Part shown: piece by piece, positions 1 to 64,000 of the stretch | How the letters are laid out: every line of letters begins with the position of its first letter | Numbering within the stretch: the first letter of the stretch is position 1 | From: Marispirochaeta sp. | Lineage (GTDB): Bacteria; Spirochaetota; Spirochaetia; JC444; Marispirochaetaceae | Reading direction: 5' to 3' | NCBI GenBank assembly: GCA_963676835.2 | Contig: CAXXFF010000002.1 | Coordinates: 1,536,001 to 1,600,000 of the forward strand | DNA length: 64,000 bases | Translations under genes and position numbers: made by a program | The notes under the pieces: generated by a model | Seen by the model: the letters and a program-made list of their open reading frames with translations, nothing else | The model's database searches: none | Told to the model about the DNA's origin: nothing

Positions 1-514
1 TCTGGCCGGCAGGTGCCTGTTTGCGTTCCCGGATTAACATAATAATGCTGATAAGCCCGTAAATAAAAAACTGCAGATCTCCCAGGGTATTGATTACCCG
101 AATCCCGGGAATCTGAAAATGATCCGGGTTGAGCCCGGTTAGGGCTGCTGCAGAAACCTGACCGGTTGCATGAATGAATATCAGATAAACAAGAGACAGA
201 AGGGCCGGAAGGTAGGGGAGAGTGTTATAACTGTGTACAGGCCTTTTTCTTCCCATAAGGCAGCGGGTATAGTTAAAAAAAAGTGGGCCTATCAGATAGG
301 TTACCGGAACGTCCGCGTAGAGCAGCCATGGAAAAGGCTGAAGCCGATTATAACGATACAGGCCGTAATAGAGCCAGACAAACCCGAAGGCTGCAAAAAG
401 GCCGCAGAGAGCCAGGTTTACTTCGGTCCGCCTGCGGGCAGTCATCTGCAGGCCTGCGAAGATAAACATGGTAATGCCTATGAACAAAAAAAGGTTGGTT
501 GCCAGCTGTTCCAT
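1..514 (-). CDS. Multi-pass membrane protein, probably the N-terminal sensor region of a membrane-bound AraC-family regulator (partial, runs off window)
   Basis: Not in the ORF track. Manual translation from ATG 514: MEQLATNLFLFIGITMFIFAGLQ...VTYLIGPLFFNYTRCL...; several hydrophobic helices, open to position 1. Confidence 0.6.
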   Translation of the reverse strand, partial: MEQLATNLFLFIGITMFIFAGLQMTARRRTEVNLALCGLFAAFGFVWLYYGLYRYNRLQPFPWLLYADVPVTYLIGPLFFNYTRCLMGRKRPVHSYNTLPYLPALLSLVYLIFIHATGQVSAAALTGLNPDHFQIPGIRVINTLGDLQFFIYGLISIIMLIRERKQAPAGQ

Positions 515-753
515 ACTTTCCGTTGAAATAAACAGTAGTTTTTGCGTCTACAACAACTGAATCGTTGTATGCAAAAGAATTATACCTTATTGAAAGAGGA
601 GAGGACAAGCTTATTAGAGCTTTCCCGCAGTACCTGCAGCAGGAGTTCCGGTTTTTATGATCTATCCTTTTCAAAAAGAATCAGCCCTCCGTAAAGCATT
701 GCGTAATTTCATCCACTGCTTTATTCTTTTTTTTCAGTTGCGGGGAGTAGGAA

Positions 754-2199
754 ATGAAAAAATCTGTATTGTTTATTGGTATAATTCTATCTTTAAGTGC
801 TTTTCTATACGCCGGCGGCCAGGCTGAAACCGGGCGCAACCAGGCTTCTTCAGAAGTGGGGGAAGGACAGCTTCTGCCAATCGGCGCAGTTGATCCGGCT
901 AATTACCTTCAGGATTTCATCTTTGAAAAATCATATTCTCCATCAGCACCAATCACATTTGATATTGATCTGCTCCGGGACAGGGTCTGGGAAAAAGGTG
1001 ATGATATAAGTGTACGGATAGCCTTGATGTCCAACGGGGAAGATTATTTCAAGACTGTCTCCGGCAGTTTTATTCTCTATATTCAGAATCCGGAGCTGTT
1101 CAGTGATCCGGTGGTGAAAAAGTATCTTGAAAGCAGTCTGCTCCGCATCCCCGGTTTGTCATTCTTCTTTTTTGACCCCCTTACTGCAGCACTTATTGAA
1201 GCTGCAGATGCGAATGGGCTGAACTCCGCCATCAACCGGCTGAAGCGGCAGAGAAAACAGTATGCAAACAATGTTCAGCTGCAGGGGCTTTTAAGTGCAG
1301 TTGAATCAAAGTTTAACGGCGACCGGGTTCATGTGCTCTGGATTACCGATGAGAATATTATAGAGAAATCAACGGACGCAAGCTTTTTCAATTTCTCCAT
1401 GAATGTTCTCAGTACGGGTAACACCACGTTCTCATATCTGGGGTATGGCGAGGTGCCAAACTGGATCACCCTCAATGCCGGCTTAATGAAGCATAACGGT
1501 AATTCATATTTCGCCTCTAACGGTGAGGAGTTGTGTCAAAAAATCGAAAAGGATATCGCGTTCTTTTCAAAGCCTGCGATTGAAGATATTACCGTGGAAA
1601 TTGTCTGGTCCAAATATGTTTCTGAACAGGCAAATTTTTATCCCAAAGAGTTTTATCCCGAAATTAGCGGATTTTTTCCCACATCAAATAATTCACGTCC
1701 CTCGGTTTATCACCGCATCGGCGGCATGAACTATTCCGAAAATAAACGGTTTATTCACTATGTTAAAATCCCCGCCCTGCAGACACTCCTGGATACCAGC
1801 GAGTATCGGGAGCCGAAGGATGAATCGGGTTTTAAAATCGGGACCGTGTATGTCCGGTACTTTATTCCCATGTACAACAAGTATTTCTATGAGCAGAAGG
1901 ATATGCGGATTACCTATAGCCCGGCGGAAGATATCACCGCTGATATGGATGGGTCTGTATTTTGTGACACCATAATTCAGAATACACCTCTGGTAATCCA
2001 GGAGATAGCCAATCTGGTAAACAGGAACGTAAACCGCAACTATCTTGCGGCCATACAGCTGGTACAGATACAGAAGAATCTTTTACTTAAAACCAGTCTT
2101 ATCCGCAAAGACGATGCGGTTGGCGAGGATGTTGAACTATTGGATAAGTACTATCAGATTCTGTTTGAACAGGCGAAAACCATGAATCTGCTCCAGTAA
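754..2199 (+). CDS. Secreted protein with degenerate vWA/YfbK-like features
   Basis: Signal peptide ending AGGQAE; VLWITDE and GYGEVPN...HNGNSYF resemble vWA segments; no clear DxSxS. Confidence 0.45.
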   Translation: MKKSVLFIGIILSLSAFLYAGGQAETGRNQASSEVGEGQLLPIGAVDPANYLQDFIFEKSYSPSAPITFDIDLLRDRVWEKGDDISVRIALMSNGEDYFKTVSGSFILYIQNPELFSDPVVKKYLESSLLRIPGLSFFFFDPLTAALIEAADANGLNSAINRLKRQRKQYANNVQLQGLLSAVESKFNGDRVHVLWITDENIIEKSTDASFFNFSMNVLSTGNTTFSYLGYGEVPNWITLNAGLMKHNGNSYFASNGEELCQKIEKDIAFFSKPAIEDITVEIVWSKYVSEQANFYPKEFYPEISGFFPTSNNSRPSVYHRIGGMNYSENKRFIHYVKIPALQTLLDTSEYREPKDESGFKIGTVYVRYFIPMYNKYFYEQKDMRITYSPAEDITADMDGSVFCDTIIQNTPLVIQEIANLVNRNVNRNYLAAIQLVQIQKNLLLKTSLIRKDDAVGEDVELLDKYYQILFEQAKTMNLLQ

Positions 2200-2280
2200 G
2201 GAGAGATTTTTTTACACTATACAGCACGAGAAAAAAGCAGATAGCAGGGAACATCTCTCACTCTGTGGAAAGAGGTCTAC

Positions 2281-3147
2281 ATGAAACGACTTATAATTTT
2301 ATTTGCAGCAGCGGTACTTTCAATATCCGCCTACTCCCAGGCTACGGTTTTCAAGGTGAGCAAGGGAGATAACTTCTGCTATATCGGCGGAACGGTACAC
2401 ATCCTTTCCGAGGATAATTATCCGCTGCCGGCTCAGTATGACGAGGCCTATGCCGATTCTGATGTGCTTGTAACAGAAACGGATACTGAATCGCTGACGG
2501 AGCCTGAAAATATGCAGACCCTTATGCAGATGGCAGTCTACCCCGGGGATGAAACCATTGAGCAGCATCTGGAACCCCGGGTGTACAAGAAGTTGGCTAA
2601 AACCCTGGCGGCCTATTCCATCCCGGCCGCGGGAGTTGCCAAGCTTAAGCCGGGGCTGCTTTCCAGTGTAATTACCGCAATTCAGTTTCAGCAGATGGGC
2701 TATACCGCGGAGGGGGTGGACAGCTTTTATTATAAAAAGGCAGTTGAAGACAACAAGGATGTGCTTTTTCTTGAGGCTCTGGATGCCCAGATTGATTTTA
2801 TCTGCAGTATGGGCGAGGGAAATGAAGATGAGTTTGTCCTTTCCATGCTGGAAGACCTGGATAAAACACAGGAGTACATGGATGCCATGGTAGCCTCCTG
2901 GGAAAAGGGAGAGCGGGACGTGATCGAGGCATCCGCAGAGGAAATGAGAACCGCTTTTCCGGAAATTTATAAAACCCTGTTATCCGACAGGAATGCCGCC
3001 TGGATTGAGCTGTTTAAGACCTATCTGGATGATAAGCCGGTTGAATTTGTTCTGTTCGGGGCCATGCATTTGTATGGGAACGACGGGGTGCTGGAGCTGC
3101 TGAAGGCTGAGGGGTGTACGATAGAGCAGCTTGATGCATATGAATAA
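2281..3147 (+). CDS. TraB/GumN family protein
   Basis: Signal peptide; YIGGTVH, GVD, LE, DRN..W and GAMHLYG motifs. Confidence 0.85.
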   Translation: MKRLIILFAAAVLSISAYSQATVFKVSKGDNFCYIGGTVHILSEDNYPLPAQYDEAYADSDVLVTETDTESLTEPENMQTLMQMAVYPGDETIEQHLEPRVYKKLAKTLAAYSIPAAGVAKLKPGLLSSVITAIQFQQMGYTAEGVDSFYYKKAVEDNKDVLFLEALDAQIDFICSMGEGNEDEFVLSMLEDLDKTQEYMDAMVASWEKGERDVIEASAEEMRTAFPEIYKTLLSDRNAAWIELFKTYLDDKPVEFVLFGAMHLYGNDGVLELLKAEGCTIEQLDAYE

Positions 3148-3199
3148 TGTTGACTATGCATATGGTTGGCAGTAGTATATGCATACGAGGAGTATGAGT

Positions 3200-3391
3200 A
3201 TGCGTACAACCTTGGATCTGCCTGATTCTTTGATTAAGGAAGCCATGGACTTAACTCACAGCAGAACCAAAACTGAACTCATTAAAACCGCGTTATTGAA
3301 CCTTATTCAGAAAGAAAAAATAAGCGGGCTAAAAAAATACTATGGAAAGGTAGACCTTGATATTGATTTAGATGCCTTGCGAGACAGATGA
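3200..3391 (+). CDS. vapB: VapB-type antitoxin
   Basis: MRTTLDLPDSLIKEAM...KTELI; GAGGAG RBS; overlaps PIN gene by 4 nt. Confidence 0.85.
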   Translation: MRTTLDLPDSLIKEAMDLTHSRTKTELIKTALLNLIQKEKISGLKKYYGKVDLDIDLDALRDR

Positions 3392-3774
3392 GCCTTGTCC
3401 TTGTAGATTCTTCTGTCTGGATTTCTTTCTTTAAAGGTGAGGCTAATGCTCTTCCTATGATGGATCTGATAGATTCCAACCGGGTATGTACAAACGATCT
3501 TCTTTTATCAGAACTTGTTCCGTCACTGAACCATAAAAAAGAACAAGGTATTTCAGACCTTCTTTATTCCGTTATCAATTTGGATCTCAAAATAAACTGG
3601 GAAGATATCATTCAAATGCAGACCATTAATTTAATGAATGGTATCAATCGTGTTGGGATTCCCGATTTGATTATTCTTCAGAATTCGGTTCAAAATGGTG
3701 TTCCGCTTTTTTCATTTGATAAGCATTTCGGTTTGATGAAAGATCTGCATCGCCTTGAGCTGTACCAGAACTGA
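3388..3774 (+). CDS. vapC: PIN-domain VapC toxin
   Basis: LVDSSVWI, EL, PDLII, FSFDKHF acidic PIN motifs. Confidence 0.9.
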   Translation: MSLVLVDSSVWISFFKGEANALPMMDLIDSNRVCTNDLLLSELVPSLNHKKEQGISDLLYSVINLDLKINWEDIIQMQTINLMNGINRVGIPDLIILQNSVQNGVPLFSFDKHFGLMKDLHRLELYQN

Positions 3775-3859
3775 TTCGCTCCCGATCCCGCTGGATTTTC
3801 TCCGGATGCTGTCGTAGATATTCTCCGATGTGTTTTCTGTCTATATTCAGATACCCGGA

Positions 3860-4174
3860 TCAGCTCATTTTAACAACAAGCACACGAGCATTCTCTTCAC
3901 CGGTATTTTTCATCCCTTTGGATATTCCCCCGGGGCATTCAGCAAGACTCTGGGGAGCAGCACTCACACTTTCTCCGTTGATAGTCAAAAGCACACTGCC
4001 CTGAAGCACCATAAAGAAGACATCTTCTTCTGTGGTATGCTCAGGGACTTCTCCGCCGGGCTTTATTTCTATTACCACCGCAACCGTCGAGGCGGAAGCG
4101 AAGAGTCTTCGTCCTTCTGTTAATTCTGTGGAGAGTACCGACGGTGCGGAATCAAAATCTATGGTATTTATCAT
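3860..4174 (-). CDS. Cupin-domain protein
   Basis: IKPGGEVPEHT...FFMVLQG...MKNTG cupin pattern. Confidence 0.8.
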   Translation of the reverse strand: MINTIDFDSAPSVLSTELTEGRRLFASASTVAVVIEIKPGGEVPEHTTEEDVFFMVLQGSVLLTINGESVSAAPQSLAECPGGISKGMKNTGEENARVLVVKMS

Positions 4175-4193
4175 GTTTACTCATACTCCTGTA

Positions 4194-4943
4194 TTATTTC
4201 GAAAGAACTATTATATGAAAAAAATCTGAAACTTCAGCCTCTTTCCGGTCATATCCTCCGTAGATGCTGGTTCCGGTAAACCCTGCTTCTTTAGCTTTTT
4301 TTACGATACTGCTGCTTAAAAACGGATAATGCCGGTGAACATCTGTCATTGTTTCTCCGGTGGATTTATCCCTGATGGAAGTTTTAAACCTTAGTTTCTC
4401 TGAATCATCCAATGCGGCATATTCTCTGTGGAACTCAATGTTGGACGTTTCAAGCTTTGGAAAAGTAAATCCCGGTCCAAGGCTTGGGTTAGTATAGTTC
4501 AGTATCTGTATTAACATGGTTCCGTTTTTCTTCAGGCTGGAAAAAGAGGTTCGGAGGAAATCCTTTAATGCTTGCTCCCCATCAAGATATACAATGGTAT
4601 TCCCGAAGCAGCAGATAAGATCATAGGTTTCTGGTTCTGACGCTTTGAGGAAGCTGAGCATATCTGCTGCATGGAATTGCACCTTGGTTTTCGCGGCAGA
4701 TGTCAACTGAGCTTTGGCTGTTTCAATCATACGGGAATCGAGGTCTATGCCGGTTACTGTTCTTGCTTGGGATGAGCTGGATGGAGAGGCTATCTGATAG
4801 ACAAACTCTCCGCTGGCACATCCGATATCAAGTATTTCCGGGGAAGTTTCCTCCTTAAGATATGTTTCTACAAAGTCCGCTTTTTCCCGGGAGGAGGGGA
4901 AAATATCTTTGTATTCTGCTGCCAGCACTTCGTATAGGCCCAT
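4194..4943 (-). CDS. Class I SAM-dependent methyltransferase
   Basis: ILDIGCASG, GIDLD, ADML, CCFGNT motifs; start moved to ATG 4943. Confidence 0.88.
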   Translation of the reverse strand: MGLYEVLAAEYKDIFPSSREKADFVETYLKEETSPEILDIGCASGEFVYQIASPSSSSQARTVTGIDLDSRMIETAKAQLTSAAKTKVQFHAADMLSFLKASEPETYDLICCFGNTIVYLDGEQALKDFLRTSFSSLKKNGTMLIQILNYTNPSLGPGFTFPKLETSNIEFHREYAALDDSEKLRFKTSIRDKSTGETMTDVHRHYPFLSSSIVKKAKEAGFTGTSIYGGYDRKEAEVSDFFHIIVLSK

Positions 4944-5042
4944 GGTACAAGTATATTCGATGTAATCAATTATTTCTGTACCATATGGTACGGGGCGGCA
5001 TGAGTAGGGTTGTTCTGTAGTGAATGGCTTGAATCTGCTTCC

Positions 5043-5074
5043 GGGCAGATCCAAACCATGTATTTCTGAAAAGT
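5043..5074 (+). repeat. 32-bp imperfect direct repeat, copy 1
   Basis: GGGCAGATCCAAACCATGTATTTCTGAAAAGT; 28/32 identical to 5977-6008. Confidence 0.75.
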
Positions 5075-5120
5075 TATGTAGCGTATATGAACAGCTGATT
5101 CTCAGCTGCAGTATAGGAAT

Positions 5121-5156
5121 AAAAAGGGCGCTGGAGATTATTCAGTGCCCTTTTTT
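5121..5156. terminator. Intrinsic terminator (bidirectional-looking)
   Basis: AAAAAGGGCGCTG-loop-CAGTGCCCTTTTT downstream of the outer-membrane gene. Confidence 0.75.
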
Positions 5157-5197
5157 AGAAATTACAGCTATTACAACTGCCCTTGGTGTAGAAGCTC

Positions 5198-5857
5198 TCA
5201 GATATTGAAGCCGTATCCTATCAAAAGCTGTAAAGCATTTACGTCAAACTGATAAAGCTTACTGTCAGAGGCATAGGTAAGATTCCGGCAATAGCGACCT
5301 TCCAGTTTCAGAACTCCGCCTTTTGCAAAGGGCAGATCATAGCCTAAGCCGCCAAGAACGTTGTAGACCATGGTATTGTCAGTTACTATAGATTCCTCAG
5401 AAGAAGTTCCCCCAACGCTGTGTTTTATCTCAAGATCACTCTGCGGAAGCTGCAACGAAGCGCCAATCAGTGCATATGCGCCATTAAAGGGAGAGTAGGC
5501 AATCTTCAGCATCAACGGTATTTCGACAACTTCCTGTCTGAATTCACTGTTAACGGTATACCCCATATAGGGATATTCAATGTCTTGTCCATACCTTGTA
5601 TAATTCACCTCAGCAATAATCCCGATATGTCGGCTGAGCATGGTTTCAAGGTAGAGGCCGATCAGGATATTCGCAGCGGGTATTTCATCAACGGTGGTTG
5701 TATTATCGGTTTCAGTAGTATCAACCAGATAATCCCAGTTTGAACCGCTGTACCAGCTGCCATTTACACCACCCTTGACGCCGATGAGTGTGTTCTGGGC
5801 GAAAATCAGGGAAGGAAGAAACAACACAATCAGAACAATCACAATACATCTTTTCAC
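5198..5857 (-). CDS. Outer-membrane beta-barrel (porin/PorT-like) protein
   Basis: Signal peptide from GTG 5857; IGVKGGVN, EIPLMLK, LEGRY; C-terminal IGYGFNI strand. Confidence 0.8.
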   Translation of the reverse strand: MKRCIVIVLIVLFLPSLIFAQNTLIGVKGGVNGSWYSGSNWDYLVDTTETDNTTTVDEIPAANILIGLYLETMLSRHIGIIAEVNYTRYGQDIEYPYMGYTVNSEFRQEVVEIPLMLKIAYSPFNGAYALIGASLQLPQSDLEIKHSVGGTSSEESIVTDNTMVYNVLGGLGYDLPFAKGGVLKLEGRYCRNLTYASDSKLYQFDVNALQLLIGYGFNI

Positions 5858-5976
5858 ATGAAACCTCTTTAGATTCTTTTTATGCACAGTATACTGAACC
5901 ATCTCTATAATCAACTGAAAGGTATTAATAAAACAGGCCTCCCTCCCGTTATGGAAGGATCGCTACTGATTTTATT

Positions 5977-6041
5977 GGGCAGATCTAAACCATGAATTCC
6001 CGAAAAGTCGTGACTATTCGGGAAACGGCTCCCGAATAGTC
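5977..6041. repeat. Direct-repeat copy 2 plus alternating inverted repeats
   Basis: GGGCAGATCTAAACCATGAATTCCCGAAAAGT followed by perfect 12-bp stem GACTATTCGGGA-N6-TCCCGAATAGTC. Confidence 0.75.
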
Positions 6042-6138
6042 GGCTGTTTTGTAATTTGGATACTGTTTTTATTGTACAGAGTTATCTCTCTTATCTCATC
6101 AGGCAGAAGTTCCAATCTGTGCTTCAAAATTTTTTTCC

Positions 6139-6167
6139 TTGACTTTGGCAATTTCGTCCCCTATCCT
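6139..6167 (+). promoter_or_regulatory. Sigma70-type promoter of the cheA-like operon
   Basis: TTGACT-17 bp-TATCCT. Confidence 0.55.
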
Positions 6168-6223
6168 TAAACGCTAACTTTAATTTTTTGAGTTTCATTG
6201 TTTAAAGCATTGAGGAATATTGT

Positions 6224-8371
6224 ATGCGGCGGCCGTGGTTCTGGGCCTTACTGGCGTTTATTGTTGTTATACTCCTTGCAGGTGTCGCAAGTTCTCTCCT
6301 GACGTATCAGCGGGTAGCCCGTCTCTCTGACCTGAAGTCTCAGATGGACGAGACTCTTACAAAGATGTCCCAGCTGGTTACTGAAACCTACTACATGCTT
6401 TATGACTCTGATGATATACGGACTTCCCGGGAACGCTGGAACGGCTCTTTATCGAGCGCAATTATGGACCTCGGGCGTCTTGCCCGGCATCCCGGTCTTG
6501 AGTTTCTGGATACCTCCATTGCCGGTGAAGTAGATCAGATCCGCAATGCATGGAACGGCGCCACCCAGAACTATTTTTCCAGTGATGAGTTTTTAATCAG
6601 CTTCCTGGACTCCGATATTGAAATTTCCACCTACGACAATATCAGCAGTATGCTGTCTCAAATTGCCGAGATTTCTCCCGGGGCAGAGTTCAGCTCCGAT
6701 GATCAGATGGATATCTACCAGCTGAACCTTGCTTCAAGCCGTCTCAAGACAGGTAATGTTCAGCTTCGGGTGTTTATTACTTCCGGAGTGGAAGCCCTGC
6801 GGCAGAATGTTCAGGATGAATCAAACAAGGCGCTTAATCATACCCTGATTGTTTCCGGGGTTGTGCTTGTTTCCCTTATCCTGCTCATTATTCTGGTTCT
6901 TGTTTTCAGTCTGCGGATCCTGCGCCGGGCCAATATCAACCTGGAGGAACAGGTTGCCGGGCGGACCAGGTCTATTCAGAATCTGCTGGACTTCTCCGGT
7001 GTCGGCTATATTACCTTTGGTCCGGACATGACGGTAAACCCGGAAATATCCCGGGAGTGTGAGACTATCTTCGGCCGGTCCATTGCCGGTGATAATATAG
7101 CTCAGCTGCTTTTTTCGGAACCACAGGCTCAGCAGGATTTCGCCGATGCCATGGATCTGGTTTTTACGGGTACATCCCAGCCAGATGTAGTCTTTGATGT
7201 TCTGGAACCTAAAACTGTAATCGGCGAAAAGACCATTGCCATGAGTTTCAGGCTGGTAGATGGGGCCACTATTATGGGACAGCTTCAGGATATTTCTGAA
7301 AACGAGGCTCTTCAGCGGACCATTGCAAAAGAAAACACCCAGCGGGAAATGGTTCTCAAAGCAGTTACTGCCAAACGGTATTTTTTGAGTATCCTGGATG
7401 AGGCAAAAGACCTTTTTGCCGCTCTTGAAGCCTGTATTGTAGATGGTAATTTTCATGCCGATGAAGAGACCAACCACCGCATTGTCCGTGAGGTACACAC
7501 CTTTAAAGCCAATGCATCTTTTTTACGAATGAGCCGTACCTCAAAGCTTGCGCATGCCCTGGAAGAGGTGCTGATTGCCCAGGGCATTCTCGGAGATGAC
7601 GAGCCTCTTGGTAATGAAATAGCAGAGATGAAAAGCGCCTTTTCCGATGAGGTTGCCAGTGTGGTTGATATTCTCGGCCGGGAATGGCTTGAGGGTGCTG
7701 ATAAAATCGAAGTGAGTCTTGATCTGCTGGAAAACACCAGTACGCTCATAAAAAATCGCTATCCCGATGATGAAGAACTGATTCATGCGGTAGATCAGCT
7801 TTCCTATCTGCCTCTTTCCAACCTTTTTATCCGCCTTGGCGATATGAGCCGTGATCTGGCGGCAACAAACGGTAAAAAGGTCAATGTTCATATTGAAGAT
7901 AACAGTATCTCCGTTACCCCCCATCAGTATCATCATCTTTCAAATTCGGTAAACCATATTCTACGGAACATGATTACCCATGGAGTTGAATTCCCCCGGC
8001 ACCGCGAGAAAGCCGGGAAGAGTCCCGAAGGCAGTATCAGAATTCACTCCACCCTGGCGGACGGTGGTATCCGCATTGTAATTTCCGACGACGGTGCGGG
8101 GCTTTCTCTCCAGAAGATCAGCGAGCGGGCCAAGTCTCTCGGCTGGCTTAAGGATGGAGCATCTCTTTCCACCAAAGATATTGTAAAAATGATTTTCCAG
8201 CCGGGATTCTCAACCGCCGACATGGTAACCGCTGTAGCCGGCCGGGGATTCGGGCTTTCTGCTGTAAAAGAGTCGATCTATGAGATCGGCGGGAAAATAA
8301 AGGTATCCACCGCCAGAGGCCGGGGAACTTCATTTATTATTGTTATTCCAGAAAAAAGGATGAGTAACTGA
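6224..8371 (+). CDS. Membrane-bound CheA-like histidine kinase (TM sensor, PAS-like, Hpt, HATPase; no CheW domain)
   Basis: Two TM helices; Hpt REVHTFKANA; HILRNMITHG, DDGAG, IFQPGFSTA, GRGFGL; protein ends right after the HATPase. Confidence 0.85.
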   Translation: MRRPWFWALLAFIVVILLAGVASSLLTYQRVARLSDLKSQMDETLTKMSQLVTETYYMLYDSDDIRTSRERWNGSLSSAIMDLGRLARHPGLEFLDTSIAGEVDQIRNAWNGATQNYFSSDEFLISFLDSDIEISTYDNISSMLSQIAEISPGAEFSSDDQMDIYQLNLASSRLKTGNVQLRVFITSGVEALRQNVQDESNKALNHTLIVSGVVLVSLILLIILVLVFSLRILRRANINLEEQVAGRTRSIQNLLDFSGVGYITFGPDMTVNPEISRECETIFGRSIAGDNIAQLLFSEPQAQQDFADAMDLVFTGTSQPDVVFDVLEPKTVIGEKTIAMSFRLVDGATIMGQLQDISENEALQRTIAKENTQREMVLKAVTAKRYFLSILDEAKDLFAALEACIVDGNFHADEETNHRIVREVHTFKANASFLRMSRTSKLAHALEEVLIAQGILGDDEPLGNEIAEMKSAFSDEVASVVDILGREWLEGADKIEVSLDLLENTSTLIKNRYPDDEELIHAVDQLSYLPLSNLFIRLGDMSRDLAATNGKKVNVHIEDNSISVTPHQYHHLSNSVNHILRNMITHGVEFPRHREKAGKSPEGSIRIHSTLADGGIRIVISDDGAGLSLQKISERAKSLGWLKDGASLSTKDIVKMIFQPGFSTADMVTAVAGRGFGLSAVKESIYEIGGKIKVSTARGRGTSFIIVIPEKRMSN

Positions 8372-8844
8372 TGAAAGCGGAGTACGCAAACGTTTTTATT
8401 CGCAGTGCGGTACATGTATTCAAAAAGGAACTGAATATAAACATGTCCCGCCAGTCTCTGGTAAAAAAGAAAGCACCTTTGCCGGGACTTCCGGTCTGCA
8501 TAATTCTCGGCATAACCGGGCATGTCCGCGGACAGGTCGTCTATTCCATAGACCGCAGTTTTGCCCAGGATATTACCCATGCCATGCTGCCCAACAAGCT
8601 GCCCAACGAGCTGAAGAAGTATATAAACTCTGCAGTGGGCGAAATCGGTAATATGATTACCGGACGGGCCAGTATTGATCTGGCGGGGCAGGATGAGGTG
8701 ATTAACCTTACTCCTCCTGCTGTCTTTTCCGGAACTCAGATTGAGTTTGACTTTCTGGAAATGCCTACTGTTGCTCTGCGTCTGCTGTCTGAAATGGGGA
8801 CGCTGGAAATTAATATAGCCTTGATGGAGGAGGTTCAGGAATGA
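8371..8844 (+). CDS. cheX: Chemotaxis phosphatase CheX
   Basis: LGITG..RG, SAVGEIGNMITG, LTPP motifs. Confidence 0.9.
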   Translation: MKAEYANVFIRSAVHVFKKELNINMSRQSLVKKKAPLPGLPVCIILGITGHVRGQVVYSIDRSFAQDITHAMLPNKLPNELKKYINSAVGEIGNMITGRASIDLAGQDEVINLTPPAVFSGTQIEFDFLEMPTVALRLLSEMGTLEINIALMEEVQE

Positions 8845-9215
8845 TACGTGGATTAATCGTGGATGATGCCGCAATAATGCGGCTGCGGCTTCGGGAGATT
8901 CTGGAACCTGAGTACGATATAGTGGGTGAAGCCGGGGACGGCGATGAGGCTATTGAGATGTACGATAAGTACAAGCCGGATTTTATAACCCTCGATATCT
9001 CCATGCCCAATACCAATGGTATGGAAGCCCTTGAAATTCTTATGAAGCGGAATCCTCCCCCCAGGGTGGTTATTGTCAGCGCAGTCGGGCAGCAGCGGCT
9101 GGTTATTCAGGCGCTAAAAAGCGGGGCAAAAGACTTCGTAATAAAACCCTTCGAACCGCCCCGGGTGCTCAAGGCGGTGGAAAGGGTTCTGGCGGCAGCT
9201 GAAGTTCCCGGGTGA
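8841..9215 (+). CDS. cheY: CheY-like single-domain response regulator
   Basis: VDDA, LDISMP, VSA, KPF. Confidence 0.85.
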   Translation: MIRGLIVDDAAIMRLRLREILEPEYDIVGEAGDGDEAIEMYDKYKPDFITLDISMPNTNGMEALEILMKRNPPPRVVIVSAVGQQRLVIQALKSGAKDFVIKPFEPPRVLKAVERVLAAAEVPG

Positions 9216-9243
9216 AACTTTCGATACTTATTTTTTGCCGCCT

Positions 9244-10005
9244 TTAATTCAGCAGCGAAAAAGACTGGAACACTGCAGAAATATCGGCTGCAGACTTGGC
9301 AGTCCCGGATAGACGGGCTTCTGCAATGTCACCGTAGAAGGAGGTGTTCGAGCTTCGTCCACCAATCCATATGGCTTCAACATTGCCAATTGTCCAGGTT
9401 TGATCACTCCTTGATGCAGCCAGCGTTCCGTCAATGTAGATTTTCATTGTAGATCCTGCGTATGTACAAGCTATATAATGCCATTCTCCATCCCAGCTGC
9501 TATCATCCGAAACAACTAAATCTCCGCTCCAGCTGGTCATGTTTCCCACATTAAACTGAAGGTGTGAATCCCAGTCGTATTTTATCGAGCATTGCATAAA
9601 TCCCAACCAGAAAAAGTCACAATATGTTGAGTTTGCGGTATCTCCTCGCAGGATAAACTCGGCAGTAAAGCTTCCGGTTGGTATGGGCGAGACTGCTGAA
9701 TAGCAATAATCAAGATCTGTATCGAAATTCATGATTCCACCCCACTGGGAATCGGAAAACCAGTTGGGGTCTGCTGTTTCTGCAGCTGATGTAGAGCCGC
9801 GGTAGAGTGCGTATCCGTTTCCCGAATCATCACTTACTGTTTGTCCCGACAGGTCATTAAAATGCCATAACCCAATGGTTGAGGCCTCAAGGTCGAATTC
9901 CGTTTTTGGAGGTGTGTTTGTTCCGGAGTCGCCATTGGAGCAGTTGTTAAGCAGTAGTGCTGTTAACAATAGCAGACTTGTTTTTAGTAAAAAATCTTTT
10001 TTCAT
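9244..10005 (-). CDS. Lipoprotein with LamG-like jellyroll domain
   Basis: Lipobox LLNNC; GLWHFN, DGEWHYIACTY, YIDG, IGG, FYGDIAE. Confidence 0.82.
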   Translation of the reverse strand: MKKDFLLKTSLLLLTALLLNNCSNGDSGTNTPPKTEFDLEASTIGLWHFNDLSGQTVSDDSGNGYALYRGSTSAAETADPNWFSDSQWGGIMNFDTDLDYCYSAVSPIPTGSFTAEFILRGDTANSTYCDFFWLGFMQCSIKYDWDSHLQFNVGNMTSWSGDLVVSDDSSWDGEWHYIACTYAGSTMKIYIDGTLAASRSDQTWTIGNVEAIWIGGRSSNTSFYGDIAEARLSGTAKSAADISAVFQSFSLLN

Positions 10006-10253
10006 AGTCTTTCTCCTGAAATTGTTTTGAAATCAGGTAAATCCCCTTCCAAACCGTATTTGAATTAAAAAGGTATGTATGAATCGTTGAAAGGTTTGTG
10101 CAGTATTATTACATTGTTCATTAACTTTACCTTATACTGTGATAGTATTTTACAGTAATTTGCCTGTCAAGATAAACATTAGCACAGTATGTAAAATCTC
10201 AATATGTCTTCTGTAATAGTAATATATCACTATGTCATGCTATATTCCTGCAT

Positions 10254-11300
10254 ATGGCAAACTCTTGTAAAACAGTAGCATTTCCTGCAGAATGGGCAGA
10301 GCAGGACTCAATACAGATCGCATGGCCCCATGGGGACAGTGATTGGGAACCCTATCTTGAAGAGGCGGAAGCCTGTTTTCTCCGTATTGCAGAGGCTGTT
10401 GCCTCCCGCCAACGGCTCATTATTATTACACCCGATACAGACCATGCGCGGGAATGCATTTCCTCTTTTACAAACGAAACACAATCACGCATCTCTTTTA
10501 TGGAACTCCCCACAAATGACACCTGGAGCAGGGATTTCGGCGGCATAACTGTCTTCAAGCAAGGCAATCCCGAAATATGTGATTTTACCTTCAACGGCTG
10601 GGGCCTGAAATTCCCGGCCGACCGGGACAATCTTATAACCCGGCAGATGTTTGACGGTCAGGTATTTTCTCCAAATACCAAGTATGCTAACTGCAGGGAT
10701 TTTGTTCTCGAAGGCGGGTCTGTCGAGAGTGACGGGATGGGAACCATTCTCACCACCAGTACTTGTCTGCTTTCTCCCAACCGGAATGCCCACCTTAATA
10801 AAAGTGCGATTGAGGAAAAGCTGTGTTCGGTACTTGGAGCTGACAGAATACTCTGGCTGGATCATGGATATCTTGCCGGTGATGACACCGACAGCCATAT
10901 CGATACTCTTGCGCGCTTCTGTAATGAAGAGACAATCTGTTTTGTGGAATGTACTGACAGAAGCGATGAGCATTTTACGGAACTGCAGGCAATGAAACAG
11001 CAGCTTGAAAGTTTCCGTACCCCCGAGGGCCGTCCCTACCGGCTTGTTCCCCTGCCCATGGCGGAGCCTGTGTTTTATGAAGGGGAACGTCTGCCTGCAA
11101 CCTATGCTAATTTTCTGATTATAAACGGCGCTGTTCTCTGTCCAACCTATGGAACTGATACGGATCTTCAGGCACTGAAAATCCTTGGAGAGATTTTTTC
11201 GGATCGGGAGATTATCGGAATTGACTGTTCGGTACTGATTAAACAGCATGGTTCCCTCCACTGTGTGACCATGCAGTATCCAAAGGGGACAATAAAATGA
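10254..11300 (+). CDS. aguA: Agmatine deiminase
   Basis: PAEW, NDTWSRDFG, EGGS, DTDSHID, GSLHCVTMQ. Confidence 0.93.
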   Translation: MANSCKTVAFPAEWAEQDSIQIAWPHGDSDWEPYLEEAEACFLRIAEAVASRQRLIIITPDTDHARECISSFTNETQSRISFMELPTNDTWSRDFGGITVFKQGNPEICDFTFNGWGLKFPADRDNLITRQMFDGQVFSPNTKYANCRDFVLEGGSVESDGMGTILTTSTCLLSPNRNAHLNKSAIEEKLCSVLGADRILWLDHGYLAGDDTDSHIDTLARFCNEETICFVECTDRSDEHFTELQAMKQQLESFRTPEGRPYRLVPLPMAEPVFYEGERLPATYANFLIINGAVLCPTYGTDTDLQALKILGEIFSDREIIGIDCSVLIKQHGSLHCVTMQYPKGTIK

Positions 11301-12187
11301 AACGAGAATCGGTACAGGTCGGATTTGTGCAGCAGCACAACACCGGGGATATTAAAGACAATATGAACCGCCTGTCTGCGGGGATCAAATCTGCTGCGGC
11401 ACAGGGTGCCGAACTTGTAGTCCTTCAGGAACTGCATAACAGTCTCTATTTCTGTCAGGTTGAAACTCCCGATAACTTTGATCTTGCAGAGCCCATTCCC
11501 GGCCCGTCTACTGAGTATTACTGCAGTCTTGCCGCAGAGCATGGAATAGTTCTGGTTACATCCCTCTTTGAAAAACGGGCGGCCGGACTTTACCACAATA
11601 CGGCAGTTGTATTTGATACGGACGGAAGCATGGCCGGCCGCTACCGTAAAATGCACATTCCCGATGATCCCGCCTATTACGAAAAATTCTATTTTACCCC
11701 CGGGGATCTCGGCTTTACTCCAATTGATACCTCTCTCGGTCGTCTTGGCATCCTGGTCTGCTGGGATCAGTGGTACCCCGAAGCGGCACGGCTGATGGCA
11801 CTCGCCGGAGCTGAGATGCTCATCTATCCCACAGCCATCGGTTTTGAAAGCAGCGACAGCGAAGAAGAAAAGGAACGCCAGCGGCAGAGCTGGATTACCG
11901 TACAGCGGGGTCATGCGGTTGCAAACGGTCTGCCGGTAATTGCTGTCAACCGGGTGGGCTTTGAAGCTGATCCCAGCGGTGTCACCGGCGGCATTCAGTT
12001 CTGGGGCAGCTCCTTTGTGGCGGGTCCCCAGGGGGAACTGCTGTATCAGAGCTCAACAGATTCTGAGGATCGCGCGGTTGTGTCGGTTAATTTAAAACGG
12101 TCGGAAGAGGTCCGCAGGATGTGGCCATTTCTGCGGGATCGCCGTATAGACAGCTTCACCGATCTCACGAAGAGATTTATCGATTAA
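11297..12187 (+). CDS. aguB: N-carbamoylputrescine amidase (nitrilase family)
   Basis: LQELH, YRKMHIPDDP.YYEKFYF, VCWDQWYPE; coupled to aguA. Confidence 0.93.
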   Translation: MKRESVQVGFVQQHNTGDIKDNMNRLSAGIKSAAAQGAELVVLQELHNSLYFCQVETPDNFDLAEPIPGPSTEYYCSLAAEHGIVLVTSLFEKRAAGLYHNTAVVFDTDGSMAGRYRKMHIPDDPAYYEKFYFTPGDLGFTPIDTSLGRLGILVCWDQWYPEAARLMALAGAEMLIYPTAIGFESSDSEEEKERQRQSWITVQRGHAVANGLPVIAVNRVGFEADPSGVTGGIQFWGSSFVAGPQGELLYQSSTDSEDRAVVSVNLKRSEEVRRMWPFLRDRRIDSFTDLTKRFID

Positions 12188-12202
12188 TACCCGCTCCGGC
12201 AA

Positions 12203-12856
12203 TTACAGTTTCAGCCCGGATAGTGTAAGCAGAGCAGGCTTGAAAATTTCAATTCTCTTTTTGTCCATCTCACCGGTCCAGGAAAGAACAATATGCTTTT
12301 TCAGTAAGAACAACGCTCCTCCCGGGGGAAGAACCTCTTTAAGAACATGGTTTACCTCATCTGTCCAGGCTGAACTTTCCACCAATTCAGGGTTCGGACT
12401 CAGCAGCCAGTTCCATTCTTCACCAGTTACAACCTTCAGGGCGCTGCCTGCTGCAGCCTCTGCCGCTCTTCCCATAAGACCTTCCTGTCTTCGCACCACC
12501 CAGAAACTGTCACCGGCGGCTTTGCGGGGGCAGATGCCCAGGGTGTAGCGGTTTCCCCGGTTACGGGCAACCCCGGGGATAAAATATCTGTACTCGCAAA
12601 TTGTCAGTCCGTCTCCGGAATCGAGCAGGTTGTAAATATTGTGTTTTCCGCGGCGCAGGGAAAACAGCTCCTCCTCCAGGACCGGCAGTATTGGGTGCTG
12701 ATCAGCTGATTTGGAAAAACTCCATCCCATCTCCGCCGCAATTGAGGCGAAAACAGCCCCCGACCGGAGTTTCCGGATCAGGATACGTATAAGAAGAACG
12801 GTCATGACTATAGGAATGCCGAAAAAGAGTGTTAAGAAAATAATCGATTCTATCAT
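12203..12856 (-). CDS. Hypothetical protein with N-terminal TM helix
   Basis: 217-aa ORF with hydrophobic N-terminus. Confidence 0.6.
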   Translation of the reverse strand: MIESIIFLTLFFGIPIVMTVLLIRILIRKLRSGAVFASIAAEMGWSFSKSADQHPILPVLEEELFSLRRGKHNIYNLLDSGDGLTICEYRYFIPGVARNRGNRYTLGICPRKAAGDSFWVVRRQEGLMGRAAEAAAGSALKVVTGEEWNWLLSPNPELVESSAWTDEVNHVLKEVLPPGGALFLLKKHIVLSWTGEMDKKRIEIFKPALLTLSGLKL

Positions 12857-12919
12857 GCTTTTATTCTATCATCATCAGTGGGATAAGAGGATGGTTTTTC
12901 CTGTTTGCCTATAAGGTAA

Positions 12920-14260
12920 ATGGGGAGTACATTGGGAATATCCCTGGGAGCTGCAAAAGATATGACACGCGGAAATAAAAAAATCGGATTAACTGAATTG
13001 GTGGCCATCGGAATCGGCGGTATGGTTGGGGGCGGTATATTTGCTGTTCTCGGCCTTGCAGTTTCTCTTGCCGGTGGGGGAACTCCTGCTGCATTTCTGA
13101 TTGCGGGGAGTCTTGCATTGATAACCGCAAAGAGTTATTCCAGGCTCTCCCTTTCGTTTCCCGACCGCGGAGGTACGGTCAGGTTTATCAATCAGGGGTT
13201 CGGCCGTTCTGTATTCAGCGGAGGGATTAATAATCTTCTCTGGTTAAGCTATGTAATCATGCTCTCTCTGTATGCTTCCGCTTTTGCTTCCTATGCCGCC
13301 AACCTTCTGCCATTCTTCGGAAACGGAAGGGGTGCTTTTCACCTGTTTGCAACAGGAATTATTATTACAGCAACCATCATCAACTATGCCAGTGTAAAGG
13401 TTGTGGGGATTATTGAAGATTATGCAGTTGTAATAAAGCTTCTTATTCTTCTGGTTTTTACGGTTTTCGGACTCTATGGTCTTTTCTCCAGTTCGCATTT
13501 ATCACAGCTTGCTCCGGCAAACTGGAAGAGCCCCCTGAGCCTGCTGACCGGAGGTATGGTAATTTTTGTTGCCTACGAAGGATTTGAACTGATCGCCAAT
13601 GCCGCACCGGATGTTGTGAATCCGGAAAAGAATATACCCCTGGCCTACTCTGTGTCGGTAATTTTTGTTATATGCCTCTATCTGGTTATTGCCGTTATTA
13701 CAGTCGGGTCTCTCTCTTTTGACACGATTGCCTCCGCCGAAGACTATGCTCTCGCGGAAGCGGCACGGCCAGTACTGGGACAGTCGGGATTTGTTCTCAT
13801 TGGTGTTGCCGCATTGATTTCAACCTTTTCTGCAATAAATGCCTCCCTCTATGGCGGCAGCCGGGTAAGTTATGAAATAGCCGAGGATGATGAACTGCCC
13901 CATGAATTTTCCGGAAAATTATGGAACCATCCTGTAGGGTTACTGATTACGTCCGGCATAACCCTGGTGGTGGTTAATCTTATTAATCTTGAAAGTATCT
14001 CCACCGCGGGAAGCGCTGGATTTATCCTGGTGTTCTCCCTGGTGAATTTTACAGCTTTCAAGTACAGCCGGCAGTCCGGCAGGCCTGATTATCTGGCGGC
14101 TCTTGGTTTTTTTCTTGGACTTGTTTCGCTGATGAGCCTGATGGTTCAGCAGTTTATATCAAATTTTTTCGGAGCAGTGTTTTCGGTGGCAATTATAATC
14201 TTTTCTCTTGCAGTTGAATGGGGTTATAAATGGCTGGAGCGTATGCCTGAAGTAAAATGA
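12920..14260 (+). CDS. APC-family amino acid/polyamine permease
   Basis: GIGGMVGGGIF, FVAYEGFE, ~12 TM helices; start may be ATG 12962. Confidence 0.9.
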   Translation: MGSTLGISLGAAKDMTRGNKKIGLTELVAIGIGGMVGGGIFAVLGLAVSLAGGGTPAAFLIAGSLALITAKSYSRLSLSFPDRGGTVRFINQGFGRSVFSGGINNLLWLSYVIMLSLYASAFASYAANLLPFFGNGRGAFHLFATGIIITATIINYASVKVVGIIEDYAVVIKLLILLVFTVFGLYGLFSSSHLSQLAPANWKSPLSLLTGGMVIFVAYEGFELIANAAPDVVNPEKNIPLAYSVSVIFVICLYLVIAVITVGSLSFDTIASAEDYALAEAARPVLGQSGFVLIGVAALISTFSAINASLYGGSRVSYEIAEDDELPHEFSGKLWNHPVGLLITSGITLVVVNLINLESISTAGSAGFILVFSLVNFTAFKYSRQSGRPDYLAALGFFLGLVSLMSLMVQQFISNFFGAVFSVAIIIFSLAVEWGYKWLERMPEVK

Positions 14261-14272
14261 TGAGGTTATGTA

Positions 14273-14704
14273 ATGAAAAGAATTCTTGTGCTTGTATTTG
14301 TGCTGCTTTCCTTTTCTCTTGCGGCCGAGGGGCTTAAGACTGCTGAGCAAACAGAAAGGTTTGCAGAAAAGCTTATAACCATGTTTTACGCCAAAGACTT
14401 TAAAGGCGGCATTGATGCTGCCCGTCCCTACTGGCCGCTGCCTCAGGGAGAACTCGATAGTCTGACAACCACCATTATCAGTCAGTGGGTTGTTGTGGAA
14501 AACAGATTCGGTAATGCTACCGGATATGAGCTGATCAAAAAAGAGAAGATTGGCAGCTCTTTTATTCGCTACTACTATCTGCACAAGTTTGAGCGTCATG
14601 CCATCTACTGGAATTTTACTTTTTATAAACCCGAAGATGTGTGGGTGATCAACACCATTTCCTTTATGGATGATCTTGAGATTCTGTTCGAAGCTGCAGA
14701 TTAG
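14273..14704 (+). CDS. Secreted hypothetical protein
   Basis: Signal peptide; GAGG RBS. Confidence 0.7.
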   Translation: MKRILVLVFVLLSFSLAAEGLKTAEQTERFAEKLITMFYAKDFKGGIDAARPYWPLPQGELDSLTTTIISQWVVVENRFGNATGYELIKKEKIGSSFIRYYYLHKFERHAIYWNFTFYKPEDVWVINTISFMDDLEILFEAAD

Positions 14705-14716
14705 AAGGATCGCCGC

Positions 14717-15724
14717 ATGAATGCCGAATCTGAGAAACTGGTAGGGTGGGGGATTATCGGAGCGGGAATCATTGCCCGTAAGTTTGCCGATGCGGTCGTG
14801 TCAGCTAAAGAGAGCCGGGTTCTTGCTGTGGCTTCAAAGGATGCAAAACGGGCAGCCGATTTTGCAGCTGAGTTTGCCATTCCCCGGGCCTGTACCTACA
14901 GCCAGTTGGTAAACGATCCGGAGATCGATATTGTCTACGTGGCAACTACCCACAATTTCCATTATGAGTGCGCCCGGCTTGCCCTCGAAGCAGGCAAGCC
15001 GGTTCTTCTGGAAAAGCCCTTTACCGTGAATGCCCGTCAGGCGGAAGAACTGGCAGCTCTTGCCCGAAGCCGGGAGCTGCTCCTCATGGAAGCCGTCTGG
15101 GTGCGCTATCTTCCTGCACTTATAACCATGAAGCGGATGATCGCAGAAGGTGTAATCGGTGAGGTGAAGCAGGCTTCAGCAACGTTCGGTAATTTTGTAT
15201 TGCCCCGTTTTGAGAACCGTCTGCAGGATCCTGCCCTTGCCGGAGGAGCAACCCTCGACATGGGGATCTACCCCATCAGCGTAGTCAGTTATATCCTCGG
15301 TGAAGTTCCCTCGGAAGTCAGTTCCATGTGCCGCTTTTCCGAAAGCGGGGTAGATGAGGTTGCAGACTATCTTTTTCGGTATCCATCCGGATGTCTGGCC
15401 CATATTTCCGCCAGTTATAAACTGAAAATGGAAAAGCGTGCCTGCTTTTACGGAAGCAAAGGGTATATCGAGTTTAATGATTTTCCATCCGGCTCCGGCT
15501 TTACTCTAAACCTGCATAATGGAACGAATGATATTGTTCAAACCGAGCGGATAGAACTGGAACAGAGCGATAACGGTTTTGTATATCAGGTGGCGGAAGC
15601 TGTCCGCTGTCTGCGTGAGGGGCTTACAGAAACCCCGGTAATTCCCCTGGATGAAACAATAGCCCTGATGTGGGTTATGGACCGGATGCGCAGGGAATGG
15701 GGACTTCAGTATGATTGTGAGTAA
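14717..15724 (+). CDS. Gfo/Idh/MocA-family oxidoreductase
   Basis: GIIGAGIIA, EKPF, GGATLDMGIY. Confidence 0.92.
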   Translation: MNAESEKLVGWGIIGAGIIARKFADAVVSAKESRVLAVASKDAKRAADFAAEFAIPRACTYSQLVNDPEIDIVYVATTHNFHYECARLALEAGKPVLLEKPFTVNARQAEELAALARSRELLLMEAVWVRYLPALITMKRMIAEGVIGEVKQASATFGNFVLPRFENRLQDPALAGGATLDMGIYPISVVSYILGEVPSEVSSMCRFSESGVDEVADYLFRYPSGCLAHISASYKLKMEKRACFYGSKGYIEFNDFPSGSGFTLNLHNGTNDIVQTERIELEQSDNGFVYQVAEAVRCLREGLTETPVIPLDETIALMWVMDRMRREWGLQYDCE

Positions 15725-15735
15725 GGCAGGAGTCG

Positions 15736-16224
15736 ATGATGAAAGCTTTTCTAAGGCCGCAGTATGAAAACGTACTCAAGATGCTGGAGGAGTGTATAGC
15801 GAAGTATCCGGATGATCTCTGGGCGGACACCGGATACCAGAACCCTGCCTGGCATGTGGCGTATCATGCGCTGTACTATACGAATATCTATCTTGCCCCG
15901 ACGGAGGATGAAATCCGTCACTGGCCGGAAGAGCAGGCGGAACTGCATTACCTTGCCAGTAGTGCACATCCGGAGTATAGCGGGGTTTTCAAAAAAGCAG
16001 TTCCCTACAGTAGGGACGAGATGATCTCTTTTCTCGGTTTAATCAGACAGTACCTTTCCCAATACCTGCAGAACCTGGATCCCCATGCCCCCGCATGGCC
16101 GTCCTGGTACGATCAGCCCCGCGGTGAGTTTCATATCAATAATCTGCGCCATCTGCAGCATCATACAGGGGAGTTGCAGGAACGGATTAACAGCCGGAGA
16201 ACTACAACCAATGAGTGGTTTTGA
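15736..16224 (+). CDS. DinB-family protein
   Basis: WHVAYH and RHLQHHTGEL histidine motifs. Confidence 0.8.
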   Translation: MMKAFLRPQYENVLKMLEECIAKYPDDLWADTGYQNPAWHVAYHALYYTNIYLAPTEDEIRHWPEEQAELHYLASSAHPEYSGVFKKAVPYSRDEMISFLGLIRQYLSQYLQNLDPHAPAWPSWYDQPRGEFHINNLRHLQHHTGELQERINSRRTTTNEWF

Positions 16225-16307
16225 ATTATTAGTAATATAGTCAAATAAGTTGAGCTCCTGCGCTGAAATGAGTATCTTCATTTATATACAAGGCAAGGAG
16301 ATGTTCA

Positions 16308-17003
16308 ATGATTAATGTTAAATTGTCCGCCCGGATAGCGGGAATCCTCTATCTGATTATTACCGTTGCCGCGGTAATAGCCCATTTCAAGGTTCCCGGA
16401 GCGCTGTTTGTTGACGGTGACCCTGCGGCAACCTTTGGAAATATTGAGGCCTCACCGTCAATGCTGAATATGGCAGTCGGGGCAGAGCTTGTGGTGCTTC
16501 TCAGCGAGGTTATTCTGTCGGTGCTGCTCTATTTTCTGTTTAAACCGGTAAGCCCCTTGCTGTCGGGTATCTCCGCTGTTTCCAGACTGACCATGACGGG
16601 GATTCATGGTATTAATCTGCTCAATTACTATTTCATATTTCAACTCGCAGGAAATCCCGAGTATGGAACTGTTTTCACCATTCCCCAACTGCAGCAGCTG
16701 ACAAGTCTGTTTATCGATGCCCACGGATATGGATTTACCCTCGGGGTTGTTTTTCTTTCTCTCCATGCTGTGCTTTTAGGCTATCTTATTTTTCGTTCCG
16801 GCTATTTTCCTAAAGTACTGGGAATCCTCTTCCTCATTGCCTCTGCCGGTTACCTTATTGACAGTCTCTCTCTGCTCTTTGTCCCGAGCTATGCCGTTAC
16901 ATCGGGATTTATTGCAGCACCTATTGTAATTGCAGAACTGGCATTTCCTTTATGGCTTCTGATAAGGGGCTTGAATATGCAAAAATGGCAGGAGCTGCAA
17001 TGA
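16308..17003 (+). CDS. DUF4386-like membrane protein
   Basis: ARIAGILYL, LFKPV, RSGYFPK.LG, ELAFPLWLLIRG. Confidence 0.8.
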   Translation: MINVKLSARIAGILYLIITVAAVIAHFKVPGALFVDGDPAATFGNIEASPSMLNMAVGAELVVLLSEVILSVLLYFLFKPVSPLLSGISAVSRLTMTGIHGINLLNYYFIFQLAGNPEYGTVFTIPQLQQLTSLFIDAHGYGFTLGVVFLSLHAVLLGYLIFRSGYFPKVLGILFLIASAGYLIDSLSLLFVPSYAVTSGFIAAPIVIAELAFPLWLLIRGLNMQKWQELQ

Positions 17004-17524
17004 AATATGCGGTTCTTTTACGGGGAATAAACGTGGGCAGCAGCAGCCCCAGGGTTGTAATGAAGGATCTTCGCGAAAGACTTGAGCAGGAGGGCTTTTC
17101 TGAGGTCTCTACCTATATAAACTCTGGAAATATTCTCCTCGATTCTTCTTTAAGCCGGGAAGAGGCTGCGGAGAATATCCGCCGTATTTTATATGACCTT
17201 TCCGGAGCGGAAATCCCTCTGCTGATAAAAACCGTGGATGATATGCGGGCTATTGCCGGAGCACTCCCGGAAAGCTGGCAGAACGACAAAGAGCAGAAAA
17301 GCGACGTGGCCTATCTGTTCCCGGAGATTGATTCGGAGGATACCATAGAGGAGCTTCCTCTAATTCTGGATTACCTTGATATCCGCTATGTTCCGGGAGC
17401 AATTATCTGGAATGTCAGCCGGGAAAATCAGAACAAAAGCCGTTTAAGTAAACTGGCTGGACATAAACTCTACAAGTTAATGACCATACGTAATGTAAAT
17501 ACCGCCCGTTTTCTGGCAGAATAG
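17000..17524 (+). CDS. DUF1697-family protein
   Basis: YAVLLRGINVG, TYINSGN, TIRNVNT; ATGA overlap with upstream stop. Confidence 0.88.
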   Translation: MKYAVLLRGINVGSSSPRVVMKDLRERLEQEGFSEVSTYINSGNILLDSSLSREEAAENIRRILYDLSGAEIPLLIKTVDDMRAIAGALPESWQNDKEQKSDVAYLFPEIDSEDTIEELPLILDYLDIRYVPGAIIWNVSRENQNKSRLSKLAGHKLYKLMTIRNVNTARFLAE

Positions 17525-17529
17525 AACAT

Positions 17530-18309
17530 GTGAAGGCAATCAGCGACAAAGAACTCCTCTCCTGCTGGAATATGGTTTATAACATATCTCTCAATATGCT
17601 GCATAATCCTGCAGATGCAGAAGATGCTGTTCAGGAGATTTTTGAAAAAGCGGCAGAAGGGTTCTCATCTTTTAAAGGGCACTCAAAACTTTCCACCTGG
17701 ATCTACAGTATTGCCAGAAATCATCTGCTTGATATCAGGCGAAAAGGCTTCCGGGACCAAATTTCCTTTGAACTGTTTGAACACGATGTAACTCATTTTA
17801 AACCCTATGAGAATGAGCTCGGTTTCAATGAAGCTGAAGAGAAGATCTATATTGAACAGATAAAAAACGGTTGTACCCTTGCAATGCTGCAGTGTCTTGA
17901 TCCCGAAAGCAGGCTGATCTATATACTCTCCAACATTTTTGCTTTTTCCGGAAAAGATGCGGCGGAAATATGCGGGCTTCAGGAAGCTGCCTACAGAAAA
18001 AAACTCTCCCGGGCGAGAGCTGCTGTTTCAGGTTTTATGCAGAAAAACTGCGGTCTGCAGAACCCTGAAGCCTTCTGTTCCTGCGGTAAACGGATTCTCA
18101 TTGCCCAAGAAAGGGGGCGGGTGCAAAAGCATTTTCCGCCTCCTTCTTTCAAGCTGATCCGGGAGTGTACCGCAGAATTAAACGATCTCGATGCCTCCTC
18201 TGTGATATTCAGAAACAACTGGTTTTATGAACATTCGACGGATTTTGCAGAAAAGCTAACCTCCCGGTTCAAAATACTTTCCAGAAACCCTGCCGGTTTA
18301 TCCGATTAA
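17530..18309 (+). CDS. ECF sigma factor with Cys-containing C-terminal extension
   Basis: DAEDAVQEIF, STWIYSIARN, RKKLSRAR; CGL..P...CSC. Confidence 0.85.
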   Translation: MKAISDKELLSCWNMVYNISLNMLHNPADAEDAVQEIFEKAAEGFSSFKGHSKLSTWIYSIARNHLLDIRRKGFRDQISFELFEHDVTHFKPYENELGFNEAEEKIYIEQIKNGCTLAMLQCLDPESRLIYILSNIFAFSGKDAAEICGLQEAAYRKKLSRARAAVSGFMQKNCGLQNPEAFCSCGKRILIAQERGRVQKHFPPPSFKLIRECTAELNDLDASSVIFRNNWFYEHSTDFAEKLTSRFKILSRNPAGLSD

Positions 18310-18615
18310 CAGCCCTTCAATCATTCCCAGTAAGCCTCCTAAAATAATAGTTGTCACGATTATCTGTGGGAGTGCTCTCTTGTCCAGTCTGAAAATCAGA
18401 AAACTTAAGGGAAGGAGAATCATAACGGCCAGGCATATTCCGTTCAGCCAGGGGATAGGAAAAATCACTGCCTTGTAAACAAGGATGCCGCTGACAAGCC
18501 ACATGCAGAACGCGGAAAGGATAAACAGGGGGTCAAGTTTTTTTATAAGCATGGGAATACAATCAAGAATTCCAGCGGCTGCTCCTGCAGCGATGGCTAT
18601 AACAAATTGGTTCAT
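18298..18615 (-). CDS. Small integral membrane protein
   Basis: Four hydrophobic segments; AGGAG RBS. Confidence 0.7.
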   Translation of the reverse strand: MNQFVIAIAAGAAAGILDCIPMLIKKLDPLFILSAFCMWLVSGILVYKAVIFPIPWLNGICLAVMILLPLSFLIFRLDKRALPQIIVTTIILGGLLGMIEGLLIG

Positions 18616-18715
18616 GAAGAACTCCTTGTGATGGTTGTACTATATTAGACGTTGTCTGGATGAAATTGTGACAAGAAAACTGTTTATTCAGGGAATTATC
18701 TGCTTTAATGAAAAG

Positions 18716-19852
18716 ATGGAAAATTGGGATCATCTTTTAAGTCTTATCCTGTTTGTAATAATGGTTTTGTTTATCGTATATTGTAGAGCTGGATTGACCT
18801 CTTCAGAAGAAGCATCTCTGCAACTGCCGTCCATCCGGCAGCTGCGAAGTCTGACCTCTAGGGCGGTTAAAGGTCATTACATCATCTTTTTCATAATTCC
18901 TGTTTTGTTTTTTCTGCTGGGATTATCTGTTTTTGTCTTTCAGATACATCAATACAGCAAATATGGCCTTCTTGAAGAGACTTCAGGGTTCATATTTTCA
19001 AATCCTTTTTCCGGTAAGACTTTACAGGATATTTTTCTCCAGCTTTATTCTGACCTTCCCGGAGCCTGTAGTTTTTTCAGATTCTTTTCCTATTTTAATC
19101 CCCTGTTTGTTTTTATATTTCCACTTTTTGTATTGAAAAAGACTGGAATCCGGAGGGGGAGAAATTATCTTACAGCCTTTATTGTTACCGGTCTGATAAT
19201 CGCCGGAGTTTTGATTTCAATCTATTTTAGTGACAGCCTGTTCGGGACTGTTCTAAAGATTCTTCATGTATGTCTGGATATAATGCAGCATTATTTTACT
19301 GCCTACCTTTATGGTTATCTCATGGCCATGCTTTTTACATTGCTTGAGGGACGGGATCCGGATATGGAGGCATGTCATTTCCGGGCGGATCGGGCCTTAA
19401 CTTCGGTTTTTACTGTTATGCTTCTGTTTACTTGTGCAACTTCTTTCGAAACATATGTACGGCGCTTTATACCGTCTTTCAGCCCTGGATTCGCTATGAG
19501 CAGAACTCTTTTTACTTTTATTTTACAACTCTGGTATCTCATTCTTATCCCTAGGCTTATTCTTACAGGAAATTCAATCCGGCGGGAGATGTTTGAGACG
19601 GCAGTACTGGTAAAAAATAAAGGGATGGTTCTTGTTAAACCTTTTATTATTATGGTCATAATAAATATTCTGCTCACATATCTGTTCAGGGCATTTACGG
19701 TTACCTTCGCTGTTCCCGGGATTTTTCTGCTTATGCGTAAAGTTCTCTATTTTGTATTCTACTTTCCTTTGTCGATGTTCATGGTTAATTATCTTGTATC
19801 CTGTATACACGCTGTGAGTAAGGATGAAGGGACTGTAATAGCTGCGGATTAA
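18716..19852 (+). CDS. Hypothetical multi-pass membrane protein
   Basis: Long hydrophobic, AT-rich ORF; start uncertain. Confidence 0.6.
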   Translation: MENWDHLLSLILFVIMVLFIVYCRAGLTSSEEASLQLPSIRQLRSLTSRAVKGHYIIFFIIPVLFFLLGLSVFVFQIHQYSKYGLLEETSGFIFSNPFSGKTLQDIFLQLYSDLPGACSFFRFFSYFNPLFVFIFPLFVLKKTGIRRGRNYLTAFIVTGLIIAGVLISIYFSDSLFGTVLKILHVCLDIMQHYFTAYLYGYLMAMLFTLLEGRDPDMEACHFRADRALTSVFTVMLLFTCATSFETYVRRFIPSFSPGFAMSRTLFTFILQLWYLILIPRLILTGNSIRREMFETAVLVKNKGMVLVKPFIIMVIINILLTYLFRAFTVTFAVPGIFLLMRKVLYFVFYFPLSMFMVNYLVSCIHAVSKDEGTVIAAD

Positions 19853-19875
19853 CATATTTCTCACAGATTCTGCCG

Positions 19876-20160
19876 GTGACAATCATCCTTCAGCAGTTTA
19901 CAGTAATACATCACTTCCTACTCGCATTCGCCCTGATAATGGAAGTTCCCATGATGATGATTCTTCTCTCCCGAACCCTCAAGTACCGGCTAAACAGACT
20001 CCTTAATATGGTTTTCGGATTGGTTCTGATTCTAATCCAGGCAGGTTCACTGGGCGTTGGAGGGGTTACACTTCACTATGTTTTTTTCAGCGAAATTGAG
20101 ATTTTTATCTGTCTGGTTATTGTTATAACCGCCGCAAGATGGAGACCGGAGCATGTGTAA
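19876..20160 (+). pseudogene. 5'-truncated DUF6326-like membrane protein
   Basis: LIMEVPMMMILLSRTLKYRLNRLLN resembles the C-terminal part of this family; N-terminal part and RBS appear absent. Confidence 0.45.
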
Positions 20161-20319
20161 AGACCTTATTTATCCATAAAATCTATAATCTCCAGTAAGT
20201 GTGCCGTGAGATCCATTCATTTTTTCTGCTGTTTTATTAATTACAGTATTCATTATTGATAGTTAACTCATTACACTCAAATTATTTAGTACCATGTCAA
20301 CTAAATTTTCTCAAAAAAT

Positions 20320-20370
20320 TTGACAAAGCATATCCCGTTACAAATAATTCTTAGTACGGATTCGTACTAA
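20320..20370 (+). promoter_or_regulatory. Sigma70-type promoter with downstream palindromic operator candidate
   Basis: TTGACA(20320)-17 bp-AATAAT(20343); perfect IR TTAGTACG-GATT-CGTACTAA at 20351-20370. Confidence 0.65.
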
Positions 20371-20401
20371 AAATCTATTTCTGTAGATCAGGAGGATTTG
20401 C

Positions 20402-21097
20402 ATGGACAAAGAACAAGAAAAGGTTATCGAGGAAGCTTGGAGCAAAGAGTCGATAATGGATGTAGAGATAAACATCATTGAACGGATGATTGGTTGTAGA
20501 ACCATTGAAGCCGTTGAAGCAGCAATAAGCTATGCACGCTTTCTGCGCTTGTCTGGACTGAACAATGATAATTATCCACTATTTTTACGCCTGCTTGAGG
20601 TGGAAAATCACTGGGTTATTGACTCCCTTATCGGAGACAAGGATCCCTTCCTGCTCCTCAGCTCAATTCACCCTAATAACTATGTGATTTTGAGCGCATT
20701 TAAACTGCTTACCAACTGGCACCCCGGGGGAATCTATCCGAAGACCCTGGCGATTATTCTGGGCGTTCTGCAGGCGAGCTACAGCTCTCCGAAAGACGGT
20801 TACAGGATCTACAACACCAGTATCAACGACGTTAACAACCTGGGAAAACACCTGAACAAGGAACTTGGACAGGATGATCCCAATAACCGTTGTATCCTGG
20901 ATATCCTCGACCGTCTTGGCTCTCTGGCCGGAACCACTGAGAATTCCAGTATCGAGCAGATGGCCCGTCAGTCTAACAGTATCAGAACCTTCTTCTTCGA
21001 CAAGAGGAAAAAGATGGAAGATATTATTCCTCAGGTACTGTTGGTCAAGTCTGACTACATCGCAAAAGAGATCGCCCCGGACAAGGTCTTCGCATAA
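20402..21097 (+). CDS. Uncharacterised helical protein, paralogue P1
   Basis: AGGAGG RBS; shares NYPLFL, DPF, HPGGIYPK, GY, NLGKHL, IP.VLL motifs with P2-P5. Confidence 0.85.
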   Translation: MDKEQEKVIEEAWSKESIMDVEINIIERMIGCRTIEAVEAAISYARFLRLSGLNNDNYPLFLRLLEVENHWVIDSLIGDKDPFLLLSSIHPNNYVILSAFKLLTNWHPGGIYPKTLAIILGVLQASYSSPKDGYRIYNTSINDVNNLGKHLNKELGQDDPNNRCILDILDRLGSLAGTTENSSIEQMARQSNSIRTFFFDKRKKMEDIIPQVLLVKSDYIAKEIAPDKVFA

Positions 21098-21115
21098 GGG
21101 CAAGGAGAGCTTAAT

Positions 21116-21907
21116 ATGAAAGAACTTTTCGAAAAGAAACAAACATGGACACAGACCGACATTGCAAGCATTGAATACAGCCTCTTAAAAGGACTTATGG
21201 GCTGTAGAACCATGGAAGCCGTAGAGTCAGCATTGACCTATGCAAACTATCTTAACAGCATTGGAATTACCAGCAGCAATTATCCCATATTTCTGAAGGT
21301 CCTCGGAGTGCGTAATCACTTTGTTATAGATGCCCTTCTGGGAACCCGGGATCCCTTCCTGTTTATGAGTTCCATTCAGCCCAACTACTTTATTGTGGCT
21401 ACCTGTTTCAGTTTTCTGGCGAAATATCATCCCGCAGAAATCTATTCAAAGACTCTTGGAATTATTCTGGGCGTTTTTCAGGCTGCCTTCAGCAATCCTC
21501 TGGATGGATACAACATTTATCCCCCTACAATTGCGGATGTTAACAGTCTTGGTAAGCACCTCATCGAAGAAAAAGGTCAGGATGACCTCTTAAACAGAAG
21601 TATCCTCGATATCCTGGATAAGATTTCCGAACTGGAAGGACAGGGTAAGGACGAAGAGATGGAAGATCTGGCAGTTCATGCTCATAACATCCGCAACAAC
21701 TTCTTCGATTCCACAAAACATCTTGTACAGGTTATACCCGATGTGCTGCTTAAATCCGAAGTAAACCTTGATCCCGAGGTTGAACCCCGTAAACAGCAGC
21801 CCCTCGCAGATGTGGAAAAGAGTGCTCCTAAGAAGGCGGCGGCAGCAGCGGCTCCCAAGGAAGCGGCCAAGGCAGCTCCTAAAGAAGACGAAAAGGCTGA
21901 AAAATAA
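21116..21907 (+). CDS. Uncharacterised helical protein, paralogue P2, with Ala/Lys/Pro-rich tail
   Basis: AAGGAG RBS; collinear with P1; tail APKKAAAAAAPKEAAKAAPKE. Confidence 0.85.
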   Translation: MKELFEKKQTWTQTDIASIEYSLLKGLMGCRTMEAVESALTYANYLNSIGITSSNYPIFLKVLGVRNHFVIDALLGTRDPFLFMSSIQPNYFIVATCFSFLAKYHPAEIYSKTLGIILGVFQAAFSNPLDGYNIYPPTIADVNSLGKHLIEEKGQDDLLNRSILDILDKISELEGQGKDEEMEDLAVHAHNIRNNFFDSTKHLVQVIPDVLLKSEVNLDPEVEPRKQQPLADVEKSAPKKAAAAAAPKEAAKAAPKEDEKAEK

Positions 21908-21917
21908 TCACACGTCA

Positions 21918-21954
21918 GCAGCAGGACTGGAGGCTACGCTGCCAGTCCTGTTGT
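21918..21954 (+). other. Intercistronic stem-loop without U-tract
   Basis: GCAGCAGGACTGG-N11-CCAGTCCTGTTGT between P2 and P3. Confidence 0.65.
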
Positions 21955-21971
21955 AGGTAAGGAGAGTACCA

Positions 21972-22652
21972 ATGATGCGATGGGAAGAATCTGGTTGGGA
22001 TCAGGAAGATCTTGATAAACTGGAGCTGTCCTTTCTCAACAGAATTTTCAAACTGGAAGAATCTCAGGGTGTTGCAGCTACTGTCACCTTTGCTCGGTAC
22101 TTGAATATGGTTGGAGTGAATCCGGATAATTATCCGATCTTCTTCAGGCTGATTGCCATGAGGAATCACTGGATTGTGGATGCTATTCTCGGAAAAACAG
22201 ATCCGGAAGAGTATTTTATCAATATCCAGCCAAATTTTTATATAATCCGGGAGTGTTTTCGGGGAATAACCGAAGTAAAACGCGGCGGTATCTATCCAAA
22301 GAGTCTGCAGATATACCTCGGTATTCTCAGGAGAACCTACAGTAATCCTCTTGAAGGATACCGTGTATTTCCTCTTGATACCGTTAACTGTAATAATCTG
22401 GGAAAACATCTTAATGAAGAAAAAGACCAGAAAGATCCTTTAAACCTGGATATTCTGACAATTCTTGACAAGGTTGCCTCCCTCATAAGTCCGGGTAAAC
22501 CCGAAAGCGATGAGGCGATTATCAGTGTGGCAACGCAGGCGAATAATATTCGCGGCAAATTCCTTGATATGACCAAGTCTCTCAATGAGGCTATCCCTGA
22601 TCTTTTGCTGGAAGTGGAAGATTATACGAAGCTGGAAATCAGTCCCGAATAA
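21972..22652 (+). CDS. Uncharacterised helical protein, paralogue P3
   Basis: AAGGAG RBS; NYPIFF, IQPNFY, GGIYPK, NNLGKHLNEEKDQ, NIRGKFLDMTKSL..IPDLLL. Confidence 0.85.
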   Translation: MMRWEESGWDQEDLDKLELSFLNRIFKLEESQGVAATVTFARYLNMVGVNPDNYPIFFRLIAMRNHWIVDAILGKTDPEEYFINIQPNFYIIRECFRGITEVKRGGIYPKSLQIYLGILRRTYSNPLEGYRVFPLDTVNCNNLGKHLNEEKDQKDPLNLDILTILDKVASLISPGKPESDEAIISVATQANNIRGKFLDMTKSLNEAIPDLLLEVEDYTKLEISPE

Positions 22653-22687
22653 TAACAAGACACTGCTGTACCAGCAGCACAACATTG

Positions 22688-22723
22688 AAAGCCCGGAGTG
22701 TAGTAGATGCTCCGGGTTTTTTT
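22688..22723 (+). terminator. Intrinsic terminator of the P1-P3 operon
   Basis: AAAGCCCGGAGT-loop-GCTCCGGGTTTTTTT. Confidence 0.8.
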
Positions 22724-22833
22724 ATGTCCATGTATTTTTGTTGCTGCGTCTGTTTCTTTAACTGTCGGGAGGAGAAGAGCAGCGCAGGTGTTAAATAGCA
22801 AGTTGAAATAAAGCTGAAGTTTTCGTGGGGTTC

Positions 22834-24906
22834 TTATTTTCTGAAGGGGCTGGTTACCCTGCGGATAACCTTTTTTACAAAATGTCTTAACCGGGCGAAA
22901 AAGCCCTGCTTTTCTGATATATCGGCGCTTGGCCGCGGTTGATCAACCGTCGGGGGCAATATGGAATCCTTATCTGCAAGCTCTTTTTCGGTGGTACTGC
23001 CTTGTTCAGTTATGTTTTCCGACAGATCCGGATTGGAGCCGCTGCCGGATACTGATTCAAGTCTACCCTGTCGCGTTGTTCCGGAATCTGAAGATTCCAT
23101 GCCCTTATCGGAGGCATCTGAAACACCTCCGGGAACTGTATCCAAATTCCGGTCTTCCCGCTTTTTTCCTGCCCGGTTATGCAGGTCTCCTGTAATTAAC
23201 TGATCTTCATCGGCAGTATGTTCTTCGGGATTCGTACGCTCTGTATTGATTTCGCCATTTTTATACGCGCTTCCCTCGCCTAATCCGCCTTCTCCTTCAA
23301 GGTCGAGAAACTCCCCGGTCAGATCCGGCGTTCCTTCGCCGAACAGATACTCAGCACCGGCTTCAGCTTTACGCTGGGCAAAGCCCGGGTGGCGGTAAGT
23401 CTCTCTGTCCTGCTCTCTGTATTCTTTATCAGGATTCTCTGCGGTGTTGCGCTTGGTATTTTCTTTCGGTTCTTCAGCCTTTTTGCCCGGTCTGTTTTGT
23501 GCCAGGGGTTTCGGCTGACCATTGTCTTGTGCACGTCGGTTCTTATCGATAGGCAGCATGGGAGCTGACCGCTTTTCTCTCTTCTGTTGAGTATTTTCGT
23601 TGCCCACCAGCCTGCCGGTAAGACCGCTGAAATGGTCCTGAAGCCGGCGAAGAACCTCTGCCACTCTGTTGCGGCGGGCTTCCTTATCGGTATCAGGTTC
23701 ATGGAGGCTTCCTGTTATTCCCGGAGTACTGCCTGAGTCTGCTGGTGTTTTCCCTGCAGTGTTTGGCGGAAGAGGTTCCAGTTCATCCTCCAGGGGCATA
23801 AGCAGTTCCGGTTCATCGGAGGTACTGTAGCCGGGCTTATTCTTTCTGGTTTTTCCGGGTAGCTTTTTTCCACGTATAAGCCGCTGAAATGCGGAAACTA
23901 CACGGCTGATAAAGCCTTCACGCTCCGGCGGAGGGGAGACCCCCTCGGGATAAAAGTTCCCGTCCGGTGATGGGGTATGCTGAACTCGTTCAACAGCAGG
24001 GCGGAGAAGGGGTACCGGCGTCTCCGGCGGTGTAAAGTCCTCTTCGCTGGAGATTGTTTCTCCACTGCGTATCCGTTTAAGAATATCAGAGAAGTCCCGT
24101 GCTTCCAGCCTTGCCTTGGCATGCTCATTAAGGTGGTCAATCAGCTCCTTCTCCGGGTGGATTTTTACTATGGTGTTAAGTGCTTCCTCTATGGATGCCA
24201 CTGATTTCGGATTCCTGGCTGTTTTTTGGGCTATTTCAAGAATAGTTGCCTTCTGTTCAGGATCGCCGTCACTTTCCGGTACCAGCTGGAGGAGTTCCAG
24301 GGTAATTACGGATACCGCATAGAGATCCCGCCAGGGCCCTTCAGGGTATTTTTCCGCAGAAAGATAATAGGGTTTTATTTTCTGCACATACCGGCCTTCC
24401 GGAAAAGCATCCACAAAGAGGGATACCCCGATGTTGCGCAGTTTTATACGTCCATATTCAATGTTCGCGTCGGGAACAACTATTGCCCGGGGAGAGAGAC
24501 TGTTGTGATGAATCCCCGCCTGTTCGAGGCTATAGAGTCCTCTCAGCAGAAAAATAATAATATTCATTACCTGGTCAAAGCTGACAATCAGTCCCTTATC
24601 CATCACCTGCCGCAGGGAGTATCCTTCTATCCAGTTAGAAGCCATAAACCGGGTATTTTCGTAGCTGCTGTATTCAAAAGGGGCAAGAATATAGGAGTTG
24701 TCAAAGTTATAAATACGGAAAAACAGATCCTCAAAACTCTGTAGAACCTTTGCCGGTGGGTCATTCTTGAGAAAGTTAAAAAATGAGATGGAAAAATTAT
24801 TGGGAGAATACATGGCCTTAGCCCGCCATGTAGAGAAAATTTCATTCTCTCCCAGATTTTCCTGCAGCAGATAACAGTTATTAATCGGTTTTCCAATAAA
24901 TTCCAT
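22834..24906 (-). CDS. Hanks-type pseudokinase with long disordered C-terminus and amphipathic helices
   Basis: Kinase-order motifs LGENEIFSTWRA, HNSLSPRAIVV, IKLRNIG, YLSAE, RDLYAVSVITLELL with catalytic residues replaced; start reset to ATG 24906. Confidence 0.75.
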   Translation of the reverse strand: MEFIGKPINNCYLLQENLGENEIFSTWRAKAMYSPNNFSISFFNFLKNDPPAKVLQSFEDLFFRIYNFDNSYILAPFEYSSYENTRFMASNWIEGYSLRQVMDKGLIVSFDQVMNIIIFLLRGLYSLEQAGIHHNSLSPRAIVVPDANIEYGRIKLRNIGVSLFVDAFPEGRYVQKIKPYYLSAEKYPEGPWRDLYAVSVITLELLQLVPESDGDPEQKATILEIAQKTARNPKSVASIEEALNTIVKIHPEKELIDHLNEHAKARLEARDFSDILKRIRSGETISSEEDFTPPETPVPLLRPAVERVQHTPSPDGNFYPEGVSPPPEREGFISRVVSAFQRLIRGKKLPGKTRKNKPGYSTSDEPELLMPLEDELEPLPPNTAGKTPADSGSTPGITGSLHEPDTDKEARRNRVAEVLRRLQDHFSGLTGRLVGNENTQQKREKRSAPMLPIDKNRRAQDNGQPKPLAQNRPGKKAEEPKENTKRNTAENPDKEYREQDRETYRHPGFAQRKAEAGAEYLFGEGTPDLTGEFLDLEGEGGLGEGSAYKNGEINTERTNPEEHTADEDQLITGDLHNRAGKKREDRNLDTVPGGVSDASDKGMESSDSGTTRQGRLESVSGSGSNPDLSENITEQGSTTEKELADKDSILPPTVDQPRPSADISEKQGFFARLRHFVKKVIRRVTSPFRK

Positions 24907-24919
24907 AGTATCCGCTGCT

Positions 24920-25849
24920 TCAGGTTTTCTTTTTATAATAGTCCAGGAAAGACTGACCCATGCCGGAATATCTGTCGTCAACTTCCTGCTGCTTTGCAGT
25001 ATCCCGCGGGGTAAACCACTTGCGAAAATACTCCACCAGGTATTCCATGCGGTACATCACATTGGCGGTAATTTTTTCCGCCACTTTTTTTTCATCATCA
25101 AATATGCTGCAGGAAAATACCTGAAGACAGATATCGTATATTTTCTCCCGGGATATGCTGGACATAAGGGTGAGTCTCTGGTCGAAGTCTTCGATGGAGA
25201 GGGCATTGAAATTGTCCGGTTTCAGCAGGGTCAGGAATCTGGTTTTCTCTTCACGGTGCCAGCCGAACTTGTCTTCCAGACCGAATATCTTCATGCCCTC
25301 TGTTTCAAGGTCTGCTTTGTTGTAATCTATTACCACGATAAAGGGTTCGCCGTCGGTATCGTGTTTGATCAGATAATTGTTGGGGTTGCGGTCCTCATCA
25401 AAGAAAAGCCAGCGGTTAAGCAGATCATTGGCCAGCATCTTAATGTAGGGCTCCTGAAGGTAGTTATAGCTTCCAATCTGCATGGCGCTTGGAATCTGTT
25501 TCGTGGCACGGTAGAGGGTCTCTCCGTGACGATAGACAACAGTTGGAGCAGCGGGAGTCTTCAGAAGAAAATCAATATAAAAGGCTATTTCCTGTATTTT
25601 ATGTTCCGGCCCTTCTGCTGCTGATATTTCCTTGAGCAGCCAGGAGGCGCCGTCATCATCCAGTGCGCCGGTATATCCCCGTACCTTTGCAAAGAAGGGA
25701 ACCAGTTCATCATCACCGATATCGGAAAGCTGAAGACTGCACATACTGGTAATAAGCTCTTCAATGGAAAGATCCAGATAGAGGGTCTCCCTGAAACCGG
25801 GATCCTTAACTGTGTCGGCAATCAGCATGTTGGTGTTTTTCTCAGACAT
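24920..25849 (-). CDS. HipA/PI3-4-kinase-like atypical kinase
   Basis: FFAK, QEIAF, catalytic-loop-like DEDRNPNNYLI and VVIDYN. Confidence 0.7.
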   Translation of the reverse strand: MSEKNTNMLIADTVKDPGFRETLYLDLSIEELITSMCSLQLSDIGDDELVPFFAKVRGYTGALDDDGASWLLKEISAAEGPEHKIQEIAFYIDFLLKTPAAPTVVYRHGETLYRATKQIPSAMQIGSYNYLQEPYIKMLANDLLNRWLFFDEDRNPNNYLIKHDTDGEPFIVVIDYNKADLETEGMKIFGLEDKFGWHREEKTRFLTLLKPDNFNALSIEDFDQRLTLMSSISREKIYDICLQVFSCSIFDDEKKVAEKITANVMYRMEYLVEYFRKWFTPRDTAKQQEVDDRYSGMGQSFLDYYKKKT

Positions 25850-26744
25850 AGTACTTCTCCGTCTTGGCTGTTACTGCATATTTCTCGCTAATGTTTCCGT
25901 TTTCAATCAGCAGGTATGGTCCCCGGGTCTGAAGATTGGTGTAGATAATTATGTGATTCTTTATGCCGATAATATCCCGCCAGATACCGGTAAGGTTGCC
26001 GGTATTCCACATGGGGTTGTGTCCCACAATAAAAGGTGTATCTTCGGGGAGATCCAGCTTGCTCAGCATCTTCCTGATATCATGCTCACCGTACTCTTTC
26101 AGATTCGGATTCCCCCGGAATTCATGGAGACGGTTCCACATAAGCTGACGATAGTAGTCTTCGTTGTCCTTGATATTAACCAGTTCATGGCGTGAACAGC
26201 CGTTCCTGATTGGCCCTGCATGGGTTATTGCATAGCCGTTACCGATTATAAACATGGGCAGGGCTTCAAAAAATTCCGAAACTGCCTCGACATATTCATC
26301 TCCCCTGTGCTCCTCCAGGTGAAGACGAAACTCAAGGCCCTGTTTTATGGCACTTTTTGCCAGCCGTTCTTCGAAGGTGTCATGATTCCCGCGGATATAG
26401 ATTAGGTTGTGTTTGTACTGCAGGATCAGGTTGAAAACCTCTTCAAGTACCTGCAGGGACGACGCCATCTCCCGCATTTCACCGGTCTGGTCATTATGAA
26501 CACCGTCGCCGATTATGATTATCCGTAATTTACCTGCATCAAGTTGTTTGCGGTTATCTTCATGCTCAATAATAGCTTTCAGGTTATCCAGTGCACCATG
26601 GAGGTCTCCGATTACTATAACCGGCCGTTTATCCTTTGAAAAATCGAGGAGTCCCCCCGGTCGGCCCTGGTCATCTTTGGCTCTGTCCGGGTTGCTCTCG
26701 ACAATTTTTATCACTTTGCGAATCTCAACGGGGCTGATACTCAT
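25842..26744 (-). CDS. Calcineurin-like (PPP-type) metallophosphoesterase
   Basis: GDLHG, GDGVHND, RGNHD, THAG, VGHNP; AGGAG RBS. Confidence 0.88.
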   Translation of the reverse strand: MSISPVEIRKVIKIVESNPDRAKDDQGRPGGLLDFSKDKRPVIVIGDLHGALDNLKAIIEHEDNRKQLDAGKLRIIIIGDGVHNDQTGEMREMASSLQVLEEVFNLILQYKHNLIYIRGNHDTFEERLAKSAIKQGLEFRLHLEEHRGDEYVEAVSEFFEALPMFIIGNGYAITHAGPIRNGCSRHELVNIKDNEDYYRQLMWNRLHEFRGNPNLKEYGEHDIRKMLSKLDLPEDTPFIVGHNPMWNTGNLTGIWRDIIGIKNHIIIYTNLQTRGPYLLIENGNISEKYAVTAKTEKYYV

Positions 26745-26759
26745 GGTTAATCTCCTGGA

Positions 26760-27470
26760 TTAATTATTAGAGATTTTTCCGGCGAAATCAAAAAAATCTT
26801 CCGCCGGCCGTACCTCCCTGGATTCACGGTTCAATCTTACCAGGAGAACTTCTGGAATAGTGTCTTTCAGTGACTTTGTGTTATCGAAGAATGCATCCCG
26901 CATATTGAAGGCCAGACGGGAAATACCCGCTTTATGAGGTGTGTAATCCATCTGGCCCAGCTTTGTCATCCTGTCGAAAATCTCAAGTATAAGCGAGTTG
27001 GTTGCATCTAACTGATCTTTATCTTCATCCAGGAATTTTCCTATATTCTGCAGGTCTGCTACTTCAATCGGGTAGATGTCATAGCCTGTATCCGGTTTGT
27101 GGTAGGTATATTCAACGGTGCCGAGAACCGCCAGCAGTACTTTTTCATAGATCTGTCCCGGATGCCAGGATGAGATGAGCTCCAGGGCATGGCGGATAAG
27201 GTATGCATTCGGGCGTATGGATGAAAACAGGAGCCTAGGGTCCCGGTCTTCAAGCAGTTCATCGACAACCCATTTGTTGTTGGTCTCAATAATTTTTAAA
27301 AAGAGTAGATAGTTCCTTGATGTTATTCCCACATGGCCAAGATATTTGGCGAATGCCATGCTGGAACCCACCTGTATGGGAGAGGATACACCAAAGATTC
27401 CTTCCAGTATGATCTGTCGATTCTGCATGATAATTTCGTCGAAATCAAACGACAGGTAATCACCGCCCAT
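26760..27470 (-). CDS. Uncharacterised helical protein, paralogue P4
   Basis: AKYLGHVGITSRNYLLFL, DPRLLFSSIRPN, WHPGQIYEK, NIGKFL, FFDNTKSLKDTIPEVLL. Confidence 0.85.
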   Translation of the reverse strand: MGGDYLSFDFDEIIMQNRQIILEGIFGVSSPIQVGSSMAFAKYLGHVGITSRNYLLFLKIIETNNKWVVDELLEDRDPRLLFSSIRPNAYLIRHALELISSWHPGQIYEKVLLAVLGTVEYTYHKPDTGYDIYPIEVADLQNIGKFLDEDKDQLDATNSLILEIFDRMTKLGQMDYTPHKAGISRLAFNMRDAFFDNTKSLKDTIPEVLLVRLNRESREVRPAEDFFDFAGKISNN

Positions 27471-27604
27471 TAATATCCCCAAAAAATCCTTCTGTTCCCT
27501 ATCATATCCAAATAGGAGTATATAAAATAAGTATCATGGATATCATTCCTGATAGCAAGATATGGAATTCACTATTTTTCCGGGCTTTCCGGTAAGGTAT
27601 ATCA

Positions 27605-29440
27605 GTGAATAACAGCCCTTCCTGGGAGCAGCAGCTCGAAGACATCTACCAGTTTGCCCGGCTTCACCACTGGGTAAGCCAGCTGAATGAGCTGATTGAG
27701 CAGTTTGTCGGTGAGTTCTCACAAAATTATAATGAAATCTCCCGCAAGATACATGCCAGTCATCTGTCAGGGCAGCAGAACCCGGCGGACAGTCTTGTTT
27801 CTCTTGTTTTGCTGCATAAATTTCAGACACCGGTCCTCGAAATTACCGAGAAGCTGTTTCATCTGCTTTATGGAAAGCTTGACAGTAAGGATCAGCAGTT
27901 TCTTATTCTCCATTTTTTCAAAGGAATGCTCCCTCTTTCCACTGATGACAGTCATGAGATAATAATCCGCTCATTTATCTCCTATAAAAGGGCAATATTT
28001 CGTGGAATGCAGATTGAAAATCTTGTTTCCAACGTGAATCCCGCAGAAACAGCTCTGTTTTTTACGGTGCTGATCTGCAGAGTAGATGTCCACACCCAGA
28101 ACCGTGCTTTAATAAACCTGCTTCTCTACAGAATTGAGGCGAGGCTCCCGGAAAATGTCCTTCAGGGGGTATTGGTGTACCTCAAGAAGCTCAGACAGGT
28201 TATATACGAGGTCTATACCCGGGGAGAGAAGGTTCTCTCCGATGAGTTGAATATTTCCGAAGAGCCTGATCTGCTTCAGATCGAAGATGATGCCCTCATG
28301 GATACCGCCGGTGTGTATGAGGCGGAAGAAGAGCCCCCTCATGATCTGTCTTTACCGGAAAAAGCGGCTGGATCGACGGCATCCGGTAAATCCGGCAGTT
28401 CAAGTCTTGAGCCTTCGAATGATGATTCAGGTGGACGGACTGCCGGGGAGAAGCCCGGAGGCATGGATAACCCCCGGGAAACAAGTGTCAGATCGCCGGA
28501 AAGTGACATGGCTGCTGATCGTGGGCGGGGAGAACCCACGAGGGGGCAGGAACATGTCCGCCAGGGGGAAGGCTTTGCGGCGGCTGCTTTTGCACAGGAT
28601 ACGACAAACCTGCAGACCCATGGGTCTGCGGATAATACGGGTTCTTCGGGAGATTTTGATGGATTAACCGCATCCGTAAATGGTCCAGCCTCCGGAGCAC
28701 TGGACGGAGCGGTTCTCCAGGAACCGGAAACCGGTGACAACAATATATTTCAGGTGGCGTTTAACCGGAGCATCGAAAAGCTCCTTGATCTTCTCGGGGA
28801 TGCTGGAGAGCTTCCAGTCGGGGAAGAGGCCCTTCTTAACGATGAAACAGACATGAAGTCAGAGGGTGGAACCGGGGAAAGTAACATGGAAAAGCCCCAT
28901 GCCCACAGAGCTGAGCAGAAGGGGGCTCCTGCAGCTTCGGGTCCTGCACGGTCAGGACAGAAAAAGCGTTTCGGCATTGGAATCCTTATTTCCCTGGGCG
29001 CTATCGTACTGCTGTCTGTTGTTCTTTTTGTTGCCCTCGGACAAGGGCACAGTTCCGAGCCTGTCGCGGCCGCTCCGGCGCCGGCGGTAACTGCCCCTGC
29101 TGCAGAGCCGAAACCTGTTCTTCCGGAGATTGTCAGTGAACTGCGGCAGTTGCCTGATGAGCAGACTTCATCTGTAGCATCGGAAGGTATCGGGGGAAAC
29201 AGTATCAATCCCGATATCAAGGTGGAAGATGGTAACTTTCTCTGGCGTGTGCAGGAGGGGGAGTCGGTCTGGAAGATGTATATCTTTGCCAGAGGGGGCT
29301 CTGGAATCTTTAAACTGTCCGTCGATGTAAGCTGGGGAGATTTTCTTGAAATGTTCAGAAATCTTAATCCCATGCTGCGCAATCCGGATGTAATTTATCC
29401 CGACAATCTGCTGCGGCTCCCTGGAAACGATGCTATATAA
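27605..29440 (+). CDS. Single-pass membrane protein with C-terminal LysM-like domain
   Basis: Helical N-domain, acidic low-complexity linker, TM FGIGILISLGAIVLLSVVLFVALG, PA linker, WRVQEGESVW...NPMLRNPDVIYPDNLLRLP. Confidence 0.75.
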   Translation: MNNSPSWEQQLEDIYQFARLHHWVSQLNELIEQFVGEFSQNYNEISRKIHASHLSGQQNPADSLVSLVLLHKFQTPVLEITEKLFHLLYGKLDSKDQQFLILHFFKGMLPLSTDDSHEIIIRSFISYKRAIFRGMQIENLVSNVNPAETALFFTVLICRVDVHTQNRALINLLLYRIEARLPENVLQGVLVYLKKLRQVIYEVYTRGEKVLSDELNISEEPDLLQIEDDALMDTAGVYEAEEEPPHDLSLPEKAAGSTASGKSGSSSLEPSNDDSGGRTAGEKPGGMDNPRETSVRSPESDMAADRGRGEPTRGQEHVRQGEGFAAAAFAQDTTNLQTHGSADNTGSSGDFDGLTASVNGPASGALDGAVLQEPETGDNNIFQVAFNRSIEKLLDLLGDAGELPVGEEALLNDETDMKSEGGTGESNMEKPHAHRAEQKGAPAASGPARSGQKKRFGIGILISLGAIVLLSVVLFVALGQGHSSEPVAAAPAPAVTAPAAEPKPVLPEIVSELRQLPDEQTSSVASEGIGGNSINPDIKVEDGNFLWRVQEGESVWKMYIFARGGSGIFKLSVDVSWGDFLEMFRNLNPMLRNPDVIYPDNLLRLPGNDAI

Positions 29441-30002
29441 GCAGTCCGTGAGGAATAACCGACTCCAGTCCTTTGGTGGTATCCAGGGCGGCATCCCTGA
29501 TTTTCGCCGCAACCAGAGAAACTCCGCCATATTCACGTGAGGGAAGGGCTGTAACAGCTTCCATTATCCCGGTGATAAACCGCTCCGCCGTCTCATCCTG
29601 CAAAAGCAGATATTTTGCTGTGTGGTAAAGCTCCTGGGCTGTCAGGGGATGTATTTTCATGCCGTTTGCAGGATGTGTGTAAACAGATGCCAGAGTACCG
29701 GTACAGGCATAAACAACCCTCCGGTCTGTTTCTCCGGCTCTCCGGCTGCTGAGCAGATCAAGAATCGATGCCACCAGCCTTCTGTCAGGTGTTACAGGCG
29801 AAAAGAGTGACTCCGGTGTTCTTTTTTTAAAAACAGCATCCAGAACTTCTTTATCGTTCAGGGACAATACCTTGAGGTACATGTGCAGGGTTTCAGCATT
29901 TACGGGCAGATTGGACAGGTATGCTGCAAAGCCTCTGGCGCCTTCTATGGCTGCCTGTGTTCCCGATTCAAGCATCTGATTAAGCAGGTCCGACTGATTC
30001 AT
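29433..30002 (-). CDS. Diverged paralogue P5 of the uncharacterised family
   Basis: FAAYLSNL..N...YLKVL, TPESLFS, HPANGMKIHP, KIRDAALDTTKGLESVIPHGLL; AAGGAG RBS before ATG 30002. Confidence 0.75.
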   Translation of the reverse strand: MNQSDLLNQMLESGTQAAIEGARGFAAYLSNLPVNAETLHMYLKVLSLNDKEVLDAVFKKRTPESLFSPVTPDRRLVASILDLLSSRRAGETDRRVVYACTGTLASVYTHPANGMKIHPLTAQELYHTAKYLLLQDETAERFITGIMEAVTALPSREYGGVSLVAAKIRDAALDTTKGLESVIPHGLLI

Positions 30003-30190
30003 ATATGCTCCTTCCGGCCCAATCATAGTCTATCCCCGGAGATATTGCAAAAAAACTCTAATTCATACTATTCCGGATCTGTAAAGAAAAAAGTTTAAAA
30101 AAACGAAGAAAGTACTTGATAATTTTTTATCGATAAATTATTATCGTATTATCAATTCTGATTAGGGATTTATTCCCGGGAGCGAGAGCG

Positions 30191-30604
30191 ATGAATAAAT
30201 TATCGTATCTGGTTATTACAGTAGTTTTAGTTCTGGCGGCTGCAGGATGCAGCACCCGGCCCTTTACACCTGGCAGTTACATTGGAACAGCACCGGGTAT
30301 GCTCGGCAATGATGTTGTTGTCGATGTTTTGGTAGATGCGTGGAGTATCAAATCCATCAAGATTATTCGATATAACGAGCCCTTGAAGGCATCGAGTGTA
30401 GCTTTTGAGAGTATTCCGAAAGCAATTATTGAGGGACAGAGCCTTGATGTAGCTCCGGTTCCTGGTGCACTTGGATCAAGCAGGGCAATTATCAATGCAG
30501 TAGCAAATGCACTGCATAGCGCAAGTTCTGATTATGGACTTGCAGGTTCAGAAAGGTTTTTTCCGGCAGCTTCTGCCGATGGGACAGTGGCTGTTCTGGA
30601 ATAA
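30191..30604 (+). CDS. FMN_bind-domain lipoprotein (atypical)
   Basis: Lipobox AAAGC; FTPGSYIGTAPG...IPKAIIEGQSLDV..VPGALGSSRAIINAV. Confidence 0.78.
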   Translation: MNKLSYLVITVVLVLAAAGCSTRPFTPGSYIGTAPGMLGNDVVVDVLVDAWSIKSIKIIRYNEPLKASSVAFESIPKAIIEGQSLDVAPVPGALGSSRAIINAVANALHSASSDYGLAGSERFFPAASADGTVAVLE

Positions 30605-30623
30605 CAGGCCGTGTAGAATATCA

Positions 30624-30662
30624 GGCCCGGAGATGCGTTGCATTTCCGGGCCCTCTTTTTTT
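30624..30662 (+). terminator. Intrinsic terminator
   Basis: GGCCCGGAGATGC-GTT-GCATTTCCGGGCC followed by T-run. Confidence 0.8.
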
Positions 30663-30697
30663 TGTTTTCTTTGTTTTTTCAGTTTAACTTTACTTTC

Positions 30698-31231
30698 TCA
30701 GACATCAGCCATAATATCTTTATTCATTCCAACAAAGGTTTCCACCATAATTGTTGTTGCCTCATCAATCAGCTCGGACTGCTCTTCGGCAGAGAGGCTT
30801 TCGGGGCAGGCGACAATGGTGAACACAGGTGATGTTTTGCTGATTGGACTTTTACTGAAGCTGAGACATTTGTCCGTTTCAGCATTCTCGGCCATTACGC
30901 AGCCTTCCCGGGTAATGGACGCAGGAACATCATTACGGAAACCGATACTGGTGTAATCAATCTTACGCTTCCCATCCACAAGGGGGCCGATGGATACAAG
31001 TGATCCTGAATAGGTCAGAGCCAGGGCTCCGCGCTCGTCGTCAGCGGCAAAGCTTCCGACTTCATCCATACCCATCTCGATCATTGATTCATCAAAGGCC
31101 TCTTTTTTCTCGATCCATCCGGCACCCAGCCGTGCAATGGTATCCTCGTCCGCTTCCAGGCCGAAAGACTCGGCAACTTCGTTAAGGTGTTTGTTGATAA
31201 TTTCAGGCAGTTCAGTCATGGTAACGTCCAT
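30698..31231 (-). CDS. Acidic hypothetical protein
   Basis: GGAGG RBS before ATG 31231; 177 aa; ALALTYSGSLVSIGP. Confidence 0.75.
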   Translation of the reverse strand: MDVTMTELPEIINKHLNEVAESFGLEADEDTIARLGAGWIEKKEAFDESMIEMGMDEVGSFAADDERGALALTYSGSLVSIGPLVDGKRKIDYTSIGFRNDVPASITREGCVMAENAETDKCLSFSKSPISKTSPVFTIVACPESLSAEEQSELIDEATTIMVETFVGMNKDIMADV

Positions 31232-31344
31232 GGTATCCTCCGTTATTTCTTGAAATAAGTTACCTAATAGATATATCCTTTGATCCGTTTGCGGTATGTG
31301 CCGTTTGGTATGTTTTTTCAGATAAGCGGTGGTATAAAATAAGT

Positions 31345-31920
31345 ATGTCAGTTTCAAGCAGCAGATCCGGTTCCCGCTGGTTCCTGAAAGGACGCCTTGC
31401 CGACGGGTCTCCCTGGACAATTCCCATCCGGGATCCCCGTTTTCTCATAGGACGCTCTGCGGAATGCAGTCTGATCCTCGATTCCATGGAAGTTTCCCGG
31501 CGTCATGCCTCGATCAACACGGCAGAAGGCAGTCTATATATCAACGATCTCGGCAGTCAGAATGGAACTTTCCTGAATGGTGCAGCCCTTGATTCCACCC
31601 GTCCGCTGGAAAACCGGGATATTCTGAAAATAGGCAATCATGAGTTTATGGTATGCGAAACTGAGAAAAAACGGGTGGAAGCGGTTCAAACCATTGTTGA
31701 GGAAGCGTGCAGTAACAGCTTTGCCGCACGGTTCGGCCTGTCTGCCCGGGAAGAAGAGATTCTATACCTGCTTATTCATGGCGACTCAATGCAGGAGATT
31801 GCACGGAAGCTTTATATTTCTCCGGGGACAGCCAAGAATCATGTCCTGAAGATCTATAAAAAGACAGACTGTCATTCAAAGATAGAAATTGCAAATGCCT
31901 ACCGGGAATATACGGGATAG
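31345..31920 (+). CDS. FHA domain plus LuxR-type HTH transcriptional regulator
   Basis: IGRS, VSRRHA, DLGSQNGTFLNG; LSAREEEIL...IARKLYISPGTAKNHV. Confidence 0.9.
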   Translation: MSVSSSRSGSRWFLKGRLADGSPWTIPIRDPRFLIGRSAECSLILDSMEVSRRHASINTAEGSLYINDLGSQNGTFLNGAALDSTRPLENRDILKIGNHEFMVCETEKKRVEAVQTIVEEACSNSFAARFGLSAREEEILYLLIHGDSMQEIARKLYISPGTAKNHVLKIYKKTDCHSKIEIANAYREYTG

Positions 31921-31930
31921 TCTCCGGGAT

Positions 31931-34051
31931 TTATTCGTTGCCGCAGTGGTCAAACTCCATGCCGGTAAGCTCGCTTATGGTATGCATACTGGTCTGAGAA
32001 ATCTCCGCAATATGGCCCAGTCTCTGGTTGAGATCATCCACAGCGCTGTTTATGGAAACGGCAGACTCGTCAACTATACTATTCAGCTCTCTGAGCTCGT
32101 AAATTGCTTCTACTGTCTGCCTGCTTCCGGCGGACATCTCATTCAACTGTCCTATCATCTCATGGAGAGCTCCGGTGAGTTCCATGAAGCCGTTAATCAT
32201 AGTCCCGTATATATGCTCTGAATTCTCCGTACTTTCCACGGTATGACGAACTTCACTGGTTATTTTTGAAAGTGCATCTTCCACGTTCTGGGTGCTTTCT
32301 CCGGCAGCTTCCGCAAGTTTCTTTATCTCTTCGGCGACCACACTGAATCCTTTTCCAGCTTCGCCGGCGTGGGCTGCTTCAATTGAGGCGTTCATTGAGA
32401 GGATATTGGTTCTTGAGGCAACGTTCTCAATCATCTCCATCATTTCACCAATCTGGGTAATATGATTTTCGGTCTGGGTAATTGCCTGTATGGTCTCTTT
32501 GATCTCTTCTTCACTGGTCTTGGCCATATTGGCCATTTCTGAAATCGATGCATCCCGTTCTGAAGAGATTCTTGAGATATTCTGAATCCCGGCGGTCATC
32601 TCTTCTATGGCAGAGGAGAATTCAACCAGCGCGGCGGTCTGATTGTGTACACTGTTCACCACTCTGCCTGTGGCCTGCTGGACCTGCTGAATAATATGAT
32701 TCAGGTTGGTGATCATGCAGTAGATGGTCTCATACTCTTTTGTAACAGCAGCCACTGCCTTCTCACGGTAATCGTGACAGTTTCCAGGCTTATTCAGGCC
32801 GTTGAAAATGGCTTCTGCCATAGCCTCGCAGCTGTTGTATCCACAGGAGGCACACTGCAGATAATCCTCTTCCTTTGTTTTTTTCATTTCCTTGTAGACT
32901 GCATCAAGCTGTTTGCTGTCCGGAATCTTGTAATTCTTCAAGAGGGCTGATTTATCCTGATAGCCCCGGTGGTAGAGTTCTTTATACCAGTACTTGTCCA
33001 GTACCTTGTTGACCAGCTTTTTCCGCTTCTTTTCAGATATATTCCTGGTAGAATAATCTGCCTTGGCTTCCTTCATGCGCTTTTCAATGTAATATTCAAC
33101 TTCATCAATCGCCTTTTCCTGATTCAGGGTTCCCGGGCCGCCGTTACAGCCCATTTCGCAGTTCAGACAGTCGATGAGCAGAGGGTTCATTCCCTTTTTA
33201 AGCAGGTCCGGTAATTTTTTCATATATTCATAGACAATATCCGGCCCCTCTATACGGCGGATACGGCTCATAATTTCCGGTGTTTCGCGCTCCACGGTAC
33301 GCATCAGTCCTCCCGGGCTTGAGAAGAGTACCGCTCGCTCGGCCGGAGGATTGATAAAGTCCTCTTCCGGATATTTTGCCAGGTTAATATTGTTGGTTTC
33401 GATATATTTTGCGAAGGACTTATAGGTAACATTAAAGTCGCCAATGCCGGTGTCGGCGAATTCCCTCTTTTTTGCCAGGCAGGGGGAGAGGGCAAGAATT
33501 TTCATATGACTGTATTCGGGGTAATACTCCCGGATCATCTTCATTATATGCAGCATGGGGCTGTCTGCAGGTGCCAGGTAGGGAATAAGTTCCGGCTGGA
33601 AGGTTTCAATATAAGAGACGATTGCAGGACAGGGCTGGGCGATCACCATTTCCGGCTGCGTATCGTTGATGTAATTAACATAGGACTTTACGGTCAGCTC
33701 TGCGCCGAAACTTACGTCGAAGATTGCCTTGACGCCCAGGGACTTAACCCAGCCGAAAAAGTTCTTATACTGCCCGGGAAAATTGGCGGCCACTGCGGGA
33801 GCTGCTATGGCAAGAACCTCTTCCCCCTTTTTCAGGGACTCCATCATCAGGTCAAAGTCGTCGCAGATATTGCGGGCGTCGTGCTGGCAGGCGGTTATGC
33901 ATTTTCCGCAGCCGATGCAGAGATCGTGGTTTATTTCCACATGGTTACCGCTGCCGTTCATACAGGATTTTACCGGGCATGCGGATATGCACATATGGCA
34001 GTTAACGCATTTATCTGGATCAACACTGATAACCTGGGGCACCGTAAACAT
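31931..34051 (-). CDS. Soluble chemoreceptor: ferredoxin, [FeFe]-hydrogenase H-cluster-like domain, FeS domain, MCP signalling domain (group C2-type sensory hydrogenase)
   Basis: Two CxxCxxCxxxC motifs; AQPCPA, SPCLAKKRE, DCLNCEMGCNGG; CASCGYNSC; NASIEAAHAGEAGKGFSVVAEEIKKLA; no TM. Confidence 0.88.
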   Translation of the reverse strand: MFTVPQVISVDPDKCVNCHMCISACPVKSCMNGSGNHVEINHDLCIGCGKCITACQHDARNICDDFDLMMESLKKGEEVLAIAAPAVAANFPGQYKNFFGWVKSLGVKAIFDVSFGAELTVKSYVNYINDTQPEMVIAQPCPAIVSYIETFQPELIPYLAPADSPMLHIMKMIREYYPEYSHMKILALSPCLAKKREFADTGIGDFNVTYKSFAKYIETNNINLAKYPEEDFINPPAERAVLFSSPGGLMRTVERETPEIMSRIRRIEGPDIVYEYMKKLPDLLKKGMNPLLIDCLNCEMGCNGGPGTLNQEKAIDEVEYYIEKRMKEAKADYSTRNISEKKRKKLVNKVLDKYWYKELYHRGYQDKSALLKNYKIPDSKQLDAVYKEMKKTKEEDYLQCASCGYNSCEAMAEAIFNGLNKPGNCHDYREKAVAAVTKEYETIYCMITNLNHIIQQVQQATGRVVNSVHNQTAALVEFSSAIEEMTAGIQNISRISSERDASISEMANMAKTSEEEIKETIQAITQTENHITQIGEMMEMIENVASRTNILSMNASIEAAHAGEAGKGFSVVAEEIKKLAEAAGESTQNVEDALSKITSEVRHTVESTENSEHIYGTMINGFMELTGALHEMIGQLNEMSAGSRQTVEAIYELRELNSIVDESAVSINSAVDDLNQRLGHIAEISQTSMHTISELTGMEFDHCGNE

Positions 34052-34318
34052 AGCAAATCTCCTATTCAAATCAAGCGTAGTAAAATGCCTCTGGGTTTGC
34101 AAATCCCGGGGAACTTTTGCTGCTGAAAATCAGTGTTTGGTAATGCTTACATATATGGTAAACTAAAGGTGTATGAAAACCGTGATACGCCGGAGGCTCT
34201 GGTGGATCTGTTGGAAGACCTGCCGCTCTGAATTATCTGTATTATCCTACCATTCAATCCCCGTATCTCTTGAAATTTTTGAAACCGGGTAAGCCCGGGA
34301 AAAGGTGGTTAAAAGCAT

Positions 34319-35290
34319 ATGAAAGCGGTGGAATGCAAAAGGTATGGCACACCGGAAAATCTTGAGATTATTGATGTGGAAAAACCGGTTCCCGGTGCAA
34401 ACGAGGTTCTTGTCAGAGTACATGCCGCATCGATTACCTATTCCAATCTTATACTGATCCGCGGGAAACCCTTTATTGCCAGGATGATGGGGCTTGGACT
34501 GATGCGGCCGAAGTTCAGAATTCTTGGAAGCGATGTTGCCGGGGTTATTGAGTCGGTCGGGGCAGACGTCTCTTCCCTAAAGCCGGGGGACGAAGTTTTT
34601 GGTGATTTATCCAATGCTTCCAGGGGAAGCTTCGCCGAGTTTGTGTGTGCCCCGGAGAACGCCCTTGCCCTCAAGCCGGCCAACGCAGATTTTGTTCAGG
34701 CGGCGGCACTGCCGGAGGCGTCTCTTGTGGCCCTGCAGGCCCTTCGCGACCATGGGAAGATCCGTGCAGGGATGGAGGTGCTGATTTACGGGGCATCCGG
34801 TGGAATTGGATCGTATGCGGTTCAGCTGGCCCGCTATTTCGGGGCCCATGTTACCGCTGTATGCGGCCCTTCAAATTTGGAGGTGGTGAAATCCCTGGGG
34901 GCAGACCAGGTTATTGATTATACAAAAGATGACTTTGTCTCTTCGGGAGCCCGGTATGATTTAATTGTTTCAACCGCAGGCTACCGGCATATCCGGGATT
35001 ATAAAAAGGCTCTTAACCCTGAGGGTATATATGTTTCCACCGGCGGCCATATGAAGCAGATTTTTCAGGCAATGCTTTTGGGTCCTCTGTATTCCGAGAA
35101 AAAGGGAAGAAAGCTTGGGAGTATGCTGGTTAAGATAAATGAAGGTCTGGATACAATTCGTACCCTCTATGAGGAAGGACATTTGAAGACCCTTGTACAT
35201 AAGGTATATTCTCTTGATCAGGCAGTTGAGGCATTTACTGAATACAGCAAGGGGCATACCCGGGGAAAAATGGTATTTGCCATAAAATAG
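34319..35290 (+). CDS. NAD(P)-dependent MDR (quinone oxidoreductase-like) dehydrogenase
   Basis: GSDVAG, YGASGGIG, RGKMV. Confidence 0.88.
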   Translation: MKAVECKRYGTPENLEIIDVEKPVPGANEVLVRVHAASITYSNLILIRGKPFIARMMGLGLMRPKFRILGSDVAGVIESVGADVSSLKPGDEVFGDLSNASRGSFAEFVCAPENALALKPANADFVQAAALPEASLVALQALRDHGKIRAGMEVLIYGASGGIGSYAVQLARYFGAHVTAVCGPSNLEVVKSLGADQVIDYTKDDFVSSGARYDLIVSTAGYRHIRDYKKALNPEGIYVSTGGHMKQIFQAMLLGPLYSEKKGRKLGSMLVKINEGLDTIRTLYEEGHLKTLVHKVYSLDQAVEAFTEYSKGHTRGKMVFAIK

Positions 35291-35326
35291 ACCAATTTAA
35301 AGACGAACAAAGAAAGAGGAATTTTA

Positions 35327-35509
35327 ATGAGTGAAAACGGAAAAAACGCCGGAAAAGAGAGCTGGGCAGTCGGCGGCGGGCTTCTTCTTGGAATGGGGAT
35401 CGGTTTTGTATTTCTGCCGAAGTCGGTCTGGATTTTTATAGGTCTTACTATTGCCGGCCTTGGATTCGGTCTGTTACTTGCTTCGCTGTTGTCTGCATTC
35501 AAAAAGTGA
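35327..35509 (+). CDS. Small two-TM protein
   Basis: GGGLLLGMGIGF; GAGG RBS; coupled to next gene. Confidence 0.6.
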   Translation: MSENGKNAGKESWAVGGGLLLGMGIGFVFLPKSVWIFIGLTIAGLGFGLLLASLLSAFKK

Positions 35510-36018
35510 TGATTACAACAAAGAACCCCGATTTTTTTCTGCGACCTGCAAAGAAGCATGATGTTCCTTTAATTCTCTCTTTTATCCGGGAGCTGGCAGC
35601 TTTTGAAAAACTTGAGCATGAGGTGGAGGCCACGGAAGAGATTCTGGAAAACACTCTTTTTGGTGCGACACCCCATGGGGAAGTGCTGCTCGGGTACTAC
35701 CATGAGCAGCCTGTGGCCTTTGCACTTTTTTTCCATAATTTTTCCACCTTTTTGGGCCGGCCGGGTTTATATCTTGAAGACCTTTATGTGAAAAAAAAAT
35801 ATAGAGGCCAGGGCCTGGGAAAGATCATGCTTTCTTATCTTGCAGTTCTTGCAAAAAGCAGGGGATGCGGACGTTTCGAATGGTGGTGTCTGGACTGGAA
35901 CGAATCTGCCCTGGGCTTTTATCGTTCCCTGGGCGCAGTTCCCATGTCTGACTGGACGGTGCAGCGGGTCTCCGGAGAAGATCTTGATCTTTTAGCCAAT
36001 AGCTTTGGCGGGGCCTGA
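35506..36018 (+). CDS. GNAT acetyltransferase (diamine N-acetyltransferase-like)
   Basis: NFSTF.G.PGLYLEDLYV..YRGQGLG, LDWN..A..FY. Confidence 0.9.
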   Translation: MMITTKNPDFFLRPAKKHDVPLILSFIRELAAFEKLEHEVEATEEILENTLFGATPHGEVLLGYYHEQPVAFALFFHNFSTFLGRPGLYLEDLYVKKKYRGQGLGKIMLSYLAVLAKSRGCGRFEWWCLDWNESALGFYRSLGAVPMSDWTVQRVSGEDLDLLANSFGGA

Positions 36019-36541
36019 AGTGTATATTCGCCAATGTACCCGGGATGATCTGGAAGAACTTATCCGCATAGGGCGGGAAACCTACTATGATGCTTTTCAT
36101 TCTCTGAACAGAGCGGAAACCATGGATGCTTACCTGAATGAGTCTTTCGACCGGGAAAAAATTAAAGCTGAACTGGCTGAACCTGCGTCCCGCTTCTATT
36201 TCTGTTTTACCGACTCCGAAGCAGCTCTTCCATCAGGATATTTCAAAATCAACTTTCCTTCCGCCCAGACAGATTTGAACGAACCGGGGTCGGTGGAACT
36301 CGAACGGATTTATGTACGAGCTGAATATCAGGGTAACGGCATTGGCGCAGGTATTATGTCTCATGTTGAGAGCATAGCCCGAACTTCAGGTGCCTCCCGT
36401 ATCTGGCTGGGTGTGTGGGAAAAGAATACCGCTGCCATCTCTTTTTACAAAAAATCAGGTTTTGTCATTACCGGAAATCACAGCTTTGTCATGGGCAATG
36501 AAGTCCAGGATGATTATATAATGACCAGGAAACTTATATGA
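36005..36541 (+). CDS. GNAT acetyltransferase (PaiA-like)
   Basis: ELERIYV..QGNGIG, WLGVWEKN..AISFY, F.MG...QDD. Confidence 0.88.
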   Translation: MAGPEVYIRQCTRDDLEELIRIGRETYYDAFHSLNRAETMDAYLNESFDREKIKAELAEPASRFYFCFTDSEAALPSGYFKINFPSAQTDLNEPGSVELERIYVRAEYQGNGIGAGIMSHVESIARTSGASRIWLGVWEKNTAAISFYKKSGFVITGNHSFVMGNEVQDDYIMTRKLI

Positions 36542-36650
36542 AATTCCAGAAAAGTCCAGGTCTCATCCTGAAGCCTGATTTACGGGCAACAGTCGACACT
36601 GATCTATATGGCAGTATCAGATGTAATTCACCGGCAATGGAGAAAAGGTA

Positions 36651-37235
36651 ATGAACCGGAAAAAAATCGTAACCTTTCTATTTGTTTTCTCTATGTTATT
36701 TGTATTTTCAGGTCTTTGCAGTGCCCTGGAGGTTAGTGCCGGCTATAGTCTCGCTTTCACTCTGCATGAACTTCCTGCATCTGAAATAGATCATGCATTC
36801 AATGATCTGCCCGGAGGAGGACATAGCTCTTTCTTCTTTTTCGAAATACCAGTAACAGGAATATTATATGCGTCCATGAGCCCCGGGGCCATGAATTATG
36901 AATCGGGAGAAGGACAGCTGCATGTACAGTACAATCTTCTCTCTATGGGAATAAAAACGGAAACCAGTATATTTCCTGTTGCCGGAGGTGGTCTGGGAGG
37001 ATGTATTCTGACACTGACGGACGGCAGTGGAAGTTCTGGAGAAACGGTTTCCGGATACTACCTTAAGAATTCCGTTTTTATATGGACAGCCTATGCCGGC
37101 GCAGGTTACCGTTTCGAGAGCGGTATCGAGATTATTTTGGAGGGCCGCGGCTTTGGATTCTTTGATCCGGCACTGCTGCACCTTAACTCGATGAATGTGG
37201 GTACCCGTTTGACGGTGCCCCTTGGCGGAAAATAG
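36651..37235 (+). CDS. Putative outer-membrane beta-barrel protein
   Basis: Signal peptide; alternating beta-strands, GGGLGG, AGAGYRF. Confidence 0.55.
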   Translation: MNRKKIVTFLFVFSMLFVFSGLCSALEVSAGYSLAFTLHELPASEIDHAFNDLPGGGHSSFFFFEIPVTGILYASMSPGAMNYESGEGQLHVQYNLLSMGIKTETSIFPVAGGGLGGCILTLTDGSGSSGETVSGYYLKNSVFIWTAYAGAGYRFESGIEIILEGRGFGFFDPALLHLNSMNVGTRLTVPLGGK

Positions 37236-37248
37236 TAATGGAGTAATA

Positions 37249-38175
37249 ATGCTGCAATCCATATTCTCAACCATCCTGGGAGTTATTATTCCCATCTCAA
37301 TTCCGGTACTCTGCGGGGTTGTTCTGACAAAGTTTAGAAATCTTCAGACAAAACCTCTTCTTACTGTTGCTCTCTATATAATGAGCCCGGCGATTATTTT
37401 TAAGACCCTGCTCAATGCTCAGGTGAGTATGGGGGATTTCTATTCTGTTCTGGCATTTACCCTGCTGAATGTTTTTCTCCTTTGGCTGACGGCAAAAATA
37501 ACTGCCAGGGCTTTCAGGCTGAATGAAGCTGAAACTGCCGGTCTAACCCTGGTTTCTACTCTGACCAACTGCGTGAATTACGGACTGCCCCTTATTCTGC
37601 TCGCCTTTGGCGAAGCTGGCCTTGCCAGGGCGTCGGTCTATGTGGTGCTTATGATGATTATTACCCACACTGTTGGAATCTACTTTGCAGCCCGTTCTCA
37701 GTTTTCCGGAAAAAACGCCGTAAAGTCGGTTTTTTCTCTGCCCGCAGCCTATGCGGCCCTGGCTGCCATTATCCTCCGGGTAACTGGCTTTGAATTTCCA
37801 TCCGGCGTTATGAAAGGCATAACACTTCTTTCCAACGGCTACTCGCCGGTGGTTCTGATTATTCTCGGCGCCCAGATGGTGGGGGTAAAAACATCCGGTC
37901 TGGCACGGGACGGGCGCATTGCCTTCACCGCAGGCATGCTCCTGCGCATGGTGGCGTCTCCCCTTATTGCCCTGCTCCTACTGTTTGTCTTAAGAATAGA
38001 CGGACTGCTGCGGTCGGTACTGTTTATTGAAGCAGCCCTGCCGGTGGCGATTAATGCGGTTATTCTTGCGGAGCGTTTTGACGCGGCTGAAAAAACTGTT
38101 TCCAATACCATTCTCTGGTCGACCCTGCTTTCATTTGCCGTGCTGCCTTTTCTTATTGTCTGGGTGGCAGGGTAA
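37249..38175 (+). CDS. AEC-family (auxin efflux carrier-like) transporter
   Basis: SPAIIF, NCVNYGLP, LILGAQ, LPVAINA. Confidence 0.88.
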   Translation: MLQSIFSTILGVIIPISIPVLCGVVLTKFRNLQTKPLLTVALYIMSPAIIFKTLLNAQVSMGDFYSVLAFTLLNVFLLWLTAKITARAFRLNEAETAGLTLVSTLTNCVNYGLPLILLAFGEAGLARASVYVVLMMIITHTVGIYFAARSQFSGKNAVKSVFSLPAAYAALAAIILRVTGFEFPSGVMKGITLLSNGYSPVVLIILGAQMVGVKTSGLARDGRIAFTAGMLLRMVASPLIALLLLFVLRIDGLLRSVLFIEAALPVAINAVILAERFDAAEKTVSNTILWSTLLSFAVLPFLIVWVAG

Positions 38176-38214
38176 AAGTATCCGGGGCACTTTGGGATAC
38201 CCCGGGTGCAGTTT

Positions 38215-38799
38215 TTACCATCGTATGTAGTCGAAATAAATATCTCCTACCCAGTTGGTGGAATTGGCATAGTCCTTTTTGGACAGCTGGAAGCAAATGG
38301 TTGTGCATCCGGACCAGTCACTTCCTCCGGTGAAGGAAATGGTCTGCCATCCCTGGCCTTCAATGTCACTACCGTTAACACTGCTCCAGCCGAATACCCC
38401 GCCGCTGTCCGGGCGTTGCACTATCATCGAAATCTTGTATTCGTCTGAGATTGCAGACAGAGCAGCAGGGACAAAGAGCGAGATATATACTGGATCATCT
38501 GCCAGGTCCTGCGGATCTGATGAAAAGGATCGGCGAATCGTGGCTTTCTGATTTGTTGTCCCGGTAAATTCGCAGGTAACTTTCATTGAACCCGATCCGG
38601 TATAAGCCTGTTCTGTACTTTGTGAGATATCATCGGCTTCCAGCGGGTACTCATAACTCCAGCTCTCGAGATCTGATTCAAAATCATAAACTATTGCGAA
38701 TGAGGGAGTAGTGTCTGTTCCGGCACTGCTATTTTGGCAGCCTGAAAAAAGAATCGCAAAAGGTAGCAGGATCATAAAAAGGGTAATCTTTGTTTTCAT
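38215..38799 (-). CDS. Lipoprotein with carbohydrate-binding-module-like fold
   Basis: Lipobox FSGC; YDFES..SW, AYTGSGSMK, GWQTISF, IYFDYIRW. Confidence 0.6.
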   Translation of the reverse strand: MKTKITLFMILLPFAILFSGCQNSSAGTDTTPSFAIVYDFESDLESWSYEYPLEADDISQSTEQAYTGSGSMKVTCEFTGTTNQKATIRRSFSSDPQDLADDPVYISLFVPAALSAISDEYKISMIVQRPDSGGVFGWSSVNGSDIEGQGWQTISFTGGSDWSGCTTICFQLSKKDYANSTNWVGDIYFDYIRW

Positions 38800-39099
38800 G
38801 TTGTCTCCATGTTTTAATAATTTTTCTTGATATTTACTGTGATAATTTAACACGCTTGGCCATGATTTAAAGGAAAAAAGAAAGGTTATTTAATTTCTGC
38901 AATTTAATACTTTCGGCTGATCCCTGCTTGGTTGTCCGGTTTCATTTCTGTAAATTGACGGTCTGAGAGACGGGACTATATATGGGCATCCCGGCCGGCA
39001 TAAGTCTGGCGGCTTTCTATATTTTGCTCGGCCAAAGTGCAAGCTCATGGGTTGTTGGTGTTGAGGGTGATCTGGTAAAGCCTGAGGGATAAAGATCTC

Positions 39100-39603
39100 C
39101 TACAGGTAAACCACCAGCTCATCCAGGGGCTTTCTGTTTTTTGCCGGCGGTTCCTTGTCCGGATAGCCCACGGGTGTAAAAGCCAGGGGTTCCCAGTCGG
39201 AGCCCAGGCCGGCAAAATCCCTGGCTTTCTGCGGATCAAAAGCGCCTATCCAGCATGTCCCCAGGCCTAATGAGGCTGCTGCGAGTATCATATGGTCCAT
39301 TACTATTGTGGCATCCACATCAGCATAATTTTTACTGTCCATTCTGGACCATGCATCTGAGGGGTTGGCATATACTCCCAGAACATAGGGTGCTGCTGTA
39401 AAGAACGAGCGGGGATAGATCTCTTTCAGGGTTTCCAGATGGTCGGTAGTTCTGATTACCACTACCTTGTAGGGCTGCAGATTACAGGCTGTGGGGGCGA
39501 GCCGGGCGGCTTCAAGGATTGCATCCAGTTTCTCCTGCTCCACAGGCGCATCGGTGTATCTTCGTACGCTGAAACGATTTCTGATTACTTCAAGACAATC
39601 CAT
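39100..39603 (-). CDS. Nitroreductase family protein
   Basis: RFSVRRY, APTACNLQP, LGLGTCWIG; GGAGG RBS. Confidence 0.92.
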   Translation of the reverse strand: MDCLEVIRNRFSVRRYTDAPVEQEKLDAILEAARLAPTACNLQPYKVVVIRTTDHLETLKEIYPRSFFTAAPYVLGVYANPSDAWSRMDSKNYADVDATIVMDHMILAAASLGLGTCWIGAFDPQKARDFAGLGSDWEPLAFTPVGYPDKEPPAKNRKPLDELVVYL

Positions 39604-39651
39604 AGGAACCTCCATGCGTGTCTCTTATTACACCTTTTCCGCCTGAATATG

Positions 39652-40809
39652 TCAAAGGGGGAGATTCTGAATGTAGCGGATAACTTCCCTGTCCAGAGGA
39701 AAGAGCGCTTTCTCCGGGCGGGATACAAGCTTTCGCTTTTTAAAATCCTCTTCCGGGATTGCCACGGTAACACCGAAGGGGGTTGGTATTTCCACGATCG
39801 CTCCCTTAACCCGGACATGAGTCCCGTCCAGCCCTAGAGCAGCTCTTCCGGATTCAGATATATCCCTGCGGTTTTGAAGCCGTTTTCTTTTCTCTTTCCA
39901 GCAGACAAGCCGGCAGAACCCGCAGACCGTGTAGTAAAACCAGTCAGGATTGAATACGGCATTCCGGTAGTCTGCAAAGCTGTTGTCCGGGTTTTCCATC
40001 TGGGGGTCCAGTTTCTGCAGAGCTATGCAAAGCGTATCGAGTTCGTTTTTTGTTGCTGGAAGTTTCTTATCCAGCCGGTAGGGACTCCAGTTTGACCATT
40101 TTTCTGATGAAGAGAGTCCTTCATAGCCGGTGCAGCCGATCCAGCAGCAGGTGTTCGGCTGCTTTTCAGCAATGTGTTCAACAAGGCCTGCTATCTGAAC
40201 CTCTTTTCCGCTTTTTGCCGGCACCATTTCTACCGGGCAGACTGCACTGCACATGCGGCAGCCGTCGCAGGGATGTTCTGCATCGGGGATCAGGGCATCC
40301 GGCGTAAGCGGGGCTGTTGTAATGACACTTCCCAATTCCACCAGGGCGCCGTATTTCGGGGTCATGAGGTTCCCGCTCCAGCCCAGGCGTCCGATTCCGG
40401 CAGCCACTGCGGCGTACCGGTGAGAAAACTCCGGCAGGAAATCTGTCATCTCTGTAACATCAGCGGCCCCCGCTTCCGGCCGGTAGTTGTTGTTTATATC
40501 TACGTTGACAGATGAATAGCCTGCATCATGAAGAATCTTTACCAGGGTGTCCCCCAGTGTATAGAGCCGTTTTACCGCTTCCTTGCGGTTTTCACAGTGA
40601 TTATTCCAGGATTCCTTGGTGAGAAAACTGTGAATATGTTCTTTCCTGAGAGGCAGTGCCAGAGCGATGACCGACTTTGCCCCGGGCAGCAGATATTCCG
40701 GATCACCCGAGGGAGGTGCATCTTTCAGGCGTGCGGTGGAAGTGAACCCCGCCAAACAGCCATGTTTCTCCGCGGTGGCCTTCACTAACTCTTCAAGTCC
40801 GCTTATCAT
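39652..40809 (-). CDS. QueG/reductive-dehalogenase-like 4Fe-4S protein
   Basis: SHRYAAVAAGIGRLGWSG, CDGCRMCSAVCP, CGFCRLVC; start reset to ATG 40809. Confidence 0.72.
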   Translation of the reverse strand: MISGLEELVKATAEKHGCLAGFTSTARLKDAPPSGDPEYLLPGAKSVIALALPLRKEHIHSFLTKESWNNHCENRKEAVKRLYTLGDTLVKILHDAGYSSVNVDINNNYRPEAGAADVTEMTDFLPEFSHRYAAVAAGIGRLGWSGNLMTPKYGALVELGSVITTAPLTPDALIPDAEHPCDGCRMCSAVCPVEMVPAKSGKEVQIAGLVEHIAEKQPNTCCWIGCTGYEGLSSSEKWSNWSPYRLDKKLPATKNELDTLCIALQKLDPQMENPDNSFADYRNAVFNPDWFYYTVCGFCRLVCWKEKRKRLQNRRDISESGRAALGLDGTHVRVKGAIVEIPTPFGVTVAIPEEDFKKRKLVSRPEKALFPLDREVIRYIQNLPL

Positions 40810-40879
40810 GTGTTCATGGTTCTTTAAATAACCATGGATGTCAAGGCGTTGCAGATAAAGTGGGGAGAGAAACAACTGT

Positions 40880-41329
40880 ATGGCATTAGCGGATAAGCTG
40901 AGCATAAAAATTATCAAGGCACCACTGGAGAGCTCAGAGAAGAGTGAGGTTATCCGTGAGCTTGTAGATGTGCTTCTTGAAGCAGGTCTTATAGAAGATG
41001 CCGAAGCTGCTCTTGATGTTGTAATCAAACGGGAAGAATCGGGCAGTACCGGGCTGGGCATGGGGATTGCCGTACCTCATGCGAAAACCGATATGGTTCC
41101 GGAATTCACCCTTGCCCTGGGTGTTGCTCCAGAAGGTATAGATTTTGACTCTCTGGACGGCCAGCCGGCAAAGCTTTTTTTCCTGATTCTTGTTCCCCCC
41201 AATATGCCCGGACCTCACAGTGATGCCCTTATGGAAATTGCCCGGATTTCTATGAACACTTCCCTGCTGAATACCCTCTGTGCTGCCCGGTCGGCAGAAG
41301 AGGTACTGGAGGCTTTTGCAGGTAGTTGA
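40880..41329 (+). CDS. PTS IIA (fructose/Ntr-type) domain protein
   Basis: REESGSTGLG.GIAVPHAK, DFDSLDG.P. Confidence 0.9.
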   Translation: MALADKLSIKIIKAPLESSEKSEVIRELVDVLLEAGLIEDAEAALDVVIKREESGSTGLGMGIAVPHAKTDMVPEFTLALGVAPEGIDFDSLDGQPAKLFFLILVPPNMPGPHSDALMEIARISMNTSLLNTLCAARSAEEVLEAFAGS

Positions 41330-41405
41330 TTTTACTGTTTCCGGTTTTTCTGGTTGGTAATCTTTCTTTTCAGGTGTAGTATTAAAAAAGTTAATGGAGT
41401 TAAAT

Positions 41406-41627
41406 ATGAAAGAAGTTGAATCCCGTTTGTCCCTATCAGAAATTCCCGGTCTTTCCGCTGTATTGGTTCTGGATGAAGAACCCTATCTGCAGGACTCTTC
41501 TGATTTCCGAAAATCTCTGAAAAATCAGCCTGCGTCCCTTGAAGTAGGGGGCAGTATTATTGCCCGTGGAATAATAAAGAAACACTTCGGTCAGCTTGAT
41601 TTTGTCGTCCAGGAGGTCTTCCGGTGA
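41406..41627 (+). CDS. Small protein, possible degenerate SpoA/FliN-like domain
   Basis: PASLEVGGSIIARGII resembles the FliN C-terminal strand; overlaps fliN by 4 nt. Confidence 0.45.
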   Translation: MKEVESRLSLSEIPGLSAVLVLDEEPYLQDSSDFRKSLKNQPASLEVGGSIIARGIIKKHFGQLDFVVQEVFR

Positions 41628-41878
41628 ACAAAAAAGGCATCAACCAGGTCACTGTTCCCCTTGAAGTAAACCTAGGCGGTCAGGAGCTTACCCTTGATCA
41701 GGCTTCTTCCATAAAAGCCGGTTCTATTATTGAACTTGATACCTGTGCCGGCGAACCGGTCGAGGTTCGGCTTGCCGGGGAGGCGGTAGCCCTGGGCGAA
41801 GTGGTTGTGATCGATGAAAGTTTTGGTGTGCGCATAACCCGGCTGCTGACAAAGGGCAGTAGTAATGAAACGGTCTGA
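41624..41878 (+). CDS. fliN: FliN-like flagellar switch protein (SpoA domain only)
   Basis: LEVNLG, GSIIELD..AGEPV, ALGEVVVIDESFGVRI. Confidence 0.88.
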   Translation: MNKKGINQVTVPLEVNLGGQELTLDQASSIKAGSIIELDTCAGEPVEVRLAGEAVALGEVVVIDESFGVRITRLLTKGSSNETV

Positions 41879-43193
41879 GATTATCGGCGCAGCCGGGCCG
41901 GATCGGGATGTCCGTATCAAACGGTACGATTTCCGCCGTCCCGATAAGTTTTCCATGGAGCAGATACGCTCCCTTTCGCTTGTTCATGAACAGGCTGCCC
42001 GGGATCTTACCCTTCACCTGTCCGCCCGGCTTATGCGGGAGGTTGTTGTAAAACTCGAACTTGTGGATCAGATGACCTATGATGAGTTTCTCCGTCAGTT
42101 TTCCAAAGAGCCGGCCCTCTACTCGATGTACGGGGATACGCGCTCTGTGGTATCTTCGGTGATCCATTTTTCAAACACCCTTACTTTTGCGCTTATTCAC
42201 TACCTCTGCGGCGGAGCCTCCCCTGTTCCTCAATCTGACCGGGATGTTTCCGACATGGAGATGTCTCTTTCGGAAGGTGTCTGTCTGCTTACAGCTTCCA
42301 GTCTGAAACGTGCCTGGAAAATTGTGGATATACCCTGGCCGGGTTTGCGTCAGATAGAGACAAATAAACTCTTTGCATCAATCACTTCCCCGGGAGAAAT
42401 GATTGTATATGTCCGTCTGAGCATTAAATTTGAAGACCTTCAGGAGAACATTGATATAGCCATCCCCTATCTGTTTCTGGAACCCCACCTTCAGAAGTTG
42501 ACTCCGGCCTACCTGTACCGGGATATAGCAGCGGATGCTTTGGGGAAATCTGCGATTCTGGGGAATGTGGTTCAACCCCGTAGTGAGTCTGTAATTGTTC
42601 TTCCCCGTATAAAGCCTGCGGATGTGTATAAACTGAAACCGGGGTCGCGCCTGGGTATTCCATTGCGGGGGAAAGGCAGCCGGCTGGTTCAGGTGCGTAC
42701 TGGTGGGGTGATTGGTGCCGCTTTGCCAACAGTACCTGATCAAACCCTTAAACAGCGGGTTTTAGAAGAATCTCCTCCTCCTGCTTCTCCTGCGATAGAT
42801 TCTCCGGCAAGAGAAACAAGAACAGTACCTGACTCCTTGAAAGAGGCTGAAGCTCTGCCGAAAGAGGCGGCTGAAGAGATCGCCCGGCTGTTGAAGTCCA
42901 GCCTGCCCCAGATGCAGGCCGCGGCTATTTCCCTGCTTTCGCCAGAGTGTGCAGCTGCGGTTCTGGCGCAGTATAACCCCGATACTGCTGCAGGGCTTTT
43001 TTTGCTTCTTTCCGGTATGAAACGGGTGGATCACAATATACACCGTGAGCTTGCGGGCTTCCTTTTGAAGATGCTTTCCCTGCAGGGAGATCCCTCCTGG
43101 ACAAATACGGGTGGAGAGAAGAGGGCAGCGGAGATCCTTCGGCATACGGATGAAAAGATCAAAGCTGCTATTTCCCTGCTCAACAGGCAATAA
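41865..43193 (+). CDS. fliM: FliM-like protein fused to a FliG middle-domain-like C-terminus
   Basis: YDFRRPDKFS..QIR, VDQMTYDEF, IETN, IPY..LEP; C-terminal PQ..AAAISLLSPECAAAVL...GG...AAEIL. Confidence 0.75.
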   Translation: MKRSEIIGAAGPDRDVRIKRYDFRRPDKFSMEQIRSLSLVHEQAARDLTLHLSARLMREVVVKLELVDQMTYDEFLRQFSKEPALYSMYGDTRSVVSSVIHFSNTLTFALIHYLCGGASPVPQSDRDVSDMEMSLSEGVCLLTASSLKRAWKIVDIPWPGLRQIETNKLFASITSPGEMIVYVRLSIKFEDLQENIDIAIPYLFLEPHLQKLTPAYLYRDIAADALGKSAILGNVVQPRSESVIVLPRIKPADVYKLKPGSRLGIPLRGKGSRLVQVRTGGVIGAALPTVPDQTLKQRVLEESPPPASPAIDSPARETRTVPDSLKEAEALPKEAAEEIARLLKSSLPQMQAAAISLLSPECAAAVLAQYNPDTAAGLFLLLSGMKRVDHNIHRELAGFLLKMLSLQGDPSWTNTGGEKRAAEILRHTDEKIKAAISLLNRQ

Positions 43194-43312
43194 ACTATCT
43201 TGAAAAAGATCTATTTTACCTCTTGGAATGCATGATGGAATTTCCCTTGTACCCTTAAACCGGCAGCGGTGCGGACATGATATGCCGTCCTGAACATAAT
43301 TCAGCCTGGATA

Positions 43313-43777
43313 TTATGCTTCTGGTTCGGATCTCTCGACCTGGAAGTAAATATCTGTTTTCAGCCTTGCCGGAGGGGTAAAGCCCGGATTTGTGCGGAAA
43401 ACCTCAATACTGAGGCCTGTTTTGGTGTATTCCGAGTCCCGGATATATTCTTCCAGCTGCTTATAGCTTTCCTGCATGGTGGCATAGGGACCAAAATGCC
43501 GGGTTGTTGCGTAGATACCTTCAGGCAACACTCCTTTTTTTGCCGCTTCCGATCCTTTTCCCTGGCGGAACACTGGAAAACCGACTTCAACATCCATGGG
43601 CGTCTTTTCTTCTGAGTGGTAGATTACAAAGGGTTTTCCCGCCGGAATTACAAGGTTTCTGCGTGAATATCTGCCCAGTTCCTTAAAAGCATCGGTAAGG
43701 AATTTCGGCAGTTCCTCCAGTGAGCATCTGGTTCGTATGGATATTATTTTCTTTGGTTTCAGCTGTACTATTTCCAT
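43313..43777 (-). CDS. GyrI-like small-molecule-binding protein
   Basis: DVEVGFPV, LPEG.YA..HFGPY, TDIYF. Confidence 0.85.
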   Translation of the reverse strand: MEIVQLKPKKIISIRTRCSLEELPKFLTDAFKELGRYSRRNLVIPAGKPFVIYHSEEKTPMDVEVGFPVFRQGKGSEAAKKGVLPEGIYATTRHFGPYATMQESYKQLEEYIRDSEYTKTGLSIEVFRTNPGFTPPARLKTDIYFQVERSEPEA

Positions 43778-43807
43778 TTGTGATTAATCTCCTGGTGATA
43801 ATAGTGT

Positions 43808-44389
43808 CTACTTCCCGGACTTCAGCCGCCGGCGTTCCTTTTTGCTCATGTAGCGAACCTCCACACCGCCGAAGAAGATAAGTCCGGATATATGGATTTT
43901 AGGTCCGCTGCTGTTGTAGCCTGCGGTGGAGTTTTCAATCCCCCCGAAAATCGGAGTTCCGTTTACCTCGACAGAGGCGTTATCGGGAACGACAATCTCA
44001 ACTCCCCCCATTACGCACAGCAGGTTTATCCGGGTTTCACTGCCTCCCAGAGGGCACTGGGAAAGATTCAGTTCTGTCCCTCCGAAGATGTTGGTCACCT
44101 TCAGGTTTTCAGGAACATTCCATACTCCTTTCCGCTCAGTTCCGCCGAATATGGTGGTCAGGGCGCTCCTTTTCGGTCGGCTTGAAGAATTTGCAGCATG
44201 TTCTTTTCCCGGAAGCGGAATCAGGGTCGATTCAACCGGAACCAGAGCCTGCTTCGAGGTGGCATTGATGGCAATGGAAAGAAGTTCTTCAAACTCCTCC
44301 TCATTCAGTTCGCCATGGGCATAGTTATACTGGAGTCTTTCCACAACCTGTTCACGGTACTGGTTCAGCTCTTCCTGTGCATCCGGCAT
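43808..44389 (-). CDS. DUF1707 plus LiaF-like (DUF2154) domain protein
   Basis: REQVVERL...GEL..EEFEE; repeated IFGG/MGGV motifs. Confidence 0.8.
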   Translation of the reverse strand: MPDAQEELNQYREQVVERLQYNYAHGELNEEEFEELLSIAINATSKQALVPVESTLIPLPGKEHAANSSSRPKRSALTTIFGGTERKGVWNVPENLKVTNIFGGTELNLSQCPLGGSETRINLLCVMGGVEIVVPDNASVEVNGTPIFGGIENSTAGYNSSGPKIHISGLIFFGGVEVRYMSKKERRRLKSGK

Positions 44390-44580
44390 ACCCTTTCTCC
44401 CTGCAAAAAAGTAGACAACATCCGTCAGCTTATACGCTTGGGGCGAACGGGGTCAATGATGAACCTGGCCATGACAGATGGAAAGATTGTTTTTAATGGA
44501 TATGTAATGGTTTAAAAATTATACCTGCATCCGGGGTTTTGTAGTATAATCCCTGCAAACAGATCAACCTGGAGAGTGTA

Positions 44581-45606
44581 ATGAAAGCACTGGTAAAAAC
44601 GGCAGTCGGTGCCGGTCATCTTGAATATTCAGACCTTCCCGATCCTTCCCCAAAACCGGGGGAGGTTAAAATAAAGGTATTTGCTTCCGGCATCTGCGGA
44701 ACGGATATGCATATCTATCATGGAGGCTACCACTACGAGCCGCCGGTAGCCCTTGGTCATGAGTTCAGCGGAAAGATTATTGAACTTGGCGAAGGTGTTA
44801 CAGAGTTTAAAGTGGGCGACCGGGTTTCCGCGGAAGCTCCCACGGCCCTCTGCGGAAAGTGCGAGTATTGCCGCTCCGGAGACTACCAGCTGTGTCTCAA
44901 CCGCCTCGGGGTGGGCTGGGGAACCAACGGCTCCTTTGCAGAGTTTATTGTAGTTGAAGCTGCTTTTGTTCATGCCATACCGGACAGCATCAGCGATGAT
45001 GATGCCGCCCTGCTTGAGCCCCTGGCCTGTGTCTGTCACGGGGTAAATGAACTTACCAGTATCTCGGTAAACGATTTTGTAGTGCTTTCCGGGCCCGGTC
45101 CCATCGGGCTTCTGACTCTGCAGGCAGCAAAAGCCGAGGGAGCAAGAGTCGCGGTTCTTGGAACAACCCAGGACAAGGCCCGCCTGGAACTTGCCCTTGA
45201 ACTTGGGGCGGACTATGTCATCAATGTTCAGGAACAGGATGCCCGGGAGGAGATTAAAAAGATTACCGGCGGTACCGGTGCAGATGTGGTGCTGGAATGC
45301 TCCGGCAGTGAAGCAGCCTTCGATCTGGATCTTGATCTGATTAAAAAAGCGGGACGTTTTACCCAGATTGGTATTTACGACCGCAAGATAACCGCCGACA
45401 TTGACAAGATGCTTCTGAAAGAGATCCGTTTTGTAGGCAGCTTCAGCCAGAAGTACACCTCCTGGGAACGGGCCATCGACCTCATGTCCCGGGGCCTGGT
45501 AAAGGTGGACAGGATTGTCAGCGCAAAACTTCCCCTGGCCGAGTGGCAGAAGGGTTTTGAGATGATCGAGAATAAAACGGGGATGAAGGTGCTTCTTGTC
45601 CCCTGA
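44581..45606 (+). CDS. Zinc-binding dehydrogenase (sorbitol/threonine DH-like)
   Basis: GICGTD, GHEFSG, CGKCEYC..C, GPGPIG. Confidence 0.92.
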   Translation: MKALVKTAVGAGHLEYSDLPDPSPKPGEVKIKVFASGICGTDMHIYHGGYHYEPPVALGHEFSGKIIELGEGVTEFKVGDRVSAEAPTALCGKCEYCRSGDYQLCLNRLGVGWGTNGSFAEFIVVEAAFVHAIPDSISDDDAALLEPLACVCHGVNELTSISVNDFVVLSGPGPIGLLTLQAAKAEGARVAVLGTTQDKARLELALELGADYVINVQEQDAREEIKKITGGTGADVVLECSGSEAAFDLDLDLIKKAGRFTQIGIYDRKITADIDKMLLKEIRFVGSFSQKYTSWERAIDLMSRGLVKVDRIVSAKLPLAEWQKGFEMIENKTGMKVLLVP

Positions 45607-45632
45607 GTAAAAAACCGCTACTCTTTAGGCCT

Positions 45633-46583
45633 ATGAAAGAGATACACTCAGCGGCGGTCATCGGAGCCGGCGCCTTAGGCCTTATGTACGCCGACCGGCT
45701 GAAATCAGCCCTCGGTGAAAATGTTTTTTTTCTGGCCCGGGAGGACCGGGCCGGAAAGATTTCTTCTGCAGAATACAGTATCAACGGCAAGTCCGCCTCG
45801 TTTCCGGCATCCACGCCGGAAAATCTTGATGGTCCTGTTGACCTGCTTGTTCTGGCTGTAAAAAATCACCATATCGATGATGTTCTGCCCCTGGTTAAGG
45901 CTGCTTCCGGACCGGATACAGTGCTGGTTTCGGTGCTCAACGGCATAGAAAGTGAAAAACGGCTGGAAGATGCAGTACCGGAATCAACGGTACTCTACTG
46001 TATTGCCGTCGCCATGGATGCGGTAAAGGAGGGGAACACCCTTAACTTTACCTCTCCCGGGCGTCTGGTTATCGGTTCAAAGGACAACAATAAAGATAAT
46101 CCATCGCTGAAGGCTGCCGTAAAAGTTCTTGAGGACTCCGGGGTAAGCTGTGAGGTTCCCGACGATATTCACCGCTCGGTCTACTGGAAGTGGATGCTCA
46201 ACATTGGTACCAACCAGGTTTCAGCCTCAATCGGGGGCAACTACGGTGTTCTCCAGACCAGCAGGGAAGCTCAGAATGTAATGAACGGCGCCATGATGGA
46301 AGCGGTAAAGGTTGCCCGGGCGGAGGGGATCGACTTAAGAGAAGAGGATGTGAAGGGCATTTATCCCATTCTGAACGGACTTGGCAGGGAAAATAAAACC
46401 TCCATGCTTCAGGACGTCGAAGCAAAGCGTAAAACCGAGGTGGAAGCATTCAGCGGTAAACTGATTGAGCTGGCGGAGAAACATGGTATTTCCGTTCCGG
46501 TAAACCGTACCTTGTATCAGGCCCTTACAAGCCTCGAAAGCCGTTACGGAATGTCACCTCCCTCCGGCTGCACTACATTATAG
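45633..46583 (+). CDS. panE: Ketopantoate reductase family protein
   Basis: IGAGALG, AVK, LNGI, WKW, TSMLQD...R.TEVE. Confidence 0.85.
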   Translation: MKEIHSAAVIGAGALGLMYADRLKSALGENVFFLAREDRAGKISSAEYSINGKSASFPASTPENLDGPVDLLVLAVKNHHIDDVLPLVKAASGPDTVLVSVLNGIESEKRLEDAVPESTVLYCIAVAMDAVKEGNTLNFTSPGRLVIGSKDNNKDNPSLKAAVKVLEDSGVSCEVPDDIHRSVYWKWMLNIGTNQVSASIGGNYGVLQTSREAQNVMNGAMMEAVKVARAEGIDLREEDVKGIYPILNGLGRENKTSMLQDVEAKRKTEVEAFSGKLIELAEKHGISVPVNRTLYQALTSLESRYGMSPPSGCTTL

Positions 46584-46977
46584 TCACCACTATTTCCCGC
46601 TCGCGCCTGGGCCCGTCAAACTCGCAGAGAAAGATATTCTGCCAGGTAGACAGGGCCAGGTTGCCGTTGATTACTGGGATTGTTTCTGACGGGCCTACAA
46701 TTCCCGCTTTAAGATGGCTGTCTCCGTTGCCGTCCTGCCGGTCATGCTCCCAGACTCCGTTGGGAATCATCTTTCTGAAAAGACTGATCACATCCCGTTG
46801 GACGCTTTCATCCCAATTCTCCTGAATCATAATGCCTGCAGTTGCTCCCCGGACATATACATTGCATAAACCGGTTTCCATCTCCACTGAGGAGAGAATC
46901 TCTTTTACCAGAGAGGTGATATCCACAAGCTCCTCATGCATATGTGTTTCAACCCTGATTATTTCCTGATATCTCAT
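46573..46977 (-). CDS. yjbQ: YjbQ (UPF0047) family protein
   Basis: NGDSHLKA, LSTWQNIFLCEFDGPR. Confidence 0.9.
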   Translation of the reverse strand: MRYQEIIRVETHMHEELVDITSLVKEILSSVEMETGLCNVYVRGATAGIMIQENWDESVQRDVISLFRKMIPNGVWEHDRQDGNGDSHLKAGIVGPSETIPVINGNLALSTWQNIFLCEFDGPRREREIVVTIM

Positions 46978-47119
46978 GCCTCCTCCTGCTGCGGGTGGTA
47001 TACGCTGATTCTGCCAGTATCATACCGTTGTTTCAATGACCGTCAGTAATGCCGGGCGATTGCGTTTCAAACTATATGGGGTATACTGAAACCAGAATTT
47101 TACCGGTTCGGAGGATCTG

Positions 47120-47347
47120 ATGTCGGAAAAGCTTGTTATGTTTCATGGATTTGAACAGGAAGAGGTTATCGGTTTAATGCGGCTTATCAAGGCCAATGTT
47201 CAGGCACCCCGGGAGATTGCCTTCTGTATGACCACGGAGCAGAATGCCGACTGGAAAATCCGGGACCTGATTGCCGATGTTACCGAAGAACATGCCTACA
47301 TGATGAAGATGGAAGATGAAAAGGCTGCCAGACGCAATGAAGAATAG
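47120..47347 (+). CDS. DUF3783-like small protein
   Basis: MFHGF, FCMTTEQN..WKIRDLI..V.EEH; GGAGG RBS. Confidence 0.7.
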   Translation: MSEKLVMFHGFEQEEVIGLMRLIKANVQAPREIAFCMTTEQNADWKIRDLIADVTEEHAYMMKMEDEKAARRNEE

Positions 47348-47379
47348 TTCGTCTTTCAAGTCGAAAATATGATTTGCCC

Positions 47380-48396
47380 ATGGTGCTGAAGACATATTTC
47401 CATGACGAAGTTTTTTCTCTAACCAGGCCGGAGAGTGAAATTGAGTTTGTCGGCTACTCCCTGCCGTATTACCGGGATGTTCATACCCGCATAAAAGCTG
47501 GACTTTCATCCCCGCAGATTCCGCCTGTATCGGTCCCGTTAACTGAGTACGAATCAGTCCATACCCGGGACTACCTGGATAAACTAAGTAAACTCTCCAC
47601 GGGGCACAACCCCGGTGGTGAGGATCTGGATGCTCCGAAACTGAGCGGTGAGTGTTCAGGTCTTTACTATGCCCTGCCGGGCTATGAATACGCCCTGGGA
47701 GGTATGTACCGGGCTTTAGAGGAGATGAAGGCGGGAAAACTTCACCGGGCCTTCTGTTCTTCCATGCCCGGCCATCATGCCCACCCCGACTGGGGTCACG
47801 GCTACTGTCTGCTGAATACCCAGGCGGCAGCCGCCCGGTATGCCGTGAAACTGGGCTTTAAAAAAGTTCTGATCCTGGACTGGGACATCCACCACGGTGA
47901 CGGTACTCAGGATATCTTTACCAACGATCCAGATGTGTACCAGATCAGTATTCACAATGCGGCGGATCTCTACATGGGAGCTGTCAGGGTTGTGCATGAA
48001 GGCACGACAATAGCCGGGCAAAAAGCCGGACATTTGAATATTCCTGTATTTGAATCGACCCTGAAGGATGAGTTTTTCCGGGAACTGGAGCTTGAGGGAA
48101 CCTATTGCCGTGGTCCTGAGGCAATCCCCCGCTTTCGGCAGAGCCTTCAGAGTCTGCCCTTTCAGCCTGAACTTATAATTATCTTTGCAGGTATGGACAG
48201 TCACCGGGATGACTGCGGAAAGGATATTACCGACTGGGTTGAAGATGATTTCAGATATCTTACCAGGGTTGTGCTCGATGCCGCATTTGAGTGGGGAATC
48301 CCTGTTCTGTCATCTCCGGGAGGAGGCTACAACGTGGATTCCGCCGTCTCAACCGCCCTTGCTCATTATGAGGAGCTTCGAACCTACCGGGTTTGA
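47380..48396 (+). CDS. Histone deacetylase family (Zn-dependent amidohydrolase)
   Basis: PGHHA, GYCLLN, DWDIHHGDGTQDIF, AGMDSH..D, GGGY. Confidence 0.9.
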   Translation: MVLKTYFHDEVFSLTRPESEIEFVGYSLPYYRDVHTRIKAGLSSPQIPPVSVPLTEYESVHTRDYLDKLSKLSTGHNPGGEDLDAPKLSGECSGLYYALPGYEYALGGMYRALEEMKAGKLHRAFCSSMPGHHAHPDWGHGYCLLNTQAAAARYAVKLGFKKVLILDWDIHHGDGTQDIFTNDPDVYQISIHNAADLYMGAVRVVHEGTTIAGQKAGHLNIPVFESTLKDEFFRELELEGTYCRGPEAIPRFRQSLQSLPFQPELIIIFAGMDSHRDDCGKDITDWVEDDFRYLTRVVLDAAFEWGIPVLSSPGGGYNVDSAVSTALAHYEELRTYRV

Positions 48397-48410
48397 TAAT
48401 TCTCCGATAC

Positions 48411-48812
48411 TTAAATCTTTATCATAATCCGTTTTTCCGTCTTTTCCATACTCAAATAGAGCCGGGGGGGCCACTCTTTCATCATCAGATGAAAAGCGGG
48501 GCTCATGGAAACACGGGAGGAGAATTCACCGCTGGTGAAGGTGAGATTGCCGGTGGTGTAGAAGCAGGCTGTACCGGTAATCCAGGCTTCTTCTTCCTCT
48601 TTTAAAAGTTCAATCTGGTACCCGTCAAATGGTTCGGAAGAGAGCTTTAACAGATAGACCTGTTCCCGGTTGTTGGGATGGGCATTCAGCTCCTTAAGCA
48701 GTCTCAGAATTATGCTTTCCATTCCGGTAAGATCATAGATTTCGTGGTCGTAACCCTTAATCTGCCAGTTGGATCTCCGCCGTGATTTTTTCAGGGTAAT
48801 TTCGTGGATCAT
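48411..48812 (-). CDS. Hypothetical protein
   Basis: ORF from ATG 48812; no recognised motif. Confidence 0.45.
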   Translation of the reverse strand: MIHEITLKKSRRRSNWQIKGYDHEIYDLTGMESIILRLLKELNAHPNNREQVYLLKLSSEPFDGYQIELLKEEEEAWITGTACFYTTGNLTFTSGEFSSRVSMSPAFHLMMKEWPPRLYLSMEKTEKRIMIKI

Positions 48813-48948
48813 GTGTAAGCGTATCCGCCTTTTAAAAATAGTATTTAGCTGTTTGCCTATAATGGTAGCCCCGATTTTCGGGATTACCATATTGTTGTGG
48901 TAATTTCTCGATATCTTTGTAAAAATAGTAGTGATATTTGAAGGGTCG

Positions 48949-49026
48949 AACGATTTGCGCAATACAATAGTATTTATTAACGATTTGCGAAAAATGTTGC
49001 CGAATTCGGCACATCATGACTATATT
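48949..49026 (+). promoter_or_regulatory. clpB promoter region with direct repeats and a palindrome
   Basis: AACGATTTGCG at 48949 and 48979; TTGCCG-18 bp-TATATT; palindrome TGCCGAATTCGGCA 48998-49011. Confidence 0.5.
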
Positions 49027-49090
49027 CAGGTCAAAGAGAACAGATTAACAACCTCGCCGGCGAAACCGGACAGGCAGGGAGGCACCATAG

Positions 49091-51673
49091 ATGCAATATA
49101 ACAAAATGACAATAAAGACCCAGGATGCAATGCAGGCGGCATTGTCGGCGGCAAACTCAGCCGGTCATGCCCAGGTGGATGTTGACCACTTTCTTACCGC
49201 TCTGCTTGCCCAGGAGGACGGAGTAGTTCCTCCTCTTATGGACGCCCTGGGAGTAGATTCCCGGACTCTTCAGGCGGATCTGGACAGGCTTGCAGGATCA
49301 AAACCCTCGGTTCACGGTGAAGGCGCTCAGGTTACTATTTCTCCCGAGCTCTCCAGGGTTTTAAGCCGGGCAGAGAAAGAGGCGGACAGCCTTAAAGATG
49401 AGTTTGTCTCCACCGAGCATGTGCTCCTCGCAATGAGCGGCGCTGAGAACAGCACTGCAGATATCCTCCGCCGACACGGGGTAACAAAAGAGAGAATTAT
49501 TACAGCCCTCAAGGCAATCCGGGGCAATCAGCGGGTTACCGATCAGGACCCCGAGGGCCGCTATCAGGTGCTGGAAAAATACTGTAAGGACCTTACCGCC
49601 CTTGCCCGCAAGGAGAAGCTTGATCCGGTAATCGGCCGGGACGAGGAGATTCGCCGGGTTATGCAGGTATTGAGCCGCAGAACCAAGAATAACCCGGTGC
49701 TTATCGGTGAACCGGGAGTTGGAAAGACTGCCATCGCCGAGGGACTTGCCCGGCGTATTGTATCCGGAGATGTTCCCGAGAGTCTCAAGAACAAACGTCT
49801 TCTGGCGCTGGATCTGGGTTCTCTTATTGCAGGAGCAAAGTTCCGGGGAGAGTTTGAGGAACGGCTGAAGGCGGTTATTCACGAAGTTGCATCCTCGGAG
49901 GGGCAGATTATACTCTTTATTGATGAGCTTCATACCCTTGTTGGTGCCGGGGCCGCGGAAGGATCAACGGATGCTTCCAACCTGTTGAAACCGGCCCTCG
50001 CCCGGGGTGAACTGCGCACCATCGGAGCTACAACCCTGGATGAGTACCGCAAGCACATCGAAGCCGATGCTGCCCTTGAAAGAAGGTTCCAGCAAGTGTA
50101 TACCCCGGAGCCATCCGTGGAAGATACTATTGCGATTCTTCGGGGTATTCAGGAGCGCTATGAGGTTCACCACGGGGTACGCATCCGGGACGATGCCCTG
50201 ATTGCAGCGGCAACCCTATCTGACCGCTACATCACCAGCCGCTTTCTGCCTGATAAGGCCATTGACCTGGTGGATGAGGCAGCCAGCCGTCTGAAGATGG
50301 AGATAGAAAGTCAGCCCACAGAGCTTGATCAGATAGAGCGGCGTATTCTGCAGCTCAATATCGAAAAACAGGCACTCTCCCGGGAGGAGGATCAGGCCAG
50401 CAGGGAGCGCCTTGGCAAACTTCAGGATGAACTGAACGAACTGACCCATAAACGGGATGCCATGCAGCTGCAGTGGAAGAACGAGAAGAACATAATTGAT
50501 GAAATCCGTTCTCTCAAGGCCAAGCTGGAAGAGTACAAGATTATGGAGACCCGCTATGAACGGGAAGGTAATCTTGCCAAAGCAGCGGAAATAAAACACG
50601 GAAGTATCCCGGAAACTTCAGCCAGTATCGCAGCCAAGGGGCTGGAACTGGAGAGTCTGAAAGGTGAACATCGCTTGCTTCGTGAAGAGGTTTCCGAAGA
50701 GGATATTGCCCGGGTGGTTTCTGCATGGACGGGGATTCCTGTAACCAAGATGCTCTCGTCAGAGATGGCCAAGTACCTTGATCTGGAAAAAATCCTTGAA
50801 GAGCGGGTTGTCGGCCAGAATATGGCAATTGAGGCGGTGAGTGATGCTATTCGTCGCAACAAGACCGGCCTTTCCGATGCGGCCCGGCCTCTTGGATCAT
50901 TCCTGTTCCTCGGGCCCACCGGTGTGGGTAAAACAGAACTTGCCAAAACCCTGGCGGATTTTCTCTTTAATGATGAGAAATCTCTTACCAGGATCGATAT
51001 GAGTGAGTACATGGAAAAACACTCTGTCAGCAGGCTTATCGGAGCTCCTCCGGGATATGTCGGCTATGATCAGGGCGGCCAGCTCACAGAGGCTGTACGG
51101 CGCAGACCCTACTCGGTTGTGCTCTTCGATGAGGTGGAGAAGGCTCACCCTGATGTCTTCAATGTGCTGCTTCAGATGCTCGATGACGGGCGTCTAACTG
51201 ACGGCCAGGGACGGGTTGTGGATTTCCGCAATGCCATTATTATCCTGACAAGTAACCTGGGAAGCGATCTTATTCTTCAGGTGGATGATCCGGCAGAAGT
51301 GAGCGAGAAGATCGAACTGCTCTTAAAAAGCTCCTTTAAACCGGAGTTTCTGAACCGCCTGGATGAGACGATAATTTTCAGCAGGCTGGGTAAGAATCAG
51401 ATTCTGCGCATTGTCGAGATCCAACTGGAGAGGCTTAAGAAGCGTATTGCCGACCGCAACCTCAGTCTCTCGGTAGACAAAAAGGCCATGGAGCTTATCG
51501 GTGATGCCGGGTTTGACCCTGCCTTCGGTGCCCGGCCGGTTAAGCGGGCAATTCAGAGTATGCTGGAAAACCCGCTGGCCAAAAGCATTCTTTCCGGGAA
51601 GATTCCGGAAGGATCAGAAATCAAGGTGAGTGCAAAGGACGGAGAGCTGAAGTTCTCTGCCAGGACGGCATAG
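49091..51673 (+). CDS. clpB: ATP-dependent chaperone ClpB
   Basis: GEPGVGKT, long coiled-coil M domain, [23 protein letters not shown]; 860 aa. Confidence 0.97.
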
Positions 51674-51675
51674 AT

Positions 51676-51807
51676 TTAAACTAAATCAAGAAAGGCCCGC
51701 ATATAGTCCGGCAGATCGCCGGGCTTGCGGGCACTTACTATGTTGCGGTCCACCACGGCAGCTTCATCCACCCAGTCCGCGCCGGCATGGATCAGGTCGT
51801 CTTTTAT
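51676..51807 (-). pseudogene. C-terminal remnant of a PfpI/DJ-1 family gene
   Basis: Manual translation IKDDLIHAGADWVDEAAVVDRNIVSARKPGDLPDYMRAFLDLV*; preceded directly by an in-frame TGA, no start. Confidence 0.8.
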
Positions 51808-51845
51808 TCAAGAATAATCTTTCCTTCGAAATTTTCCAGTATTTC

Positions 51846-51891
51846 TTGACATCGGGAATCAAGTGATATATGTTAGTGAGTGATAACTAAC
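51846..51891 (+). promoter_or_regulatory. Promoter with TetR-type operator
   Basis: TTGACA-17 bp-TATGTT overlapping palindrome GTTAGTGAGTGATAACTAAC (51872-51891). Confidence 0.7.
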
Positions 51892-51918
51892 CATGGGAAG
51901 AATGAAAGGACAAACGGT

Positions 51919-52497
51919 ATGAGGACAGAACGGCAGAGAGAACTGCTGAAAGCCGCAGTTTCAATAGTCTCGGAAGAAGGATTCAGCCGCCTGACTGTAA
52001 GAAAAGTAGCGTCTGCCGTTGGGGTAACAGAACCGGCGGTATACCGGCACTTCAACAGCAAACTGGATCTTCTTACCGCCATTATCGAGGATCTGCAGGA
52101 GGGGATAGCTCCCCATTTCAAGGGTATTGAAGACGGGGCGGACTCGCCGGAGGTTCTGTTTGACAGTTTTGTGAACGGACTCTTTTCGGTTTTGAAGAAG
52201 AACCCCGCTTTCGCTCCCCTGGTTTTTTCCGAGGAGGCATTTCATACGGAACCGGAGCTCAGGCCCATGCTCTTCCGTATGATGAGCTCAAATCTGAGAA
52301 TCCTGGCCGGGTCCCTGGAAAAAATGCAGCAGAAGGGCACTATCCGTAACGATGTCGCTGCATCGGAGCTTGCTCTTATGACCATGGGGGCCATACGGCT
52401 TACTATAACCAGGGTCCATTTAAGCGAAGGAAATCTCAGGCTTGCCGATCAGGCGGAAAAGCTTGCGAACCTTCTGGTAAAGCTGTGCAGAAAGTAA
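51919..52497 (+). CDS. TetR/AcrR-family regulator
   Basis: TVRKVASAVGVTEPAVYRHFNSK HTH. Confidence 0.92.
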   Translation: MRTERQRELLKAAVSIVSEEGFSRLTVRKVASAVGVTEPAVYRHFNSKLDLLTAIIEDLQEGIAPHFKGIEDGADSPEVLFDSFVNGLFSVLKKNPAFAPLVFSEEAFHTEPELRPMLFRMMSSNLRILAGSLEKMQQKGTIRNDVAASELALMTMGAIRLTITRVHLSEGNLRLADQAEKLANLLVKLCRK

Positions 52498-52514
52498 AAT
52501 TTTTTTCCATGGTT

Positions 52515-52534
52515 GTTAGTGAACGATAACTAAT
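52515..52534 (+). promoter_or_regulatory. Second copy of the TetR operator upstream of the MMPL gene
   Basis: GTTAGTGAACGATAACTAAT, near-identical to 51872-51891. Confidence 0.7.
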
Positions 52535-52568
52535 TAACTGTGGTAATTGAATAAGAAGGAGAAAGATA

Positions 52569-54959
52569 ATGGACAAACCTGATGTGAAGCGAAAGGCGGG
52601 ACCTTTCCTGCTTCTTGCTTCGCTGCTGATTATTGCAGCGGTATTTATTCTTGCCATAGGCAGAAATGCCGTGCTGGAAACGGACCTGGATGAGTACATG
52701 CCGAAGGACCATCCCGCTTTTGTCTACAGCGATCAGGCGGAGGAACTTTTCGGGATTAAGGATGCGGTGCTTTTTGTGGTGGAACATGAAAAGAGCATCT
52801 ACAACAGCGGCTCCCTGGCAAAGATCCGGGACCTGACGGAAAAGCTGCCGGAGGTTTTTGATGAGATTAAACCCGGAGACATTACCTCTCTTTATACCGC
52901 GGAGAACATAACCGCCGATGAGTGGGGTCTTACGGTGGAGGCCTTCTATGATGATATTCCGGAATCGCAAGGCCAGCTGGACCGGTTGCAGCAGGCGGTG
53001 GAAAGTAACGATATGGTCCGGGGAAGAATCGTCAGTCTGGACGGACGTTCTTCCCTGATAATTGCGGAGATCGGTGACAATCTTTTTACTGCAGATTTTT
53101 ATGACAGGCTGCTTGAGTTTGCCGCTGAATGGGAAGGCCCGGAGAAGATTCACATTGCTGGACGGCCGGTGGTGGAAGGGGAAATGACAAAGCTCGGTCC
53201 CCGGGATATGGCCAGAATGGCACCCCTGGTATTCGTGCTTATGACCATTATTCTGCTTTTTCTGCTCAGAAACCTGCGCAACACCCTGCTGAACCTGCTG
53301 ATAGTCTTTTTCGGCACCTTGAGCGCCTTCGGTACCATGGCCCTGTTTCATGTTCCGGTCTACACCGTCAGCACCATGATACCGGTAATGCTGATCGCCA
53401 TAGGGGTTGCCGACGGCATTCACATGCATAACACAATTCGCCACCTGATGGTAAAAGAGCCCGGAATTTCGCGGGAGAATCTGGTACGCAAAACCATGCA
53501 GGCTATGACCAGGCCGGTAATCATGACGTCGGTTACCACCGCCGTAGGGTTTCTGTCGCTTATGACAAGCCAGGTGCTTCCGGTCCGTTATTTCGGCCTC
53601 TTCACTGCCCTCGGCGTGCTTGTAGAGATGTTAATGGCCCTGCTCCTCTTTCCCGCGTCTATCTATGTGCTGGGACCGCCGAAAATCAGGATCATGAATG
53701 CTGCCGCGGAGAGTGAAGGTCCCCATTCCGGCCGTCTGAGCAGACGTACAGGCTCGGTTTTAATGGGGCACCCCTTCCTGGTTATCCTGACAGGGGCCGC
53801 GGTATTTCTGCTGGCAGGAGCAGGGACCTCCCGGGTGTGGATCGATACCAGCTTTCTGGCCAATTTTCAGACCGACAGCGCCATTGTCCGGACTGACACC
53901 TTTGTAAACGACAATTTCGGCGGTACCTCATCGCTGAATGTGGTTCTGAGTTCCCGAACAGACGGTGTTTTCAAGGAGCCTGCAGTGCTCGAGTTGATGG
54001 ACGGGCTGCAGAAAGAGGTGGAGCAGGACCCGGTTGTGGGCGACAGTTTTTCCCTCGCAGATTATATCCGCCGCATGCACCGGGTCATGCACGAAGACGA
54101 TCCGGCCTTCGATGTAATCCCCGAAACCTCCGATATGGTGGCCCAGTATCTGCTTCTGTATGAAATGTCGGGAGATCCGGACAACCTGAATAAAGTAGTC
54201 GATTACGATTACCGGGAGGCGAACCTTACTTTTCAGTTGAAAAGCGACAGTTCTGCCAGGATGGAGGAGATTATTGCCGGAATCGATCCGTACCGGGAAG
54301 CTTTTGCCGCCCACGATATCGAAATCCGCTATGCCGGCAGCGGCTATAAATCACTGGTTTTCGCCACCCTGCTTTTGGAAGGGCAAATGTTCAGCCTGCT
54401 GCTCTCATTCGGCATCGTGGCACTGCTTCTTACCATCATGTTCCGAAACATCATTATCGGGCTTGCGGGAACCATACCCATTGCCGTGACGGCAATGATC
54501 AATTTCGGCACTATGGGGCTTCTCAATATTCCCTTGAGCGCTTCAACGGCAATTATTTCCGGCATCGCCATCGGTATCGGCGTGGATTATGCCATCCATT
54601 TTATCGAGCACTTCCGCAGCGAGCGCATAAAGGGACTTTCCGGCTTTGAGGCGGCAATTGAAACCCTTGGTAACACCGGCCGCTCCATTGTCTACAACGC
54701 AATCGCGGTTATGGGCGGTTTCTCGGTGCTGCTGGTAAGTGTTTTTCCACCGAACCGTCAGGTAGGCGGCCTGGTTGCACTGAACATGGCTGCCAGCGCG
54801 GCAGGGACCCTGACCCTGCTGCTTACCGTTCTTTATGTGCTGGATCGAAAAGGTAAAACAGGGACAATCCCGGAGTCATCTAAAACCCCCGAAACCAAAG
54901 GGAAACCCACGGTTACAACAACAGTCGACAACACAGCTGAAACAAAAGCTGAACAATAA
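52569..54959 (+). CDS. MMPL/RND-family exporter
   Basis: AIGVADGIH, TSVTTAVGF, GIGVDYAIH; two TM bundles. Confidence 0.92.
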   Translation: MDKPDVKRKAGPFLLLASLLIIAAVFILAIGRNAVLETDLDEYMPKDHPAFVYSDQAEELFGIKDAVLFVVEHEKSIYNSGSLAKIRDLTEKLPEVFDEIKPGDITSLYTAENITADEWGLTVEAFYDDIPESQGQLDRLQQAVESNDMVRGRIVSLDGRSSLIIAEIGDNLFTADFYDRLLEFAAEWEGPEKIHIAGRPVVEGEMTKLGPRDMARMAPLVFVLMTIILLFLLRNLRNTLLNLLIVFFGTLSAFGTMALFHVPVYTVSTMIPVMLIAIGVADGIHMHNTIRHLMVKEPGISRENLVRKTMQAMTRPVIMTSVTTAVGFLSLMTSQVLPVRYFGLFTALGVLVEMLMALLLFPASIYVLGPPKIRIMNAAAESEGPHSGRLSRRTGSVLMGHPFLVILTGAAVFLLAGAGTSRVWIDTSFLANFQTDSAIVRTDTFVNDNFGGTSSLNVVLSSRTDGVFKEPAVLELMDGLQKEVEQDPVVGDSFSLADYIRRMHRVMHEDDPAFDVIPETSDMVAQYLLLYEMSGDPDNLNKVVDYDYREANLTFQLKSDSSARMEEIIAGIDPYREAFAAHDIEIRYAGSGYKSLVFATLLLEGQMFSLLLSFGIVALLLTIMFRNIIIGLAGTIPIAVTAMINFGTMGLLNIPLSASTAIISGIAIGIGVDYAIHFIEHFRSERIKGLSGFEAAIETLGNTGRSIVYNAIAVMGGFSVLLVSVFPPNRQVGGLVALNMAASAAGTLTLLLTVLYVLDRKGKTGTIPESSKTPETKGKPTVTTTVDNTAETKAEQ

Positions 54960-54978
54960 ATTTTTAAGGAGATCTGTT

Positions 54979-55770
54979 ATGAACACCAAGCACACATCGA
55001 CCATTTTTATCATTCTGAGCCTGCTGCTTATTGCGGCAGTTTCTTCCGGCCTGTTCGCTGAGACCGGCCTCGAGGTTATGCAGAACGTGAACAACCGTCC
55101 GGTGGGTGAAAACATGAGCGCCGAACTGGTTATGACCATTACCAACTCCCGGGGGGCGGCACGGGAACGGAGTATTGCGCAGTACAGCCGGGATTTCGGC
55201 GAGTCGGAAAAAAAGGTGATGTTCTTCACCGCCCCGGCGGATGTGCGGGACACCAGCTTCATGACCTGGTCCTGGGATGACGGCCGCGACGATGACCAGT
55301 GGATCTATCTGCCGGCCCTGCGCAGGGTAAAGCGTATCAGCTCGGACAGCAAGAACGACTCTTTTATGGGTTCCGACTTTACCTACGACGATCTGGGCGA
55401 ACGGCATCCATCTGAGGACAGTCACCGGATTATCGGCGAAGAGACAATCGACGGCAATGACTGCTTTATTATCGAAAGTACTCCCGTTACCGGAAGCGAT
55501 GCCTTCAGCAAAACAATCAGCTGGATCATCAGGGGAAAATGGATCGGCTTGAAGAAGGAGTTCTACGATCGAAACGGGAACGTGTACAAGGAGCTCTCCA
55601 TCGATGCTTTCGAGAAGATAGACGGCTATTGGATTGTGACCGACATGACCATGACCGACTCCGGCCGGGGCAGTTCAACCCGTATTCAGATGAATGATGT
55701 CAGGTTCTCTATTTCTCTGTCGGACTCCTTTTTTACCGAACGTCAGATGAAAATGGGTCCCGGGAGGTAG
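54979..55770 (+). CDS. Outer-membrane lipoprotein-sorting (LolA-like) periplasmic protein
   Basis: PADVRDT.F, DDQWIYLPALRRVKRI, FMGSDFTYDDL; AAGGAG RBS. Confidence 0.88.
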   Translation: MNTKHTSTIFIILSLLLIAAVSSGLFAETGLEVMQNVNNRPVGENMSAELVMTITNSRGAARERSIAQYSRDFGESEKKVMFFTAPADVRDTSFMTWSWDDGRDDDQWIYLPALRRVKRISSDSKNDSFMGSDFTYDDLGERHPSEDSHRIIGEETIDGNDCFIIESTPVTGSDAFSKTISWIIRGKWIGLKKEFYDRNGNVYKELSIDAFEKIDGYWIVTDMTMTDSGRGSSTRIQMNDVRFSISLSDSFFTERQMKMGPGR

Positions 55771-56967
55771 ATGATGAAAAATGGTAAAATGACTGCCTTT
55801 CTGCTGTCTTTTCTTGTGGTCTTTTCCCTGTCCCTGTTTGCGGGAGATATTGAAATGACTGGTATGGTCCGAAGCTATACCGGTGCCCGCCCTGCGGAAG
55901 GGGATGTTCCGGTAACTGAGCAGACTGTAGACCTGACCCTGCAGGGGTATGGTGAGTTGACCAGGATTACCGTTAATCCCTATGTTTATCTAAATCCTGA
56001 TGTCGATCCCGAGATAGGGGTACGGGAAGCTTATATCGACATTTTTTTTCCCTTTGTGGACCTTCGAATCGGCAAACAGACGGTTGTCTGGGGTGAGGCC
56101 GAAGGGGCATTCATTACCGATGTGGTCAGCCCTCAGGATATGCGCTCCTTTATTCTGGCAGACTTCAGGGAGGTCCGCATGGGCGTCACCGCCCTGAAAG
56201 CGGACTGGTATGCCGGCCCCTTTACCGTAGAGACAGTCTGGCTGCCCCGCTTTGTGCCCGCCGGTCGGCCCGATGTCGGTTCCATCTGGTATACGGACGA
56301 AATGACCCTGCTGAGCGGCGCCTCCCTGCCCGACGGCAGACTGGAGAACAGCGAGGCATTCGGTAAAATCAGCTATTTCGGTTCGGCGCTGAATGCCGAG
56401 TTTATGGCAGGTTACGCCTGGGATGATCAGCCGGTGTTAACCGGATCCCTTTCCTCTCCGGATGCTGTCTACCGACGCTATGCCCTTACCGGCGGTAGTC
56501 TGAGTACAACCCTGGGACCACTGGTGCTGCGTTCCGAGGGAGCGGTCTACCTTGACCGGGATTTTACCGCCCTTACCGGACCTGGAACCATTGAAGCTCT
56601 GGAGCATAACCAGATACATGGCCTCGGCGGGCTGGACTGGAGCTTTCTGGGTACAGACATGTCTGTGCAGTATATCGCCGATTATATTATTGACTATGAC
56701 GATCGTATTCAACGGGATGAATATTCACAGACAGCGACATTCCGTGTTCGCGACAGCTATCTGTCCGATACCCTGGACCTCGAGCTTTTCGTCTATCTTG
56801 GAATCGATCCCTGGGATGCGCTGCTGCGGCCCTCTATGACATACAGTATTGAGGACGGAGTTGATCTCAAAGCGGGGGCGGAAATTTTCGTCGGTGATGA
56901 AGACGGCCGTTTTGGAACCTACCGGGATAACACCATGCTCTTTGCTTCTATTAGCTGGTATTTTTAA
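55771..56967 (+). CDS. Outer-membrane beta-barrel (DUF1302-like)
   Basis: Signal peptide; REAYID, DLRIGKQ.VVWG; terminal WYF. Confidence 0.75.
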   Translation: MMKNGKMTAFLLSFLVVFSLSLFAGDIEMTGMVRSYTGARPAEGDVPVTEQTVDLTLQGYGELTRITVNPYVYLNPDVDPEIGVREAYIDIFFPFVDLRIGKQTVVWGEAEGAFITDVVSPQDMRSFILADFREVRMGVTALKADWYAGPFTVETVWLPRFVPAGRPDVGSIWYTDEMTLLSGASLPDGRLENSEAFGKISYFGSALNAEFMAGYAWDDQPVLTGSLSSPDAVYRRYALTGGSLSTTLGPLVLRSEGAVYLDRDFTALTGPGTIEALEHNQIHGLGGLDWSFLGTDMSVQYIADYIIDYDDRIQRDEYSQTATFRVRDSYLSDTLDLELFVYLGIDPWDALLRPSMTYSIEDGVDLKAGAEIFVGDEDGRFGTYRDNTMLFASISWYF

Positions 56968-56986
56968 TTATATACAGGAGGAGAAT

Positions 56987-57305
56987 ATGAACATAATACG
57001 GCCTGAACAGATTGGGAACGCATCTAAAAAAGGCAAAAGTGTCCGCAAAAAAGATGCTGGTCAAGGATGAAGTGGAAGCGGTTCACCTGCAGATTGAAGA
57101 AGGCGGTTCGCTGCCTGTTCATACAACCCCGGTGGAAGTTTTCTTCTATGTGCTGGAAGGGGAGGGCGAAATCGAAATAGGGGATGAACGGACGGCGGTA
57201 ACAGTCGATACCATGGTGGAGAGCCCGAAAATGATACCCCATGGGCTGCGCAACACCGGCAGCGGACCATTTCGGGTGCTGGTTGTGAAGACTCCCCTGC
57301 CATAG
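56987..57305 (+). pseudogene. Cupin gene split by a one-base frameshift
   Basis: AGGAGG RBS plus ATG 56987 frame stops at 57070; cupin body (HTTPVEVFFYVLEG...IPHGLRN) lies in the +1 frame; A6 tracts at 57026 and 57047. Confidence 0.7.
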
Positions 57306-57349
57306 GCTGTGCGCTTGCCTGTTTCCCTTGTGGCGGATACTATCGGTAT

Positions 57350-58315
57350 ATGAAAAGTGAATATGCACGGCGTCTCAATCGCGTTATAGATTACATTAAT
57401 CACAATCTTGGTGAAGATCTCAGTCTTGATCATCTTGCTGAGATAGCAAATTTCAGTAAGTTCCATTTTCATCGTATTTTCTCTGCCGAAACAGGCGAAT
57501 CTCTGGGCGCATATATTCAGCGTCTTCGACTAGAGAAATCGGCCGGTCTGCTGGTTGCCCTGATCGAGAATCCCATTACGGAAATTGCCCATATTTGCGG
57601 TTTTTCTTCTTCTGCCGTATTCAGCCGGGCCTTTCGGGAATGTTTCGGCATGACTCCCAGGGACTGGCGTGCCGGAAGACATGAAGAGCACAGCAAGAAT
57701 TGCAAAATCCAGAGCAACCGTTATCCGACAATAAGCAAGTACCGGGAAGCAAGTAAGGTATTACCAGTGTACGGTAAAGGTACACCATTACACTGGAGGA
57801 TTAATATGAAAAGAAGTACCGGAGACCTTGAATACCAGGTTGTAGTCAATGAGCTATCTGCGAAAAACGTGGCCTATGTACGGCATACCGGGCCGTATGC
57901 CGGCGATGCTGAACTTTTTGGTTCACTCTTCGGGAGGCTTATGAAGTGGGCCGGCCCCAGAGATCTCTTTGTTCCCGGGGAGACTGAGTTTCTTACCATC
58001 TATCACGATTCACCGGATGTTACGGAAGAGGAAAAACTCCGGATCAGTGTGTGCATGACTGTGCCTGAGGGAACTGAGGCTTCCGGTGAGGTTGGTACAA
58101 TGGTAGTTCCGGGAGGCAAATATGCTGTAGCAGAGTTCCGTATTGGCATTGAGGAGTATGGAGATGCCTGGAACAGCCTTTGCGGGGTCTGGCTTCCGGA
58201 AAGCGGTTATCAGTTCGCCGATGGTCCGGTCTTTGAACTCTATCTCAACGATCCTGAGCAGGATCCGGAACACAAGCACCATATAGCCATCCATCTCCCG
58301 GTTCAGCCTTTATAA
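57350..58315 (+). CDS. AraC-family regulator with C-terminal GyrI-like domain
   Basis: SKFHFHRIF, RLRLEKSA, CGFSSSAVFSRAF; RHTGPY, WLPESGY. Confidence 0.93.
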   Translation: MKSEYARRLNRVIDYINHNLGEDLSLDHLAEIANFSKFHFHRIFSAETGESLGAYIQRLRLEKSAGLLVALIENPITEIAHICGFSSSAVFSRAFRECFGMTPRDWRAGRHEEHSKNCKIQSNRYPTISKYREASKVLPVYGKGTPLHWRINMKRSTGDLEYQVVVNELSAKNVAYVRHTGPYAGDAELFGSLFGRLMKWAGPRDLFVPGETEFLTIYHDSPDVTEEEKLRISVCMTVPEGTEASGEVGTMVVPGGKYAVAEFRIGIEEYGDAWNSLCGVWLPESGYQFADGPVFELYLNDPEQDPEHKHHIAIHLPVQPL

Positions 58316-58347
58316 GGGAACATTTACATTTAAAAAAAACATGGACT

Positions 58348-58376
58348 GTCTCCCGGTTTTTCTACCGGGGGACTTT
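58348..58376. terminator. Hairpin between convergent genes, probable terminator
   Basis: GTCTCCCGGT-loop-ACCGGGGGAC-TTT. Confidence 0.55.
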
Positions 58377-58407
58377 ATGGCCGCTGCTATTGAGAACAGA
58401 AATATGA

Positions 58408-58951
58408 CTATTTATTCAGGAATGAGAGTACGTCGTCTTTAGACATGTTCAGCATAGATGCTATCTTTTCTACAGAATAGCCGTTGCTTTTAAGTTTTTT
58501 GATTGTTTCGGCAACGCCTTCTTCTCTCACTTCTGCAAGAAGTTCCTTTTTGTATGCTTCCAGTTTTGTTGCAAACATCGCTTTCTCCTCCAGAATATTC
58601 TGGAATTTATTGCTTAATCCTGTATTTACGGCTATTTCATCGATCCCGTCAAAGTAGTTATAGAACCAGTTGCAGAATTCGTTGACTACCTCAAGATTTT
58701 CGTCAGCAATGATCCTGAATAACTCATCTATACTAAATAATAACTCTTGAGGACTGGAATTTTCAACATAGAACACAGCAGCTACAGCATTCCTTATACT
58801 TTTCATCGATATAACTTTTATCCCAACGTTTCAGGGACGAGAAGTCGAGTTCTTTGATGAAGTCTTCATGTACAAAGGATTCAATTAATTTCTGCAGGAA
58901 ATACGGTTGTGAGAATAGCCGTTTATATCTTTTGTCGTGTTCAAATGCCAT
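58408..58951 (-). pseudogene. Rpn/YhgA-like recombination-promoting nuclease remnant (internal deletion plus frameshift)
   Basis: N-terminus HDKRYKRLFS...[13 protein letters not shown] and a C-terminal part ending EKIASML in different frames; central nuclease core missing. Confidence 0.75.
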
Positions 58952-59058
58952 ATACAGATATATAACCACGGAATAGATCTGTCGCTTCAAGTATAGTGGC
59001 TACGCAATGTCGAAACCTCATTCCGGCGGATGTAACTGCCATTTATATCGATTGCTAC

Positions 59059-59116
59059 TTGACTTCCCCTCCTTTTAACCGTATAGATTAACCAAGTGGT
59101 TAAAACGGGAGGTTAA
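59059..59116 (+). promoter_or_regulatory. Promoter with symmetric TetR-type operator array
   Basis: TTGACT at 59059; TTAACC-N7-TTAACC-N4-GGTTAA-N7-GGTTAA at 59075-59116. Confidence 0.7.
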
Positions 59117-59121
59117 ACCTT

Positions 59122-59784
59122 ATGGTACGACCCATGGACAGCAAAGCCGAGGAGCAGATACTTGAAGCTGCCTACACGGTTATTCTCCGCCGCGGTAAAG
59201 CCGGGGCCCGGATGCAGGAAATTGCCGACGAGGCGGGGGTAAACAAAGCCCTTCTGCATTACTATTTCCGTTCCAAAGACAAAATTTATACAGCAATTCT
59301 CGGCAAGGTTATCCGGGAGGTTCTGGGGACCCTGCTTCGGAAGATAGACTTTAATACTCCCATTGAAGAGTTTGTCCGCGGCTTTGTTTCAGGCCATATA
59401 AATGCAATAAAGCAGAATCAGCGGATGTTTCAGTTTTTCCTTGCAGAAATCTGGCTCAACCCCGAGGAGGTTATCCCAACCTTCAGGGAAGTTATTTCTG
59501 ATTCCAGGGGTAACCTGCTGGAACTTTTCAACAACAGAATACAGCTGGCCATTGAAGAAAAAGAGATACGGCCGGTGGATCCCCGGCATCTTCTGATCAA
59601 TGTACTCAGTCTGGATGTCTTCTATTTCCTCGGGACTCCCATTTTCACTGCAGTAATGGAGATGAATGAGGCACAGGTGAAAGAGATGTCGGAAGAACGG
59701 GCAGCCCGGGTGGTGGATTTTGTCTGGGAATCCATCCGCTACAGGGAAGGGGCCATCAGTGCAAACGGAGGAGAGCCGGCATGA
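59122..59784 (+). CDS. TetR/AcrR-family regulator
   Basis: MQEIADEAGVNKALLHYYFRSKDKIY. Confidence 0.93.
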   Translation: MVRPMDSKAEEQILEAAYTVILRRGKAGARMQEIADEAGVNKALLHYYFRSKDKIYTAILGKVIREVLGTLLRKIDFNTPIEEFVRGFVSGHINAIKQNQRMFQFFLAEIWLNPEEVIPTFREVISDSRGNLLELFNNRIQLAIEEKEIRPVDPRHLLINVLSLDVFYFLGTPIFTAVMEMNEAQVKEMSEERAARVVDFVWESIRYREGAISANGGEPA

Positions 59785-61085
59785 AGAAACTGTTATCTGC
59801 CGCAGCTTTTCTGCTGCTGTTTTCATCCATCTATGGAGATATATACAGCCTTAAGGATCTTCTCCCCACAGCGGTTTCGGAAGATGCTGAAATGAGAAGG
59901 CTTGCAGCTTCCAACGACGAAGCCCGTTCCAGAATAAGTCAGGCAAAGGGTACTTTTTCCCCCAGAGTTGATTTTTCCGCCCAGGCAGCCTTCATCTCGG
60001 AACTGCCTGAAGCGACCATAGGGCCTACCACGATAACTGCCGGTGTGAATGATACCTACGCCACGGCCCTGACGGCAAAACAGCTGATCTTCTCCGGTTT
60101 TGCCCGGGGGGCGGCGGTAAAAAGTGCGGAAAACAGTCTGGCTCTGGGAAGGTTTCAGGCTGAGAGCCGAGCCGATTCCGTCCGCTTCTCTCTGGTGCAG
60201 GCTGCCTACTCCCTCAATCTTGCAGATCTTTCTGTGGAGTCCCTGGAGGCAAGCCTTGCAAGGCTTGAGCTCAACCGTCGCAAGGTAAACTCCTTTTTTC
60301 AGCAGGGATTCAGCTCCGAACTGGATCTTCTGGAAATGGATTCCGCCGTAACGGAGCTCCAGCTTAAGCTCAGGAGTCTGAAAGCAGAACGGGAGTCCGC
60401 CCTGATCCGTCTGCGCCAAATCAGCGGTAAGGAAGATCTTCAGGGGCTGACTATTGATACGGAGTATCTGACGCTGCCGGATAAGGCCCGGCTGCAGTCC
60501 GGAAATGCGGACCTGAGGGAAAACCAGGCTTTTCAGGCTACAGATTACTCTCTGAGGGCTCTTGAAATCAGCAGGACCATAGACCGTGCCGGCTGGTCTC
60601 CTGTGGTGAGCGCCTTCGGCAGTCTCAATTACGGACGTCCCGGGGCCAATACCTTCTCCGACCAGTGGCAGTTTTATTACAAAGGAGGCCTGGAAGTCTC
60701 TTTCAATCTCTGGGACGGTGGAGACCGGTCCAACGCCGCAGGAATCACTGAAGCCAGAATAAAGGCCCTTGATGCCCGGCGGGATGCCCTGCTAACCGAC
60801 CTTGAGAGCAGCAGCGACCAGATGCTGGAGGCATTAAATGCCCTTCAGGACCAGTATGGTACAACGGAAAATCTGCTCAGCCAGAAAAAGCGTAAATACA
60901 CCCTGGTTCAGGAACTCTGGCAGGCAGGACAGAAAAGCACCATCGATGTACTCGCCGCTGAACAGGAGTTTACCGAAGCGGATATAAGTCTCAAGACCAT
61001 ACGTATACAGCTGCTGTCGCTGTATCAGGATTTTCTCAAACTGACTAATCAACCTCTCTGGAGTGAAGGAGTCTCCCATGAATAA
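59781..61085 (+). CDS. TolC-family outer-membrane efflux protein
   Basis: Signal peptide; QLIFSGF, FNLWDGG, G..S.LDLL-type repeats. Confidence 0.88.
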   Translation: MKKLLSAAAFLLLFSSIYGDIYSLKDLLPTAVSEDAEMRRLAASNDEARSRISQAKGTFSPRVDFSAQAAFISELPEATIGPTTITAGVNDTYATALTAKQLIFSGFARGAAVKSAENSLALGRFQAESRADSVRFSLVQAAYSLNLADLSVESLEASLARLELNRRKVNSFFQQGFSSELDLLEMDSAVTELQLKLRSLKAERESALIRLRQISGKEDLQGLTIDTEYLTLPDKARLQSGNADLRENQAFQATDYSLRALEISRTIDRAGWSPVVSAFGSLNYGRPGANTFSDQWQFYYKGGLEVSFNLWDGGDRSNAAGITEARIKALDARRDALLTDLESSSDQMLEALNALQDQYGTTENLLSQKKRKYTLVQELWQAGQKSTIDVLAAEQEFTEADISLKTIRIQLLSLYQDFLKLTNQPLWSEGVSHE

Positions 61086-61959
61086 ACACATACTGTCTGT
61101 ACTGCTGCTTTCGGTACTTATTTTTCTTGTCAGCACAGGATGTTCCGGAAGCGAGGATAGTTCCTCATTTACCGGTCTGGTTGAAGGCCGGGTCTATGCC
61201 GTTTCTTCTCCTGTAACGGACAAGCTGCTTAAGCTTGAGGTTTCCGAAGGAGATGAGGTTACCGGAGAGATGGTTCTCGGTGCCATAGATACGGCTTCAC
61301 TTAAACTGCAGGAGTCTGCCCTCAGGGCAAAGGCGGAACAGGTGGAACTTCAGATGGAGGAGCTGAAGATAAACAGTGCCCAGGTGGAAGACACCCGGAA
61401 TTATTATAGAGATAACTATAGAAAAAATCTGGAGCTTCTGAAGGTTCAGGCTGTCTCTGACCAGACAGTGCGGGACCTCAAGCTGAATGCGGACAAATGG
61501 GAGCGGGAGCTTGCCGGCCTCGGTATAAAGGCCCGTACCCTGGAGCTGCAGCGGAAGGAATTGAATCTTCAGCTTGAGCAGCTGGCGCTCTCCATAAGTA
61601 AAGGGACGCTTGCGAGTCCGGCTTCAGGCTTCGTGGACAAGATATTCTATGAACCCGGGGAATTTGTCCCCGCCCTCCGCCCGGTAGTTCAGGTGGTCAG
61701 CCTTAATGATGTCTGGTGCTATGTCTATGTGGGAGAGGCGGAGATCGCATCTCTAACGCCCGGACAGGATGTTGAAGCCCGCCAGGGTGAAGCTTCCTTT
61801 GATGCCAGGGTGGAACACATAAACAGCCGTGCGGAATTTACCCCCAAGGAAGTTCTTACCAGTGATAACCGGGCTGCCCTGGTCTATGCTGTGAGGGTCG
61901 GTATTGACAACCCGGAAGGGATCCTCAAGCTGGGGATGCCGGTGGAGATAAGCTGGTAA
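61078..61959 (+). CDS. HlyD-family periplasmic adaptor
   Basis: V.EGD.V, SPASG, AEFTPK...LVYAVRV, LKLGMP. Confidence 0.9.
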   Translation: MNKHILSVLLLSVLIFLVSTGCSGSEDSSSFTGLVEGRVYAVSSPVTDKLLKLEVSEGDEVTGEMVLGAIDTASLKLQESALRAKAEQVELQMEELKINSAQVEDTRNYYRDNYRKNLELLKVQAVSDQTVRDLKLNADKWERELAGLGIKARTLELQRKELNLQLEQLALSISKGTLASPASGFVDKIFYEPGEFVPALRPVVQVVSLNDVWCYVYVGEAEIASLTPGQDVEARQGEASFDARVEHINSRAEFTPKEVLTSDNRAALVYAVRVGIDNPEGILKLGMPVEISW

Positions 61960-61963
61960 GTAT

Positions 61964-62914
61964 ATGGCTGAGGTAATTCAGGCTCGGAACCTTGCAAAAC
62001 GGTACGGCGGGGTCACCGCTCTGGCCGGAGTGGATATCGCCGCAGAAGAAGGGGAGATTACCGGGCTAATCGGCCCGGATGGAGCGGGCAAGTCCAGCTT
62101 TATGAAAATTCTTCTCGGGCTGATTCAGCGAGACGGCGGGGAGCTTGAGCTCTTCGTGTCCGACCCGGGTAAGGACCGGAATATAGTCCGCAGCAGGGCA
62201 GGCTATATGCCGGAGGTTTTCTCACTCTATACAGATCTTTCGGTTGAAGAGAATCTGCTCTTTTCCTTCAGAATCCATCGGGGTAAATCAGCCGATTTCA
62301 GTGAGAGACGGGACCGGCTGTACCGGTTCAACCGGCTGGAAAAGTTTTCCGGAGCACGGGCCGGCACCCTTTCGGGGGGAATGAAGCAGAAGCTGGCCCT
62401 TTCCTGTGCTTTAATGCACTCGCCTTCCGTCCTGGTTCTGGATGAGCCCACCACCGGAGTGGACCCCTTAAGCCGCCGGGAATTCTGGAGCATGCTCAAG
62501 GATCTTAAATCCCAGGGAATTACCATTCTTGTTTCAACTCCCTATATGGAGGAAGCTCTTCTCTGTGACCGTATCTATATGATCAATCAGGGGCATATTC
62601 TCTCCTCCGGAACCCCTTCCAGTCTTGTTGCTGATTTTCCCGGGATGGTCGTTGAGTTTATCCCCCGGGAAACTGCTCCCCAGATGCTCAGACGGAAGAT
62701 CTCTGAAGCTCTGCCGGAATATCCGGTTTTTCTTTCAGGCCGCAGGGTTCATGCTGTTCTGCCTGAAAAAAATGATCAGATTTATGAGTCCGTCCTTGGG
62801 CGTCTAACAGAAATACCTGCAGATATTCGCAGAATACAGCCGGATCTTGAGGATCTCTTTCTTGTTTCGGTACTGCAGCAGACGAAATCGGTCTTCACCG
62901 GGGAGGGGAAATGA
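61964..62914 (+). CDS. ABC transporter ATP-binding protein
   Basis: GPDGAGKS, LSGGMKQK, LDEPTTGVDP. Confidence 0.93.
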   Translation: MAEVIQARNLAKRYGGVTALAGVDIAAEEGEITGLIGPDGAGKSSFMKILLGLIQRDGGELELFVSDPGKDRNIVRSRAGYMPEVFSLYTDLSVEENLLFSFRIHRGKSADFSERRDRLYRFNRLEKFSGARAGTLSGGMKQKLALSCALMHSPSVLVLDEPTTGVDPLSRREFWSMLKDLKSQGITILVSTPYMEEALLCDRIYMINQGHILSSGTPSSLVADFPGMVVEFIPRETAPQMLRRKISEALPEYPVFLSGRRVHAVLPEKNDQIYESVLGRLTEIPADIRRIQPDLEDLFLVSVLQQTKSVFTGEGK

Positions 62915-63678
62915 TCAGCATCAGCAGCCTGAGCAAACGCTTCGGTCATTTTACCGCCGTTGACAATATCTCCTTTGCCGTAAAGCCCGGAGAGATCTTC
63001 GGCTTTCTCGGAGCAAACGGGGCGGGAAAAACAACCACAATCCGCATGATGTGCGGTCTTCTGTCGCCAACATCGGGGCAGATATTTTTTGAGGATGAAG
63101 ATGTAACCCGCAAACCGGAACATATCAAGCAGAACATAGGCTATATGTCCCAGAAATTCTCTCTTTATGGTGACCTTTCGGTGGAAGCCAATATCGACTT
63201 CTTTGGAGCAGTCTACGGCGTTGCAAAGGAGAGAATACAGCAGGAAAAAACAAGGCTGAAGAGCACTTTCGGCAGTGAAATCTCCCGGGGAACCGTTTCA
63301 CGGCTGCCCATGGGGTTTAAACAGCGGCTCGGCCTCTCCTGTGCTCTGCTCCATCAGCCGCCCCTGCTGTTTCTGGATGAACCTACCTCCGGAGTTGATC
63401 CTGCAGGACGCCGGGAGTTCTGGGAGGATATCTATGATATTTCAAGCCATGGGCGGACCGTACTGGTGACAACCCATTTTATGGATGAAGCAGAGTACTG
63501 CGACCGCATTGCCATAATGAGTTTCGGCAGGCTTATAGATCTGGATACCCCTGATGCAATCCGCGGTAAATACGGAGAGGAGACACTTAATGCTGCATTC
63601 ATCCGTGCGGTGGAAGAGGACCGAATCCGCAGAGAGCAGGGACGAGAGAAGGATATAGCGCAGGGGAGGGAGTCGTAA
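62911..63678 (+). CDS. ABC transporter ATP-binding protein
   Basis: GANGAGKT, LPMGFKQR, LDEPTSGVDP. Confidence 0.93.
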   Translation: MISISSLSKRFGHFTAVDNISFAVKPGEIFGFLGANGAGKTTTIRMMCGLLSPTSGQIFFEDEDVTRKPEHIKQNIGYMSQKFSLYGDLSVEANIDFFGAVYGVAKERIQQEKTRLKSTFGSEISRGTVSRLPMGFKQRLGLSCALLHQPPLLFLDEPTSGVDPAGRREFWEDIYDISSHGRTVLVTTHFMDEAEYCDRIAIMSFGRLIDLDTPDAIRGKYGEETLNAAFIRAVEEDRIRREQGREKDIAQGRES

Positions 63679-63681
63679 GTT

Positions 63682-64000
63682 ATGGGACTTTTCGGTATCA
63701 TCGCCAAGGAATTCAAACACATAACCCGGGACTACCGTACCCTGGCAGTCCTGTTTCTGCTTCCGATTCTAATGATGATTCTTTTCGGCTATGCAATGAC
63801 CCTGGAAATCAGCAATATCAAGCTGGTAATTGAGGATCAGGACAATTCTTATCAATCCAGGGAACTGATCAGAAGCTTTGCCGGAAGCAGTTTCTTTGTG
63901 CTGGTAAAGACGGATATTTCAGACCATACGGAAATATTCCAGCGCCGCCTCGCCCATGCCATTCTCACCATTCCCCGGGGCTATGCGGAGAATGCCGCCG
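63682..64000 (+). CDS. ABC-2 permease (YbhS-like), partial
   Basis: Manual translation MGLFGIIAKEFKHITRDYRTL...LFGYAM; runs off the window. Confidence 0.85.
   Translation, partial: MGLFGIIAKEFKHITRDYRTLAVLFLLPILMMILFGYAMTLEISNIKLVIEDQDNSYQSRELIRSFAGSSFFVLVKTDISDHTEIFQRRLAHAILTIPRGYAENAA

Follow-up and report, generated by a model that had tools for sequence, protein, structure and literature searches.

The window, a stretch of 64,000 nucleotides of Marispirochaeta sp. DNA, carries a cluster in which five paralogous genes, here called P1 to P5, lie among genes for phospho-signalling and envelope-anchoring proteins. P1 (20402-21097, plus strand) encodes a 231 aa alpha-solenoid protein of an unnamed family, the putative core subunit, and is followed on the same strand by its likely core partner P2 (21116-21907), which has a variable low-complexity tail, and by P3 (21972-22652). 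A promoter-like site close to the sigma-70 consensus (11/12 match; 20320-20348, plus strand) lies upstream of P1. The minus strand carries the genes of a pseudokinase (22834-24906), an atypical kinase (24920-25849), a PPP-type metallophosphoesterase (25842-26744) and P4 (26760-27470), a paralogue found mostly ahead of the phosphatase and kinase genes. This block spanned 22834-27482 before the start of P4 was corrected; orthologue alignment indicates that translation most likely begins at ATG 24906 for the pseudokinase and at ATG 27470 for P4. Beyond it are a TM-LysM protein, the putative envelope anchor (27605-29440, plus strand), and P5 (29433-30026, minus strand), a divergent short paralogue without either terminal segment, which appears to be accessory. 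An FHA-LuxR gene (31345-31920) is located 1.3 kb past P5, from which it is separated by two unrelated genes. Every gene lies where the earlier note had placed it, and its domain calls hold, with profile matches to Metallophos (E 4e-12), FHA (E 7e-19) and GerE (E 1e-11). The GC content of the cluster shows no anomaly, and an Rfam search for structured RNA returned no match.

P1 to P5 are the sole copies of the family within the genome and represent an unnamed, extremely conserved, all-helical family of paralogues. Identity to P1 is 46% for P2, 41% for P3, 36% for P4 and 23% for P5, with 21 invariant columns in the alignment of the five proteins. P1 itself is 64-99% identical across 75 loci, and about 50 columns, many of them polar, are invariant in the orthologues of P1 and likewise in those of P2. 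Two polar residues, K149 and D200, are kept at 90% or more among 128 sequences of the family, while no position is invariant in all paralogues. The model of P1 (pLDDT 95.8) consists of 11 helices and zero beta strands. Its best structural matches are armadillo-like solenoids (Z 8.5, rmsd 5.3 over 170 aligned residues, identity 11%), a Z within the background of helical repeats, and no ARM-repeat match was found in the sequence. P resembles armadillo/HEAT scaffolds such as MEILB2 and CNOT9 in being an all-helical solenoid, although at 11% identity and with a Z expected of any helical repeat. The family has no match in Pfam, NCBIfam, PADLOC, PHROGs, PDB sequences, Foldseek (nothing at E 0.001 for P1) or Atlas, searches that leave room for a distant relative, and no viral copies were found. 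The annotation of Sediminispirochaeta smaragdinae DSM 11293, a cultured strain, lists a P1 orthologue of 86% identity. We found no published description of the module in the literature covered, mostly non-subscription journals without their supplements. In a quick tree of the paralogues, P3 forms a separate orthologous group. Among the short library representatives, 24 are nearest to P5. Fusions are rare: 8000 scored candidates (proteins of 406-2000 aa) contained only two P-P tandem products, which is weak evidence. In one further locus (L017) P1 and P2 are fused in frame; this fusion was not counted as evidence, since P3, P4 and the enzymes are missing there and the locus may be a deletion remnant. 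A histone-like basic tail considered for P2 was rejected, the median net charge being 0.5 and the feature not conserved.

The family occurs in 51/401 genomes of the class, and the atypical kinase is present in 45/51 P-positive genomes as compared to 1/350 of the others. Among the 75 loci, P2 is present in 72, P3 in 67, P4 in 56 and P5 in 3, while the phosphatase is found in 58 and the pseudokinase in 49. Both kinase and phosphatase are encoded in 39/41 loci of at least 15 kb, in convergent, co-directional and permuted orders, and next to the kinase gene lies either P1 or the genes of phosphatase and pseudokinase. The cluster exists as described and is conserved, its genes being kept together in free-living spirochaetes; the gene unit proposed in the earlier note is borne out by a linkage that is kept across rearranged orders. 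Within the genus, the module is distributed in a patchy, all-or-none manner, and since it is absent from 3/5 other members it is dispensable.

Judged by its modelled fold and its sequence motifs, the atypical kinase belongs to the PI3K/PI4K/HipA-like superfamily (PI4K-II/CtkA/Fam20/HipA fold), with catalytic Asp and Asn, metal-binding Asp and Lys intact. The DEDRNPNNY catalytic loop and the downstream Asp are invariant in 30/30 members, and the ATP-binding Lys is present in at least 90%; no HipA or other Pfam match was obtained for these 30 proteins. Lipid kinases (PI4K-II) head the list of its structural matches, so that a protein is at most the presumed substrate. PPP phosphatases are defined by the motifs GDxHG, GDxVDRG and GNHE. 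The window phosphatase keeps the first and third, whereas the second reads GDxxH without Arg; its metal ligands are invariant in 29/29 members. The pseudokinase is a Hanks-type protein by sequence (PknB/StkP-like, profile E 8e-37) from which the catalytic motifs are gone: catalytic Lys, HRD Asp and DFG are all lost. An acidic low-complexity linker is followed by a C-terminal basic amphipathic helix, whose hydrophobic moment (0.77) is the maximum of the whole protein; such a basic amphipathic C-terminus is predicted for 12/14 minus-strand pseudokinases. PknB/StkP-PstP operons likewise combine a Hanks-type domain and a phosphatase with a peptidoglycan-binding anchor nearby. In the window, however, the Hanks domain is dead and lacks a TM segment, the live kinase comes from another family, LysM resides on a separate protein, and the phosphatase is PPP-type instead of PP2C.

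The anchor protein begins with a conserved, unnamed helical N-domain (residues ~1-215), followed by an acidic linker, a single predicted TM segment near residue 460 and a divergent LysM. In the window protein, LysM scores E 0.44 and 11 bits against a Pfam cut-off of 20.9; 3/18 members of the anchor family match Pfam LysM (best E 1e-7), and the profile of the region matches the LysM of SafA (E 1e-4). The N-domain has no usable match in Atlas or PDB. Its presence in 35/49 P-positive genomes and 0/14 P-negative ones ties it to the module, although it is missing from 14/49 P-positive genomes. We also considered this domain as a sixth P paralogue and rejected it (profile comparison probability 0.1%). 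The envelope tether suggested in the earlier note would be double, consisting of TM-LysM and the pseudokinase amphipathic helix, as far as predicted topology and putative binding can tell.

Modelling of the P1:P2 complex suggests that the two proteins join as a heterodimer of pseudo-two-fold symmetry, with the contacts made by the first three helices and the C-terminal tail of each, in partial agreement with the hetero-oligomer previously proposed. The model scored 0.71, whereas the best of 3 controls scored 0.00, with the proviso that paralogues can pass in such a test as close cousins, so that the dimers may be homo- as well as heterodimers. The mark set for this score is attained by 116/157 solved complexes and 2/215 mismatched pairs. 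The pLDDT of the partners is at least 79. Agreement between the three runs is at least 0%, as one of them scored 0.01. A two-fold dimer alone is not enough for polymerisation. Several features bear on the amounts produced. A promoter-like site (at least 10/12) was found upstream of P1 in 42/67 usable loci versus 2/70 for P2. P1, P2 and P3 fall in the 90th, 94th and 79th percentiles of codon bias, P4, P5 and the phosphatase in the 31st, 24th and 34th; P1 and P2 remain below most ribosomal proteins, 24/25 of which reach the 94-100th percentile in a leave-one-out calculation. Finally, the block bearing P1 and P2 is duplicated in five genomes, four of which differ mutually by 14-30%, yet the copies are 98.9-100% identical. 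From promoter, codon bias and duplication we infer that P1 and P2 are made constitutively and in quantity.

Elsewhere among the spirochaetes, and in other phyla as well, P1 and P2 are found as a bare pair beside a small hairpin protein that is absent from the window's genome. Neither such a kinase nor such a phosphatase accompanies the pair in 80/80 metagenome loci, retrieved by a pair-type query, or in three genomes that are 94-97% complete. P1 orthologues in pair-type loci are 58-67% identical, and the named homologues are from Acidobacteriota, Desulfobacteraceae and Rhodothermales. The earlier note had regarded paralogues without kinase, phosphatase and LysM as speaking against its unit, and in part this is the case here, since P1 and P2 do occur bare. 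Kinase, phosphatase and LysM therefore look like a spirochaete add-on to a wider core, and together P1 and P2 probably make an abundant structural scaffold, one on which other bacteria draw too. The bare pair has two kinds of neighbours, namely ParA together with partner-switching genes, and a protein with a receiver and a long coiled coil (receiver/coiled-coil protein), found in 11 and 27 of the clustered pair-type loci, respectively; the ParA linkage is drawn from related genomes with long shared synteny. The gene after ParA in the former context encodes a small partner; its N-terminus is basic, and its hairpin is homologous to the small gene next to the P pair. This arrangement, not seen in the window's genome, resembles McdA-McdB, a ParA/MinD cargo-positioning pair. 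The receiver/coiled-coil protein, whose phospho-Asp position looks by eye to be replaced, recalls in its architecture FrzS, the polar beacon of Myxococcus (PMC9811614, PMC1974792), the abstracts of which do not mention the P family; the window version has no such protein.

Tentatively, and with a confidence that stops a little short of even, we favour the view that P1 and P2 constitute an abundant scaffold at the envelope, switched by kinase and phosphatase and serving spatial organisation. The constitutively produced dimer would enter a larger assembly that also takes in P3, together with P4 and P5, which are scarcer. In spirochaetes, this assembly would be fixed to inner membrane and cell wall by TM-LysM and the amphipathic helix of the pseudokinase, while the atypical kinase and the PPP phosphatase, whose folds and motifs are recognisable, may use reversible phosphorylation as a switch for the assembly or for its partners. 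Its job could be that of a polar or envelope landmark or of a cytoskeleton-like scaffold, as the three contexts of the pair each bring a different positioning device: the LysM anchor, the ParA ATPase with its small partner, or the receiver/coiled-coil protein of FrzS-like architecture. A bolder version, which we hold to be rather doubtful, makes the heterodimer the block of a hitherto undescribed bacterial alpha-solenoid polymer (cytoskeletal filament, lattice or organelle-like body) common to Spirochaetota, Acidobacteriota and Desulfobacterota, with LysM anchor, ParA system and receiver/coiled-coil beacon as interchangeable positioning modules and, in spirochaetes, four or five subunit types whose assembly is controlled by the PI4K/Fam20-type kinase and the PPP phosphatase. 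The combination of 58-90% identity over distant lineages, signs of abundant expression and zero annotation is rare. If a phospho-switched scaffold or polymer were indeed encoded here, the structural elements of bacteria would be extended by a new class, and a defined role would be found for an orphan kinase from the PI4K/Fam20/HipA branch.

Alternatively, the module could be a stressosome-like hub, in which a closed P particle captures a kinase or regulator and lets it go in response to envelope stress sensed through LysM; we consider this unlikely. Several paralogues do accompany a kinase and a phosphatase, and one pair-type context includes a receiver-HATPase_c_2 gene in 22 loci and STAS genes in 19, along with a phosphatase that we take, by eye and from its motif, to be SpoIIE-like. 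On the other hand, the HATPase_c_2 gene is confined to a pair-type context, the top neighbour clusters of the second such context include no conserved kinase, and a conserved transcriptional output is lacking, FHA-LuxR being unlinked. RsbT, the stressosome kinase, is of the GHKL type, and the stressosome itself is a pseudo-icosahedral particle in the megadalton range; the model obtained here is of a dimer. The stressosome core is built of proteins that carry a STAS domain, RsbR and RsbS (PMC9237128), and several paralogous scaffold subunits are encoded with a Ser/Thr kinase and a phosphatase (PMC9237128, PMC11821858). The likeness noted earlier is therefore organisational and does not extend to the parts: P1 to P5 are alpha-solenoids in which no STAS or sensor domain was found, the kinase has a PI4K/HipA fold and is not RsbT-type (HATPase), and the window module has a PPP-type phosphatase and membrane tethers. 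Without STAS, the module is not a stressosome.

A distinctly less probable reading is that kinase and phosphatase have as their target a small metabolite or a lipid of the membrane, such as an inositol-type head group, whose phosphorylated form the P solenoids would bind as readers at the membrane. The kinase fold is indeed closest to PI4K-IIa (Z 15.8, rmsd 4.0, 232 aligned) and also matches the lipid kinase MavQ (Z 12.9), but the protein kinases CtkA (14.7), Fam20 (13.8) and HipA (12.4) are nearly equal. Similarly, the phosphatase departs from PPP, yet its best PDB sequence matches are the protein phosphatases BSU1 and PP5 (E 3e-7). Membrane tethers and the polar K149 and D200 would suit this reading; the persistence of P pairs without the kinase would not.

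That the module is an anti-phage or toxin-antitoxin system, with a HipA-like kinase as toxic effector sensed or restrained by the P proteins, is more improbable still. The patchy distribution (2/5 other genus members) and the HipA-like fold are what one would expect, and the pseudokinase matches kinase models of PADLOC 2023 (best E 6e-10), a generic kinase similarity; the phosphatase gives one weak MTase match. However, PADLOC 2023 contains nothing for P1 to P5, the atypical kinase or the anchor, and HipBA is not indicated either, with no HipA Pfam match in the kinase family and no neighbouring HTH antitoxin. Defence genes evolve fast, unlike P1 with its conservation, constitutive-type promoter and homogenised duplicates. 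Furthermore, the top conserved neighbour clusters contain no defence or mobile genes, the GC content is normal and viral copies were not found. Least probable of all is that P1 and P2 are the two subunits of an enzyme or ligand carrier with a new fold, which the neighbours only regulate: the many invariant polar columns of P1 and P2 would fit, but armadillo-like solenoids in which no cofactor motif was found, no position invariant in all paralogues and no metabolic neighbour shared by the three contexts argue against it.

Candidate phosphosites are S43 of P1 and T41 of P2, both located in the modelled interface, and S217 of P1. The last is found in 22/22 kinase-linked cases versus 0/17, but this correlation is confounded: equally strict differences run in the opposite direction, so the pattern may reflect ancestry. 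FHA-LuxR, which had been put forward as the reader of the module, was rejected as a member: it is linked to the cluster at 0/75 loci and occurs in 8/49 P-positive versus 3/14 P-negative genomes; in 8/11 FHA-LuxR genomes it adjoins an unnamed gene, located in the window at 30698-31231.

The open reading frames of the five-paralogue P family and their layout were confirmed as claimed in the earlier note: P1 (20402-21097), P2 (21116-21907) and P3 (21972-22652) lie on the plus strand, P4 (26760-27470) and P5 (29433-30026) on the minus strand, and the proteins can be aligned over about 215 residues, P2-P5 being 23-46% identical to P1. The source genome holds these five copies only, as found by genome search. 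Pfam and NCBIfam gave no significant match for any of P1-P5, and in S. smaragdinae the orthologous P1 protein bears the annotation "uncharacterised". The P1 structure predicted from a 128-sequence alignment has 11 helices and no strands (pLDDT 95.8). With this model, Foldseek returned nothing at E 0.001 and a wide structure search retrieved generic solenoids only, the best of which, the MEILB2 armadillo domain (Z 8.5, rmsd 5.3, 170 aligned), is under the level trusted for helical repeats. The P profile found 214 matches at E 0.001 among 1.84 billion representatives. In a quick tree of 132 rows (dereplication at 80%, 11 duplicate loci left out), P1, P3 and P4 form separate old groups, P2-like proteins occupy three neighbouring clades and P5 has a long branch.

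The module recurs with variable gene order and orientation. The 75 P1 loci contain P2 (72), P3 (67), the atypical kinase (59), the phosphatase (58), P4 (56), the pseudokinase (49), the LysM anchor (18) and P5 (3); of the 41 that reach 15 kb or more, 39 encode both enzymes. The nearest titled locus belongs to a Marispirochaeta MAG (P1 identity 99%). In one sample of 401 genomes of the class, P was present in 51, the kinase in 46 and both in 45, counts which are descriptive as related genomes are not independent. Of the six P-only genomes, three carry pair-type loci, two are fragmented assemblies and the sixth has P1 and P2 fused in one frame; the single kinase-only genome carries a solo, catalytically altered or degenerate copy (L177, 8391-9242, minus strand). 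The fusion (L017, 10001-11329) is an in-frame protein of 442 aa adjoining a LysM anchor, at a locus devoid of P3, P4, kinase, phosphatase and pseudokinase; it could be either an adaptive fusion or a deletion remnant. A small FMN-binding-domain lipoprotein-like gene (30191-30652, plus strand), with a strong terminator hairpin of 13 bp after it, adjoins the cluster in only 1 of the 75 loci.

The core of the system is the P1-P2 pair. Three genomes, 94-97% complete, have two P genes only and neither kinase nor phosphatase. When metagenomes were scanned with a query of the pair type, 80 loci were retrieved; two P genes were present in 74, and kinase or phosphatase in none. A small hairpin gene accompanies 58 of these 80 (24/26 among those of at least 8 kb) and was found in none of the 75 kinase-type loci nor in the source genome. 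The first gene of the pair falls with P1 in the quick tree (support 98). Source names of pair-type proteins include Vicinamibacteria, Desulfobacteraceae, Rhodothermales and Rectinemataceae; one further name, a Bathyarchaeota bin, comes from a 3-kb contig and we distrust the assignment.

The complex model of P1:P2 obtained a score of 0.71, the highest of three controls being 0.00 (paired 39-row alignments); the score mark is reached by 116/157 solved complexes and 2/215 mismatched pairs, counts roughly valid for the alignments used here. Three runs gave 0.71, 0.01 and 0.86, with contact agreement of at least 0% and partner pLDDT of at least 79. The modelled interface is quasi-symmetric and involves residues 13-63 and the tails, with the conserved RTxEAVEAAxxYA helix inside; P5 lacks both terminal segments. 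The modelling supports P1-P2 binding, short of demonstrating it, and does not discriminate between a heterodimer and homodimers.

Several features are signs that P1-P2 may be an abundant structural pair. A sigma-70 site (11/12) precedes P1 in the window, and sites of at least 10/12 occur in 44/69 P1 upstream regions (42/67 with two truncated slices dropped), against 2/70 for P2, 1/66 for P3, 1/57 for the kinase and 6/58 for the phosphatase, these control regions being partly coding. In codon bias among 3273 genes, P1 and P2 rank at the 90th and 94th percentiles; the ranks of P4, P5 and the phosphatase lie between the 24th and 34th. Furthermore, a 2.2-2.4-kb block of P1-P2 plus one more paralogue is duplicated in L048, L049, L052, L056 and L075, with copies 98.9-100% identical. 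Since the blocks of the first four are 70-86% identical between genomes and share the same arrangement, they suggest one old duplication homogenised by gene conversion, as tufA/tufB copies are kept uniform. Alternatively, the copies may have arisen by recent duplications independent of one another or, for the two contig-level cases, through misassembly. Three contigs of 2.1-2.6 kb (L024, L031, L060), about the block's length, hold little beyond P1-P2-P3; they are possibly collapsed repeats, in which case duplication would be commoner than five genomes.

Neighbour clustering of 83 pair loci (the 80 metagenome loci, two genome loci duplicating two of them, and one own-genome locus) revealed two recurrent contexts. 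One comprises ParA (11 loci) with a hairpin-bearing partner, receiver-HATPase_c_2 (22), STAS (19) and a SpoIIE-like gene recognised by eye (14). The other features a protein that joins a receiver to a long coiled coil (27 loci, either side and either strand of the pair) and resembles the polar beacon FrzS in architecture (PMC9811614, PMC1974792). The first context also includes two conserved unnamed proteins without a Pfam match (in L086, 9481-10566 and 13434-14423), of about 360 aa directly 3′ of the pair (26 loci) and about 330-400 aa (19 loci).

Gene content, linkage, folds and catalytic motifs of the module are established by these comparisons; the P1:P2 dimer and the membrane tethers are modelled. 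In the reading we tentatively place first, at a little under an even chance, the P scaffold would form a higher-order assembly, become phosphorylated and serve spatial organisation. A stressosome-like hub, which would likewise combine several paralogues with a kinase and a phosphatase, is unlikely; the module did not qualify as a stressosome.

The atypical kinase (24920-25849, minus strand) keeps its DEDRNPNNY loop and a downstream Asp in 30/30 sequences. Its model matches PI4K-II (Z 15.8), CtkA (14.7), Fam20 (13.8), MavQ (12.9), HipA (12.4), CotH (12.3) and actin-fragmin kinase (12.1), a mixture which means that the fold does not fix the substrate. That it acts on a lipid or metabolite, with P as reader, is compatible with the PI4K-II match and seems rather improbable beside the scaffold reading; the module did not classify as HipBA. 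The PPP-type phosphoesterase (25842-26744, minus strand) is closest to BSU1 and PP5 and retains its metal ligands in 29/29 sequences. The pseudokinase (22834-24906, minus strand) is PknB/StkP-derived and has lost its catalytic motifs. A basic amphipathic helix ends the window protein and 12/14 minus-strand orthologues and is absent from two; Treponemataceae-like loci have a different, unassigned C-terminal region. The anchor (27605-29440, plus strand) is predicted to begin with a helical N-domain, conserved and unnamed, which an acidic linker of net charge -29 connects to a single TM and a divergent LysM. Its N-domain occurs in 35/49 P-positive (49 of the 51 submitted) versus 0/14 P-negative genomes. 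Many anchor-less loci (12 shown) encode a degenerate-GGDEF TM protein, and 12 loci a small protein with a C-terminal zinc ribbon.

A defence role would suit the patchy distribution (13/401 genomes in a phylum-wide draw, 2/5 other genus members) and is improbable, PADLOC assigning the module to none of its systems. Weaker still is the proposal that P1-P2 is an enzyme. A literature search found no description of the module.

Membership of the FHA-LuxR regulator (31345-31920, plus strand), already the least certain part of the earlier note, is rejected: it occurs in 8/49 P-positive versus 3/14 P-negative genomes and none of the 75 P1 loci, and adjoins the P cluster only in the window and one close relative. 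It instead forms a divergent pair with an unnamed 177-aa gene (30698-31231, minus strand), adjacent in 8 of 11 FHA-LuxR genomes; the 177-aa family is present in 40/63 genomes tested, usually as 2-3 paralogues. Paralogues also lie in a separate kinase-phosphatase locus of the source genome. This second phospho-signalling locus (L176, 3940-10709; G000:C1 about 165900-172700) encodes proteins that by eye are vWA-FHA-like and TM-FHA-like, a Hanks kinase that looks intact and a phosphatase distantly PPP-like, together with two 177-aa paralogues, one fused to a HU-type DNA-binding domain (Pfam E 7e-13). Finally, the gene at 31931-34102 (minus strand) fuses 4Fe-4S and FeFe-hydrogenase-like domains to an MCP signalling domain and is probably a soluble hydrogen or redox chemoreceptor.

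Follow-up and report, generated by a model that had tools for sequence, protein, structure and literature searches.

A conserved helical paralogue family linked to kinase and phosphatase genes in Marispirochaeta: a candidate phospho-regulated assembly

Introduction

What do five diverged paralogues of one small helical protein, lying side by side in the genome of a Marispirochaeta species, do together? An earlier note on the 64-kb stretch of DNA analysed here (the window) proposed that these proteins, P1 to P5, are non-redundant subunits of one assembly. Genes for a kinase, a metallophosphoesterase, a pseudokinase and a transmembrane (TM) protein lie between the paralogues, were left unmentioned in that note and belong to the same system.

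Results

Five paralogues in three transcription units

All five reading frames were present. P1 (20402-21097; 231 aa, 11 helices), P2 (21116-21907; 263 aa, ending in a variable tail rich in Lys and Ala) and P3 (21972-22652; 226 aa) were on the forward strand, while P4 (26760-27470) and P5 (29433-30002; 189 aa, without helix 1 and the tail) were on the reverse strand. P4 was assigned an ATG start, its frame opening upstream at TTG 27482. For P5, the ATG at 30002 was favored over a second, upstream ATG at 30026 because linked orthologues are 189-194 residues long.

Pairwise identities were 35-47% among P1-P4 and 22-29% between P5 and the others. All 10 pairs outscored 300 shuffles per pair, with z of 56-107 within P1-P4 and of 23-42 for P5, the latter from scores of 140-233 versus a top shuffled score of 63. 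Thus, an end-to-end alignment that had been made by eye was confirmed, including that of P5, the member considered most open to question. Eight shared sequence patterns listed earlier were all found in P1-P4, provided that one gap was widened from four to four-or-five residues, whereas P5 literally matched none of them; membership of P5 therefore rests on alignment scores. The predicted lack of TM segments also held, the highest 19-residue hydropathy being 0.8-1.3 in P1-P5 versus 3.0 in the neighboring TM protein. A tblastn search of the whole genome (4.43 Mb) returned these five copies and no more.

In phylogenies, P1, P2, P3, P4 and P5 formed separate orthologue clades that extended across families and classes and evolved at differing rates, in agreement with the proposal that the copies are non-redundant. 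The idea of a set of comparable subunits calls for revision. The core consists of P1, the slowest-evolving member, and P2; P3 and P4 are faster-evolving accessory additions, and P5 is fast-evolving, optional and often unlinked.

The family members occupied three transcription units, as had been noted: P1-P3 (forward), P4-phosphatase-kinase-pseudokinase (reverse) and P5 alone (reverse). The gene for the TM protein formed a fourth, forward unit. Upstream of P1 was a near-consensus sigma70-type promoter-like site (20320-20348, forward, 11/12 matches), the best of 21 such sites in 20100-30300, a region in which 14.5 +/- 3.6 were expected by chance, and an AGGAGG ribosome-binding site followed at 20390-20395. 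Inspection by eye, without a count, showed comparable -35 boxes, and AGGAGG or GGAGG sequences, in front of P1 in the majority of 29 related loci. At 20351-20370, a palindrome considered as a conserved operator was dropped, being altered in the nearest relative and unseen by eye in other loci. A terminator-like hairpin with a U run (22687-22723, forward, -21.4 kcal/mol) lay between the convergent units; its stability (z -7.2) was equalled in 0 of 200 shuffles. The genes flanking the module in the window were metabolic and regulatory, and the gene at 30698-31420, whose best match adjoins the module in just one other locus (L049), was not counted as part of the system.

Family and fold searches

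Profile searches of P1-P5 at curated cut-offs gave 0/5 matches in each of Pfam, NCBIfam, PHROGs and PADLOC. Among 52 family members compared with Pfam, the best E was 0.0065, from one stray match, and Arm or HEAT repeat profiles were absent from all 52. No STAS domain was found in P1-P5 by the same profile library that did detect STAS in a neighbor of pair-type loci, described below, and the model of P1 was all-alpha. This confident model was a generic ARM-like helical solenoid. ARM-like chains filled the list of matches to it in VIA (48,161 representatives), the best with Z 8.0 and rmsd 6.0 over 172 aligned residues; rmsd values were 6-8 and Z values were within the background for helical models. 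The best Foldseek E against PDB was 0.07, and the lack of a specific match in PDB, VIA and BFVD does not by itself establish a new fold. No enzyme family was matched by sequence or structure.

Retroviral capsid protein is similar in length and helix count; this likeness was dropped, as capsid was absent from the Foldseek PDB, VIA and BFVD matches. PDB sequence searches with queries A1, A2 and A4 gave nothing below E 0.1, and the best ESM Atlas value for P1 (0.87, low recognition) provided no usable lead. HMMER returned 222 matches from 1.84 billion representatives, with no named family among the 150 listed, and the names of 30 proteins looked up were all "hypothetical" or "uncharacterized". 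A P5-like query returned itself alone, a word-index limit of that search. Searches of phages, plasmids and IMG/VR gave no match. No paper on the module or its protein family emerged from the literature search; it might be among the conserved unknown spirochaete families of 10.1101/2025.07.04.663154 (Supplementary Table S6).

Across all clades, K149 and D200 were invariant and N57, Y58, N69, Q157, N162 and R195 nearly so. Two pairs among these residues, Q157-R195 and N162-R195, covaried in a mean-field analysis of 710 rows. Several tail-to-N-terminus pairs also appeared, with z of 3.4-4.8, near noise and of a kind in which intra- and inter-subunit contacts are indistinguishable without coordinates; the depth of 95-188 effective sequences was too shallow for inter-subunit contacts. 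A conserved polar patch might bind a ligand or perform cryptic chemistry, and ARM-like folds commonly act as adaptors, so that the paralogues could be small, separate adaptors or ligand-binding proteins that form at most a P1-P2 dimer. This is unlikely in our judgment: conservation extends over about half of the residues of P1 and P2 rather than a single pocket, and matches to an enzyme fold or family are lacking.

The P1-P2 core

P1 was 87-92% identical to orthologues from which it has diverged to saturation at synonymous sites (pS 0.68-0.91), and recent horizontal transfer was therefore rejected as the cause of this high identity. Percent identities of P1, L2 and RpoA to those of five genomes were 89/64/70, 84/64/57, 74/67/67, 67/71/62 and 64/63/54, respectively, P1 exceeding RpoA in five of five and L2 in four of five comparisons. 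Positions at least 90% conserved within a group made up about half of P1 or P2 and a quarter of P3 and P4. Conservation of this kind would resemble that of a polymer subunit.

P1 and P2 had a constant tandem order, and spirochaete copies of the pair were about 60% identical to copies labelled Vicinamibacteria. In loci that contained only the pair, gene 1 grouped with P1 and gene 2 with P2 (FastTree 0.90 and 0.95; IQ-TREE 80/84 and 88/92), and independent duplication was rejected (AU p 0.003); the P1-type clade had moderate support and was unresolved once three long-branch rows were included. One in-frame P1-P2 fusion was found, adjoining the gene for the TM protein, in a single MAG in which searches turned up neither P3 or P4 nor the kinase; this fusion may instead be a deletion or a misassembly.

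Codon adaptation percentiles were 93 for P1, 95 for P2, 80 for P3, 67 for the kinase, 58 for P5, 47 for the phosphatase and 40 for P4, with a median of 98 for the reference, 22 seed genes of the ribosomal-protein operon. Adaptation was above that of the enzymes for P1 in 36, P2 in 35, P3 in 22 and P4 in 23 of 51 loci, a modest signal from loci that are related rather than independent. If codon adaptation is accepted as a proxy for stoichiometry, P1 and P2 would be the abundant members. Together, the fixed order, extreme conservation and codon adaptation of the pair and the one fusion provide indirect support for the earlier suggestion that P1-P5 may be subunits of one assembly.

An abundant pair could also be a histone-like heterodimer of the nucleoid that binds DNA via basic tails, with compaction tuned by phosphorylation. 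The long tails of P2 and P4 vary and tend to be basic (a net charge of at least +3 was seen in 88% of 64 P2 of the pair type, 33% of 75 P2 from spirochaetes and 53% of 58 P4), and a ParA gene adjoins the pair in one subgroup. Nevertheless, acidic residues prevail in the folded cores (median charge -3 to -10), each of the five window proteins has a net negative charge and the tails of P1 and P3 have about six residues. A TM anchor and the absence of the module from three of five congeners also fit this explanation poorly, and we regard it as quite unlikely.

Kinase, phosphatase, pseudokinase and TM protein

The reverse-strand unit led by P4 continues with a calcineurin-like metallophosphoesterase (25842-26744, 300 aa), an atypical kinase (24920-25849, 309 aa) and a pseudokinase with a Hanks-type fold and a long low-complexity tail (22834-24981, likely start Met near 24906). 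The phosphoesterase matched PF00149 (Metallophos) above cut-off (E 4e-12), and its motifs GDLH, GDxxHxD, GNHD, HAG and GHNP were conserved across 75 rows. The kinase had no Pfam family and no sequence match to Pfam or PDB members. Its structure model (pLDDT 90.8) was closest in VIA to PI4KIIalpha (Z 15.4, rmsd 4.0, 232 aligned), followed by CtkA (14.3), Fam20 (14.0), MavQ (13.0), CotH (12.3) and HipA (12.0). The nine best rows were all from the PI3/4K-HipA-Fam20-CotH group (Z 12-15.4), with Rio and Hanks-type kinases at no more than 8.6; going by the model, the protein belongs to this kinase-like fold group. Catalytic residues appeared intact (K73, D153-R-N-P-N-N158, D175): K73 was present in at least 90% of 35 rows and D153, N158 and D175 were invariant. 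From motif likeness we take K73 to be the ATP-site lysine, D153 and N158 to be in the catalytic loop and D175 to be the metal-binding aspartate. The pseudokinase matched Pkinase below cut-off (E 2e-4), although one orthologue cleared it. Among 53 aligned rows, one had Asp at the HRD position and two had it at the DFG position; given these substitutions, the protein is predicted to be catalytically dead.

The similarity of the kinase to lipid kinases raises the question of whether it and the phosphoesterase write and erase a phosphorylated lipid mark, with the paralogues coating a membrane domain as its ENTH/VHS-like readers. PI4KIIalpha and MavQ were among the matches, LepB_N and PI3_PI4_kinase were Atlas neighbors at 0.93, and ENTH and VHS were among the fold matches of P1 (Z 7.5 and 6.7). 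We consider this reading very unlikely. The protein kinases CtkA, Fam20, CotH and HipA were within about 1-3 Z units of the top match, so that lipid and protein kinases tie; the ENTH/VHS matches were at background level for helical proteins; and the pair occurs without the kinase at all 80 pair-type loci (26 of at least 8 kb). As for protein substrates, few Ser/Thr residues were specific to kinase-bearing P1 (S140, T196, S217) and P2 (S88, T115) and hardly any were conserved in P3 or P4. P1-P5 are therefore only putative substrates.

The TM protein (27605-29440, forward, 611 aa), a candidate envelope anchor, consists of a conserved N-terminal domain of about 210 aa, a long variable linker, a TM helix near residue 460 and a C-terminal LysM-like domain. 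The LysM assignment comes from motif likeness by eye and NCBIfam matches below cut-off (E 0.004 and 0.13), and neither the protein itself nor any of six orthologues matched Pfam. The N-terminal domain was rejected as a sixth paralogue (hhalign probability 0.1).

Distribution and pair-type loci

The family was found, patchily, in 16 of 401 genomes and the kinase in 12, all among these 16. Of 42 loci at least 15 kb long, 40 had kinase and phosphatase genes next to the family and just 16 had the TM protein; P3 and P4 travelled with the two enzymes. At 68 of 80 metagenome loci of the pair type, P1-P2 occurred without other paralogues; this bare pair is found in other lineages, some labelled Vicinamibacteria. 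A cultured carrier of the family is Sediminispirochaeta smaragdinae DSM 11293 (ADK79998.1; UniProt E1RCB8).

Ten of the 80 pair-type loci contained a ParA-type ATPase gene followed by that of a small partner, in which a basic N-terminal peptide leads through a variable linker to a helical domain at the C-terminus. The partner bears a small domain also found in a tiny companion protein of the pair, which was not found in the Marispirochaeta genome (best E 0.058) or in loci L001-L134 (best E 0.094). Locus L206 contained SpoIIE, RsbW-like and STAS genes, L144 and L149 a GGDEF gene and L164 a receiver protein whose long tail matches no Pfam family.

The module was present in two of five congeners. 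A DNA search of all five revealed no empty site, and flanks were non-syntenic where the module was missing. Such patchiness, variable flanks between loci, tandem duplication of the whole module in several loci, module relationships that cut across host classes and a HipA-fold kinase are features that an anti-phage or stress-triggered defence system might show, with the kinase as toxic effector and the paralogues as sensors or antitoxins. Other results give this explanation a very low probability. In PADLOC, the pseudokinase matched generic kinase models only and the phosphatase had one weak short match (E 0.005), with no match to the kinase, the TM protein or any of P1-P5. The viral and plasmid searches were negative, conservation exceeds that of RpoA, unlike that of an arms-race gene, and the module's neighbors in the window are metabolic and regulatory genes.

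Discussion

The explanation that we prefer, which has about an even chance of being right, is a heteromeric assembly of P1 and P2 that also contains minor subunits, is regulated by phosphorylation and anchored to the envelope, and is stressosome-like without being a stressosome. P1 and P2 would bind each other as an obligate two-subunit building block and polymerize into a large, abundant cytoplasmic assembly, with P3, P4 and P5 as its predicted minor subunits. The neighboring kinase and phosphatase would switch this assembly by reversible phosphorylation, presumably of P1-P5, and the TM protein may tether it to the envelope. Its purpose would be that of a localized signalling hub, with paralogous scaffold subunits, one dedicated kinase and one resetting phosphatase. 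In favor of this explanation are the extreme conservation, the ancient fixed pair, the one fusion, the codon proxy, the kinase/phosphatase linkage and the genes for positioning or signalling (ParA, SpoIIE, RsbW-like, STAS, GGDEF and receiver) in other subtypes. Weighing against this explanation are the lipid kinase as top structural match, the minority of loci with the TM protein and the sub-threshold LysM matches.

A bolder reading, possible but doubtful, is that P1 and P2 are alpha/beta-type subunits of an undescribed ARM-like polymer or organelle (a filament, lattice or shell) common to spirochaetes and acidobacteria. Minor paralogues would nucleate or cap it, the PI3/4K-fold kinase and PPP-type phosphatase would drive assembly and disassembly, and its position would be set in one lineage by an anchor in the peptidoglycan and in another by a ParA motor.

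The stressosome (RsbR paralogues, RsbS, RsbT and RsbX) likewise combines several paralogues with a kinase and a phosphatase, a likeness that here is one of genes only, and one pair-type subgroup sits among STAS, RsbW-like and SpoIIE genes. However, stressosome subunits are STAS proteins, unlike the helical solenoid modelled here, and RsbT is a GHKL kinase and RsbX a PP2C phosphatase, whereas the present enzymes are of the PI3/4K-HipA fold and calcineurin-like. The stressosome is described as one cytoplasmic complex of several paralogous scaffold subunits that a dedicated kinase phosphorylates (PMC9765535, PMC3556497). Armadillo/HEAT scaffolds (the ARM domain of MEILB2/HSF2BP, CNOT9, beta-catenin and formin DID) consist of stacked helices, to which the likeness of the P1 model is at background level, and differ from P1-P5, which match no repeat family and whose domain has a constant length near 230 aa and ends in an ordered tail. 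PI4KII, CtkA, MavQ, LepB_N and HipA/HipT have the fold and catalytic-loop pattern of the neighboring kinase; in contrast with HipA/HipT-type kinases, no HipB-like partner was seen in the locus, and the kinase is tied to the helical family in 12 of 12 genomes. Hanks kinase and phosphatase genes form operons of the PknB/PstP type, which, as here, place both enzymes in one unit. In the present unit, however, the Hanks-fold protein appears dead, an atypical kinase is the candidate for activity and the unit is accompanied by four or five paralogues whose family is unplaced. The ParA gene followed by that of a small partner at pair-type loci resembles McdA/McdB, of the ParA/MinD group; ParA ATPases and their partners position large cargos (PMC11407121). 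ParA is absent from the module of the window, the cargo at those loci is no known microcompartment or chemoreceptor array, and ParA may instead position partner-switching proteins.

A pair that is sometimes more conserved than RpoA and L2, yet missing from most genomes and from all of the family libraries searched, points to an unrecognized cellular machine. If a phospho-regulated heteropolymer of helical-solenoid subunits is borne out, it would add a new class to the supramolecular structures of bacteria and would place an intracellular PI3/4K-fold kinase, paired with a pseudokinase, in a physiological context. Since the core consists of two small soluble proteins, these predictions are directly testable.

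The five paralogues

The earlier note had described five ORFs in the window as paralogues, and alignment confirmed both the existence and the homology of P1 (20402-21097), P2 (21116-21907) and P3 (21972-22652) on the + strand and of P4 (26760-27470) and P5 (29433-30002) on the - strand. Pairwise identity was 35-47% among P1-P4 and 22-29% between P5 and the other paralogues, of which P4 was its closest; the claimed homology extended to this diverged copy, all 10 pairs scoring above 300 shuffles (z 23-107). As also claimed, no TM segment was found in P1-P5. No family copies beyond these five were found in the genome. A near-consensus promoter-like site followed by an AGGAGG box was noted upstream of P1-P3 on the + strand and a strong hairpin, on the same strand, at the end of this unit. 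Directly past the P1 promoter-like site lay a perfect 8-bp inverted repeat (window 20351-20370), the long form of which was unique in the genome; it was rejected as a conserved element, no conservation being seen in relatives. The host genome is spirochaetal, and the nearest named relative among the best 80 of 156 matches was a Marispirochaeta MAG with a P1 99% identical. One protein, P0265, comprised a P5-like N-terminal part and a long unrelated region and may reflect a frameshift or an assembly chimera.

The family was placed in none of the families tested, and the module formed by P1-P5 with the genes between them fits no nameable system. P1-P5 had no sequence-family match in Pfam, NCBIfam, PADLOC, PHROG or PDB. 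When 1.84 billion representatives were searched with a profile, 222 matches, mostly of equal length, were obtained, and none of the 150 listed linked the family to a named one. The AlphaFold2 model of P1 (pLDDT 91.4, pTM 0.86) had 11 helices and, at the C-terminus, a tail that was also ordered. Neighbours in a fold search with this model were solenoids of ARM-like type whose scores stayed at background (best Z 8.0) and, in line with the earlier reading, neither Pfam nor structure matches gave a family or a known enzymatic function. No description of the family or module was found in the literature, and neither was mentioned in the available portions of 10.1101/2025.07.04.663154 and 10.64898/2026.09.18.752743.

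Unequal conservation of the paralogues

The paralogues are not equal to one another. Phylogeny, the check proposed earlier, placed P1-P5 in separate orthologue clades. In comparisons where synonymous sites were saturated, identity was 87-92% for P1, 79-87% for P2, about 49-74% for P3, P4 and the enzymes and 25-40% for the pseudokinase and TM protein, and conservation of P1 was above that of RpoA in all five genomes tested and above that of L2 in four of them. P1 was closer in one genome outside the class (84%) than in one inside (67%), suggestive of an old lateral transfer. Codon adaptation percentiles of P1 (93) and P2 (95) were barely below those of ribosomal-operon seeds, the others falling between 40 and 80. 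A weaker cross-genome codon test, from which six likely duplicate loci were skipped, agreed for P1 and P2 (36 and 35 of 51 loci) and gave no agreement for P3 and P4 (22 and 23 of 51).

Accompanying and neighbouring genes

The genes between the paralogues belong to the same system as P1-P5. Reading from P4, the - strand unit encoded a calcineurin-like metallophosphoesterase (25842-26744), an atypical kinase (24920-25849) and a pseudokinase (22834-24981). The kinase matched no sequence family; its model (pLDDT 90.8) had structural matches to PI4KII, CtkA, Fam20, MavQ, CotH and HipA at Z 12-15.4, and K73, D153, N158 and D175 were conserved. Both catalytic Asp residues of the pseudokinase were missing in nearly all of 53 rows. 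Divergent from P4, the TM protein (27605-29440, + strand) had, after a conserved N-terminal domain, a linker that varied, a single TM helix and an end with weak likeness to LysM.

Beyond the module, an acidic protein without a Pfam or NCBIfam match (30698-31420, - strand) had two paralogues elsewhere in the genome at 35% identity; its gene lay beside that of an FHA-LuxR regulator (31345-31920). Next, a 4Fe-4S/FeFe-hydrogenase-like domain was fused to an MCP signalling domain (31931-34102, - strand); this product may be a cytoplasmic chemoreceptor for hydrogen or redox state. Two paralogues of the acidic protein, one of them resembling HU, by eye, at its C-terminal end, were encoded in a cluster on contig C1 of the same genome (L124:5940-12709), together with a distant metallophosphoesterase paralogue (about 22%), a Hanks kinase whose motifs look intact and, by eye, vWA-FHA-like and membrane FHA-like proteins. 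We take this cluster to resemble a TerY-P-type kinase-phosphatase-vWA module.

Distribution and linkage of the module

The best 80 of 156 matches gave 75 genome loci, 72 titled spirochaetes and three without a taxon. Among the 42 of these that were at least 15 kb long, kinase and phosphatase were present in 40, the pseudokinase in 35, the TM protein in 16 and four family copies in 34; the set was kept together across loci in shuffled order. Part or all of the module was tandemly duplicated in five loci (L032, L096, L097, L101 and L123), and the two P1 and two P2 copies of L032 had identical scores and identities. One lineage (L035:8823-10242, L037:6611-8044) had two tandem P3-like paralogues, with P4 and the enzymes on another contig.

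The family was found in 16 of 401 sampled Spirochaetota genomes (7 of 336 of high quality) and the kinase in 12 of the 401, all within the 16; the four family genomes lacking it were drafts of 70-530 contigs, 83-94% complete. Nine of 41 relatives and only two of five other genomes of the genus carried the family, and two congeners lacking it were 97-98% complete. Searches of phages, plasmids and IMG/VR gave no family copy.

The P1-P2 pair outside the module

Scanning metagenomes with divergent family members gave a second type of locus (best 80 of 148), with exactly one tandem pair in 68 and one copy in 12. No kinase, phosphatase or TM profile matched in these 80 loci, and the pseudokinase profile matched in two, at contig ends; since only 26 of the 80 reach 8 kb, unlinked copies may exist. 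Source labels among 120 listed close relatives of the first gene included Vicinamibacteria (two) and Rhodothermales (one, a 2 kb contig); by label the pair thus extends to one phylum besides the spirochaetes and, doubtfully, to a second. The first gene fell into a group with P1, the second into one with P2, at moderate support (80/84 and 88/92) in a 32-row tree from which three long-branch rows had been removed, the P1 grouping being open in the 35-row tree; the AU test rejected a separate duplication (p 0.003).

In 48 of the 80 loci the pair was adjoined by a small protein of two helices, with some 45 conserved residues, which had no Pfam match and was not found in the spirochaete module; a second type of small companion had a long Lys/Ala-rich tail. 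A ParA-type ATPase lay near the pair in 10 of 80, and in longer ParA loci its downstream partner ended in the small companion's domain. A conserved vent/peat-type locus (L206:1237-11291) encoded HDOD, a SpoIIE-type phosphatase, a hydrolase, ParA with its small partner, an RsbW-like ATPase, a tiny protein, the P1-P2 pair, an uncharacterised protein of 360 aa and two STAS-like proteins; GGDEF and receiver genes flanked the pair in the other branch. In one spirochaete MAG, P1 and P2 were fused in frame without a linker (442 aa, L065:10001-11329), a fusion that may be an artefact; it adjoined the TM protein and, by eye, an AraC-like gene, and no P3, P4, other family member or kinase was found in this genome of unstated completeness.

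Proposed function

Because signalling genes surround each subtype examined, the system is read, at roughly even confidence, as a signalling assembly that is regulated by phosphorylation and follows the logic of a stressosome; from the portions available of PMC9765535, PMC3556497 and PMC11821858, the logic is alike whereas the component parts are unrelated. Whole-protein conservation, the fixed pair, predicted abundance and the fusion all fit P1-P2 as an obligate, polymer-like unit, the bulk of whose surface would be engaged. Binding of such a heterodimer to the nucleoid would suit its basic tails but not its acidic cores and is distinctly unlikely. Within the signalling assembly, P3 and P4 would be minor subunits recruiting kinase and phosphatase, being faster-evolving, predicted to be less abundant, present with these enzymes and absent with them from the fusion genome and pair-type loci. 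The assembly would be a large object requiring placement in the cell, for which one subtype would use an envelope anchor and another ParA with a partner; ParA ATPases and their partners place large objects according to the accessible part of PMC11407121. Candidate phospho-sites are few (S140, T196 and S217 in P1; S88 and T115 in P2), which counts against an assembly of this kind, as does the prospect that the kinase could act on lipid. Stand-alone adaptors are an unlikely alternative, and a lipid mark with a membrane coat and a role in defence are both quite improbable. The module itself is real and strongly selected, and the family on which it rests was found in none of the libraries searched.
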